A stretch of 64,000 nt of DNA from Felis catus (lineage: Eukaryota), in the NCBI RefSeq assembly GCF_018350175.1, contig NC_058368.1:42658001-42722000 (forward strand), given 5' to 3'. The translations under genes and the position numbers were made by a program. Positions 1-64,000 of the stretch are shown one piece after another (within the stretch, counting starts at the first letter, position 1; the number at the start of each line of letters is the position of its first letter). The notes beneath the pieces are model-generated. The model was not told the origin of the DNA. It did not search any database and worked only from the letters and a program-made list of their open reading frames with translations.

Positions 1-89
1 TGGACTAAATATTAAATATCCAAATGACTTTGGTTTGCTACATATAATCAAACAAGATCAGATGTTGAAGCAAAAGAGGTCATAACTAG

Positions 90-560
90 ACAGTACTGAC
101 TGTCCACTCCATCCCCTCCTCTGCCCTTTTTTTTTTTTTTTAAAGGAACAGAAACCCAATTCTATTTGGTTTAATAATGTTTCCAGCTAAGTACATGATT
201 TTCCAGGCTGCTGCCCACCTAGGTGTGGCCCAAGTGATATGCTTCTGGCCAGTAAAATGTAAATGGAATAATACTGGGCAGAACCCCAGGAGGGTGCTTT
301 ATTCTTGGATTAAATGAAACAGATTTAGCTGTCATTCCCATTTTACTTTTAGTTTCCACCTCTCCTTTTATCTTCTGGAATGTCTTTGTGATGCATGGGA
401 GTGCAGAAGCCCTGTTGCAACCGAGGATAAAAGTCACTTTTCAAACCTGCAGGCCCCATAGGTAGATGGTGCCCAAAGCATTGATGACATTGTAGGGCCA
501 TTGCCCTAGTTATGGATTCTTGTTAGAGGAGGAAAATAAATCACTTTTGCAATGTTTCCT
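90..560 (+). mobile_element. MaLR LTR remnant (MLT1J-like)
   Basis: Motifs ttttccaggctgc...ggtgtggcccaagtgatatgcttctggccagtaaaatgtaa and aaaataaatcac resemble old MLT1J/I LTRs. Heavily diverged, ends approximate. Confidence 0.55.
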
Positions 561-781
561 ATATACTTTTAAACACAGAGAAGGGAGTTGGGGAGGGCAA
601 TAAATTCATGTGGTTTGAAAAGAGGACACAAAAGATTTTAAACCAGGCAGTAATTGTGAACCTTATCATCATGCTCAAGAAATGACTTCAAGAGTCAAGA
701 CACACGCAGTTCAGGTAAGAGACAAAAAAAGAATAAAAGGGCATGTGAAGTTGAGTCACGCCTCTTTTAAAAGGTCTTCTA

Positions 782-1014
782 GGGGTGCCTGGGTGGCTCA
801 GTCAGTTTAAGTATCCGACTTTAGCTCAGGTCATGATCTCATGGTTCCTGGGTTTGTGGGTTGAGCCCCAGGTTGGACTCTGTGTTGACAGCTCATTAGA
901 GCCTGGAGCCTGTTTCAGATTCTGTGTTTCCCTCTCTCTCTCTGCCCCTCTCCTGCACACACACACTCTCTCTCAAAACTGAATGAAAGTTAAAAAAAAA
1001 AAATTAAAAAAAAA
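782..1014 (+). mobile_element. CanSINE (SINEC_Fc-type)
   Basis: ggggtgcctgggtggctcag head, (CT)n tract, A tail; TSD ggtcttct on both sides. Confidence 0.95.
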
Positions 1015-1156
1015 TGGTCTTCTCAGAATCTTGATTCAGTAACCTGTACTTGGACCAAAATAGTCACAGGTCTACCCCTCTTCTAACAAGGAGCCTGGGG
1101 AATAGACAGCTTTACCTTGGTACAGTGCCACTCCAGTAATGGAGTTTCTACCAGTA

Positions 1157-1520
1157 ATAGAAAAACCCAAGTGGCCTCAGTGAGGCTGGATAAGTTTAAA
1201 GTAACTTTTTTTTCTTCTGCAAACCTCCCCTCCTCCCTTCTTAGCTTTTTGTTCAGGAACTCAGCACCACCCTAAAGACCTGATAAAGGAGGTTGGCAGC
1301 AAATACACAATTCCTGTCAAAACAAGCAAGATGTTGTATTTCACTGTAATCGCCCCCCCCCCCCGCCCCTTCCTTGGGTCAAGTGTGCAGTATTTTGAAG
1401 GCCATAACCTGCTGTAGCTTTCCTTTGCCAGGCAAAGCAACAAAGTTATCCTTCCTCTTTATCCCAAACTCTGTCTATGCGTATTTTGCTCAGAAGCACA
1501 GACGTCAGTTTTTGACAATA
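1157..1520 (+). mobile_element. ERV1-like solo LTR (carnivore type), apparently inserted in an MLT1 fragment
   Basis: 3' end ttcctttgccaggcaaagcaacaaagtt...cccaaactctgtct...gcacagacgtcagtttttgacaata resembles the R/U5 region of carnivore ERV1 LTRs. Confidence 0.5.
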
Positions 1521-1569
1521 GGAAGGGGGACAGAAAGCTGTCACTTTATCATTTCAATAGTAAGCTCAT

Positions 1570-1783
1570 GGGGCACCTGGTGGCTCAGTTGGTTAAGCTT
1601 CAGACCTTGGCTCAGGTCAAGATCTCACTGCTGGTGAGTTGGAGCCCCATGTCGCGCTCTGTGCTGACAGCTCAGAGCCTGAAGCCTGCTTTGAGGATTC
1701 TGTCTCCCTCTCTCTCTGCCCCTCCCCTGCTCGTACTTTATTCTCTCTTTCTCTCAAAAATAAATAAAACATTTTTTTGAAAA
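1570..1783 (+). mobile_element. CanSINE
   Basis: ggggcacctggtggctcag head, CT tract, aaataaataaaa tail; TSD aata(g/t)taagctcat. Confidence 0.95.
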
Positions 1784-2067
1784 TATTAAGCTCATAAATG
1801 AGGTGGGTATATTGTTTCTACCATTCTCTTGAAAATTTGGGGGCAATTCTTGCTTTCAAGATATTTAAGATATTTTTCAATGTATGTTAGCAATGTTGCA
1901 TTATGATCTCATAATGAGATGCATTATGGTTCATCAAGAACCAAGGCCTGCATCAGTAATAAGAATCCTGAAGGGGGGGGGGGAGGGGGAAATGTGACTT
2001 TCTTGCTCTAGAATCCTGGCTAAGACAGACATGTTTTTGTCCTGCTAGTGGTTTGGTCTTTCCTAAG

Positions 2068-2550
2068 GCTGCAGGATTTTTTTTTTTTTTTTTTTTACCT
2101 CAATACCCAAGATTCCTTGTCTCACGCTTTGAAGAATGAACAGGTGGGGCACCCTGAGTAGCTCAGTCGGTTGAGTGTCCGACTTAGGCTCAGGTCATTG
2201 TCTCTCTGTGAGTTCGAACCCCTCATCAGGCTCTGGGCTGACAGCTCAGAGCCTGGAGCCTGCTTGGATTCTGTGTCTCCCTTGCTCTCTGCCCCTCCCC
2301 CACTCTGTCTCTCAAAAATGAATAAACGTTCAAAAAAATTTTTTTAATTAAAAAAAAAAGAATGAAGAGGTGGACACAAAATGAGGGGGAGCAGCTGGGC
2401 TATGATGTTACTATGCTACAGTCTTAAGAGGAACTTTATACCTGAGAGGATTTGCTGTGGTCCACAACTGTTCCAAAATGTGTGTCCTCCGCCCCAGGGA
2501 CCTCAGGTCCAAATCTTTCCCTCTGCCTATTTATCCGCTTTTTCCTATCA
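2068..2550 (-). mobile_element. ERV1-like LTR interrupted by a CanSINE
   Basis: gctgcaggatttt...gattccttgtctcacgctttgaagaatgaa[SINE]gaggtggacacaaaatgag...cctatca resembles an antisense ERV1 LTR. Confidence 0.45.
2146..2359 (+). mobile_element. CanSINE
   Basis: tRNA-like head, CT tract, A tail; TSD aagaatgaa(c/g)aggt. Confidence 0.95.
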
Positions 2551-2679
2551 TATGAATGCACTGTTTCATTGAGGGTGAAAATCCTATGTTCTGAGTCTCT
2601 TTGGATCATTGTCCAGACAGTCTCAGTTCTAAGTGTCTATCTTACTTCTTTCATTCACATCTTTAAAAACACTGCTTTT

Positions 2680-2923
2680 GGGGCGCCTGGGTGGCGCAGT
2701 CGGTTAAACGTCCGACTTCAGCCAGGTCACGATCTCACGGTCCGTGAGTTCGAGCCCCGCGTCAGGCTCTGGGCTGATGGCTCAGAGCCTGGAGCCTGTT
2801 TCTGATTCTGTGTCTCCCTCTCTCTCTGCCCCTCCCCCGTTCATGCTCTGTCTCTCTCTGTCCCAAAAATAAAAAAAAAAAAAAAAAATAAACGTTGAAA
2901 AAAAAAATTAAAAAAAAAAACAA
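2680..2923 (+). mobile_element. Young felid CanSINE (SINEC_Fc)
   Basis: CpG-rich near-consensus body (ggggcgcctgggtggcgcagtcgg...cagccaggtcacgatctc), long A tail, perfect 15-bp TSD aaaaacactgctttt (2665-2679, 2924-2938). Confidence 0.97.
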
Positions 2924-3859
2924 AAAAACACTGCTTTTTGGGTTAGTGGGAGGGCTTTAAAACAGGTCTGCAAATTCTTTGACATTTCCCCCCAGGTAGC
3001 AGATTCACAGACCAAATTAAGGTTGTTTAAAAAAAAAAAAAATGTCACAAGTTATGGACTAGCAGGGTTTGTTTTGTTTTGTTTTGGTTGTTGTTTGTTT
3101 CTGCAGTTGTTGTAACTGGAACAATTATGGGGAATACAACCCCTTAACCACGTAAAGCTCATCTTCCTAGTTTTCAGTTTCTTCATTTGTGAAATGTGGG
3201 GATTTCACCTTTCCAGAAGCATATTTCATTGAAAAATAAAAGTGTATTCAGGGGAAATATATCCTTTTTTTTTTTTCAGAAAATATTGTTTAAAAGTTTG
3301 AAAATCAGCAATAGGGTAAAGCAGAACATAAGTATCTGGGCCTAGTGTATTTGTGTGCATGACATAAAGCCAGCTATAAATTCAATTTCCATCGTTATAG
3401 GCTTTTCAAATTCTTGACTTCCTGAATCCATTTCTATAAACTCTTCAATAAATTGGTCATTTATCTAAGACTCTGATTTATTGGTATTTAGGACATTCTC
3501 CTTTATTTAAAAAAAGTTTAAGGATTCGATCTTTTAATTGTGCCTTCTGTGTTTTTCTTTAAACTCATGTTATTTCTACTTTATTCAACTTTACAAATAA
3601 TTTTTGGCATTTCTTTTTTCTCTATTGAATCTTTAAATTTTTTTAAATTGTTTTTGTTCTCTACAACTTTAAAAAAATCACTGACATTGATATCTTCCTC
3701 AAAGTTTAAGATGTTTCTCATCTTTCCCCCATTGCAAAATCAAATATTTTAAGTGACCTACATATCATGTATTCTATTCTTAAGAAATGATGTTATAAAA
3801 GGAATAGAAAGTTGTAGTGAAAAATTAGAGTAAGAACCAAGGTTTCAGAAGTTTAAAGT

Positions 3860-4440
3860 GTACTCTTGGGAGTCAGCTGCAGAAAGGGACGGGTAACAGA
3901 GGTCACTGAATGAAGAAAATAAACAGATTTGGTTGTCTGATGAATATCCAAATAGACACGTGTACTTCTCACTCTTGGGGCAATTGGAGAAAAGGAAAGT
4001 GCCTTTAGTTCAGTTTAAGCCATGAATGAATGTAAACAAGGGACTCCTCAAAGTAGATTAATGAAAAGGAGGGCAAGAGGGTAGGAATTTGAAGGATGGT
4101 ATTCTATGGAGAGAGGGTGAAAGAATAAGAATGCTTTGAAAAGCATGGTTAGAAGAATGGGGACTTTGCCTCCTGGCTTCATGGTCAATAACATGAGGGG
4201 AGATAAATGGACCAATTTCCATGCATGGAGGCTGCAGAAAGAGCAGAAGTTTCTAGTGGAAATCCAGGTTTCAGGTTAAGATGGGAAGCAAATGGAAGAC
4301 TTATAAAGAGACTAATTACAGAGAACTTTTGAAATGCAGTGAAGTTGGATTTTGCAACAAGAGTGGAAAGCGGAATATGAAAAAGCGGATGAGAAAAACG
4401 GGTAAGTCCAAGGGTAAGATAGCCTCAGGAACTGCAGCAA
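3860..4440 (-). mobile_element. L2 LINE fragment
   Basis: Purine-rich plus strand with L2-like motif ggaaatccaggtttcaggttaag; very diverged. Confidence 0.4.
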
Positions 4441-6074
4441 CAGAAAGATATGGGGGGGGGGGGGGAGGGGAAACGTCAGTGTCTACTACAGGCAGGTTGC
4501 TGGTGAGCCCAGCTGGGCGTAGCTTCGACTAGCATTTGGTACAATCTCAACAGGTTCTGTGTAACCCAAATCTAAGTGGAAAAGAGCACTGAGTGCCTTG
4601 TCCTGCTTCCTGTCTGCAGGGCTGGTCAGTGTTTTTCCACTATTGTTTGAGCCTAGACTTGCGGTGTCCCATCTGCTGTTGAGCACAGGTTACTACAGAG
4701 TGAGAGTACCTTTGGGTACTTTGTTTTCACTGAAGAGTAAAGGCAGCATCTGGCAAGTAAGGCTTCATGCTTATGAATGCTTGGTCCAGATTGAGAGTAA
4801 AAGTTATATTATCAGATCTTTTAAGATGGAGAATTCAAGCATGAATTCGGGTTTTAGTGAATAATTCTGGCAATAAAAGAAAGCTGGTACTTCAAGTAGT
4901 AAGAGCTCAGAGCACCAGTTTGGTGTTAGGTTGTATTGGCTGGCATTCTTTCTCTTTGATGTGGAAGGCAAGGAGGAGTTTTTTCTGGTAATGGGAATGA
5001 AATAATGGAGACTTTATGTGAAGCACCCAGACAAGGATGCTTCTTTCTTGGTAATCCTTGTTATTCTCTTCAACAGGCTTTTTAGCTATAATACTGTACA
5101 TTTTCAACATTAATATTCCCATTTTCTCCCTTAAATTACCCAATAAGAATGATATAAAAGTTATTTCCAGTACATTTTCATTTAAGGATAATGATCACTA
5201 ATGACTACAAAGCTGAGATTTCCTTAAGAAAGTGAATATAGCTGAAGATGAGCAAGGCTGGTGTTAGTGACAAATACTGAAGATTAGCCTTCTTATTGGG
5301 GTAGAAAAAAAGATACGTAGATGGCTAATTTGTAATGAAAATTAAAATAAAACCTACAGTTGCTAAATAGTCCTAGGCCAGCTACTGCTTAAAAAAATCC
5401 TCGGTCTCTATATTAAATCTACAGCAGTCTTTCTTCTAACTGCAACTTAAATGTTGGAGACAGCCCTAAATTTGCTGACGTTGCCAGGTCACAGGATCTC
5501 CTCTGGTACCTCACAAGCTCCTGCCCCTAAGTCACAATTTGCATATTCTCTCCAAGTCTGTAATAACTACAAAGTACAGCATGATTTTTACCTATGCCAT
5601 TTTAAATTTATACTTGGTTTAAATATATGACATTTCATAGAATTGATTTAAAAGTTGTTTAAAATAGTTGTTCTACAGATTTTCCTTTAACATTTTTATT
5701 AAATCTGGAAACCACTTCCATTTCTTTTGTTTTCAGCTCTTTATGTTGCCTACCCTTATTCTATGCAGAAGTAAATGATGAGTATTAATCCATCTCCCAC
5801 TTTTCAGCTTTTTAACCTTACTTCATCTGGCCACAGCTTCCTAAAACTCCCTCATCTGGGACTGATACTCTGCCTCTGCACTCTTGACTGGCAGCATAAC
5901 TCTCCCATCCTTTAGTCTTCTTGGCTAACCATAGAGCTAGGTTAGAACCCTATGGGTGAAGAGTTTGGAGTCCATTAGCTCCCAAGTCAGTTTTTTTTGT
6001 TTTGTTTTGTTTTGTTTTTTTACTTCCTTTGTGGTGATGGCTTTTTAAATGTAACTGGATTGTGTCTTAGAGAG

Positions 6075-6316
6075 TTTTTTGTTTTGTTTTGTTTTGTTGT
6101 GTTTTTTTTACATCAATCTTTGAGATACAGCAAACCAGGGAGGGGTAGATAGAGAGGGAGACACAGAATCTGAAGCAGGCTCCAGGCTCGAGCTGGAGCT
6201 GTCAGCACAGAGCCCACTCTTCGCATGGAGCCTGACATGGGGACCAAACCCATGAACTGTGAGATCATGACCTGATCGAAGTCAGATGTTTGATGACTGA
6301 GCCACCCAGGTGCCTC
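6075..6316 (-). mobile_element. CanSINE with small internal duplications
   Basis: Antisense body (gagggagacacagaatctgaagcaggctccaggctc...gccacccaggtgcc), (TTTTG)n tail, partial TSD gtcttaga. Confidence 0.92.
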
Positions 6317-7835
6317 GAGTCTTAGAATTCTAGTTTCATTCCAAGATACAATCAGTTATGAAGTGTGTTGCCTGGTTGAATCTCCTCCCTACCCCTCAAT
6401 CCTACAAATCTATCTGAACTGTGGGTACTTGCCTATGACAGGTATGCCTACTTACAATTGTCTGAGATCACATGGGTCTTGCCAAATTATTTGGCCTGTT
6501 TCCAGTCTGCCTTGATACACCTCTGGAACCAGTCTTTACAGATAGCAGTTCTCAATGTATCTTATGACCAGATAATAGGTTTTATACAAAGTTTTGCCTC
6601 CAAGTGGATAATTGAGCCATAAGCCTGAACTTCTAATAAGATGCCAAGGACTATACCATGCATCTTCTACTAGTCTGACAATCACACCGCCTGCATCTTC
6701 CCTAGCACTCTAATTCTGAGAAAGCTCCCCTAATCTTGAGCACAAAGAAGTCTAACCTTACCTAAGTAGAATTAAAAATGTACCCAGATACTGCAGCCTA
6801 CTTCATGGACTCTGGAAACTCCATGCTAGGTATGGTAAGGGGTATTGAAAAATGAGTATAAGTGCAACACTATATAGCCTTCTATTTGGTGTACAGAGTG
6901 TATTTGTATGTGTATATGCACACACTTGCATATATATTAACTTTGTAAGGTTTAACAGTGATAAGTTTACTATGCCCTTATAGACTACAGTATTCCTTTC
7001 TAGTAGCAAAGACCATAGAGAACAAGGATGGCATCTAAGTTATCCTTTCTCAAGGAGCACTTAAACATGCTAGTAATATAGGTACCTAGCACATATGGGG
7101 AATTATATTCATGTGAAGAGAAAGTAGAAATTCATTAGTTTAGAATAAGAGCATGGACAAAGCAGTTCGAGTAAAACTCATTTGCCTGATATCCCTTTCC
7201 ACAAGAATTATTATTTAACATTCTCTATCTTATTTCATAAGTCGACTAGGACCCTACTGAATAATTCAGTTAGGTGCAAGGACAAGTTTTTTACCTTCCT
7301 GAAACCTTGCCTGGCTTACCCACCATTAAAGGACAAGGACACTTTTTTTTTTTTTTAACATAGTATCTTTAGTTTTATGCAGAAAAAGCAGTCTCAAGAA
7401 AGTCATGACAGCATTAATAAAATATGTTTTGATTAATCTATGTTTGTCATTTGAGGTATGTTCAGTTTGGTAAAATAAACCACACAACATTGATCATTGA
7501 GCTTCAGAGGCTCAGGTAGTTAAACTGCACTGGTCACAAATAATGGGTATCAACTAATAACACTGGCCAGAAGTTTGGCTGTAGGTATTAAGGTATAATA
7601 TTTTCATTAGCATTTGGTTTGTTCTTTTCATGAAAGGATGAGAGTTGAGTTATTTAAAGAAAAAAAATTACCTACAAGGGCGATTATTCAATTATCTTAT
7701 GCATCACTGAAAGTTAATAAAATGTGTTACTTGTTTTCCTGTCTCTTTTGACCATAATTTACATGTTTAGTCATGTTTATATATTTGAATGTTGAATTGA
7801 TGTGTAATGTAGATAGATACTTTAAATTGAGTGTC

Positions 7836-8049
7836 AGGGCACCTGGGTGGCTCATTTGGCTAAGTGACCGACTTCAGCTCACGTCATGGTCTCACAGTTT
7901 GTGAGTTCGAGCCCCGTGTCGGGCTCTGTGCAGACAGCTCAGAGCCTGGAGCCTACTTTGGATACTGTGTCTCCCTCTCTACCTCTATACTGCTCACGCT
8001 CTGTCTCTCTCTCAATAATAAATAAATGTTAAAGAAAAAAATTAAAAAA
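7836..8049 (+). mobile_element. CanSINE
   Basis: Full head, CT tract and tail; TSD aaattgagtgtc (7824-7835, 8050-8061). Confidence 0.95.
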
Positions 8050-8473
8050 AAATTGAGTGTCCATTTTTCTTCAATTAATTCCCATGGTAGTCAAGCCTGT
8101 TGGTATATACCAAATATTTCTATTTCATAAAGTTTAGCATAAATTATTCACCCATATTTCCTTCCCCTTCCTTTTCACCTGAACCCACTTTCCCATCTCT
8201 TCTTGAATTCATCTTGATTTCTTGCCTTTATATAACTGTGTACATTTGAGGGTTCTCTGCCCCCAAGAAGCTTTTAATCCAGTAAGAGAAAAGATACACG
8301 AATTTTAAAAGTTAATGGACAATCCACTGATCATAACCTAGATATTTTTTCATAATTTCTACCATAGCTGGAATTATATATGTATGTATATATGTATACA
8401 CATATGTATATATGTGCATATATTATTTACATAGATCTATTACATGTGTCCTTTCCTTAAAATTATAGGGTGA

Positions 8474-8653
8474 GACAGGCACCCAGATGGCTCAGTTGAT
8501 TGAGTATCTGACCCTTGATTTCAGCTCAGGTCATGATCTCATGATTTGTGGGTTCAAGCCCCACATTGGGCTCCACTCTGACCACACAGGGCCTGCTAGG
8601 GATTCTCTCTCTCCTTCTTTCTCTGCCCTACTCTCTCAAAATAAACTTAAAAA
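8474..8653 (+). mobile_element. CanSINE, older subfamily
   Basis: acccttgatttcagctcaggtcatgatctc variant; TSD aaaattatagggtga. Confidence 0.92.
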
Positions 8654-9217
8654 AAAATTATAGGGTGAAAGAAGAAATCACATGCCTCAAAGTTTAGAAA
8701 GTATCCTGAGTAAACCCAATAGCATGTATCAAATAAAGCTGACAGAAAAAATGGCAGAATAAACAGGGTCATAACATTCCCATCCTCCATACCTAATAAA
8801 ACAAACAAGTAAAGGGACAAGAAAGAAAAGCAGCAAAAAAAAAAAAAAAATACAACAGCATTAATCAAAATAGGGGTAAAAACTCCTAAGATAGTTGGAA
8901 ATTTATTAGCCAGAGAAAGAAATGGTATGAATAGGTGAATGTTACTTTACAACACCAGCAGTGTGCTAGTGTGCAAGAAGTTGCTGGTTAAGGTAGTAGA
9001 AATTGCTGGTTATCTCCACTATCCAGTCTCCTTTTTTAAAAAATTTGTTCCAGGTATTTATATTATACCAGAAAAGATACATAGATTTAATAATTTAAAT
9101 TTCACTAATAAATTAGTGTTGTCAACACTATTGGAATGATGTATTACATCATTCCAATTAAGCAGGTTTTTTTAAAAAGGACAAATATGGTGTTAATCCA
9201 TTTGGGGGTTAACTCCC

Positions 9218-9758
9218 ATTAATTAGCTACTGCTACATGACATATTATCCCCAAATTTAGCAGCTTAAAAAAATTGTTTTATCATAGTTCCTTGACAGTT
9301 CCATAGGTTTAGAAGCTCAGGGCTGTTTATCTGGGTCCCTGGGCTCACTGTGTCTCAAGTCTGAGATCAAGGTACAAGCTGGGGCTACAATCCTCTAGAG
9401 GTTGAACTCAAGAAGGAACCCTTTCCAAGCTCTTTCATATGATTGTCATTTCAGGTCCTTCGTGCCTATTGGTTGGAGACATCAGGTTTTTCCCCACTAG
9501 GACCTCCCCACTGAGCAGCTCAAACAGTGTCACTGGTTTGTCTCAGAGCAAGTGACCGGAGGTAGAGACGATGGAAGGGCACACAAGACAAAAGCCACAA
9601 CTCCTCAAAAGTTCATCTTGGAAGGGATAATCCATCCCTTTGCCTTCTGGTCATTACAAGATTATTGCTGGGTAAGCCCACACTTAAAGGAGGGGATTAT
9701 ACCAGACTGACTACTAAGAGACCAGAATCATTACAGCCACCCTAAGATTGCAAACACA
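9218..9758 (-). mobile_element. MaLR solo LTR (MLT1E/F-like)
   Basis: Starts attagctactgctacatgacatattatccccaaatttagcagcttaaa and ends cagccaccctaagattgcaaacaca, an antisense MLT1 layout. Confidence 0.75.
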
Positions 9759-10211
9759 TTCATATCAAATGCTTGTGCTCAATTACAGTAAAAGAAATAA
9801 GACTCCAACAGTCTGACCTCCACACTGTCTAGACTTTAAGGAACAAGTTATTTAAAAAAAAAAAAAAAATCAACTCAAACTGGCTTTATCAAAAAGAAAA
9901 AAAGGTAATTTGTTTAACAAAAAAGTCTCAGCCTCAAGGTTGTCCTGACTGTAGGTCCAGTAGGATTTGGTTGTGGCCCTGACATGTAACTGCTTTCTAA
10001 ATAGTTCTGAATGGATTCTATTGATTTTGTGTTCCATGGCCATCCCTACAACTAGGAGAAATGGAACTCCTCCCCAACTTACCCGTTCTGAGTCACCTTC
10101 CCACTCCTGGAATCCAGGGAAAAGAGACAGGAACAGAAATCTAAATTCTTTGACTAGGCAGTAGGGGAAGGAAAAAAAAACAGTACCTCGATTTTTTACC
10201 ACAATAATATC

Positions 10212-10450
10212 CACATCATTACCATTTTTTGGTGTGTGAATATTTAAAAATCTATTCTTTTAGCACCTTACAAGTATATAAGATATAGTATTAACTATAA
10301 TCAACTTGTTGTACATTAGATTCCCAGGACTTATTCATCTTCTACTGGAAGTTTGTCCTTTTTTGCCCACTATCGTCCCCTTTCCCCTATCCCTGATAAT
10401 CACCATGCTCGTCTGTCTCTAGGAGTCTGGCTTTCTAAAAATTCCAAAGT
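10212..10450 (-). mobile_element. L1 3' UTR fragment (L1MA/L1MB-like)
   Basis: tattaactataatcaacttgttgtacattagattcccaggacttattcatctt is typical antisense L1 3' end sequence. Confidence 0.8.
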
Positions 10451-12402
10451 AGAAAGGTCTGCTTTCCTTCTTTCTGCATCAAGGGTTCAAGACAGACAGT
10501 GGATTATATTAACATTTCTGCTCTACCAACTCTATCAAGAGGGCTGTGTCAAGACCGTAGTTCAGGTGATTTAGGCTCACCCTCAACTGCTTTCTCCAGA
10601 ACTTTCATTCATGACAACTTGTTCACTTTGAACAACACCATTTCCAGTCTCTCCATTAGTTAAGAAGTAGGAAGGAGAGGGAGTAATTTATTAACAGTCT
10701 TAACTGCCAACAGATATGTAAATGGGGGAAAAAAATCTTCACCTCAAAATCCAGAAGGGACTCGAGTACAGATAGCAAGCAGCTCAGAGACAAAGACATG
10801 GCACATAACTCTGGTTTAGCCCTCTGCACCAGCGTGTATCAGTAGAAAACAGAAAACTTGATAATACCATTCAGTTTTCCTCTGCTGAAAAAAAGGCAGA
10901 AGAATCCCAGAGGATAAGATCATAACACTTATTGTTTTCTAGCAAAAAACGAAAACAAAATCATAGGAACGAGAGATGCTAGAAGTTATGGGTACATCAG
11001 AGAAAAATACAGAAGACATCCTAGAAAATTTAGCCTGAGTGGAAGTCTTTTCATTTGAGATTATTATCTTCATCTCTCGTTTGGTGGCAGTGGGGATCAT
11101 ATGGAAAAGACTGAATAATGTACATATAACTTTCTAAGTTGCTACTCATACTACAGGATTTTCATTATACCCTTCACACTTCCATTATCTATTTTGGTTT
11201 AGAGAATTTTTCTTGGAATAGTTCTTACTCATTTGGTTATCTATAAAATTTCTATTTTCTTTATATTCTTTTCATAAGCATACTCATGTTTTTAATCCTA
11301 CATTCACTGAAATAGAGTAGTTATTCTATAATCAAGAAGATGATCTTTTAGGGGCCACAGTATTTACTCCACAAGTCCTAACCCTCAAGCCACCATCATT
11401 TCTTGCTTATATCTGATTGCTTTTTTCAGTATCAAAATTTCTAATTACTAGAATCAACTTGTCATCAAAATGGTTTTCTGTCTAGAAAGACTTATTCGCT
11501 CTATTTCCCATTATCTCTCCTAGATCTTCCTTGAGCTTATTTTTTCATTAACAGATTACTATCTATATATCCCATCAGTTTTATTTCCTTCCACCAGGTT
11601 TATTACTTCTACTTCACTGCATTCAGACAGCTATTGTAATATTTTGAGGTCATTTTCAAGTTTCCTTTGTTTTCTGTAGATACAGTTCTTGTAATGTTGA
11701 TATTCTTGAAAAAAAGTCAACCTGAGTTTTCTGTACCAAAAGAGGTAAGAAAAAAAAGAACAGGCAAGAAGAATCTTGACACATAAGGTGTGTTATGGAC
11801 CCATAAAAGGTAGTTTAAGTAAAAATGATATAAATCAAACCTGATTTTCCTACACAAATAATGGGAAAATATTTCTGACAGAGGCATAACTTTGAATTCT
11901 TTTAAGAAGATGCCCATATATTTTATATTTAATCCAGTATGAATACTTTTTAAAGATCAGAATACTAAATCTTTTTAAAGGTGTTAGTGGAATAAGCTTA
12001 CCAATCATATGTAATTTTACTTAATGTATTACTTATTATTGACTTATCATATTTTTACCAATGTTAAATCTTGTCTTCGTAATTCCAGACATATTTTGGA
12101 AAAATAAAGAGGAAATAAATATTTCTTAGGTCAAAATGTTCTGAAATGCTTTTTTCTTTTGGCAAGTGATAATAATGGACATGTTTGAGGAGACTTATTT
12201 CATCATGGAGCCCTCCAAAAAATGACCTGTGGAGAACTAAAAAAAATACTCAGGCTTTAAAATGGGGTGGCATTTCATAAGCAAATCAAACTATAGATTT
12301 GAATGAAATCATCTGTGTGGCTCTATGTGCTGCTGCATAGGTGATTTAAATGTAACTGGCTGAGGTTCATAAATGCAAAGTTCTAGAACCAGTTTCACTC
12401 AC

Positions 12403-12546
12403 CTGCTTCCCCTGGGGAGAGAGTTGCAAAGAGAATTTGAAATAGGTTTCAAAAGGAAGTAGTCTGTACTGAGTTTTGCCTTTTGATAACAATGTTATTC
12501 TTTCAGGTCTGGATAATATTGAGCTCTGTAAATATTCATTAAAGAC
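12403..12546 (-). other. Candidate 144-nt internal exon of an unrecognised transcript
   Basis: Minus-strand acceptor tttcttattcttacag|G (AG at 12548-12547) and consensus donor CAG|GTGAGT (GT at 12402-12401). Length is 48 codons, open in phase 0: VFNEYLQSSILSRPERITLLSKGKTQYRLLPFETYFKFSLQLSPQGKQ. Confidence 0.5.
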
Positions 12547-13139
12547 CTGTAAGAATAAGAAACTAATTTCATATTCCTTGGTATGTGGTAGGCACTTATA
12601 GTAGTTATTTATTGAATAAGTAAATGAACTAATGGTTTCTGGATAGGAAAACCACCAACTGAAAGTTAAAGTAAGTAACTTTGCTTTTAGAGAGCCCCAA
12701 ACAAGAACCTGAAATGGCCATTTGACTGCCTTCAACCCTTTTCTCACCTCAATTTATTCCAGCCCATATTTGTGTATTGAGCCATCACAGCCAGAGCAGA
12801 AGCACTAATCAAATACACCCTACCACAGATTTACTCACAGTTTACACCTGTGAAGTTGAACACACCATAAATAGTCTGCTAAGCTTTCTCTTAAATCTGC
12901 CTGCAAGTACCTTACAGGATTATGGTAATATAAAATTTTTCTACCTTCATCATATTTATAGTAATGAGTAGTTTAATTGACTTCCCTACAGCAGAACTCT
13001 CTTCCTTTTGAATTAAAATAAGAGTAAAGATGGGGATATTAAACTCTATTAATAGTTTAAGATGTAATAAATGGCTCAACCAGAAATAGCTGACTCAGAC
13101 AGACGAAGATATTTTAATTTCTCGACAATTCATGGGCAA

Positions 13140-13290
13140 GGATTGATTTCCCAAGTATAGAATTGGGGAACTGTGGGTTCTGTGCAAATTACTCCAAGGC
13201 CCAAATCAGAAACTCAGAGAGGGACTGGTGTTCTTTACCAAATTTTCCAGGTGCTTTTTGGACATTCTAGGTTTTGTCAACCATACCTTA
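13140..13290. mobile_element. MER5-like hAT MITE remnant
   Basis: ccaaggcccaaatcagaaactc...ttttccaggtgctttt resembles the MER5 core. Confidence 0.4.
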
Positions 13291-13809
13291 CAGTTTTCCC
13301 TATTGATCAAAGAAAGATTTCTTAATTATGGTTGTGCACCATCTTAAGCATTTCGTTCTATAAAATTTAGTCACATTGACAACTGACTGAAAAATTGTAA
13401 TAGTCGGAAAAACAGCTGTAGCAGCTATGATAATCACATTCTTAAATATTTTCAGGGAAAAGACAATGCAATTCATATTCATAGAGAAAAGTCATGAAAA
13501 TGACTAAAATATGTCATTAGCAGCTACAAATTCACAAGCATTAATAGTTCTCCTTTAGTGAGTTTCCATTATGCATAGTGCACTATGCCAGCTATGTCTA
13601 TATTGCTATTTTAGTAAATATTAACCACAGCACTGTGTCTTGGGAATTAGCGTCTCCTTTTCAAGTAATACTAAGGGTTAGAGAAAAACATGGCAAGCCC
13701 TCTGCCATCACACTAATCAGTGCTTTCCTTGCAGAGAGTTTGCTTTCAAAATTAGAGAAATACTATAAAAGGAGGCAAAAGACAGAAGGCAAAAACAAAG
13801 CCTACTCAC

Positions 13810-13920
13810 CTTATGAAGGAAGCAACAATAACAGAGGGTCCTGAAGATCTGGGATTCAAGCATTCCAAAGACTGAAGTCTCCCTTTTCAAAGTCAAGATA
13901 TAGCTCTCCAGTGCCTGCAA
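13810..13920 (-). other. Candidate first exon (5' boundary uncertain)
   Basis: Consensus donor AAG|GTGAGT (GT at 13809-13808), no polypyrimidine acceptor upstream, promoter motifs directly upstream. ATG at 13863 gives MLESQIFRTLCYCCFLHK ending in phase 0. Confidence 0.45.
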
Positions 13921-13931
13921 TCCCACCCACC

Positions 13932-13997
13932 CACTTCCGCTTCCTTTCCCTTTCTCAGTTCCTGATTGGAGCCTAGTTGTAAGGAGTGCCCCGCCCC
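13932..13997 (-). promoter_or_regulatory. Candidate Pol II proximal promoter (GC box, CCAAT box, tandem ETS)
   Basis: Minus strand 5' to 3': GGGGCGGGGC (13997-13988), CCAATCAG (13969-13962), GGAAGCGGAAGTG (13944-13932), all within 66 bp in an otherwise CpG-poor region. Confidence 0.55.
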
Positions 13998-15799
13998 TAG
14001 ATTCCATTCACTTCACCTGGGATGGAGGCCCTGAGGTGGGATTTACCAAACACTATCCTGTGTGGGGAAACTTACAAGGAGCACCTGCCTGCTTGGCCTA
14101 ACTAATAGCTCACAGCTGAGCCACCGTCAGCTTGGTGTGGGCAAATTTCTTCAACATCCACTATTTCTTTATTTCATTTCTATCATTTTGCCTCAGGATT
14201 TTGCCTAATCTACTCCCTCTAGTGCCCAGCTTCTCTCATCTAAAATTTAGATTTTTTTTAAATTTACATATTATTGAGCATTTTAGAAATTTTCTTTCAT
14301 TTAAGGGTGATAGTGGCATTTTAAGCCTGAATTTTAGGCAAGATTCTACTGCCAAATAATTTTCAAAATGTAAGTGCTCTTATAAGCACTCTGATGCAGT
14401 TATATTAGGAAATCTGGTTAAGCAAAATACAATAAATATAAACATCTGGCATTGAGGAAGAAATTTCTTGTGCACACTTAGAATCTCTTAGTAAACTCAC
14501 TGTTGGATACCAATTTACCCAACCCCCAACCATGACACGTGTTTGTTCATTAGGTTAACAAGGAAAATTTGGTAATGTGCTGTATTTCCATTCAGACCTC
14601 TAAATGTTCTAGCTTTTCCTGACTTGAGTTTGACGCCCTGCAGAACTTTGCTTAGAAACATGTTTGGAATGTGTTATTTTTACTACTATCACATGACTAG
14701 CCCTTATATACAAATTCTACTCTATTCAGTCATAAAATCAAATAAGAGATCATTTTGACTCCAAATTAAACAAACTATTAATCTCTTCTTCTAGAGCTGT
14801 GGATCCTATTCCCTTACTTGTTGCTCAGGAGACTTGTATTAGGTAACAAGAACCTTCCAAGATCTTGGAATGTTAATGAAAGTCCAAACTCTTCAACATA
14901 AAGAGCTACTAGCACTTGCAACAAAAAAGATCTTCTTATTCTGTCTGCATTTTTTTCTTGATTACACTTTACAAAAGATAAGACACAGGAATAGCAAAAG
15001 TCAGGCAGAAAAAGTAGAAAAACAGAGTATCTAGCATACTTTAATGGAAAGAGCAGAACCTATGCCACTGTCTGAATAGGAGAGTTAGCCAAGAGACAGA
15101 GGCCTTCTCCTCTTACTGTTATGGATATCAGCCAAGTTCGGGCAGTATACCAGTCTAATTTTGACCAGAAGCCAAAGGGATGAAACTGGGGCCAAATAGG
15201 AAAGAATTCCTCACTACCCTAGAGATTCAAAGAGAGACACAAGACAATAACTTGAGCCAGAAGTTGGAGACAGGAAAGACTAACTAGATCAGCTACAACC
15301 TTCGAGGTTGAGAGGTCTGCACACTAAAGGAGAATAATAACACGTGTGCCATGAAAGGCTATATTTTGAAAACTCCACTATCTAATGTTGTGAAGAGAAA
15401 TACACCAACTATAAAACTACTTGTAGTAAAGAAAAGATTAAATAGCAGTGCTTTTTATTTTAATTTATTTCACTGAGAAATTACAGGTGATTTGGTAAGA
15501 GATTCCTGCCTTCACAAAATATAAATACAACCACTTCATAAGTACTCTTGGTTAGGATTCAAGGCCAATATCTATAGGTGTGCTCTCAGTATCATCTCCT
15601 CTAACTTTTTCAGAGAACTTGTGAAGTTATTTTTTACTCCTTTCCTGTTAATTTGCAATCTCTATTTCTTTAACATCTAAACATATTTAAGTAAACATAT
15701 ACTATACATTTAAAACAGTCCTGAATTTTATATTCTTTCTTTAACTAACACATTCTATCTCTTCCTCCCTTTATAGCCAAGCTTTGTGAAAATTATACT

Positions 15800-15915
15800 T
15801 TTTTAATTGAAGTATAGTTGACACGCAATGTCACATTAGTTTCAGGTATACAACATGGTGATTTGACAATTCTATACATTATGCTACTCTCAGCAAGTGT
15901 AGCTGCCATCTGTAA
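15800..15915 (-). mobile_element. L1 extreme 3' end (carnivore L1)
   Basis: ttttaattgaagtatagttgacacgcaatgtcacattagtttcaggtatacaacat. Confidence 0.8.
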
Positions 15916-15989
15916 GTGCCATCTGAAAATTATTTTTTGTTTTGATTTTATGGTACTTTAATGCAGTTCACACTTCAGACCATTGTGAG

Positions 15990-16203
15990 CTTTTTAAAAA
16001 TATATATTTATTTATTTATGTTGAGAGAGAGAGCAGGACAGGGGCAGAGAGAGAGGGGGAGAGAGAGAATCCCAAGCAGGTTTCGCATTGTCAGTGCAGA
16101 GCCCAATGTGAGGCTTGATCCCATGAACCTTGAGATCATGACCTGAGTTGAAATGAAGAGTCAAGAGATGGATGCTTAACCGACTGAGCCACCAAGAAGC
16201 CCC
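15990..16203 (-). mobile_element. CanSINE
   Basis: Antisense body with (GA)n; TSD accattgt. Confidence 0.93.
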
Positions 16204-16607
16204 AAACCATTGTAGTCTTGACCTAGCTCCTAATACTTTAGAAATATTGCCCTTTAAAGGCCATCAAGGAGTTTTTTGTGATTAAATCCAATGAGTGTTC
16301 CTAGTTCTCATTTTTATTTGATCAGCTAAAAGCATTTGACTTCTCCTTACTTCTGTCAACATCCATACATGTCACTCTCAGGAAAGTTCACCTGGCTTTT
16401 ATCCTCTTTCAAAGGATTTTACAGTTAGTTTGTATACGCTTTACCACTGACCAGCAGTGAAAGCAGAGAGTGCAATCTGAGAGAGAGCAAGAAAGAATGG
16501 AATTTCAGGACTCTGGCTTTGGATGGGATATTTTCTTTCTTTGATTCTTGGGTTCAGATTTTAGATCAAAGACCAAAAAACACTCAATGGATAAGATAGT
16601 GTTGTTT

Positions 16608-16730
16608 CTGGGTGTGGCATGTAAATGATGAATCATTGAATCCTACTCCTGAAACCAATATTGCACTGTATGTTAACTAACTAGAATATAAATAAAAATT
16701 TGAAAAGAAAATAAATAAATAGATAGATAG
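16608..16730 (+). mobile_element. 5'-truncated carnivore/felid L1 3' end
   Basis: gatgaatcattgaatcctactcctgaaaccaatattgcactgtatgttaactaactagaatataaataaaa followed by an A-rich/(ATAG)n tail. Confidence 0.85.
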
Positions 16731-19199
16731 ATAAGTTAATGGTGTGTCTCATTATTACCTAAGAAGTAGTTTGACAACTCCAAAAGGAAGCAACTCCTAA
16801 GAGGTTTGTTCATTTTATTTATATAGAAGAGTGACCTACAGTTGTAGAACAAATTTTCCTTGTTACCCATTTTGCAAGAACAATGACAATTTCTACTTGT
16901 TTTCCCAGTATTTAACATTGATTAAAACTGTTAATTTAAGAATGGATGGCTACACTCTCAAGTGTGTATGTCACTAAAAGTGTACTGATAATGAAGAATT
17001 AAAGATATGTGTTTAACAATTTTAAAGTAAGGTTTAAAAAGAGAAAATAATTCAGATAATACCGGGGATATTGGAAATATTCATTATTTATGGAATAGTC
17101 TATGCAAAAATGAAAGATGATTTGAAACTAGAGAATGAGGACCCATAGAAAGTATTAAAATTTTGAATGTCACATTTTGGGTGTTTTATTTTCTTATTTT
17201 AGAATCTGGTAAAAACCTAAGAAATGTATACTTTTGAAAGGATAGGTTTGAAAAGAATATTCTAAAATGGTATTTATCTTCATCTCCACTTTTTATTACT
17301 TCTTCCTTTTGAATATATCTAAACATCCACAAGCCAAAAAAACTCTAAAATGGGCATGGATAATTACGTTGGTTTCACACATTTGGTAGAAAAGAGAGAA
17401 TAGAGGACTTCTCTCATATGAGATGCAAATCAGAAAATATATGTGATTTAATGGCAGATTAGCATCATTTATTTTTATATTCACTGCATTTTGTTATTTT
17501 TTAATAGAATTCCATTTGCCAGGATTTGGTTCCAAAATGTAAGTTATTTAACAGATATCATTAGGTTGCTAAGCATTAACACTTAATTATCATATTAATA
17601 AACAGTTATTACTCTCTTCTACACTGAGTCTTGCCTCTGCCGCATTAGTATGCATGCACTGCTCTTAGGCAACTTAATTGTCCTTAAAGGAAATCATTAC
17701 AATTTAAATGAAATTGGGAGCTACTGGTTAGGGAAGGCTGTAGGGCATGCAAAATACATACTAAACAAGGAACTGTAATTTCCCCAAATCACATTTTTTT
17801 TTCAGTAATTTCACATCACAGCACTATATCTATTTGGTTAAGGGGAAAACAGTTTATTTTTTGCCTTGCAATTTTACAAGGGCACCATTTAACCAAGGAC
17901 ATGCAAGACTCTGGAATGGTAGCAAAAGAACTTGAGTAAATCAAATAATTTCTTTGCGGCTGGTAAACTGTCGTCAGCATTTGCAACACAGTCAATGAAG
18001 CAATAAAGTATAGCATGGTGGGCAGGCATCAACCACCTCGTCTGCCTCTAGGATGGAGGGCAGCGGGAGGCCAAAGACTTTATGGAGACAGCTGTTGCCT
18101 CTCCCCATATGTGATTTTGTTTGTTCACTTCACAGCAACACACTTTGCATGCTGTCACAAAAATGGGGGAGAGGGTCATTCTCTTGTGTCACGTTACCCC
18201 TTTCTCACAGTTAGGAGCTCATTTTTCCGCATCCTCAATCCTAAAATGACTTAGTGATAGAAGTTAAACACCGTCTGCTTTTGCAATGCAAAGAATTTGA
18301 ATATGCCTGAACTCTTATTTTTGATAGATAATTAATCAGTGTTTTACACCACCTTAAATAGCTCTTCATTTTTAGTGAGTGACTCATGATGAAAACAAGG
18401 ATTTAATTCACGTGGGTATTTAGCATTTTCAGATTAATTAGCAACTGAAAATTAACCTTATTAGTGTCCAACTTTATAGGACTATACAAGAGGGATAGTA
18501 AAATGAATAAATACCCTACCTTTCCTGAAATATATACATAATAAAATAGGAATTTAAGGTATTGAAATTAAGCCATAGGACTGCCAGATATTAAGGAATC
18601 TGGAACTAGGCATCTACTGAGCTCACTGAAAATCATGTATTTTACACATCAGTTAGAAATCTCCATTTTGCATATTAGAAAACTGATGTGGGAAAGATTC
18701 CCTGACTTCACCTAGGTCTCACAGTTATAAAAGCCTGTATGAAGTTTTAGATCCCAGGTCTGTCTTCCTCTGCTGCACATATTCATACTTGAGAGCCTCA
18801 CTATGAACCCTAAAAGCACCTGTATAATGGCACAGACTATCCTAGGACTGCTAGAATGTTCTATCAATTCAGGAAAAGCAAACTGATCAATTACTGGAAA
18901 AGATTTACAGAAATTCTTAAACATTATGAGTTACTGTATTTTTCTGTTTTTCCATTAGTAGAAATGTTTTCTAAGTGGAGTCCACATTATGGCCCTTCTT
19001 CATAGAATTTTGTCTTCCTTTTTCAAGGGGGAAAAGTAATCAAATTAGCAGGCAGATGTGCAGTGGAGTGAACATTGACAAATGTGATACATAATGTAAA
19101 GTTGAGCCACATTTTTAAAGTATTTCTGTGTTTCTTGGAGTTCTTGTGATGGTTCACTGAATTTTCATATTGATGATGCAAATATTTCCTTAACTTTAT

Positions 19200-19610
19200 G
19201 CCCTCCAGGAATGTGAACTTAGGTACAATGTTTACCTTCTCTGAGCTTCAGATTTCTTGATTGTATAATAAGAGTAATGATCTATATCATTCTGTAAGTT
19301 TTAAAGGGGACAAAATTCATGACTTTTTATACTGTAAAGCAATGGACAAACAGCAATTTGATTTTACCGAGTTGTCACAGTATAGTAAAAGCAAACATGG
19401 GATTCAGACTCAGAACTAGGTTGGAATCACAAACTCTAATTATCTGATAATGGGGCATTATTTCATGTCTCTTACTTTCAGTTATGGCATCTCTAAAGTG
19501 GAGATTTTATATGATACTTACAGTAAAGATTAAAGAAAATTCTTGCAAATGTCTGGTATACAGAATACCTGAAGAAAATGATACTAATTACTAACATTAA
19601 TGAGCGTGAA
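19200..19610 (+). mobile_element. Two adjacent MIR fragments
   Basis: tgtgaacttaggtacaatgtttaccttctctgagcttcagatttc, and a second core ggggcattatttcatgtctcttactttcagtt...tctctaaagtggagat. Confidence 0.6.
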
Positions 19611-19669
19611 TAATCTAAAAAACAAAATATAATTTCAAGAGCAGTGTTCAGAATTTATGCTTTATAATT

Positions 19670-20044
19670 TATGTCATTGGGACCAATTCACTAGTTTCCC
19701 ATAGTGCCTTCTCTGTGGTTTAGCCAATCCAGGATGTTGTCTTATCACTAAATCTCTACCATTGCTCACTGCCCCATCTCTCTGTCCTGGGTTCAGGACG
19801 AGGCGGTCTCCATTATTCCACTGCAGTAAGAGTTGCAGTAGCTCCAAAGTCCAAGTCCACCCGCATATGATACCTTGTGAGACTAGACCAGGTTCATGAC
19901 AAACATTGCGTTTGCTTTCTCTCCAACCTTGTTCCACATTCATTTTCACCTCACTCTCACCAGCTGGGGTTTCACCCACCAACAATGCATTGATATGCAA
20001 GCCTCAGTTAAAGCTACAATTTCAGAGGAACTTGGGCTGAAACA
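19670..20044 (+). mobile_element. ERV-L 5' LTR (LTR16-like)
   Basis: Ends atttcagaggaacttgggctgaaaca, resembling an LTR16 U5 end, and is followed by gag-like sequence. Confidence 0.5.
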
Positions 20045-23000
20045 ATTGACTGTCTCTGGCCCCAAAAAAGTCAATCTGCAGGATGGTTCTTGAGGCTGTA
20101 GACTTAACACTATTTGAATAAAATAGGACCGTGCTTCTTGTGATAAGTGGGTTATTGATAACGCTTTGCACTCAATGACATCAGTCACATTTCACATAAG
20201 GTGCAAGTGTATGGCAAGTGCAGTTGATCAGTACAAGGCCAATGCTGAACATTTAATCATGTAATATGACCTTTTTAATGCCTTGCAGACTTTGTTAAAA
20301 GTAAATTGTCAACTTAAGGTAGCCTGTCAAAGCCAAAGAGCTTCTGTGGTAGATTTGAAAAAGACTTTTATCCTCTGCAGTCACTAGGCAGATTCTATTG
20401 AAAATCAGACCAAAGATCTGATTATAGGATTGGTAGAATTGCCAGAAAGTTTTTGGAGCTCTATTTGTTTTTTGGTTTTGTTTTTATAGCCTCAACAGGT
20501 GTCGTATAGCCAAGTGAGAGTCATGACAGTGAAATAATGACAGTGAAATAATAAACCCATATGAACCAGAGACCTGTTAGGGGCATTTTTAGGGGTTTAG
20601 AGATCTGGGGCATTCAGGATATCCTGCATTAAATTAAAGAAAAGTTGTTGCTGCTCACAGAACTATATGTCACTAACAAAGAGCCATCGTACTTGATAAA
20701 TCTCTTTGCATTATTGATACAACACACACAGCATTTGAGAATATAGCTCCAAACCATTGATCAGAAGTTTCTGAATGCTGTCAGTATTGAATGAAGTTCA
20801 AAGATCCGGTCTTCAGTGCAGACTGCCCTGCTGTTGTAGCCATTTCATCCATTGACCGATGTATGCTAGAGGAATCTGTGATATGAATGCTGTGTTGGAT
20901 CTCTGGATATGGAATAATCACAAAGGGTCCTGGAGCAAAGCCACACACGCCATGACAGAATTATCCTCTGTTTGAAAAGTATAGTTTGTCTGCACATGCC
21001 AAAAACTGCTTTTATCTAAGCAATTGCTTTTGTCTGCAGACGTGACCAAAGAACACCAAGAGATTATATAACCAGAACTTTCCACCATGAAGTAACTTAT
21101 TTTGAATTCAGCTAGTCCTAAGGTTAGGCAGGTGCTATAGCAATCAAATATTTAATAGAAGTGACACATTTAAGAGTAGGCTGAAGCAGATTTCAGAAAG
21201 CACAAGTAAATTAAATGAACAGATGGCCCAGACTCCCTTGTCACTTACTTTTGTTTATCTGATGTTTATCCTTCTACTCACAACTATGTCCTTATGGAGG
21301 GTAACTTTTGACCAATTGATGAAGGAAGAAAAGATTTAGGCCTGGCTCACTGAAACACCACCACACTGTGTTGGAATTATCAGGAGAAAAGCTGCTGCCA
21401 TGTTATACCCCCATTTATAGGTGGCCCTGAAAGATACTAGTAAAATTAATCATGCCAGGGGACAAAGTTGTGAGCAAAGTACTCAGTCATCCATTTCATA
21501 TGGAAGTGTCATCTAATATATGGCTATACATAAAATGCTGTGTAGTGGATAATGACTGGAAGGGAATAAGAATGGAAGACTCAGGAGAAGGATGTCTAGA
21601 GAAGAGTTATATGGGATGGACTTATGGGAGAGAGCATAAAGCATGAGGATTTTTGTCTGATACATGCCTACCAGTGTGTTTTTACTGAAGAACAGGCTTT
21701 CAAAAACTAGGTAACATATGACCTATACTGTGCATGTTAGCTTTCCTCAGCCACCCCAACACCCACAAAATGGCCCTATGAATAGAGTAGCTATGGTGGT
21801 GGCACGGCTGGAAGCTATGTATTTGTCAAAAATTGTAGGTTGCCTGTTACTGAGGTTAAATTAGCTACGGCAGAATATCCAACCCCTAAAGTAAAGAACA
21901 GTGCTAGCTTTTCAATATGGCATTGTTATCAGGGAAATCAGCTAGTTTGGGTAGATTATATTGTGTACCTTCTATGTTGGAGGGAACAGAGATTCCGTCC
22001 ACTGAAATTGATACACATTGTGGATAGAGGTTTGCCTTCCCTACTACTGCCAACTTCACCATTTGATGGCCATGACCTTTAGAATCCCTGATCCAATAAC
22101 ATAATATTCTACCCAGCAATGTCTCTAAGGGGGCGTATATAATGGGAATGACTTATGACAATGGGTGTATTACCATGAGATTTTTTTATCTTGCAATGTT
22201 TTCTGTTATTCAAAATGATTGTTCCCATAGAATGATGAAATGGCCTATTGAAGTCTCAACTCAGTTATCAACTTGGTGTTACCACCTTGAAGAGTTTGGG
22301 GCACTATTCTGGCCAGCTGTTGCTATAACTGCCCTTAAACTAAGTGTTTTAAATAAATTATTCCTCTTCTATTGGTTGACTAAGCTCACCTGGAATGTCC
22401 TCATTGGAGGTTTGTAGAGAGCTTAAGTCACATATTGGGGCTGACTTGTAGTTGGGGTATAGAAGGCTTGATGGGACTGATAGCTCACTCACATGACTAA
22501 CTGCTGATGTCAGGAGCTCAGCTGAGGTTCATAGCTTGGGCTTGGTGTCTAGGTTTGAGAAGGGAGCATTCTCACACCAGGTGTTCTAAAAGACACATGT
22601 GGGAACTTCAACACTCCATAAAATTGAAGGAGGTGGGCACCCCACCTTCTGAGGTGGGACTGGCAAGGTTACATTTTAGAAGAACATTGGTGAAGGGAAG
22701 ATAGTATTGTGGCCATTTTGGAAAATATGAATTTGAATGCACTGTCCTCTTGGAGATGGTACATGAGCTGATATGTGGAGCTGTATCCTTGAAAGTTTTG
22801 GGCAACAAGAATAAGAAATAGAATTGATTCCCTTGTCATAGCTTCCAGTAATCAACTTATAGAATTTGTACAGGCTTTCTCTAAAATACATATATAGTTG
22901 CTGAAACAGAGGTTCTGTTTAGTATGGGAGTGATTTCCACCAGAGGAAACTATAAGAGGGTTTCTTATTCCAAGGGATTAACAGGCAAAGAAAGAATTAC

Positions 23001-23465
23001 TCGATTGCCTAGTATTGTTAACCCTGAGTACCAAGAGAAGCTGGAGGTACTTCTGCACAATAGGTGCAGGAAGGAAGATGTATGGAATGGATGAATTTCA
23101 AAGTGACATTACTTGTTGTGTATATGCAGCAAATTCAGCCAGACACAAGCAAGAAAGCCACACTCAGAACCTTCACATATGAACATCTCAGTCACTTCAT
23201 TACTTCACTAGGCAAGGTGAAATACTGGTCAAAACAGAATGGGGTGATGAATCTAGAATTTGGAAGAGGAATATCAATGAAAGCTTGGGAGCAGCTGCAG
23301 CAATAGCAACTATAGCATAGTTTGCTAACCCTCTGACATACTTTTTAGAATCAACCAGCTGAGTGACTGGATTTGTATCTCCATTCTTGGTGAAGTAGCA
23401 TGGCAATCTTACTTTCATATTGTTAATGGAGAATGTGAGCAAATCTGAGTGGTACAAGGGATGAA
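20045..23465 (+). pseudogene. Decayed ERV-L internal region: gag N-terminus, RT C-terminus/RNase H, integrase, dUTPase
   Basis: Manual translation: gag LKKTFILCSH*ADSIENQTKDLIIGLVEL from 20355; ORF 21840-22082 (LATAEYP...VWVDYIVYLLCWREQRF) resembles ERV-L integrase LATATAECP...WQVDYIGPLPSWKGQRF; TRLPSIVNPEYQEKLEVLLHNRCRKEDVWN (22999-23088) resembles ERV-L dUTPase. Many stops and frameshifts. Confidence 0.88.
22310..22741 (-). mobile_element. MaLR solo LTR (MLT1G/H-like) nested in the ERV-L pol
   Basis: gctgttgctataactgcccttaaactaagtgttttaaa ... gaagatagtattgtggccattttggaaaatatgaatttg; ERV-L sequence resumes afterwards. Confidence 0.7.
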
Positions 23466-24085
23466 ACCTAATTTATGTGAACTCCCAACAAATTTGCTAA
23501 GTCCCATTTGCCTCTCGAACTGAGATCTTACAAAATGGAGATACTTAGCTGCCACTATTGTCCCCCTAATCTCCTAACACCACTAGCTGTCTCAGGGGTC
23601 CTAGAAGTGATAGCCTGGCCTCCACTGCACCTGCTGTGGAGACAGCAAATCATCTGCAGCAGTCGAGTCTTGCCCTATTGAATGCCTAGATATTCTCATA
23701 GCTCACTATTTCCAGGGTCAAATAAAGAACCTCCTTGCTGGGTAGCAGGGCTGGTGGTGGGCTCTGACTTCCCTAGTAACTACTGTCCAGTGGCATCAAT
23801 AACAACCTAGGATTGTAGGAAAGTTCATACTTCATGAGGTGAACTTCAAGCCCTAAAAGATAGTATGTGAGGAGGAGATAGCAGATAAATACTTGCTCTT
23901 ACTTCTCCTAATATTGCACATCATGTGACATTTTCATATGCCTGTGGGCATATGGGTAGTTTCATACCCTCTTCAGAATGTCTTACATAAACAAGCAACT
24001 GAATGTTTTATTAATTGAAAATCAATAGCCAGCTTGGAAATCGATTTTTCCCCCACCTTCCTATTCTTGATCTTCCTGCTCCCAA
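23466..24085 (+). mobile_element. ERV-L 3' LTR (LTR16-like), truncated
   Basis: Follows PPT-like gagtggtacaagggatg; contains ggaagttcatacttcatgaggtgaacttcaagcc as in the LTR16 group. Confidence 0.5.
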
Positions 24086-24454
24086 ATTCTGTTGATCAAA
24101 GCAAATCTCAGAGCCAGCCTATATTCAAAGTGAGTGGAAGTGGACTCCATAACATGACAAAAGGAGTTTCACGAATATACAGAGATGGGAGGAATTCTTG
24201 TTAGGCAGCTTTCTAGACGATTTGTCGCAATACTCATGTATTTCAAACTTTCCAATTATTTTCCTTTTAGTTCTAACATCGGGAAATGTTTTAAAATTTT
24301 AATTCCTGAAATTTATTTTAAAATTTCCATTGGACCCTTAGTATTTGCATTAAATTTTAATTTCTAATAATTTATTTTTAGAGAGTTCCTTTTTGGAGTA
24401 TGCTGTTCTTTTTTCTTTAACTTGATATTTACTTTTTTCTCTTACAGATGATAC

Positions 24455-25473
24455 AGTAGACATTCTCCAAAATGGACTCTGATGATCCTTGTCTTCTGGT
24501 ATCCATACCCTTATGTAGACCTCTCTACAATGAATAATGATTAGCCAGTATGACAAATACAATACTGTGAGGAAGTGACTTTATGACTTTTGAGGCTATG
24601 CCTTAAAAGACCTTGTAATTTCTGTGTTGGCTTCTCTTGGACTACTTGCTCTGGGGGACACCAGCCACCAGTGTCATAAGGACATTCAAGGAGCCCTAGG
24701 GAGAGAAACTACAGGGGGGGAAACTGAGGCTTCTTGTCAAAAGTTAACACCAACCTGCCAACCAAGTGAAGCAGTCTTGTAGCCTCATTCAAGCTTTTAG
24801 AAGATTGAAGTTTCAGACATCTTAACTGTTACACCATGAGAAATCCTGCACCAGAACCACATTGCTAAACTGTTCCCAAACTCCTAACCCAAAGAAACTG
24901 TGGAAGATAGCCAATGTTTATTTTTTTCCAGATTCTCTGTTATACCGAAGAATTCCCTCTTACTACTCTCAGCACTGCACTCTTTGAGTTTTTGAGTGTT
25001 ATTTCATTAGAATTTATGGAGAAAAGGAGGAGACAGGTGTGCGACCTCTTTGCCATTTTGAACTAGAAATCAGCTGGAAGCTTCATTCATTTTTTAATTG
25101 AGATATAAGTGACACACGCTATTATATTAGTTTCAGGTGTACAACATGATGATTCAAATTATATATATTGGGAAATGATCATCACAATAAGTTTAGTTAA
25201 CATTATCACCATATGTAATTATGGAATTTTTTTTCTTGTAAAAACTTTAAAGACTTACTCTCTTACTTTCAAACATGCAATACAGTATTATTAATTATAG
25301 CTGCCATGATGTACATTATATCCCAATGATCTGCTTATTTTTATAGCTAGAAGTTTGTACCTCTTGACTCCCATCACCCATTTATCATTGTTGTTATTAG
25401 TGTGGTGGCTTATTGTTGTTTTAAGCCACTAAACTTTAAGATAATCTACCAATCATCACTAGATAACTAATAT
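24455..25473 (+). mobile_element. MLT1F-like LTR split by later LINE insertions
   Basis: Body ctccaaaatggactctgatgatccttgtcttctgg...cccaaagaaactgtggaagat runs to about 24925; its terminus ttttaagccactaaac...gataactaatat resumes at about 25410-25473. Confidence 0.75.
25090..25385 (-). mobile_element. L1 3' end (L1MA9/carnivore-like)
   Basis: ttttaattgagatataagtgacacacgctattatattagtttcaggtgtacaacatgatgattc. Confidence 0.85.
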
Positions 25474-25869
25474 GGGTAATATTAATTTCAGATCAAAAAC
25501 ATTGCTTTTTTGTGTGTTTTTCTAATATTTTATGAGTTCCTCTTTCTATTTTGTTTGTTTGCTTTGTTATCCTCTGTTTGTGGTATTTTTTTTCCTTGGC
25601 TGCCACATTAAATTTAGAAGTAAATGTTAAAAAGTTAACTAAAAGCTTAGTGTTCACAGGGTTCTTATCAAATCGTAGACTTTACCATTTTCTTAAGAGA
25701 CACCTACCTATCAACCTTTGTCGATTTTACTCTTTGGTTTATCATTTCCTCAGAGAGGAGTCTTCTAATTTTTTATATGAGAAGCCTGATATATAGACCT
25801 AGAGAAAGACTAGAATTGTACAGTTTTAAGTTTAAAAGTTTTAGTCAATATCTGCTATTTGAGTGTGGT

Positions 25870-26360
25870 GCTTTACCCCTGCCCTCAGCTAAGTCCTAAT
25901 TCCTCTTATTCAGAGTATTTTTGATTCAGTCTCTCAAGAGAATCAACTTCCCGTCTCCTGCTGGAATGGGGAAAGGGACCTGGAGGTACTATCCCTTTCA
26001 GCCAGCTCTTCCCCTCTCCATAGACAGCCAGCAGACTAGAAGACTGTCCAACATGAATAGTAGCTTTACTCCTAGAGACTGTCCAGGGACTCAGGTTCCT
26101 TCTATCTTGTTGATTAGAGAGGGGACCTCTTACTGAAAGGAAGATGATTTGCCTTTATTGCTCTGATACTTTCAGCCTTCTTTTCTCTAATCCATTACTT
26201 TAAATCATATACCTTCAATCGCCCAAAATTTATGCACCTATCTTGTCTATTCTCTCCTCCTTCCGTGTATCTACATTTTTATCTCTTAACTATTATTTTA
26301 GTGGGTTTGGGGAACAAGTTAAAAACTCATGTGTCCAAACCTTCCATATTAAATTGGAAG
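25870..26360 (-). mobile_element. Ancient HAL1/L1ME 5' UTR fragment
   Basis: Ends catgtgtccaaaccttccatattaaattggaag, antisense to a HAL1/L1ME-like 5' terminus. Confidence 0.45.
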
Positions 26361-26467
26361 ATACTTGCTCCATACAACACATCTTTGCAATCTATATAGT
26401 TGATCACAAAATAGTGTATGTGTAAGTGTTTTCTCCCTTCTTACAGCTTTTCACTGGGAGATGTGTA

Positions 26468-27017
26468 CAGTTAATTCTTGTTATGCACAGTAGTTATCTT
26501 CTAGAAAGTTGCCAAACACTGAATTCACAAACACGAGACCATTGTCCCAGGGGAAGTATGTAACATATAGATATATACATAACTCACATAGATCATAATC
26601 TTAAATCCTAAAAACAACTCCTCCTGGTTGATTCTCTCCCTCGTTTTTTTCTCGTGTAAAAGAGAAAATGGGGTTCGGGAATGTTAAGTGACTTAAGACC
26701 TCTCCACGAACAGGTGCCAACGTTAGAATTCAGTCCTCATCCCTGAGTGGGAGCCTCTTGCACTTTCCTTCACTACCAGCTACTGTTACCATTTCCCAGC
26801 CATCTCTGTGTGACAGCAGAAACAAGAAGGTGGGGCTGCTACTCCTATCAGCTCAGCTGAGAATGTGGATGCCAGGTGACCCAACTTTTTTGCTGCTGTG
26901 AGCATGTTCACAAATGACCGAGAAAGAACCAAAAGTATTAATTTTGAGGTCACAAATAACTTTTAAGAAGTAGATTAATTCACAAATATAGAATCTGGGA
27001 ATAATGAGAATTGACTA
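26468..27017. mobile_element. Non-autonomous TcMar-Tigger element (MER82-like)
   Basis: Imperfect TIRs cagttaattcttgttat / ataatgagaattgacta, TA on both flanks (26466-67, 27018-19), and MER82-like gaaacaagaagg...cagctgagaatgtg...attttgaggtcacaaataa. Confidence 0.8.
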
Positions 27018-27979
27018 TAAATCGTTGAACGCTTCTACCTAATAATCATATATGCCAAGAGCTGATTCATATTCCGCACATCAGTGGTCTAATTAAAATG
27101 TAAAATGTGGTATCTGCTACCATTTACATTTTCATTGATAAAGGAATTTTGCTAGTTCTCCATTCTGTGTTCTCTCCAAGGGTAATGTTTATTATAAATG
27201 CATTGAAATAGTGTGTTCTAATATGATTGTGTGTTTTTCTAATATTTTATGAGTTCCTCTTTATATTTTGTTTGTTTGTTATGGGCATTTTGATATGTCC
27301 TTAATTTTGGTACCTAAACCATGATAAATTTGTCAAAATACAGTGGAATTAATATTGAGTATTTGTTCTAGAAAAAAATGTGATTAGTCTACCAAAATTA
27401 AAATTGCTTTGAAAATTATAAATTTTCATAAATTATAACATATTGAAAGTTGAGTTAATGAATTTCTAGTGTAATATAATCCACTTTCCAATCCTATGAC
27501 TTTTCAATCATTTTAGTCTATTTGTATAAAATTATCATATTCAGTTTTATTTTCTCCAGCTCACACAGACACATAATCTACATCAGTATTGGCATCTATC
27601 TCACTACTTATTTATGACAAGTCTTGACTGTAATATTTATATGACTGTTTTTATCACTAACTTTCATCTTTTCAAAAATTGCTTTTGGGTCTATTCCATT
27701 TATATGCTTTTCCATAATTCAATAAAAATACAAATTCTAAAAATATAATTTATAACAGGCACAATGAACTGACCCCCCATCATCACCTCAGATAGAATCA
27801 GTTATTAAGCTGGTAAAGTTAAATAAGACACACACCCACAAAATTTAGAAACTTTAATAAAAACCTTTAAGAATATAAAGATTATTGTGACAGTACAAAA
27901 ATTTCCAAGAAAATATCAATGAAGCTACAAATTCAAATCTGGAAAATGCATGTAACCAAATTTATTTCATAGTCTCTTT

Positions 27980-28199
27980 GACTTTTATTTATTTTTAAAA
28001 ATTTTATTTATTTATTCTGAGAAAGAGAGAGGGAGTGAGGGACCAGCAAAGAGGGAGGGAGAGAGAGAACACCAAGCAGGCTCTGTACTGTCAGTGCAGA
28101 GTCGATGACCCAGGAGCTCAGTCTCACAAACTGAAAGATAATGACCTGTGCTGAAATCAAGAGTTGGACATTCAACCAATGGAGCCACCCATGTGCCCC
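27980..28199 (-). mobile_element. CanSINE (1 of 3 in tandem)
   Basis: Antisense body ending gccacccatgtgcccc; flanked by catagtct. Confidence 0.93.
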
Positions 28200-28209
28200 T
28201 CATAGTCTT

Positions 28210-28238
28210 CTTTTTTTTCTTTAAGTTTATTTATTTAT

Positions 28239-28275
<37 letters not shown>

Positions 28276-28444
28276 AGGGGAGGGGCAGAGAGAGAGGGAG
28301 AGAGAGGATCCCAAAAAGGTTTCATATTGCCAGTGCAGAACGTGAGATGTGGCCACGCAGGATTTAAACTCAGGAACCTTGAGATCCTGACGTGAGCTGA
28401 AACCAAGAGTCAGAGGCTTAACCGACTGAGCCATCCAGGCACCC
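28210..28444 (-). mobile_element. CanSINE (2 of 3 in tandem)
   Basis: Antisense body with long (GA)n; flanked by catagtctt. Confidence 0.93.
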
Positions 28445-28460
28445 ACTTCATAGTCTTTTT

Positions 28461-28700
28461 ATTTTTTTAAATTTTTTTATTTTTTTAAAATTTTTTAATG
28501 TTTTATTTATTTTTGAGACAGAGAGAGACAGAGCATGAACAGGGGAGGATCAGAGAGAGAGGGAGACACAGAATCTGAAGCAGGCTCCAGGCTCTGAGCT
28601 GTCAGCACAGAGCCCGATGTGGGGCTCAAACTCACGGACTGTGAGATCATGACCTGAGCCGAAGTCGGACGCTCAACTGACTGAGCCACCCAGGCGCCCC
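28461..28700 (-). mobile_element. CanSINE (3 of 3, least diverged)
   Basis: Retains CpGs (gccgaagtcggacgc, caggcgcccc); TSD catagtctttt. Confidence 0.96.
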
Positions 28701-29402
28701 ACATAGTCTTTTTAAACAAACTGTTCTTGGTTCTTTTGATGGACCATTAGAAACTTTGAAACACTGTTTTTTAAGATTTTTATTTGATATGCAAACTTCA
28801 GAATTTTGGTTGAAAACCCCAGTTTACGAAATAATGTACACAAACTACTGTCCAGGGGGAAGATAGATTTTCTTTAAAAGGGATAATAAAGTCAAGAAAA
28901 CAATTTTAGTTGTTAAGAGTGCTTTAAATTTGAAAGCAATAACTCCATATTACAGATATAAGGAGTTTTTAGATCAATAATGAAACCATTCTTATTGAAA
29001 TAAGTGGCACCCCAAAATAGAACTAGAAGTAGACTGGCTGAAGTAGACAAAGATCACCTTAGGAACAAGTTAAAAATAAAAATTCATAAAACATACTCCC
29101 AGAAATTTTAGCTGGTAAAATTGGGGTGGGGCTCAGGGATCCACATTTAACGACATTTCTCCCACAGTTCAAACAGCAGTGATATAAATTATAAGGAATG
29201 AAATTGTTGAATGCTTGCTATGGTGTGAGAGTATTTGAGTCACTTTTATAGATTCTCTAATTTGATTCACAAGACAAAACTATGAAGTAGATTTCACTCT
29301 CCAAAATTTGCATCGGAAGAGACTAAAACTCATACAGGTTAAGTACCACAGTCATATATATTGGAAACCACAGAATTAATATAAAAATCTGTATTCCATA
29401 AA

Positions 29403-29867
29403 GATTAGTTTGCTAGGGCTGCTGTAACTAACACAAACTGGTTAGCTTGATTTTCTCAAGAGTTCTGAAAACTAAGAGTTCTGGAGGCTGGAAGTAGAAA
29501 ATTAGTGTGTCAGTTGGGCTATGCTTCCTTTGAGATCTGTAGTGGAATTCTTCCTTGCCTCTTCCTAGATTTTGGTGGTTTGCTGATAATCTTCGTGTTC
29601 CTTCGCTTGCAACTACATAATTCCAATCTCTGCCTCTCTGTTCACTTGACATTCTCCTTGTGGGTCTCTGTAGGTACATGACTGTCTTCTTATAAGGATA
29701 CCAGTCATATTGGATCAGGGGCCCACCCTACACCAGTATTACTTCATCTTCACCAAACTAATTGCACCTACAGTGAATCTATTTCCAAATAAGGTCATAT
29801 TCTAAGGTACTGGGAGCTAGGACGTCAGTATATCTTTTATGGGTGAGCACAATTCAAGCCATAAACC
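29403..29867 (-). mobile_element. MaLR solo LTR (MLT1B/C-like)
   Basis: ttagtttgctagggctgctgtaac...gttctggaggctggaag...tttccaaataaggtcatattctaaggtactggg...cacaattcaagccataa. Confidence 0.88.
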
Positions 29868-30014
29868 AGGTCTTCAAAGCATAAATATTTCCACGATGCC
29901 ACTCCACCTCTACAGAAGGAAAATATACAATAATTTCCCTGAACTTCTAAATAGCAATATTCACTTTGTGGTTTAGTGATCTTTGAAAATAGAGTGCCTT
30001 TAAAACTGCGAGGA

Positions 30015-30170
30015 ACCAAAGGATCATTTAACTTATCCTTTTTATTTTTCAGATGTGGAAAATTGAAGTCAAGAGACAAAAGAGATTACATAATTTGCCC
30101 AAGGTCATATAGCTAATTAGTGCAACAGCATAGGCCAGAATACTAGTCTTTTGACCATTAAATAAACCAG
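30015..30170 (-). mobile_element. MIR/MIR3 fragment
   Basis: ttttcagatgtggaaaattgaagtc...aatttgcccaaggtcatatagcta. Confidence 0.7.
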
Positions 30171-30381
30171 TGCCTTTTCATAATACAATTTTGTCTGTTG
30201 CTATAAATTTTATTTTTTTATTTTTTTGCTTTCCTAAAGCAACTTTCTTCTAGAAATAACTGTCTTGGTTTATTCAATTGCATTATTTGCAAATGAAATG
30301 TTTTATTCTCATTTTTTTTCATATAGTCCATCCTCAAGGAGGGTAAAGAAATAAGATAACCCATTATCAAAAAAATTTCTA

Positions 30382-30610
30382 GGGGCACCTGGGTGGCTCA
30401 GTTGGTTAAGCTTCCAACTCTGTATTTTGGCTCAGGTCATGATCTCAGGGTTTGTGAGTTCAAGCCCCACCTCTGGCTCTGTGCTGGCAGTGAGGAGCTT
30501 ATTTGGGATTCTCTCTGTCTCTCTCTCTCTCTCTCCCCCTCTCTGTCCCTCCTCTGCTTGTACTCACTCTCTCTCTCTCTCTTTCAAAATCAATAAATAA
30601 GCTTAAAAAA
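30382..30610 (+). mobile_element. CanSINE
   Basis: ggggcacctgggtggctcag head, long CT tract, TSD-like aaaaaattt(tt)cta. Confidence 0.94.
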
Positions 30611-30829
30611 TTTTTCTATAGCAAATGCCTAACTCAAGGTCTGTTAGTATTTTATTATTGCTGTTGCTCTTGAGTTGATGTTGTTATTATTTTAATAATT
30701 GATTAAGACACAATAGCATCATAAACCTTAAAATATTAGGAAAAATTAACAAAAAATGTGAGGACCACCATAACAAAAACTAAAAAACAAAATCGCTAAA
30801 CAAAAAATGCTGAGAAATTAAGGATATCT

Positions 30830-31236
30830 AAATGTTTATTTATTTTTGAGAGAAAGACAGAGTGCTAACAGCAGATGGGCAGAGAAAGAGGGAGACACAG
30901 AATCTGAAGCAGGCTCCAGGCTCTGAGCTGTCAGCACAGAGCCTGATGTGAGGCTCAAACCACTAACTGTGAGAACATGACCTGCCAAATCAGATGCCCA
31001 ACCAACCAAACAAACAAATTTTTTTCTTTTTTTTAGTGTTTATTTTTTATTTTTGAAAGAAAGAGAGAGAGAGAAAAAACATGAGCAGGGAAGGGAGGGA
31101 GACACAGAATCTGAAGCAGGCTCCAGGCCCTGAGCTGTCAACACAGAACTGGATGCGAGGCTCAAACTCATGAACCATTAGATCATGACCTGAGCTGAAG
31201 TCAGACACTTAACCAACTGAGCCACCCAGGTGCCCC
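30830..31236 (-). mobile_element. Two adjacent CanSINEs (about 30830-31005 lacking its 5' head; about 31018-31236 full length)
   Basis: Two copies of gggagacacagaatctgaagcaggctccagg; one complete head gccacccaggtgcccc at 31236. Confidence 0.92.
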
Positions 31237-31244
31237 TAAATGAA

Positions 31245-32010
31245 CACATTTTCAATCAAAACCCCAACAGAGTTGTTGGGAAAAATTGACAAACAGTTGT
31301 TGAAATATTTAAGAAAATGTAAAGGGCCTAGAAAAGTAAACAATGTTGACTGAAAAGAAAGCTGAGAGACTCATGCTACCTTATTTCAATATTTACTGTA
31401 AAAATTAAGTGTTCAGAACCATTGAGTATTGTTACAGGAAAGAAAATAGTTAAATGGAACAGAATAGAAAGTTGATTAATAGACTTAATTGGGGTTGAAC
31501 AGAGGAACCAAAAGCAATTCAATGGAGACTAGAGAAGACTTTTTAACAAATGTTACTGGAAGAATTTGAAAAATCTATTAAAAATGAATCTTGCTCTCTA
31601 CTTCATACAACACATAACAACTAATTCGAGTATGATTCTAGATATAGATGTAAAAACTTGAAACTACAAAGTTTGTAGAATAAAACATAGGAAAATACCT
31701 TCATTATCTTGGATTAGGCAATGATTTCTTATGAGAACTCAGAAGGCAAGATGGCATAAAATGGTAAAATGATAAATTGTGTTTCATCCAAATTAAATAT
31801 CACTGCTTATCGTGATATATGGTATAGAAAACAAAAGACAAGGCATAAACTTATTAGTTACTAGAAAAATATAAATTGAAATCAAGAGAACAATTTCACA
31901 CCCACTAGACTGGCTAAAATTAAAGAGATTGGCATATGCTAATAGACAAAAAGAATGTGGAACAACTAGAATTCTCATATATTGTTGGTGAGATTGTTTT
32001 GAGTGTATCT
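31245..32010 (+). mobile_element. Old L1 ORF2 3' fragment (decayed)
   Basis: aatggaacagaatagaaag, aaagcaattcaatggag and atttcacacccactagactggctaaaattaaa are standard L1 ORF2 motifs. Confidence 0.8.
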
Positions 32011-32334
32011 TTATAGTATTCCATAACACGTACAGAGCCTATCACTGTAGATTCATTCTGACATTTTGCCAGCTAGAGTGAAATGTAGAAACCTATCATT
32101 CTGCTCTTTTGCCCCACTTGTTCATAATACAATTGCCTTAAAATTCTTTCCTATGTACACTTATAACCAAAACAGTGTTAAATTTTTGCTTCAACCATCA
32201 AACAAAATTTGTAACCCTGAAGAGAAGAAAAAAGTATCGTGTTTGCCTCTATTTTATTCTTTCTGCTATTTCTTTCTTCCAAATGTTCTAAGAGTTCTTG
32301 TATCACTTCTTTTCTCTTAAGACAACCTCCTTTA

Positions 32335-32501
32335 GGGGTACCTGGGTGGCTCAGTCAGTTGAGTGTCTGACTGTAGTCAGGTCATGATCTCAGGGTTATT
32401 GGAATTCAGCCCCGTGTCAGGCTCTGTGTTATCAGTGTGGAGCCTGCTAGGGATTCTCACTCTCTCCCCTTTCTCTTGCTGTCCCTCTCCTGCTTGCACT
32501 T

Positions 32502-32533
<32 letters not shown>

Positions 32534-32560
32534 GATAAACAAATAAAGTTAAAAAAAAAA
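32335..32560 (+). mobile_element. CanSINE
   Basis: TSD aagacaacctccttta on both sides. Confidence 0.95.
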
Positions 32561-32651
32561 AAGACAACCTCCTTTAGCCAATCTTTGGGGTGGTGATAAA
32601 TTCTCCTGAATTTTCTTCATATGAAAATGTCTTAATACCCCCTTCATTCTT

Positions 32652-32875
32652 TTTTTAATTTATTTTTTAATGTTTTTTATTTTATTTTTGAGAGACAGAG
32701 AGAGAAAGCATGAGTAGTGGAGGAGCAGAGAGAGAAGGAGACACAGAATCCGAAGCAGGCTCCAGGCTCCGAGCTGTCAGCACAGAGCCCGACGCAGGGC
32801 TCAAACCCACAAACTGCGAGATCATGACCTGAGCTGAAGTCAGAAGCCTAACAAACTGAGCCACCCAGGCGCCCC
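32652..32875 (-). mobile_element. CanSINE
   Basis: Perfect TSD aatacccccttcattctt. Confidence 0.96.
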
Positions 32876-32942
32876 AATACCCCCTTCATTCTTAAAGAAA
32901 ATTTTCTCTGGATATAGAATTCTGTGTTGACATTTCCTTTCT

Positions 32943-33164
32943 TTTTTTTTCTTTGTATTTTTTTAACGTTTATTTATTTTTGAGAGAGACAGACTGTGAG
33001 CGGGGGTGGGGCAGAGAGAGAGGGAGACACAGAATTAGAAGCAGGCTCCAGGCTCTGAGCTGTCAGCACAGGGCCCAACATGGGGCGACTCGAACTCATG
33101 AACTGCAAGATCATGACCTGAGCTGAAGTTGGACACTTAGCTGACTGAGACACCCAGATGCCCA
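32943..33164 (-). mobile_element. CanSINE
   Basis: Antisense body; TSD acatttcc(t/c)ttct. Confidence 0.95.
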
Positions 33165-36100
33165 ACATTTCCCTTCTATCAGCACTTGAAAAATGTCATC
33201 CCACCGCCTCTTGACCTACGTGATTTCCAATGAAAAACCTGATATTCTAGTTGCTTTACATCTGTAGGTAAGGTGTTATTTCACTCTTGCTGTTTTCAAG
33301 ACTTTTCTTTATCATGAATTTTCAGAGTTGGATCATCATGTGTCTTGGTGTGTATGTGCATGTGTGTATGTGTGTGTGTTTCCCTCAGTTTCTTGTATCT
33401 GTAAGTCTAGGTCTTTTGTCAAATTTGAGAAGTTTTCAGACATTATTTCTTCAGGTTTCTTTTCAGCCTCTTCCTCCTCACTTTTTGGAATTCTGATGAC
33501 ATAAATATTAAATTTTTATAGTCACACAGGTCACTGATACTCTCTTCTTTTTTTCCCCCTTATTTTCTCTGTTTTCTCAGATTGGATAATTTCTACTGTA
33601 CTATCTTCAAATTCACTGATTTTTCCTCTATACTCTCCACTCTGCTGTTGAGTCCATCCACTGAGTTTTTTTTATCTTGCATGTTGTATATTTTAGCTCT
33701 AAAATTCCCATTTGATTCTTCCTAGCAGTGAAGAGGAGTAGGACCTTGCTATTGCTAGGCGGTGGGGGTGAAGTGGGGTGGTGGGGGTGGGGGGTGAATG
33801 TTAGCACTAGCAGGGACAAAGTTCTAGCTTACTACTTAGTTTTCTCTGACACCACACTGGCAAGAAGTTTCTGTCTTGTCAGTTCCTGGCAAGAGTGAAA
33901 GTCAAGGTCCTGACTAAGCCTTCACTCTTACAGATGGGACCACAGTTTTTCTTTGCTTCCTGTGGTATTTTGTTGGTGTAGAGCAGTTAATGTTTAACAG
34001 TACTGTCTTGCCATCTTGCACTTTTCTTGCTCTTTTAGCTAGAACAGGCTTTCTTAAATTTATCTGCACCAATTGGTATTCTGGGTTGTTGACTTCTTCA
34101 CCTCGAAATCATGGATATATGAGGCAAAAAGGAAACCCTAGGAACATACCACCTGTTGTTCCTTGGGTCCCCTGGTCTCTAGCTAGTTTTTTCTCTCTAC
34201 ATTTTCAGATAATCCTTATGTTTTTGTTATCTGTAATGTCCAAGACTTTAGATATAATTAGAGGGTAAAATAAGGGAAAGTATATCTACTCCATCTTCTG
34301 AGAAAAGGAATCTTAACTCCCATCTTTTGAGAATAGGATTTATAGAGATTGCCTTTACCTCTTGAAAGCCTGCTAGCACACAATATTGTCAGTTTTAACT
34401 AGGAATTTGGGGTTTGTGTTTTTTTGTTTTTTTTTGTTTTTTTTTGGGGGGGTGGGTGGGTTTTTTTTTGTTGGTAGAAAGACCTTCAGAGTACTTACAC
34501 TACTACCATGCAATATTATAAAATACTAGAATATAATTTGTATTATTTTCAGAAGTTTGGAACATTGAAATTCCTGGCCGGCAAATCTAGAAAATATTGA
34601 TTCTTTTTTTTAATGTATGTCTTATTTTTTAAAGCATGCACCTGTTTTGGTTTACATAAGAATCATAAATCAATGATTTAGAAATATCATCAACCAAGGA
34701 AATTTAAAATCATTCAACTATGTACCATTTTGGGTTCTAGACTTAGGGTACTTTGAAAAGTAGTACTAATTTGAATGTCAGGGTGTTGGTATATTGGGCA
34801 GAACTAATTTTATACTCATTTTTATACTTTTTAGAGTCCTATTTCACAACAGCAGGCATTGCACATCTAGTGGATTATAATAAATTAAAGATATAAGCTA
34901 TCTAATTAAAACATAGAATGTAATTAGGGCTTTTGGATGGGTTAAAGACAGTTTTCTTATTAGTTTATGTTTAAATTATCTTTCAAAAATTAAGATTCAC
35001 ATACTCTGATGTAGTTACCTTTCTCATAATTCTTTCTCTGAGAGAGAATTCACAAAGGTAAAATCAGCTACTGCTATGGTGCCTCAAATTCCTGTCTTTC
35101 TTGTTCAACATCAGAAATGTAGGCACTAGTTTCACGGCATTTCTACCACACTTGTTTCCAAATTAATCTCTGCTTCCTCCTTTACAACACCGTATATTCT
35201 CTTAACTGTCCACTGTGTCTTTCCTCCCCTACCTCACATAGTATATTCCATTCATCATACTCCTAGAACTCACTAAAACCACCATCTTACAAGCAACCCC
35301 AACTTCCTTTTTCCTTAATCTTTCTGTTACACGGACTGGCAAAGTTCAACCCTCAATCAATCCAACTGTCTATTGCTGCTACTTCTTCATTCAGGTTGCT
35401 GAAAGCCCGTGGGGAAAATCACTCACTTGTATGGATTTGTGTCAGTACACATTCATTGTCTGCAACTTCAGCTGGAGATTGTAAGCTGTTTGAAATATGT
35501 AATATATTTATTTGTGCTCAGTTCCCAGCCCAACATGTTATACATTCTAGATGCTCAAGAAATGCCACCTGATGGATTGGATCCATTCTGCCAAATCTTA
35601 TTTAAAGCTATTTTATTGCAAATTCAGTACATTTTACATTCCTCAGTTGTGAATTTATTTTTGAAACACTTTTATTATTGCATCTAATATACTAGAGAAA
35701 CTTCTAATGTAAATGACCTTTAAATAATACCAATAATTGGTTTTGGTTGTCCTCATTTTACTTATCACTTTCACTTCTCTTGCTGCTTCTGTCAGTCAAG
35801 AAATTCACAAGGCAGTTCCAGACTTGCTGGCATTTTGGTCCCCTGACTTGCAGCACATTATACCTCTAATTAAGTCTCTGTGTTATTTTAGTATTTTCCT
35901 TGTTTGGCTCAATATCTCTCTTCCTTTCAGGTTAAATGTTGTAAACAGAAAGCAAGTATGATAGCTGCCCAATCAAATTATAGAAGGAATGTTGAAAAGG
36001 TCAAAACAGCAAAACACACTGCGGTAATTTATGTAATGTAGAATGTATTAAATTTTTGGCCTTCATTTGCCTCAAAAAATGTAATGGGAGGATAAATATG

Positions 36101-36849
36101 ACACAGGCTATTCAGAATGAAGTCTTATCTTCCAACTAGCAGGAGTGAATTCACTTTTGTTTTTCCCCCTGTTCTGGGAACATCTTTCCCCTGGCCAGAA
36201 GGAAAGTCACCCCTGTGCCCACTAGCAACCTCTCTCATTCTCCCCTATTCATTTGTCCTCAACAATGGGAAGGAGCAAGCTAAATCCTCCTTGTCTTGTG
36301 AGCCCTCATAGACCTCATGTTCTTTCCTCTGTGCGCATTTCTTTCTTTTACAAGCATCGCTTACGAGGCTGACGAAAGACTTCCTTATTCTCTAGTGATA
36401 CGTGATGTATTGGCTTTGGCATGAACCATTTAAACGAAAACTAGTACTTACAAATAGAAGCAGAGAGGGTCAGAGTATTACCATTGCCTACTAAATTGAC
36501 ACGAATTTGGAATGAAGTGATGAGAGGCAGGCTGGTTACTCCTATCAGGTAGTAGCTTTTGAATACAGACATAATAAATAGGTTGTTAAGGACCCATGAG
36601 AATATACACTAAAATATTTAAAGCTATGTAGTTTCCTCCTTCTCTTTATTCAATTTGATACTATAGTCACAAAGACAAGGATAGGGGATAACTTCCTTAT
36701 TTGGGAAAAATTTCTATATTGATGGAAAGTTTGAATGAGGTGGAAGGCATGTCTAGGGATATCTATTATATTTGCTTTGATGTGGCTAGCTAAATTATAG
36801 AAAGATAAATTTATATATGCATTAATTAAATGAAATACTTTATCATTGT

Positions 36850-37275
36850 TGATTATTGGGTTCCTCAGGAAGCTGGCTTTGAGTTGGAGTTTAGTGTGCA
36901 GGATGTTTGTTGAGGAAGGTCCTTGGGATCAATGCCTGTGGAAGCAGAGAAGGAAATAAGAGCAGTCAGAGAAGCCATGCTTCAACCCAGCTTTGCCTGA
37001 GCCCATTGTGGCTTTGAAAATTGAATGGGCTTTCAGAGTGGTCCTCAGTTTTTGTGAGGGAGCCAGACGCTATATCCCTACATGTACTAGTCATTGCATA
37101 CAGGTTGTCCTGGATGGGGCTTGTCTTAGACAAAATAACTCTTTGCAACAGAGGCAATATTTGAAAAAAATAAACAAAAACATGACAGCTGGAATACATC
37201 TGCTGACAACACTCCAGAAATTCCCCTTTCCAAGTCCCTCAGTGAAGAGGAATCTGTCTGGAGGGTTCTCTGCAG
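36850..37275 (-). mobile_element. ERV-L solo LTR (LTR33-like)
   Basis: ttgggttcctcaggaagc...gtgcaggatgtttgttgag...ccttgggatcaatgcctgtg...ctagtcattgcatacagg...ctgacaacactcc is colinear with antisense LTR33. Confidence 0.75.
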
Positions 37276-38970
37276 GTAAGTGTGGCCACGGGACCAAGTT
37301 CTCTCTAATGGAGTATGGATAGTAGATGTAATTTGTGTAACATTTGATTGTCTTGCTCAAAAGGAGGTTGCTTGCCTCAATGAGATGTTTTTATTTCCAT
37401 AGGCTAAGGCATGTCTTGCAAATAACTTCTTTTGCAAATAACATAAAGATTAAATCAATTACGTAGGGGAAGAAAGGACAATGAATGGAAAGAACCTGGG
37501 TTTCCTCATAGAAGGGACGTCACAGAGGCATGATGCTTTTCAGTCTGAACCACTCCCAAACTGCATGTGTGAGAGAAATAACTCCTTTTTAAACTAGTGT
37601 ATTTTGTGGTTTATTTGTAGTCAACTTTGTCCTTAAAAGTACAATAAAGCATAACTGGAAGTGAGATGCTACTAAACAAAAACCAAATCATGTGGCAAGG
37701 CATTGCTATAAGAAAGTGCAAAGGGGTGCATGAGTGTCCTGACTGGAAAGATGATAACTTACATTGGGACACAGCTAACTTACAAGTGGGACACTTGTAA
37801 AGCTATCACCTGTGATAATCTCAGTGACAGACCATATGCTTACACGTCTGTAGCTTTACTGGAATTTGTTTAAAAAATTCAGACGAATGATGTGTTTGGC
37901 TGCTGTTCGTTGTTTTAGCAAAATTACTGGTAAAGAGAGCTGAGATCAGGCAAGAAATGAAAAGTTCTGCAATTCTATATAGAAGAAAATATAGCACTGC
38001 TAATCTCTGCCTACAATCAGCAATCATATTGACTGAGCAAGCATTATTCTGGGCCCTAAAAGTATTAAAATACCAACTGCCTTTTTATCCTAAATAGCAG
38101 AAGATGAGATTGTCACTTGCAACCTATCTCCACAGCCTCCAAATTAAACTTTTTAGACAGAAAAGGGAGCTAGTCTGTGGTAAAGCTCTGATGAAGGTGT
38201 TGCCTTATCATCCAACTGTATTGTTTCAAGATATATTTCATTTAGATACCTTCACATCATTGGAGAGTGGATGAGTCTAGGCCAGAACCAGGAAGTAGAA
38301 GAATTGATAGACTTGAGGTATATATCTAGAAGAAATCTTTGGGAATGGATACTTGAACAACAACAACAAAAAAGACTGGAATAAAATAAGATGAAAATCT
38401 CGCGTTTTCTGAGAGAAATTTACTGCTAATGAAACCAGACCAAATGTTCTGATTACCAAAGCCAGTTATTTGCATATGGTGGACTGATGTATCATGCTAT
38501 TACATTTTGGGTGAGAGGTAGTCATATAAATTGTCTGTTAGTTTATACATTATCAGGTTGCAAAGAGTCATTTATAGGCTTGAGGGAGACAACCAGACTT
38601 CACTAAGAGATCCTAAACTGAGCCAGATGCAATTAATTGTGGAATGAATCTGCATGTGGGAATAAGGAAGGACCCATGTATTTGGGTCTATTTATTCACT
38701 GCTGGTCCAAACCCATTCTTCCATTACAGTAGATTTTTGCTGGGCACATGACTGTCGAGACATTTTTCAACCTCCCTTGCAGTTAGTTATGACATTTTTC
38801 CTTCAGTATAATATGGGAATGAATGAACATCCAGCTCACTTGTTAAATGAAATTTATTTGTATTGCCTTTTCTCTCTCCACAGGCTATAGTGTGGAAAAG
38901 CACTGAGTCACATTCGACAATGCAGAAGAGAATAGCACGTTGGCAATGGCAAAGCAAAAATGTGAAATGA

Positions 38971-39428
38971 GGGGTGCCTGGGTGGCTCAGTCGGTTAAGC
39001 GTCCGACTTCATCTCAGGTCATGATCTCACGGTTGGTGAGTTCCAGCCCCGCGTCGGGCTCTGTGCTGACAGCTCAGAGCCTGGAGGCTGCTTCGGATTC
39101 TGTGTCTCCTTCTCTCTCTCTGCCCCTCCCCTGCTTGTGCTCTGTGCCTCTCTCTCAATCAAGAATAAATAGGGGCGCCTGGGTGGCGCAGTCGGTTGAG
39201 CGTCCGACTTCAGCCAGGTCACGATCTCGCAGTCCGTGAGTTTGAGCCCCGCATCAGGCTCTGGGCTGATGGCTCAGAGCCTGGAGGCTGTTTCGGATTC
39301 TGTGTGTCCCTCTCTCTCTGCCCCTCCCCCGTTCATGCTCTGTCTCTCTCTGTCCCAAAAATAAATAAAAACGTTAAAAAAAATTGAAAAAAAAAAGAAT
39401 AAATAAAACAATAAATTTTTTTTTTTTT
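38971..39428 (+). mobile_element. CanSINE whose tail hosts a younger SINE
   Basis: Outer TSD aatgtgaaatga. Confidence 0.95.
39172..39394 (+). mobile_element. Young felid CanSINE (SINEC_Fc), nested
   Basis: Near-consensus CpG-rich body; inner TSD aagaataaata (39161-39171, 39395-39405). Confidence 0.96.
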
Positions 39429-40327
39429 TAATGTGAAATGAAACTGGAACCCTGTTTACTTCCTGGAGTAGAATCATCTGAACCTGCCACTGATCTCTGG
39501 AGTGTGATGAGAGAGAAAATATATATACTCTCTTCCTTTATATCACTATATTTTGAATTTTGCCATTTAATTTTTTACAATAGCTGAGCCTATACTGTAA
39601 TTAATATGTTAGCAGTTTAATTTTTATACAAATGTTATTATTTACCTTTCATTTTTTAAGATATTATGAGGCTTTATATTGGGCATAATTTGTCTTGATT
39701 TTTATTATTACAAAATAACAAGAGAGATTTGTTCAGAGATTTGTTTTCTTTCAATGTGGCAAAAAAATGCAAAGTCATATTACAATTTTCAATGAAATAT
39801 GTTAGACATAGTTAACATATGCAAACATTATCAAAAGAAAAGAGAACATCAGATTGGTTCTCTGTTGTGCTTTCAATTGAAAAACTCTCCACCAGTTTAT
39901 CTATTCTCTGAAGCACAATGACAGGTGATACACTCACCAAAACATACTCCAAATGTTCTTTGCGAGTGGCACTGGTGAATAAGTAAACATATTACTCACT
40001 TTTCCAGCAGCCAGTGATAACTTCCATACTACAGTCTATTTCTCTACATGTGGTAATTTACTGGAAGACCTGGGCTGCTATTCAGGTAATTCCTTTTTCC
40101 CCATTCCGGTGCTATTTTTCTCAAGGGCATTGCACCTATATGTTACATTGACCAAAATTTAGAACGTGCAGGAGGTGAATGGAGTATTATGTGAGACTGG
40201 ACCAACTATTAACATAATCCAAACAGTGTTCAATTTTGTTTTATAAACTGGTAGGTATAATGACACATTCAAGATTTTCATTATTAAAGTTGTGTCTTTA
40301 AAATATTAAAAATGAATAACAGAGGTT

Positions 40328-40538
40328 ATTTTTTAACATTTATTTATTTTTGAGAGAGAGAGAGAGAGAGAAAGTGCAAGTGGGGGAGGGGCAGAGACAG
40401 AGGCAGACAGAATCTGAAGCAGGCTCCAGGCTCTGAGCTGTCAGCACAGAGCCTGACGTGGGGTTCAAACCCATAAACCTTGAGATTATAACCTGAGCTA
40501 AAGTTGGCCACTTAACCAACTGAGCCACCCAGGTGCCC
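40328..40538 (-). mobile_element. CanSINE
   Basis: TSD taacagaggtt. Confidence 0.95.
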
Positions 40539-43361
40539 TTAACAGAGGTTTATATTTTTACTTATTTCTCACTAAATTCAAGATGCTAAGGACTATTGAA
40601 TTCAATCTGTTTTTGTTGAACAAATTTCAATTTTTAATCTATTTTTATTGACAGAATTTTGCAATTTGGTTTTAAGCCAGTTACTTTTGGAAAAATATAG
40701 ATCTTTAATTCTGTGAAGTGTATGTTGACTCAGTTCAATCCTTTTCTCTCAGCTCAGGATGATGTTCATCATTATTACCTTTGTATAGGTGCTTTAAAAT
40801 GATTATTATTAAAAGTAGAAGTAGAAGTCAATTATTATATAAGAAATGTTATCTGAAGTTGAAAATATACAGACAGAAGGTGCATGTGTTTGACTTCCTA
40901 TTGGCGTTCTTTCTCCAGCTTGTCGGAACTTAACCTACAATTTACACAAAAAACACTAACAATAGCTAATGAAATACTCGTGCATAATTTATCACACCCC
41001 GTTAGTTATTTCAACTTACTTTATTTATTTATTTCAATTTAATGAAACAGATTAGAATTGTTTCACATAATTATGTGGAGCCAGTAATTACGTGAAGCAG
41101 TTTAAATATATCACAAAAATCAGGTTTTATTAGAAAATGGCATCTTAGTAATTCTAATTTCTTAGTTCTTACCTGAAAATGGTTTGTGTTTTTTTTTTAA
41201 CACACACACACACATTTCCTCAGACTGCCAGAAATGTGGGATGGCTTTTTTAAATTTGAAATATAGCTAATTTATCAAAATGTACATTTGAACAATTTGG
41301 AAACAATAAAAAAATAGAATATTTCCATATAATTCTTTCATTTTTATTGTATCAGTATTTGATTAATTCAAATATATAGGTTATATCACACATATTTCAG
41401 TATCTCTACTTACTGAATTTAGAATAACTGACATCTTAAATTTTCTTCTCTTGCTCTTCTTTATTCACTAGTTCAACCTCTTAGGTTCTTTTTATCCATT
41501 GGCAGAACAGCTTTCTTATTAACTATATTTAAGGTGCTATTAAAGCTAACCTCTCATGCAGTGAGGACATATTTATAATCTCACAAGGATCCACACTCAT
41601 GCCAGTGTCTCACAAGATGTTTTTATGAGAAGGAGGTTTCTGCTTCATGCAGGCCTTGACGTGGAGACAGCAAGACTATATTAGAACTTATTTGTCACTT
41701 ACCTCATTGCATGCCAAACAGATAGAGCTTTAGGACTTTTTGAGTTGTGGCATCATTTGGTACATCAAAGTAATAAGCTTGGGTTTCATACAGCACACAT
41801 CCTGTGATGTACTTCTGCTACGTAAGTCCCTCCACGCAGAGTTACCTTAAAGTGGCTCATTATTTAGAGCCTGTGTAAGAAAAGTACTTCCTCTGGACAA
41901 GGAAAAAAGTCCCCTTCACAGGAAAAATTGTATAATGCCTCCCAGGTGTGTAAGAAAGGTGAAAAACTACAGCTCATCTGATGTCCTGTTCATGACTTAG
42001 TGGGCTTATTAGTTCCCCGAACGAAGACTCATCTGCCCTGCATTTCCGTGGTTTAATTTAATGGACAGATTCTCCAATAAAGGTAGATGGAAATAAATGC
42101 ATTAGACAGCTCGTGCAAGGAGCAAAAGGAAGAGGATTTAACCATCAGGGTTTTTATATCTTTGAAATGATATGTTGTTTCTAACCATCTCAATTTCTCT
42201 AGCTTAAGTTTATTATTCTTTTATCTGATTCTTACTGCCATCTGGTTCATGTGCAAGTGCAAATCATAAGCAAGAAAAAGCAGAGCTAATTTTCTGTGTC
42301 AGCTTAACAAACAAAAGCTGTGTGGTATGGATAGCTATCATTAAAAGTATCTATCATGAAGTATTGATCTGAAATAGGTTACTTTTTCAATGTTTAGATA
42401 TGAGATGGTAATTAGGATTATTTGAAAAAGGATGAGCGTCAATCTGTAATGTGGGAGGCTGTATTGATTTTGGAAAATGACTTTGTAAAGCAACTTTTAT
42501 TTTCTACACATTTCTTATGAGTTCATATTTTGAATTCTTTCATAGCATAGATTTTATTAACTGAAAATATAATAATTAATAAATGACCTGAAATTTCTCT
42601 TGCATGTAAATAGCTTTATATTAATCCCTTTCAATGGTATAAAATGTAAATTATAGTTTCAGGGGAACTCTTAAACCTAATAGAGAAAATATGATCGAAG
42701 GGAGAAAAAGAGAGGCATCTTTCTAGCTGTCAGCTCATTGTTGATATTTTATGTATCAGAGATAGTTTAAAATCTCTTATCATTTCTCCTTGTTCAAAGG
42801 AACAAATATGTTTTCTTCTACCATAAATAAAATTATTAAATATAATAAGACAATACCGACATAAATCTTTAAATTGTTAGGAACAACACATTTCATAATG
42901 AAATATAAAACATCTGTTCAAAAAGCCTTTAACCTCTTACACTGTTATAATAAGTAAGATTGTTTTGGCTCTGTGCATTAAAAGTAGTGGATAATTACAA
43001 AGGTACTTTATCAAATAGAATTTTTACAACTTACCGTAAGATATATGTCCATATATAATGTCTGCATGCATAAATGTTTCCCTTTGGAGTCAGGTAAATC
43101 TCACAGATGGAAAAATTTACTTTTCCCAGTGTAGAATTATATGAAGCCAAATCTCTATTAGTATTACAGTTAGGTCTGTTTACATAAAGAATGGAAAATT
43201 ACCTCAAGAGACTATTGGTTTTTTACACTTTCTTGGATATTAATTCCTTTTCTTAAAACCTGTATGCCTCAATTACTTCCTAATGATCTTATGTATTAAA
43301 AATACTTAAGGTCACTCAAAATAGTATTTATTTCAGTCATTTAAGATACAAAACATATTAT

Positions 43362-43818
43362 TGTAGTTACCCAGTAAGGTGACCCTCAATGACCATGGCT
43401 TTTTGCTATCCATGCTCATATGTAATCCATTCTTCTTGAGTGTGATCAGGACTTAAAGACTCTTCCAAGGAACAGAACATGGCTGACATGATGAGAGGTC
43501 ACTTCCAAGATGAGGTTGTAAAAAGCCTCTGGCTTTTCTATTGGGTACTCTTTCTTGCTCTCTCTTGGATCACTAACACTAGGAGAAGCCAACCGTCTTG
43601 TTTCGAGGCAACTGGAAGAGAAAACAAGCTCTGACAACAACCACGTGAGCCTTAAGAGGAGGCTGCAGCCATCCTAACGCTTTGGCTTTAACCTAGTAAG
43701 ACTCTAAGTCAGAAGATCACGCTAGACCATGGCCAGAATCTTGATGAGCGGAAATTGTGAGATAACAAAATATTTGCTGCTTTAAATTGCTATATTTGAA
43801 GTAAATTGTTACACGATG
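43362..43818 (+). mobile_element. MaLR solo LTR (MLT1E/F-like)
   Basis: taaggtgaccctcaatgacc...tgtaatccattcttcttgagtgtg...gtcacttccaagatgaggtt...gaaattgtgagataacaaaatatttgctgctttaa. Confidence 0.8.
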
Positions 43819-44102
43819 TTCTAGTAAGTTTTATATGTTTTCTCTTCTGTGTAGACCCAGAGCGCATTTTTTTCATGGTTTATTTATCTGGAAATAAACG
43901 ACTTTGCATGTGGATGATACTATATACCTGGATCATGACATTTACAAAGGTAAATTCTTAAGCCACATCTTCAGATCTAATGAGCTACTTTCTTTAATCT
44001 GAACCCTGTTGGATTTATGAAAACTAGAACAATATAGTTGGGCATAACCCAATATAAATTATTTAGAAAAGGGATTGCTATGAGACAACTAGAAACTCTT
44101 TC

Positions 44103-44304
44103 TTTTTTTTTTAATTTTTATTTATATTTTAGAGAGAGAGAGAGAGCATACGCAAGCAGGTAAGGGGCAGAGAGAGAGAAGGGGATAGAGGATCCTAAGC
44201 ACGCTCCCTGCTGACAGCAGACAGCCCTACACAGAGCTTGAACTCATGAATCCGCAAGATCATGACCTGAGTGGATGTTGCATGTTTGAGTCACTAGGCT
44301 CCCT
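44103..44304 (-). mobile_element. CanSINE, diverged
   Basis: T-rich tail, (GA)n, gcttgaactcatgaa...agatcatgacctgag. Confidence 0.88.
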
Positions 44305-46889
44305 GAGAGTACTATTTCTGTGAAGCAAAAAGGAGAAAAGTAGAAAAACAAAAACAAAAACAAGAACAAAAACTATGCTAATGCCATAGAATTTGTTTCA
44401 GAATAACTCAGTTTCTAAAACGGGTCCTTGGTGCTTTCATTTATGATGTAATGATCTTGTTTACTTAATGTTTCCTTCAATTTAGTTTTTATGCTTTCTG
44501 CTCTCTATTGTTCTAGGCTGACAACAACACTGACACTTAAACTATATAATTTGATATACCCTTCATATATTATCATTTTCGAATGATCATTTTAGAAGGA
44601 AAAATCAGCTGAGAAAAAGGTTAATAATTTATTTTATTTGAAAATATACAAAAGTAAAAATAAAGAAATACAAAAAAAATCCAACTTGCTTTGCAGAGTA
44701 GATAAAATGCTGCATGTTGATAAGCTAAAAGAGAAGGTCATATGTCTATTAATATCGGAGTATGGCATTTTTTTAATTTGTAAGACAGAAATGACAGTTA
44801 TTTACAAAATCCGCTACTAAGATAACATGTTACTGGAGGAAATGTATTGAGTTTAATGATGAAGCGTGACCTTTATGAACTTAACGGACAAAGCTGGACC
44901 CTGGCATTAAGCTCCAAACCATTTGAATGTGTAAAACATGATGTTAATATCTAATTTTGAATGAAATTTGGACTACCCACAAATGCCTTACACTACTTCC
45001 TGAGCCTTTTCATCAACAGCTTGCTAGATTGCATCCAGTTCACCATCTGGAAGTGTCACTTGCTACAAAATAAACCTGCTCCCTGGATGACAGCAGGATA
45101 CCTAAGCATCTGCTGTTTAATAAGCTACAGCAGAATATCCACCACCAGCACAGGAAGGGGCAATATTTCAAGGAAATGATGGAATCATCTAATATTAGCC
45201 CTTGAATGTGCCTTAGGGAATTATCTAATCCATCATCTTTAAGGTGTATTCCATGAGATACTAGAACTGTGGGATAATGAGAAGGATCCCAGGTTTAAAA
45301 AAATAATAATAATAAATCCTTGAATCCCCAATTAAGTTTAGAAAATTCTGTGTTAACAAAGACAAAACAGAAATGATAATAAATGATAATTAAGAGTCTT
45401 AGTGAGGAAATAAGACATGTGAATAAATAGATGAGGAAATAAGACATGACATAGAAAACAAAATAACAAAAAGTAGATGCACAGGTAGGGGATGGGGCAA
45501 ATGTAGCAGAGTCTGGGAATCTGCCTGCATAGAGTAACATGGTACAAAGGAAAGAATATCTCATTTTTTGGAAATTCTCTACTATTTCACCTTTGATAAT
45601 TCTACTTTTTTTTCCTTTTTGTAATGGAATATAATTGATACTTCTTTTCTACTTTCTTAATTTCTGTTTTTCCCTTCATTTGACTCTGAGGAAGAAGGCC
45701 AACTTTGGACAGATGTTGGAATAAGTCCTAGACCTAGGTCTCATGATCTGTGAACATTCTGATCAGGCTGATGTTTATAAACTTTCAATCATAGGCCTGG
45801 TTCCTTAATTGTGAAATGGATATGATTTTCCAATTTAGAAGGCCTAGCCATATTCTTTCAATGTTGCCTTTTCTTAAATTTGAGGTATTTAAAGCATACA
45901 TAAAGTCACAGAAAGACACTCATGATTACTTATATGCCTATCATGTAATCTAATATGGCCTACCATTTTGCCATATTTAATTCAGATTTTTTTAAAGAAG
46001 TAAAACACTAAAGATAGAATTTGTGTCCTGTTTTTACCTTTCCCTGATTCCATTTTTCTTTCCCTTCCTAAGAATGCAGGGATAGAGGTTATGACCTTGT
46101 TTATGTTCAAATGAATACAAGATAACCACAACGTTGTTGGCTCTTTTCCCAAGTTCTTCCCATCTCCTATCATTCCAATTCCTTCATTAGTCAGGTGCAA
46201 AAGAAATTCCTCTTTTTGACTAACGCAGAGCAGTTTAGCTAATACTGTTGTTTTTTCCCCACAACCCAAGCTTGAAATTCCTACTTCTCCATATAGATTC
46301 AGCAGTGTAATTTGCTCAGCAATGATCATTACTTTTCTAGGAGGGATTCTGACGCCCTGTTTTCAGTTAATACATTTGTGTAGCTCTTTACAGTATTATG
46401 AGTATCTTCTTATTCCTAAAAGCATCAACACTTGAGATTCTCAGAGAGGAAAAGAGAGGCGCAAATTTGTGCCTATTGAAAGAAAATAAGTGCCAAAAGA
46501 GACTCAGCAGAACATGTTTTAGGAAAGCAAAAGTTCCATAAAAAGTCATCTATGAATTCTGTACATTTAAAGACTCAACTTTAAGCCATTACAGACTCAG
46601 AGAAAGAATTCTTTTCAGTTGGTGCACATATAAGGATGATTTCTGCATTACTTAAAAGTTCCTGTTTTGATGGCTGGAGGCAGAAACACTGTTAATCTCA
46701 GATTACCTTAAAGTCAGGTAGGTGATTGGTACTGAAGATGGCAAAACTGCATCCAGGTACTGCCCATCTCCTAGGAGATGAAACCTTCACGGCTTTATAA
46801 TAAGCAAGAAATGAAGAGCACTGCAGTGTACTGAGGACAACAGTTAGAGGGAAATTTTCACTAATGAGAAATTGATTTCAAAAGCAGCA

Positions 46890-48360
46890 GAGAGCCAGTT
46901 AAACAGGTGGGTTGAGCACATGCTTTTATCTCCATGTTCTCTGGAAACTCCAGCAATATAACAATTAGAGACTTTTAAAAGTCATGCACACATATGGACC
47001 AAAAAAAAAAAAGAGAGTTAAGAAGATAGTAAAAGATAATAGAAGGTATCTATCAATAAACGTTTTGAACTTGGAATGTGGAAAAAGTTCAGCAGAACCA
47101 AGAAAACTGCCACCTAAGCTTTCAAGAAGATAGTCAAGATGTGGCTCAACATGAAAAAGCTCAGGTATGGGGGGGGGGGGGGCGATTATAACAAAGGTGC
47201 TCAGCTGTGGCCAAAATCCAGAAGATTGTTTGAAACGCTGTCTTATTGGTGTTATCAAAGATTCTCTCATCCATCCTGCAAAGTAAGAAAGAACTCTGTG
47301 AATTTTGTCTCCGGAGATGTTGAAACAGAGGACTACATACAGGAACAACAGGACTAAGTGAAAGTCTACATACCTAACAGGGTACTCCTAGCGTCTTTCT
47401 TGAACTTGCTTCCATATTGGGGGCAGTCAGTGTGAGACTGGAAAATTTCTCTCTGAGAAATGAAAACCTAGATACTCAGGAGGAAAGCTCTACACATACC
47501 CAACTAGGCTGTTGGATCCCTGCTGATCGTTATAGGATAATGATCACCTACCTGTTAATGAACCCCAATGCATGGGATTATTTGTGCTTCATTCTTAAAC
47601 AGGAACTGAGAGCCAAGGAATGTGAAATATTTGTGGAGAACTGTTAATTTGAGAAATGGAGACCAGCACAAATGAAACACCCAGAATGACAGTCATGCAG
47701 CAGATATATAAAGGAAATGACTCATTGGAACCAGAGGATTCCTGTGAAACCTTGTCCAAGAAAAAAAGAAAAGAAATGAATAGAAACTTTGATGTGTTTG
47801 ACTGTATTAAAGGAGATATTTATTTCTGTGGGAGAGTTTGGGGATGAATTATGGAAAAGCATAAAAAATCCTCACCAATGAAAAATAACTATACTATTAA
47901 TTATGAGTAAAACAAAAGAAATTATATAAGAAAGGAAATATGATACTAATAAATGACATAGCTCAGCTGTAAATAATAGTCAACAATTAAAGGATAATGC
48001 TAGTGGCCATCATAGAAAACAATATAACCAAAATTTTTGTCATGGTTACATTCAGGGGATGAGATTTATGGTGGATGTTTAGATTTAAGAGAGAGAAACC
48101 TCCAACCACCTGTAGATGGAATTTAATAGATAATCATATTTAAATTTTTTTTAAATCAAGAAATTAGGAAAATAGTTTCTAAGACTAAAAAAAAAGAAGA
48201 AATGTGGATAAAATATAGAACAAAAGATAAATATGAAATATGCTACTTCTGAGGAAGAGGCATGATATATAAGGAATGTGAACCACAGATCTATTTTTTA
48301 TAACCAGTTTTCTAGATCTCTGTTATTAAGTCTATGGATATTTACTACTCTGTTAAAAAG
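46890..48360 (+). mobile_element. HAL1-like element (5' and 3' parts, internally reduced)
   Basis: 5' ccagttaaacaggtgggttgagcacatgc and 3' aaaggaaatatgatactaataaatgacatagctcagctgtaaataata resemble HAL1 termini. Confidence 0.55.
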
Positions 48361-48464
48361 AAAACATTTTAACAGGGAAAGGAAAAAAAGAAGAAAAGAC
48401 AAGGGCTGTGCAGGGTGATCTTTTTTAGAAGATTCAATCTGCCAGGGAAAGCAAGAGGCTTCCT

Positions 48465-48679
48465 GGGGTGCCTGGGTGACTCAGTCAGTTAAGCATCCAA
48501 CTTCGGCTCAGGTCATGATCTCACTGCTCCTGAGTTCGAGCTCTGAATCAGGCTCTTTGCTCATAGCTTGGAGCCTGGAGATTGCTTCAGATTCTGTGTC
48601 TCCCTCTTTCTGTCCCTCCTCCACTTGTACTCTGTCTCTCTCTCTCTCTCTCTCTCTCAAAAATAAATAAAGTATTAAA
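48465..48679 (+). mobile_element. CanSINE
   Basis: TSD aaagc(a/g)agaggcttcc. Confidence 0.95.
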
Positions 48680-49054
48680 AAAGCGAGAGGCTTCCACAGC
48701 TTCTTAGTGTATAAAAACAGGATTATAAGATTACTGAAGATTATATTTTTCAAGCTATTTAGGAAAATACAGATTATGGAAATTATTAGAGAAAGTGTGG
48801 GGAGGAGGAGCCAGCAGAGATGACAAGGTTCTCATGGAGAAGAAATATTAACTTGGACTAGAACACTAGACATCTGATCAGTGTTAGTGCAACATAGCAA
48901 AGAATGGCTGGTGGACCTGTCCATATACTTTGCTTCACTTGAACTTTGGGTTACAGACTGGGAATGTATATTGTGAATGCTGAGACTTATCTCAGTTGCC
49001 TCATGCCTGGGTTTTTGGTGACAATGGGAAATTGGGCAACAATAGTAGTAAGTA

Positions 49055-49838
49055 CAGTAAAACCTTGGATTGCGAGTAACTTGTTCTGTGAGTTTTTCAC
49101 AAGATGAGCAAAGATTTCTAATGCATTTTAACTTAAACGAGCAATGTCTTGCAATATAAGTAGTATGTGACAGCAAATGTCACATGATCACAACTGAGCC
49201 AATAGTTTTTCTCTTTCTCTTACTGCCAGATTGTGGGTGATTGTCTCCCATGCTTAGATGCTCGGTCTCAGGCTGTGGTGTTTAGCAGAAATCAGTGATT
49301 TTTCAGAAGGTTGGATAGTGCCCACAACTGGCACTAGTGTGTTTTTTTGTCACGTCAAAGCACCTATGGACAGTCCTTTGCTTTTCCATACCATAATAAG
49401 TTTAGGAATGCTTTGCTTCATTCTAGGTCAGGCTGCCTGCAGATATAGACCCTTTCCTCTGCTGTCTTATTGCCAGTTACATTAAATACAGTATGCGACA
49501 GGAGTTTATTAATACTGTACTGTAATTAGCATCTGCTAATGATAGTGAAAATCATCTTACACAATAACCTTCCTCTCTCTTGTCTCCCTTACACCAGCCA
49601 CAAAGGTTTTCAAATATAAGTGCAGATTAATTTACTTTCTTTATATTTTATATATTTTTTATTATTTTGTATTATATTACTGTATTGTAATTGCTTTTAT
49701 ATGAATATTTGGGGGATGTGGCATGAGTCATCTGAGTTTCCATTATTTCTTCTAGGGAAATTCTCTTTGATATGCAAGTACTTTGGATTGCAAGCATGTT
49801 TCCAGAATGAATTATGCCCGCAAACCAAGGTTTTACTC
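49055..49838. mobile_element. Non-autonomous Tc1/mariner (Tigger-like) DNA transposon
   Basis: 20-bp TIRs cagtaaaaccttggattgcg / cgcaaaccaaggttttactc (18/20 match), TA at 49053-54, no transposase ORF. Confidence 0.8.
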
Positions 49839-51964
49839 ACTTGCAAAGAAACAATCTTATAAAACAGCTTGGGACACAAAGGAGCCAAACAAAGGGTGAT
49901 GCAGTTTTTTGATGATGAAAGACCAACGGAACCATTTTTTTCTTAGTCACACTTGCCTAGAATTTATAACAATTTTTTAAGAGTTAATGGTCACTAATAT
50001 AATATCTCTATCGCTGATTATTTGAAGTTGTTTTCTATGGGTCCAAAATATCATTCCAAAATGTGGATTCTTTCTTTCACAACTAAGTATTTTATATGTT
50101 TATAAGGTCCAAAGTTTAAAAGTACTCCTTTTCAGATCCATGAATAACCAAATAGAATGGATACAGTCTAAGGACAATGCTTAATTTACCAATGCCTAGA
50201 GTGGGAAAAACCATGTTAGTGTACCTTTTCCTGAAAACTACCCAGAATAGGCATCTTCTAGCAGAAGTACTCCATTTTCCAACAGAGTATCTTCAAGTAT
50301 GGTATTGAAAGAGTTAAACTAGGAATTCTCAAATTCAGTATTCTACAAGATATGAGGGTAGCATTCAAAATCATAAGACCACTTATCAATTGATAACTCT
50401 AATGGGAATTTATTATTCTTTACTAAATTAAAACTTAATTCCTAAAAATTGCCAATGGGAAGAGTGATGGTTGAACCTCATACTCCTGACCCTTTTCATG
50501 AGACCCTTAATCTCTTGACAAACTTTCACTAATTTTCCTAACAACACTAGACTGACCCCAATGAGTTGTGGCTTCTAAATTCTTGAAACACTGGTGAAAT
50601 CTAGCTAGAGCATTTAATCATGATTTTACTGTCATATATGTTTTCTTGAAGCCAATATGTCACCTAGTTATAGGATGCACAATCCATTTTTGAATAATGT
50701 ACTCTGTTAAAGACCAAACTTCTAATGAATCAAGAATAAATAATACTACCTTTTCAATTCCTAACTATTTTTCCTCTTAAATGTCACAATTAGAATTTGA
50801 TCTTATACCTAGTTCACTTTCAGGGTACAAAGATTTTTGTGAATCACTTCAGACAATTTGCAATCATTATAGCAATATGATACACTTCTACTATGTAATA
50901 TCTGTAAGCGTCATTATGTAAGTATCCTTAATCCTCAATATATGATTCCCAATACTATTGAACAATAGCATGATTCTGTCTGTAGTTCCTATTTGGCTAA
51001 ATTCTTTTTTTTAACTACAATTAATTTAAATATTATTGAAAATTAAATAGCTCTTGTCTCAATCTGCCAAAATACTTTCTTTTTTGATAGTTGTTGGTAT
51101 TTGTGTCATAGTTCTTCATCATGTATGAATCTGTTCTGCACAAAATCCAGATTTTGAAAAGGTTTATCCCATACTGAGAAATTTGACAATTTCTACCAAC
51201 TTTGATTACATTGCTTGGTGTGTGACAGGCAATTTTCTGTGTATGATTTTTTTTTTCAATGCCCGATTGTAGTGCTATCATTTTAAAGACATTTTCAGGG
51301 ATGTTTAGGGATCTAAATTTAAGTTAAAAGTCAAACCTCTGCTGAGTTGTACAGACAAACAAACAACTAAGTTGATAAAAAAAAATGAACAGATAAAATC
51401 TATTGCTAGGTTTGCACCTGGGCAGATCATTAAACTGTGGTAAATCTCAACCTCTGGATCTATCATCCTGCTCATTTCTCAATTATAAGTCACATACAAA
51501 TGCCACAAATTGTAGTTTAGAATGTAGGGGGGTGGTGGCAATGGTTTCAATAGCGATGTTTGGATGCAAGGAGAGAAAATTAATGTAGATAGTGTTGTGC
51601 TACCAGGTAATATAACTTCACTGGCAATTCAAGAAAATCAATATAGGAATTGTTTAAAGGGCCAATCTATTTTGGAAGAGGTACTGATCTTGAAGATTCA
51701 TTTGCATGTCCAAGATACGAAACTTTTTGTGTGTGGCTGGAGGTTTTGAGGGGTGTTATAGTGAGTAAGTCTGAGCAGCAGGGAGGCCTCTAAAAGTCCA
51801 GGTAGAACTGCCATTAATGGCCCACAAGTTTTAAGTTAACTCACCTTTATCTTAAAACATACTACTTCTCTTCATTGCTTCAGCTTTGTCTTCATGAGAC
51901 TGGGACCATCTTTATCTTCCCACCTGAAAGTACACCCAAACCTGTCTAGAATCTTTTTTGTTTT

Positions 51965-52486
51965 TTCCAGCCTTATGGAGATGTACTCGACATATAATGT
52001 TGTGAGAGTTTAAGGAGTACGATGTAATGATATGATACAGTTATATATTGTGAAATAATTACCACAGTAGAGTTGGTTAATATCTCCATTACTTCATTTA
52101 ATAAACATTTTTTGTGTCTGTTAGGCACATTTAAGATCTACTGTCTTGGCAACTTTCAAGTATATAATATATTATTGTTAACTATAATCATCATGCTGCA
52201 CATTAGATCCCCAGAATTTATTCATTCATCTTTTAACTAGAAGTTTATACCCTTTGACCCATGTCTCCCTATTTCCCAATCCCACAGTCCCTGGCAACCA
52301 CCATTCTACTCTCTGTTTCTATGAATTCAGCTCTTTTAGATTCCATATATAAGTGAAATCATATGGTATCTGACTTTCTCTGCCTGGCTTATTTCACTTT
52401 ACATGATGTCCTTAAGATCCATCCCATGTCATAAATGGAAGGATCTCCTTTCCGATTGCTAAACAATATTCCATGATATATATGTA

Positions 52487-52524
<38 letters not shown>

Positions 52525-52629
52525 TCCATATTATGTGTATAACATGTAACATATGCATGTATGTATATGTATATTATATATGTATACATGTGTGTATATA
52601 CATATTATATATATACACCACATACATCG

Positions 52630-52675
<46 letters not shown>

Positions 52676-52965
52676 ATATATACCACATCTTTTTATCCAT
52701 TCATCCACTGACGGCCACTTAGTTTGTTTCCTTTGCTTGGCTATTGTGAATAATGCTGCAATGACATCTATTAGATGATCCTGGTTCCCTTTACTTTGGA
52801 TATATACCCAGAAGTGAGGTTGCTGGATCATACAGTAGTTCTAGTTTTAATTTTTTCAGGAATTTTCATATTATTTTCAATAGTGGCTGCCTATTCTCAC
52901 CAACAATACCCTAGGGTTCCCTGTGTTCTACATCCTAGCCAACACTTGTTATCTCCTGTCTTTTT
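51965..52965 (-). mobile_element. L1 3' end (L1MA9-like), about 1 kb
   Basis: cattagatccccagaatttattcat, cctggcaaccaccattctactctctgtttctatga, ggctattgtgaataatgctgcaatga, tttggatatatacccagaagtg. Confidence 0.9.
52476..52685. repeat. Compound (TA)n/(TG)/(CA)n microsatellite inside L1
   Basis: (TA)n run near 52494-52521 and (AC)n run near 52633-52674, seen directly. Confidence 0.95.
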
Positions 52966-53379
52966 GGTCAGAAGTCCGAAGTATGTTTCACAGTGTAGAA
53001 ACCTAGGTCTCACCAGGGCTGTTCATCCTCTAGAGATTTTAGGGGAGAAAATATTTTCTTGCATTTTCCAGCTTCTAGGACTGTATTCCTTGACTCATGC
53101 ATCTTTCACCATCTTTCAGTTAAACAACATAGCATCTTCCAGCATCTGTTTTGTCTTCACATCTCATTTTCCTCTCATTCCTCTCTCCCTCTGCCTCTTT
53201 CTTATGAGAATGCATGTGATTACATTTAGATCCCATCCTAATAATCCAGGATAATCTCCCTACTTCAAGTTCCTTAATTTAATCACATCTGCAAGGATGC
53301 TTTTTCCAAATAAGGTAACATTTACAGGTTCCAAGGATTATGACTTTATAAATTTGGGGACCATTATTCAGCCTACCAT
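52966..53379 (-). mobile_element. MaLR LTR (MLT1D-like), partial
   Basis: ggtcagaagtcc...ataatccaggataatctccc...cttaatttaatcacatctgcaa...ccattattcagcctacca. Confidence 0.88.
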
Positions 53380-53434
53380 GGTAGCTGTGAAATGAAACTT
53401 TAATCGAATCTGATTTATTTATTTGTAGTTATTT

Positions 53435-53657
53435 TTTTTTTTAATTTTTAAATGTTTATTTATTTTGGAGATACAGAAAGGGAGAGAGGGAGAGAGTGGG
53501 GGGAGGGACAGAGAGAGAGGGAGACACAGAATCCAGAGCAGGCTCCAGGCTCTGAGCTGTCAGCACAGAGCCTGATGTGGGGCTGTAATTCATGGACCAC
53601 AAGCTCATGACCTGAACTGAAGTTGGACTTTTAACTGACTGAGCCACACAGGCACCC
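53435..53657 (-). mobile_element. CanSINE
   Basis: TSD tttgtagttattt. Confidence 0.95.
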
Positions 53658-54149
53658 TTGTTTGTAGTTATTTGTGTTGATTCTGTTTCCTTCTCATTCT
53701 GCCAGGTGTTGGTGTCAGTCATCTATCTATCTATGCATGTATCTATCATCTGTCATATATTTCTAATATACTTTGAAAAACATATGATATAAATTTAAGA
53801 TAATATATTTGATTATATAAAATTCTCTCTTGTATGTCCTACGAGAGTTTCCCCAAGTGTCTTGATAGTGAAAGATCTGGCAATGAAACTCATTCTATGT
53901 ACTTTGCTAATTCTTATTTTCCCAGAAATCTCTTTAAAGGCAGAAACTATGTTTAGGATATTTTTCTAAACCTCGTACATATCACAGAACAAATCTGATT
54001 ATAGATCATCAATATTTTAAAATTGATTAGAACAAGTGAATTTAATTCAATGAGTTCTGATTTCAGAACTTTATTGAATAAACTGATCCCATGGCTTGAT
54101 GGAAGTAATTATTTTTCCCTAGAACAGACGTATGAGGATGCCATAATAC

Positions 54150-54365
54150 TTAAAAAAATTTTTTTAATGTTTTACTTATTTTTGAGACAGAGAGAGACAG
54201 AGCATGAACAGGGGAGAGTCAGAGAGAGAGGGAGACACAGAATCTGAAGCAGGCTCCAGCCTCTGAGCCGTCAGCACAGCTGACGCAGGGTTCGAACTCA
54301 CGGACCGTGAGATCATGACCTGAGCTGAAGTCCGACGCTTAACCGACTGAGCCACCCAGGCGCCC
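54150..54365 (-). mobile_element. CanSINE
   Basis: TSD ggatgccataata; CpGs retained. Confidence 0.96.
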
Positions 54366-54443
54366 GGATGCCATAATATTTTAATGTTGTTGTTTATTTG
54401 TTAATCTGTTTCTCCACTGGGAAGGAGGAAAAAGTTGTGTTTA

Positions 54444-54657
54444 GAATTAAAAAAAAATTTTTTTTTTGAAAGAGGGAAAGAGAGACAGAGTGTGAGCAGA
54501 GGAGGGGCAGAGAGAGAGGGAGGCACAGAATCCGAAGCAGGCTCCAGGCTCTGAGCTGTCAGCACAGAGCCTGATGCAGGGCTCAAACTTACAAACTGTG
54601 AGATCATGACCTGAGTGGAAGTTGGACAGTTAACTGACTGAGCCACCCAAGCTCCCT
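54444..54657 (-). mobile_element. CanSINE
   Basis: Antisense body; degenerate TSD gaaa(a/t)agttgt(g/a)ttt. Confidence 0.94.
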
Positions 54658-54815
54658 GAGAAATAGTTGTATTTTGAAAGAACACTTGGATGGTGGAAGA
54701 TAGACTGAGAGTTCCAGTGTATAGATTGCTTTGACAGGGTATGATGGCTCCACACATCAGTTTGTGAGAAAAGTCATTGTTTATACTGAAAATCATGTAT
54801 ACACTTTAGCTCACT

Positions 54816-54910
54816 CAGGGCTACCACAATACACAACTCCAGGGGTATAATTTACAATTATATTCCTTTCTCTATGTAAATGGTGCTCCCCTAGAGTTGT
54901 GTGGTACATC
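54816..54910. mobile_element. MER91-like palindromic hAT MITE
   Basis: Inverted pair cacaactccagggg ... cccctagagttgtg around a short spacer. Confidence 0.65.
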
Positions 54911-55287
54911 CATATATGATGTACCATTTTATGAGTCTCATAAAATGGACTCAGCTGGAAATTCATTTAATCCCTTTTTTTGCTACTGAAGAAACACTTG
55001 TAGTGGCATATATGAAGTCAAGAGGGATAATCCGTATTATGGAAAAGTGTTATTAGGAAAGCCAGAGTGATCTAACAATTCTTTCTATTGAAGGATATTA
55101 ATAATCCTCCACAAATATCAGATAGCAGGCCTAGTAAGAAGGAATAAACAGGAACTTTTCCGCTTGTAGAAAACTGGTTTCAATATTATTGTATGTTCTT
55201 CATTTAGTAATCCTTAACATTTCTGTAAAGTTTATATTATATGCCAGATTCTATGGTGAAAACTGATACACAGATGGTAGTATTTCT

Positions 55288-55511
55288 GTTTTCTTTTTTT
55301 TAAATGTTTATTTATTTATTTTTGAGAGAGAGAGAGAGACTGAGCATGAGCGGGGGAGGGGCAGAGAGAGAAGGAGACACAAAATCTGAAGCAGGCTCCA
55401 GGCTCTGAGCTGTCAGCACAGAGCCTGACGCAGGGCTCAAACTGACAGACCATAGGATCATGACCTGAGCCAAAGTCAGATGCTTAACCTACTGAGCCAC
55501 CCAGGTGCCCC
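55288..55511 (-). mobile_element. CanSINE
   Basis: TSD aga(t/c)ggta(g/a)tatttct. Confidence 0.95.
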
Positions 55512-57194
55512 TAGACGGTAATATTTCTTGATCTTGTCTTCAAGTTTTGTCTTAATCTGGTCTTCAACTAATGGAATTTGTATAAAGGTATATAAGAACC
55601 TGGTTTTCAGATAAATAAACTATCTAAAGACCACTTCATATGGAGTGTGCCATTTATAACATAGTCTCTTCAAGAAACCATATTTGCATTTTAATTTTTT
55701 TCCATCACTTGACTCTAAATAAGATTGTTGTATGCACTATTTAATTCAACAAATATTTATTGAGTATTTAGCAAGTTCTCATGTCATTTCCCCCAAATAA
55801 AATACTAGCTCATTCTTTGATTCAAATAACATTATGAAGTGGGTTCTTTTATATTTTAATAACGTTTGTATCTCGTAGTTGTCTGATGTCTTTGAATGTT
55901 AAAATGGCATTGGCATTAAACAGTTCCTCAGGGCAGGGACTGTGTCTGCTTAAATTGCTTTGTGAGGAACACAGGTGGCTGAGTAATAAACACTTTTTGC
56001 TGATGCAATGTCTTGTATTGAAGACAAAGCCTCTGATTACTTAGTGTTTTGAAATTAGTTTTTAAAGATGCATCAGGAATCCAATTAGTGTATAATGTGT
56101 GCCTGACACTGAAAATGGCTTTGGAACAGATTAACAAGACCACAGCACCCTCATCACAAAAGTTTATATGTTAAAACCAATACTACGGGATGAAAACAAA
56201 TGTGGACATTGAATAAGTAGATTATTTTTTATAAAACCTTAATAGAATACCTAATAGTGCACAAAACAAACATGCATATTTGTGTGTGCACGTGTGTGTA
56301 CATTTTTCTTCATGCTTCCATTTTGAGGGTCATAGTTGATCAATGACACTGTTACAGGAATGATCAGCAGCAAACTGGCATTAGCTTGGCAGAGAATTTT
56401 AGTTTGACATTGATGTGTTCAATGTGATATTTTGGTTTTGTTTTTCTTTCTCATACGGTATAATGCTCTATTTAGCAGAAAAGAAGTGTCATTCTTTTGG
56501 GGACACCTGCAACTCCAGGCCCCCTCTTCCAGCACAAACCTCAAGTCATATCGAGAGAGGCCTCTGAGGTCCCGAGACGCTGTGAGGGTACAGCTCGTTC
56601 CTTTGACCTTTAACTCCTATGGCTGCTCTGACACTAACTTTTCCCACTTCTGATCTAGGCTTTTCTTGTAGCTTCCACATGGGGCATAAGCTTCTGTTCT
56701 TCTGCGGTTACTGTTGTCTTTTCAATCCCATCTCCCTCAATGGTGCGAGAGTAATCATACTACAAAGCGAGTGATCAGATCACACAACAGTCTAAAATCA
56801 GTCAGTGGTTTGTCTTTCCCTAACTGCAAACTCTGAAAGACACAGTACATTTCTCACTACATTTCCATCTGAAGCTTTGCATAAGACACACTCAATACCT
56901 GTTTGTTAATCCACTGACTGACTGACCTGATAACCATCTTGGTCTTTCACTTTTGACTCAGTCTTATCCTAGACTTTTATTTAAATTTTCTACTTGTGAT
57001 TTAAACACTGGCTCTACCCATACCATGGTGATTCTCACTCTCATTCTCTTTTCTTTCTTGCTTGGCACTGCAAGCAAGTTTCATCAGTTTCATCAACTTA
57101 TAGTTTCATCAACTTATAGGTTTTTGGCTATGCAGTTTACCTGGTTACTATAACTATGGACCAGATTTGACTGTGCATTTTTTCTCTCCCATCC

Positions 57195-57667
57195 TTTTCT
57201 TATCGCTGCTGTAGCAAATTACCACATGCTTAGTGGCTTAAAACAATACAAATATATTCCCTTTCAGTTCTTGAGGCTAGAAGTTCAAAATCATTCTCAT
57301 AGGGCTAAAATCAAGATATTGACAGTGCTTATTCCTGCTGGCGCCTTAAGGAGAAATCCCGTCCTTGGTTCTGCCAGTTTTTAGAGGTTGCTGACATTCT
57401 CTGGCTCGTGGCTGCCTCACCTAATGTCTGCTTCTGTCTCCACGTCCCCTTCTCTCTGTAGCCAAATCTTCCTCTGCCTCCTTCTTGTATGGACCCTTGT
57501 GATTACACTGGGCCCATCTGGATAATTAAGAATACCCCCCCCCCCCGTCTCCAAATCCTAAAATTAATCACACTTGCATGTCCCTTTTACTATATCAGGT
57601 AATCTATTCACAGGTTTCAGGGACCCAGATGATGACATCATTGAGGGAGTCATTTCAGCATACCTTA
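57195..57667 (-). mobile_element. MaLR solo LTR (MLT1D-like)
   Basis: gctgctgtagcaaattaccacatgcttagtggcttaaaacaa...gggctaaaatcaag...ggacccttgtgattacactgggccca. Confidence 0.88.
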
Positions 57668-58306
57668 CTGCCTTTCTTGAAACAGATTTGTAAGTAACCA
57701 GAGGTTCCTAGAAATGATTATTTTGTGCCCCCCAATATGACTTATTTTCTTTGGGCTTCTTTGTTGATTTATTCTCTTTTTTCAAATATAGTGTGATCAT
57801 CATACAAATTTCACGAAAAACAGAAGAACATAATATATAAAAAGTTTTCTGACTCCTGTTTCTCAGCAATCACCAATATTAAGAGTTTGGTGTGGATTAT
57901 TCCATTCCTGTGTAAATGCACACACAGAGAAAGGAAGAAAAATGCATGCAGATTCTATGTATTCTATGTATATACAACTTCAGTTGACTGATGCAGGATC
58001 AGATATTATTCTACATCTTGCTTTTTCTCAACTAATAATATGCATGGAGTGTATTTCCATGTCAGCACGCGTATATATACTTCTTATTACAGTTTGGAAG
58101 GAGATTACATTGAAATATCATGTTTATTTTGGGATAACTGATATATTTGTATTATTGATTCTTCTATTCCAGGAATACGGTACCTTTTATTAAGACTTTA
58201 AAATTAATACTTCTTTACTATTTGTTATTTTGTTCAGTTGCACCTTTCTCTAATTTCTGAAGTTCATTCCTAAGTACCCAGTAGGAGTTTTTTTCTCCTT
58301 TAAATT

Positions 58307-58340
58307 GTGTGTATGTGGTGTGTGTGTGTGTGTGTGTGTG
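58307..58340. repeat. (TG)n microsatellite
   Basis: Seen directly. Confidence 0.9.
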
Positions 58341-60213
58341 AGCGCTTGAGTTCCTAACTGATTATTGCTGGCATTTGAGAAAGATATTATTTTGGTATGT
58401 TTCCTTGTATCTGACTATTTTACTGAATACTCATTAGGCTTATTAGTTTTTAAGTGGTCCTTTTGCATTTACCAGGAACAGAAATATATTATGTGCAACT
58501 AATGACAATTTAGCTTTTTCCTTCTTGGTTCACCAGTGTAAAAGTTTGCCAGATTTCTCTGTCTAATTACTCTCTGGATGCTCCAGCTTCAGGCACTTGT
58601 GTATGCAGGTGAAGATGACCAAGGAGCCACGGATCAGCTTCTTCTGATAAACTATCTTGACATCTATTATGGGGAGAAGACAAGGAATGGTAAGTACATG
58701 AGGCCAATGTGAGAGTAAACTGAAAATCTCATATTTTAATAGGAAGCTACAAGTCTCTGAGCTTTAATTTCAGTATATTGTGCAGATAGAGAAAGGTTCA
58801 AAGAGAAGAGCGTGGAAATCGCATGGGATTACTTCAAACTCTGCTTGTGCCACTTTCAATCATGTGTCTTCATGTCTTCATGGCATGTCACTAAATGTTG
58901 TTCCTGTTATTTTACTTGTCTTATGGCTAACAAACGTGAAAGTGGTGTATATGGCAGAAACTAGGTGAACAATCCTTTTACTAACAAGGCTTATTTCTAT
59001 CTGGGAGTGTTATATGCTAAGCAATTGTTTTCTACAGTGTGGAACAATATGCTATTTCTAGTGTTAACGTTAAACACTAAAAACACAGAGAAAGTTGTGT
59101 ACTAAAAATGAAGGAAACCTAATGACAAGAACCAGGATGTAAATTTTTCAATATACAAAACAGACATACTGTTTTGAACAGGAGCAAGCATATAATAAAC
59201 ATCACTGTCAAAGTCAAAGCACTGGGTGGAGAGGAGACTACAAGAGGCTGGAAGAATGGCATATAGGTTCTAAGAGTATTCAGATTCCTTTCAAAAACAG
59301 GCATAATATTCAGCTTCACTACATTTTTTTCTATTCATCTTTAGCAGTTTCGAAGCATGCTTGTTATAAATATGTGTGCATGTATTTAGATATATTCTTG
59401 AGTTCCCTAACTGTGTTATTACCGGGAGAGAGCTGCAAATTCATTGAAATATTCTGGACTCACTATCATAAAAATCAGTTACAAATGTTGGTCTAATGCT
59501 TACTTACTTAATCTTCATAAATAATGTATTCATTTTACCCAGCTATTGCTAAATCATTTCAGAACAAATTGCCAGTGTGAAAAGAGTTACACCATTACTA
59601 TCCTTTCAAAAAATTATCTGGATTCATTTTATCCTTAAAAACACTTTATGAAATATTTTAAATATATAAAAAAGTTTAGAGAATAATTCTGCAGACACCA
59701 GTGCAAACATATACATACGTTTCTTAACATTTTTGCCAGAGTTGCTTCAGGTTTTTTAAGAAATAAAATACAACAGACTCAATTGAACCCACTTTGTACC
59801 CTTTTTCAATCACATTTTCTTGCAAAGTGTAAGAAGTGAAGTTGCAAAGCAAATTTCATCCATGCATTTTAAAATATTTTCAATAAGTATGTATGCATCC
59901 ATATGAAATATTGTTTTGCACTTTAAAAAGATACACAAATTGTATCATGCCATTGATTTAGTTTTGTATCCTGTCTTTTAAAGTCAATATTATACTTTTG
60001 GTATTTGTCCGGATTAATACCAGTCCATCTAGTTATTCATTTCAACTGCCCTGTAAATGATCTATTGAATAAATACATTTATGTTCGATATTTGTTGCAA
60101 TCTTCTGAATTCCTAATATGTCCAATGTTCTGTTATGGATGTCCATTTAACTTATTTCCACTTTCCCCTGGAAGACGCAGTATACAGTTACACGTCCAGG
60201 GCTTTCTCTAGAG

Positions 60214-60390
60214 TGGTGCTTCTCAAGTGTTAATTTGCATGTGGATCCACCTGGGACTCCTGTTAAAATGCACATACTGATTCAATAGATCTGGGATGGG
60301 GCCTGAGATGATAAGTTTCTAACAAATGCCTAAGTGATGTCTCTGCTGCTTGTTCATGGAGAACAGAACAGAACACATTGAGTAGCAACA
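60214..60390. mobile_element. MER5B-like hAT-Charlie MITE
   Basis: gtgcttctcaag...cacctggg...tgttaaaatgca...tgattcaatagatctgggatggggcctgaga...tttctaacaa...ttgagtagcaa. Confidence 0.85.
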
Positions 60391-60434
60391 CACTAGGATA
60401 TCCTCTCTCTAAATGTATATCTCCTGTATCCTAC

Positions 60435-60436
<2 letters not shown>

Positions 60437-60469
<33 letters not shown>
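60437..60469. repeat. (TG)n microsatellite
   Basis: Seen directly. Confidence 0.95.
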
Positions 60470-60471
<2 letters not shown>

Positions 60472-60539
60472 TACATTTGGCTACCTTTACTTTAGAGTTT
60501 GAAAAATTTACTTTAGAGTTTGAAAAACAAAGTATTCTG

Positions 60540-60878
60540 GATCCCCTGTCTTTTGCAGCTAGAGGTAGCTAAGTTATGAGATAGTTCTGGCCATTGCAAT
60601 ATAAGCATAAATTAGCAGTGATGACTCAATTGAGTCATCTCTAACCTTTCTCTTGCCTGGGACTGTGGCGATTCTGGAGCTGCAGCAGCCACACATTAAG
60701 GAAAGCAGAGTGACAAAATAGGTCTGGTTCCTTGAGGGCATTGTTAGCCTCTGCTCCAGCCCTGGATGTCTGTCCAGATAATTTTTATTTTAATGTCTGA
60801 GACAAACCTTTTGCTTGATCAAACCACTGTAATCTGGTTTACAGTTACTTATATGTGAACATCATGCTAAATGATACA
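60540..60878 (+). mobile_element. MaLR LTR (MLT1J-like)
   Basis: ttgcagctagaggtagc...agttctggcca...ctggagctgcagcagcca...aaccactgtaatctggttt...ctaaatgataca. Confidence 0.75.
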
Positions 60879-60889
60879 GTGCCTCTTAA

Positions 60890-62030
60890 GCTTTTCTAGA
60901 TATTGCCAAATTACTTTCAAATGCTGCTATTTTACACTTCCATTAGGAGTATGAGACAATGCCTAATTTTATTTTTCCACATGTTTGATATTTCTTGGCA
61001 TTGTCAAGTATTTGGAAGTTCTTTCCCATATAATAATAGTGAGGATGACATCTAATTGTGTTTTAATTTTCATTTCTGTGGACACTAGTGGTGTTAGATT
61101 TGTTTGTGTTCACTGCTCATTCAGATTTCCTTCTGTGTGAATTGTTCCTAACAACAAGCAATTTTTTTATATATGCTTATAAGTATTTCTTTCAGATTAC
61201 AGCTTTTCTTGTCACTTTGTTTTTGATATCTCTATCTAGACGAAGAGTAAATTAATTGTGGTCACATTTATAATTATTTTCCTGTGCATTTTGTGCTTTT
61301 TGTTTCTTCTTTAAGATACCTTTCCCTATCCTGTGGTCATATCTTCTCTTTAAAAACTTATGAATGAATAAGTTAATTTCTTTTTTTCATTTAAAAAAAA
61401 TTTTTTTCAACGTTTATTTATTTTTGGGACAGAGAGAGACAGAGCATGAACGGGCGAGGGGCAGAGAGAGAGGGAGACACAGAATCGGAAACAGGCTCCA
61501 GGCTCTGAGCCATCAGCCCAGAGCCTGACGCGGGGCTCGAACTCACGGACCGCGAGATCGTGACGTGGCTGAAGTCGGACGCTTAACCGACTGCGCCACC
61601 CAGGCACCCCCGAATAAGTTAATTTCTAATGAAGTAAGTCAGACAGAGAAAGACTAATACTGTATTATATTGCTTGTGTATGAAATCTGAAAAAAGTTAT
61701 ATTTTCTTTTAAAATTTGAACATTTTGCTTTTCTGACTTAAATTTCAGTCTGCTTGGAGTGGGGATTTTTGTCATATGATAGGAGGGAAGAATCCAAATT
61801 TATATATTCCATGTGAACGACCAATCATCCTAGTTCTACTATGTAGAAAGTTTATTCTTTACTGCTTTGTAAAGTCAAATCTGTCATTTCCCATGTTGCC
61901 AAAATGCCATTCTATTTTGTCAATCTATACTGATGATACACTGCCTTGATACGTGGTAGAGTGAGTCTTCCCAAATTTGTTCTTCAAAATCTTCAAAAAT
62001 CTTCATTATTCTTGCCCTTTTGTTTCTCAA
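60890..62030 (-). mobile_element. Old L1 (L1ME-like) ORF2/3' fragment
   Basis: attgccaaattactttcaa, atctaattgtgttttaattttcatttctg and cccaaatttgttcttc are antisense L1 motifs. Confidence 0.6.
61382..61611 (-). mobile_element. Young felid CanSINE (SINEC_Fc)
   Basis: Near-consensus, CpG-rich; perfect 16-bp TSD gaataagttaatttct (61366-61381, 61612-61627). Confidence 0.97.
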
Positions 62031-62049
62031 GTAGTTCTTTTGGAGTAAT

Positions 62050-63730
62050 GTTTAGAGGGGCCAATCCTACTCCCACTCATTGTTCCTAGACCCAAGCATT
62101 CAAGCTTCTGAGGACCTATCACCATATGTAAGCTGGTGGTTCAAAGAAAATACCGGGAAATTGCAACTCAGATTCATAAGATATATTAATGTGAGCTATT
62201 TCATAGTGGTGACTTTAATGTCCATTCCATTATTCTATTAGTCAAGTTATGTCTTTGTGACATAACATGTTGTGGAAGCAGTGGGTTCTATGACTAGGAG
62301 CTCATTGTTCAACCTCTTGTGCCATGAAATTGACATCTTGGTATAAGGCAATGCAGTGCAGGATCCCATGCCAATAAGTCAGAGTTTCTCTTAGTCCTAA
62401 GATGATAATGTTCTCAGAGGCCCTGCAGCAGACAAGGAAGACAAACTTCTATCTGAGGTAGGTGTCAATTCCAGTAAGAATGAATTGCTGCACATTCCAG
62501 GGTAGAAAGAGTCCAATATATTCAACCTGGCACCAGAAGTCTCTTTGAGGAATGGTGCTAAGATAAAGGGCTCAGAGTTGTTTTCTTCTGCTGGCAGGTT
62601 TATAGGTGGTGATAATGAACATATGTCCTTGAACCCGTATATAGTTTATAACCCTGCTACCATGTGCAATCTCTTCTTAGACCCACTGTGCAAGCATAGG
62701 AGGTTATGAAGAGAGAGACTGGTAGACAGAGATTAGAAATATCCTGTCCAACTCATTGTCACTTTCCCTTGACTCTAATTTTCCCAACTTTGTCCTTCAA
62801 TTATCTTGAGCAAAACGGTAGGCCATCCATGCCTGCCTGGGAGTTAGCGTACATTGGTACTGAAGGCCATTTCCCCCCAAAATGTCCAGTGTGCACAGTG
62901 TACCGTTCTTCCCACTGGGAGAATATTTCTTCCTGCTCACTATCTTCAGGGCCAGCCCTGAAATGGGACTGTGGCTTGGAAGTAGTCAATTTTCCTCTTA
63001 TCTGTAAATTACAGCTGAATTAGTATCCACCTTTGTCAGTGACCCTTAGGGATCCCTCTAGGAGACTATAGGTGTAAAATTGAAGGAGAGGTAGCAGCGA
63101 GACAGAGGTAGAGAACATGAGAGTTTGGGCTTCCTATTTATGTGCCTTACTTATGTCCTCTGGAACTTCAAGGACTCTATCCTAAGTATATCATTTCCAC
63201 CAAGTGATGAATTGCTTCTGTACGCACCTGACATTATGAGTCTCTGTGTGTGATAATAAACATTCATTGATGTCACATGGTCAGGCACCTAACCTCAGCT
63301 GGTGCCCAATAGATTACAAAGTCTGCTTCTTAAATAGTGTTTTGCTTCCGGCTGCAGATGACATGACTTTGCATTACCAGGGATGTCTTTGGAAATATAA
63401 ATTCTTGAGCTCCAACTCAGACCAACTAATCAGAAATTTTGAGGATGATATTAATGAACAATCAAGTTTATGAACCACTGACTTACAAGGATATCCTTGC
63501 AAGGATATCACTGGCAGACCAATGATTACTGAAACCCTTCACTGATATGGCAACCTCCACATTTTTGAAGGCTTAATCTCTCATCTCTTGGCATATCTGC
63601 ATCCTTCCAAAGCATTCAAAATACTTGTCTCAACCTTCAGGTCCAATTAGCATAGTGGACCACAACTCTAGGCATTCTGGAATTTATCCTGAGTTTTTGT
63701 TTACAATATTCATATTTTTTTCAAATATTC
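62050..63730 (-). pseudogene. Decayed ERV-L pol fragment (RT end, RNase H, integrase)
   Basis: Minus-strand translation 62538-62221: FWCQVEYIGLFLPWNVQQFILTGIDTYLR*KFVF...LTYWHGILHCIALYQDVNFMAQEVEQ*A...LIE*WNG, colinear with ERV-L integrase. ORF 62801-62989 (FSQWEE...KWPSVPMYANS) resembles ERV-L RNase H. Confidence 0.88.
63330..63485. mobile_element. MER5-like MITE inside the ERV-L pol fragment
   Basis: aaatataaattcttgagctccaactcagaccaactaatcagaa...gtttatgaaccactg. Confidence 0.55.
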
Positions 63731-64000
63731 CCAATGGGCTTTTTTACAGTTGTCTGATATTATCTCATTTCTGCACTGTTTTTGCAGAAATAAATTATTG
63801 AATCTTATTCTCTCATTTAGCTCTTGAATGATACTAAATATGAGAATGTAAAAGTTTTTACATATTATCGTATTATTTTTATTTAATGTAGTGTAAATTC
63901 ATTTAATTTGCTAGCTTTTCATTTTTCGTGTTTGTTAACATTTTGATTTTTCAGGTTCATCTTGTGTGGTATGTATGTGACAGTGATTACAGCAGTAATT

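Follow-up and report, generated by a model that had tools for sequence, protein, structure and literature searches.

Does a cluster of promoter-like motifs and splice-like sites on the minus strand of cat C1 mark the start of a genuine transcript, and would such a transcript be coding? The window, by which we mean the whole stretch of DNA that was analysed (64 kb, C1:42658001-42722000; the assembly measures 2.43 Gb and contains carnivore SINEs), had been proposed to hold the 5′ end of an unrecognised gene, a promoter followed by two exons that splice into an open frame of 66 codons and belong either to a lncRNA or to a lineage-restricted microprotein gene. Re-reading the sequence and re-deriving the positions, we found every element listed in this original prediction at the minus-strand coordinates it had been given, and recomputing the two translations returned them exactly as they had been written (Table 1).

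We give an even chance to the reading that a CpG-poor promoter drives a non-coding spliced RNA, which could be a lncRNA in its own right or could serve as an alternative leader for PCDH9, a gene lying downstream. Under this reading, a minus-strand transcript would begin near 13873 at an RNA polymerase II promoter of the TATA/initiator type that combines a GC box and a CCAAT box with an ISRE-like element and a tandem ETS site, and that is probably tissue-restricted. The first two exons would be spliced together and both would be non-coding, and the RNA would be either an independent lncRNA upstream of PCDH9 or an alternative distal 5′ leader of that gene.

Table 1. Positions in the window of the promoter-like motifs, splice sites, putative exons and open frame; distances are relative to the putative +1.
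Feature	Position	Strand	Description
GC box GGGGCGGGGC	13997-13988	minus	Taken to be an Sp1-type consensus; -124 to -115
CCAAT box, extended form, CCAATCAG	13969-13962	minus	Taken to be an NF-Y-type consensus; -96 to -89
ISRE/IRF-like GAAAGGGAAAGG	13954-13943	minus	Adjoins the ETS pair; presumed consensus
Tandem ETS site GGAAGCGGAAGT	13944-13933	minus	-71 to -60
TATA-like CTATATC	13903-13897	minus	Weak match; -29
Initiator-like TCAGTCT	13875-13869	minus	A at 13873 is the putative start site
Putative exon 1	13873-13810	minus	64 nt; putative 5′ end, 3′ end at the donor; 18 codons
ATG	13863-13861	minus	Within putative exon 1
Donor AAG/GTGAGT	13809-13804 (last exon base 13810)	minus	9/9 match to MAG/GTRAGT
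Putative intron 1	13809-12547	minus	1263 nt, GT...AG; occurs once in the genome
Acceptor ...tttcttattcttacag/G	First exon base 12546	minus	Score 7.0
Putative exon 2	12546-12403	minus	144 nt; open in frame 0 only
Donor CAG/GTGAGT	12402-12397 (last exon base 12403)	minus	9/9 consensus match
128-codon stop-to-stop frame	12753-12370	minus	Contains exon 2

The proximal elements stand in canonical order and at canonical spacing upstream of the putative core promoter, as judged by the ISRE, TATA, initiator, Sp1-type and NF-Y-type consensus forms that we take to be the usual ones. Individually, several of these motifs are rare in the window: the GC-box 9-mer GGGGCGGGG has 2 occurrences on both strands together, against 0.015 expected, the tandem ETS site is unique against 0.0011 expected, and the extended CCAAT box has a single occurrence. 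The sequence CTATAT is found 29 times on the minus strand of the window, and the TATA-like box is informative only through its spacing to the initiator-like site, whose A lies 29 nt 3′ of the TATA-like T. The ISRE-like, TATA-like and initiator-like elements had been absent from the original list.

A first-order Markov model based on the window predicts 1.5e-11 occurrences per window and 5.5e-7 per genome for the GC box, extended CCAAT box and tandem ETS site in this order with spacings of up to 70 nt, figures to be read with the caveat that the motif definitions were set after the sequence had been inspected. Furthermore, the CCAAT box followed by the tandem ETS site within 8-28 nt has 3 instances in the whole cat assembly, and a reversed control pattern has 0. 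Both of the other instances are in GC-rich DNA, one of them in a clear CpG island (GC 0.73, CpG observed/expected 0.98, 38 CpG per 300 bp). The candidate promoter region (13801-14000) contains only 2 CpGs, at an observed/expected ratio of 0.17, and is thus not a CpG island. A scan of the gapped promoter pattern against metagenomes gave 0 matches. The motif cluster is well above chance.

The two donors directly downstream are among the best of the strand. The window contains 3139 GT sites on the minus strand, among which the exon-2 donor ranks first (score 13.3) and the exon-1 donor shares third and fourth place (score 12.3), and both are among the only 4 minus-strand sites that score at least 12 in 164 kb, that is, in the 64-kb window together with 100 kb of downstream flank. 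The acceptor of exon 2 is moderate, with 22 of the 4478 minus-strand AG sites in the window scoring equal or higher; a second AG is present 16 nt upstream of it (12564-12563), and no clear branch point was seen before it on reading the sequence. These scores come from a crude splice weight matrix, which gives the presumed true acceptor of PCDH9 exon 2 a score of only 0.9 (rank 744 of 11113), and its acceptor scores therefore merit little trust. When candidate internal exons are defined by an acceptor of at least 7, a donor of at least 11 and a length of 50-300 nt, exon 2 is the sole candidate on the minus strand of the 164 kb, and the plus strand also yields one, in a SINE-rich stretch.

Splice-like sites are also clustered around the unit. 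The region 10000-14000 holds, on the minus strand, 5 of 28 donor-like sites scoring at least 10, against 0.68 expected (P = 7e-4), and 7 of 66 acceptor-like sites, against 1.61 expected, in a 4-kb bin that was picked post hoc. The plus strand of the same region is not enriched (1 donor-like site out of 26 and 4 acceptor-like sites out of 90), and a SINE-rich plus-strand bin at 500-5500 likewise contains 5 donor-like sites. We take about 10200-10450 to be an old L1 3′ end on the same strand, which may contribute some of the clustered donor-like and acceptor-like sites. The splice sites of the putative unit are canonical GT-AG sites, with donors above chance and an acceptor only moderately so.

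Collectively, the promoter-plus-donor architecture is real and non-random, and since these signals are stronger than chance they favour a real promoter with spliced exons; the transcript reading is plausible.

The strongest competing explanation is that the locus is silent as a transcription unit, being a decayed regulatory or repeat fragment, a coincidence, or an enhancer of PCDH9 that binds Sp1, NF-Y and ETS factors, with its splice-like sites unused and no stable spliced RNA made. We regard this as a substantial possibility that on balance we doubt. Several of the observations that count against a promoter with spliced exons speak for it: the DNA is CpG-poor, the acceptor is moderate and has an AG upstream, and the site was singled out post hoc among very many windows, as were the motifs and the bin. 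Polyadenylation hexamers are not depleted after the putative start, 27% of random start points doing as well, and the sole protein found in databases is the unspliced frame from a contig of 1198 nt. The old L1 3′ end may also supply some of the splice-like sites. However, chance falls short of explaining the motif trio by many orders of magnitude, the two-motif core occurs three times in the genome with its other two copies in GC-rich or CpG-rich DNA, and the best and a near-best donor of the strand follow directly downstream.

Repeat copies were not detected either, by searches that ancient repeats would escape. The segments 13780-14100 and 11000-13800 gave self matches only when searched by BLAST against their own genome, and an nhmmer search of 12200-14400 against the 164 kb returned the segment itself and one hit at E = 0.57; only one copy of the unit exists in the genome. 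As a lead only, we note that the promoter may resemble MaLR-type LTRs and the region of the exon-2 acceptor a MIR-type SINE. An LTR would be expected to carry a polyadenylation signal soon after the TATA box, with an R region, but the first AATAAA or ATTAAA appears 755 nt after the TATA-like box and putative start, which argues against a solitary LTR. With Rfam, nothing reached the gathering threshold over the window, and only two chance-level hits were returned for 9500-14500 at E of up to 1.

A coding gene is found beyond the window, on the same strand and downstream of the candidate, which the original prediction had missed. A frame of 1042 codons contains the Pfam Protocadherin domain (PF08374, 286.6 bits, C1:42623636-42624304, minus strand), and one of its cadherin repeats aligns in one stretch of 108 residues with PDB 2ee0, ‘Protocadherin-9’, at 222.9 bits, the other cadherin repeats in the same alignment reaching about 37-47 bits each. 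On these matches, the 1042-codon frame is identified as PCDH9. Its ATG, at window coordinate -31368, is 45 kb downstream of the candidate start at 13873, and an acceptor-like sequence, ...ttcctcag/TGG, lies 50 nt before it (C1:42626682, window -31318). A CpG island at window -29700 to -28250 (GC up to 0.73, observed/expected up to 0.83) is presumably the canonical PCDH9 promoter, and the candidate start is 42 kb upstream of this island.

In a study of mouse Pcdh9 (bioRxiv 10.1101/2024.01.27.577576), a neuronal adhesion gene linked there to autism and depression, the large coding exon is named exon 2 and exon 1 has separate primers. Both of the mouse exon-2 primers match the cat exon exactly, indicating that the cat PCDH9 coding exon accepts upstream leader exons. 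With as many as 4 mismatches allowed, neither of the two exon-1 primers matched anywhere in the 164 kb, and the canonical exon 1 was not located there. In the literature searched, neither a study of a distal promoter of PCDH9 nor one of felid transcripts from this region came up.

These observations make PCDH9 a candidate for the exon into which the original prediction had expected the frame to continue and which it could not locate; no third exon or 3′ end could be singled out in the region among the candidate acceptors and the frequent polyadenylation hexamers. As a sub-case of the preferred reading, the unit would be a distal alternative promoter of PCDH9, with the donor at 12403 or at 13810 joined to the acceptor at C1:42626682. 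The candidate exons lie upstream of the first coding exon on its strand, that exon bears an acceptor (of low matrix score) and corresponds to exon 2 in mouse, and when the join from 12403 is computed, the frame continues as WKPLNPKIQEKKINTLSWT followed by a stop. This adds 19 further codons and would give an 85-codon frame that is out of frame with PCDH9 and stops 8 nt beyond its AUG, an overlapping uORF that would dampen PCDH9 translation. We nevertheless consider the sub-case unlikely. PCDH9 has a CpG island of its own, a non-CpG promoter with ETS, ISRE and TATA elements does not look like a neuronal one, the mouse exon-1 primers are unmatched, and our crude matrix rates the acceptor poorly.

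Distal alternative promoters and first exons of long neuronal genes are a known arrangement, of which the alternative promoters of Rbfox1 are a reported example (PMC7214753). As in such genes, the putative leader exons are tens of kb upstream on the strand of the gene, have consensus donors and could join the acceptor of the first coding exon. Unlike them, the junction to PCDH9 is only hypothetical here, the promoter is poor in CpG and bears ETS and ISRE-like motifs, and PCDH9 already has its CpG-island promoter 42 kb downstream. The overlapping 85-codon uORF that a join to PCDH9 exon 2 would create is reminiscent of LUTI-like regulation, in which alternative start sites yield long, uORF-bearing leaders, although the cat case is purely hypothetical. 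A bolder version, in which a carnivore- or felid-specific distal promoter driven by ETS and ISRE elements would feed a two-exon leader with the 85-codon uORF into PCDH9 mRNA, and, depending on tissue or interferon, would switch on PCDH9 transcription but restrain translation of the mRNA, or else would encode a de novo microprotein, seems to us very unlikely.

The open frame itself gives little reason to expect a protein. Stops occur on the minus strand at 0.068 per codon, a rate at which any one frame stays open for 66 codons with P = 0.0097, and the 164 kb contain 391 stop-to-stop frames of at least 66 codons and 16 of at least 128 codons. The original prediction had conceded that the frame could be chance, and these counts bear it out: the open frame is not above chance and the 66-codon frame is incidental. 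The 128-codon frame that contains exon 2 extends 11 codons past the donor and, on the other side, begins 69 codons before the acceptor, inside the intron, and because of this run into the intron, exon 2 does not delimit its frame. With each of the 13 acceptors tried for a candidate third exon, the frame stops after 4-106 codons and gives no recognisable product.

Searched against 1.84 billion representatives, the exon-2 peptide returned 2 hits, neither of them a relative. The first (P0001) is the unspliced genomic frame itself, with 1 member from 1 contig. The second (P0002), a 1645-residue tandem-repeat protein, was rejected as spurious since it contained no passing stretch. In a collection of 5.8 billion clusters, the exon-2 peptide matched only P0001 at lengths of 70-224 (1 of 2 candidates) and nothing at lengths of 26-84. 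The exon-1 frame had no match in the protein collection, where the spliced frame joining both exons was not found and only the unspliced frame is present, and a 32-mer of exon 2 scanned against metagenomes gave 0 matches. The fact that P0001 comprises only one member from one contig suggests that felid RNA contigs are barely represented in the protein collection, and the missing spliced frames therefore say little about expression. A frame of chance length with no protein relatives in these searches is what would be expected of a lncRNA, which has no conserved coding frame.

The microprotein half of the original prediction, that a lineage-restricted gene uses the AUG at 13863 to make a peptide of at least 66 residues (MLESQIF...PQGKQ...), is extremely improbable. 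The phase-0 frame is indeed open across both junctions and the AUG has a purine at -3, but the frame is neither longer than chance nor delimited by its exons, the protein searches gave no relatives, the AUG has a C at +4 and would stand only about 10 nt from the putative cap site, and every third-exon continuation tried ends without a recognisable product. The locus does share with de novo microprotein or smORF genes a short, orphan, AT-rich frame behind a promoter-like element; it differs from them in its chance-level length, in a frame that continues into the intron and in the lack of relatives.

For the preferred reading, a non-coding spliced RNA from a CpG-poor promoter, there are comparable RNAs near the human gene, where intergenic lncRNAs such as lnc-PCDH9-13:1 / LINC00355 reportedly flank PCDH9 (PMC6085584, PMC7477441); like the putative cat transcript, they are non-coding, spliced and located in the gene-poor surroundings of PCDH9. 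If real, the cat unit would give PCDH9 a further promoter or an accompanying non-coding transcript upstream, and would reveal a regulatory element where genes are otherwise sparse, which would have ordinary value for genome annotation and would not be a new kind of biology. We take LINC00355 to lie on the other side of PCDH9 from the cat candidate. A DACH1-like Ski/Sno match is found 4 Mb away in the cat (C1:46650514), which fits the gene order on human chromosome 13.

The promoter core of the main candidate, in which CCAATCAG precedes the tandem ETS site, was found at only two other places in the whole cat genome (G000), which we refer to as L013 and L014. These two sites, probably ordinary gene promoters, are embedded in GC-rich, CpG-richer DNA.

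On the PCDH9 side of the window, where window coordinates are negative, we located the large coding exon of this gene, with its ATG at position 8632 of the flanking stretch L005 and an acceptor-like site 50 nt 5′ of that ATG. From the position and minus-strand orientation of this exon, the window sits just upstream of PCDH9. A CpG island in the flanking stretch L004, which contains a donor-like site at window position -28437, is presumably the canonical promoter and first exon of PCDH9. Furthermore, six small CpG-rich patches were observed in otherwise CpG-poor surroundings, one of them within the window; young repeats are one possible explanation, small unmethylated islands another.

Coordinates of the features in and around the window
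Feature	Location	Strand	Details
CCAATCAG + tandem ETS, L013	G000:C2:19285779-19285812		
CCAATCAG + tandem ETS, L014	G000:C16:76396830-76396863		
PCDH9 large coding exon	G000:C1:42623534-42626662 (L005 5534-8662; window about -34466 to -31338)	minus	1042-codon frame
CpG island	window -29700 to -28250 (L004 about 300-1750)		GC max 0.73; CpG observed/expected max 0.83
Small CpG-rich patch in window	61250-61850		observed/expected 0.8-1.6 (range over all six patches)
Small CpG-rich patches outside window	about -70100 to -69550, -19950 to -19450, -14650 to -14050, -13250 to -12700, -4600 to -4100		
Carnivore tRNA-derived SINE copies	window 785-1013, 1568-1773, 2145-2345, 2660-2938, 6074-6320, 8478-8645, 16012-16204		
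Further carnivore tRNA-derived SINE copies	window about 38900-39240, 54400-54800		

Two Rfam matches in the window, to the histone 3′ stem-loop (12629-12677, plus strand; 17.1 bits, E 0.74) and to SNORD79 (11867-11948, minus strand; 26.2 bits, E 0.48), were both sub-threshold and at chance level.

Among the carnivore tRNA-derived SINE copies of the window, the one at 2660-2938 shows 89-97% identity to many genomic copies and contains a 64-base A run. On the minus strand, the stretch at about 10200-10450 resembles an old L1 element at its 3′ end. Within 10000-14000, some of the counted donor- and acceptor-like sites overlap this stretch. On the plus strand, a SINE-rich stretch at 500-5500 holds 5 donor-like sites (score of at least 10), the same number as in the minus-strand cluster at 10000-14000.
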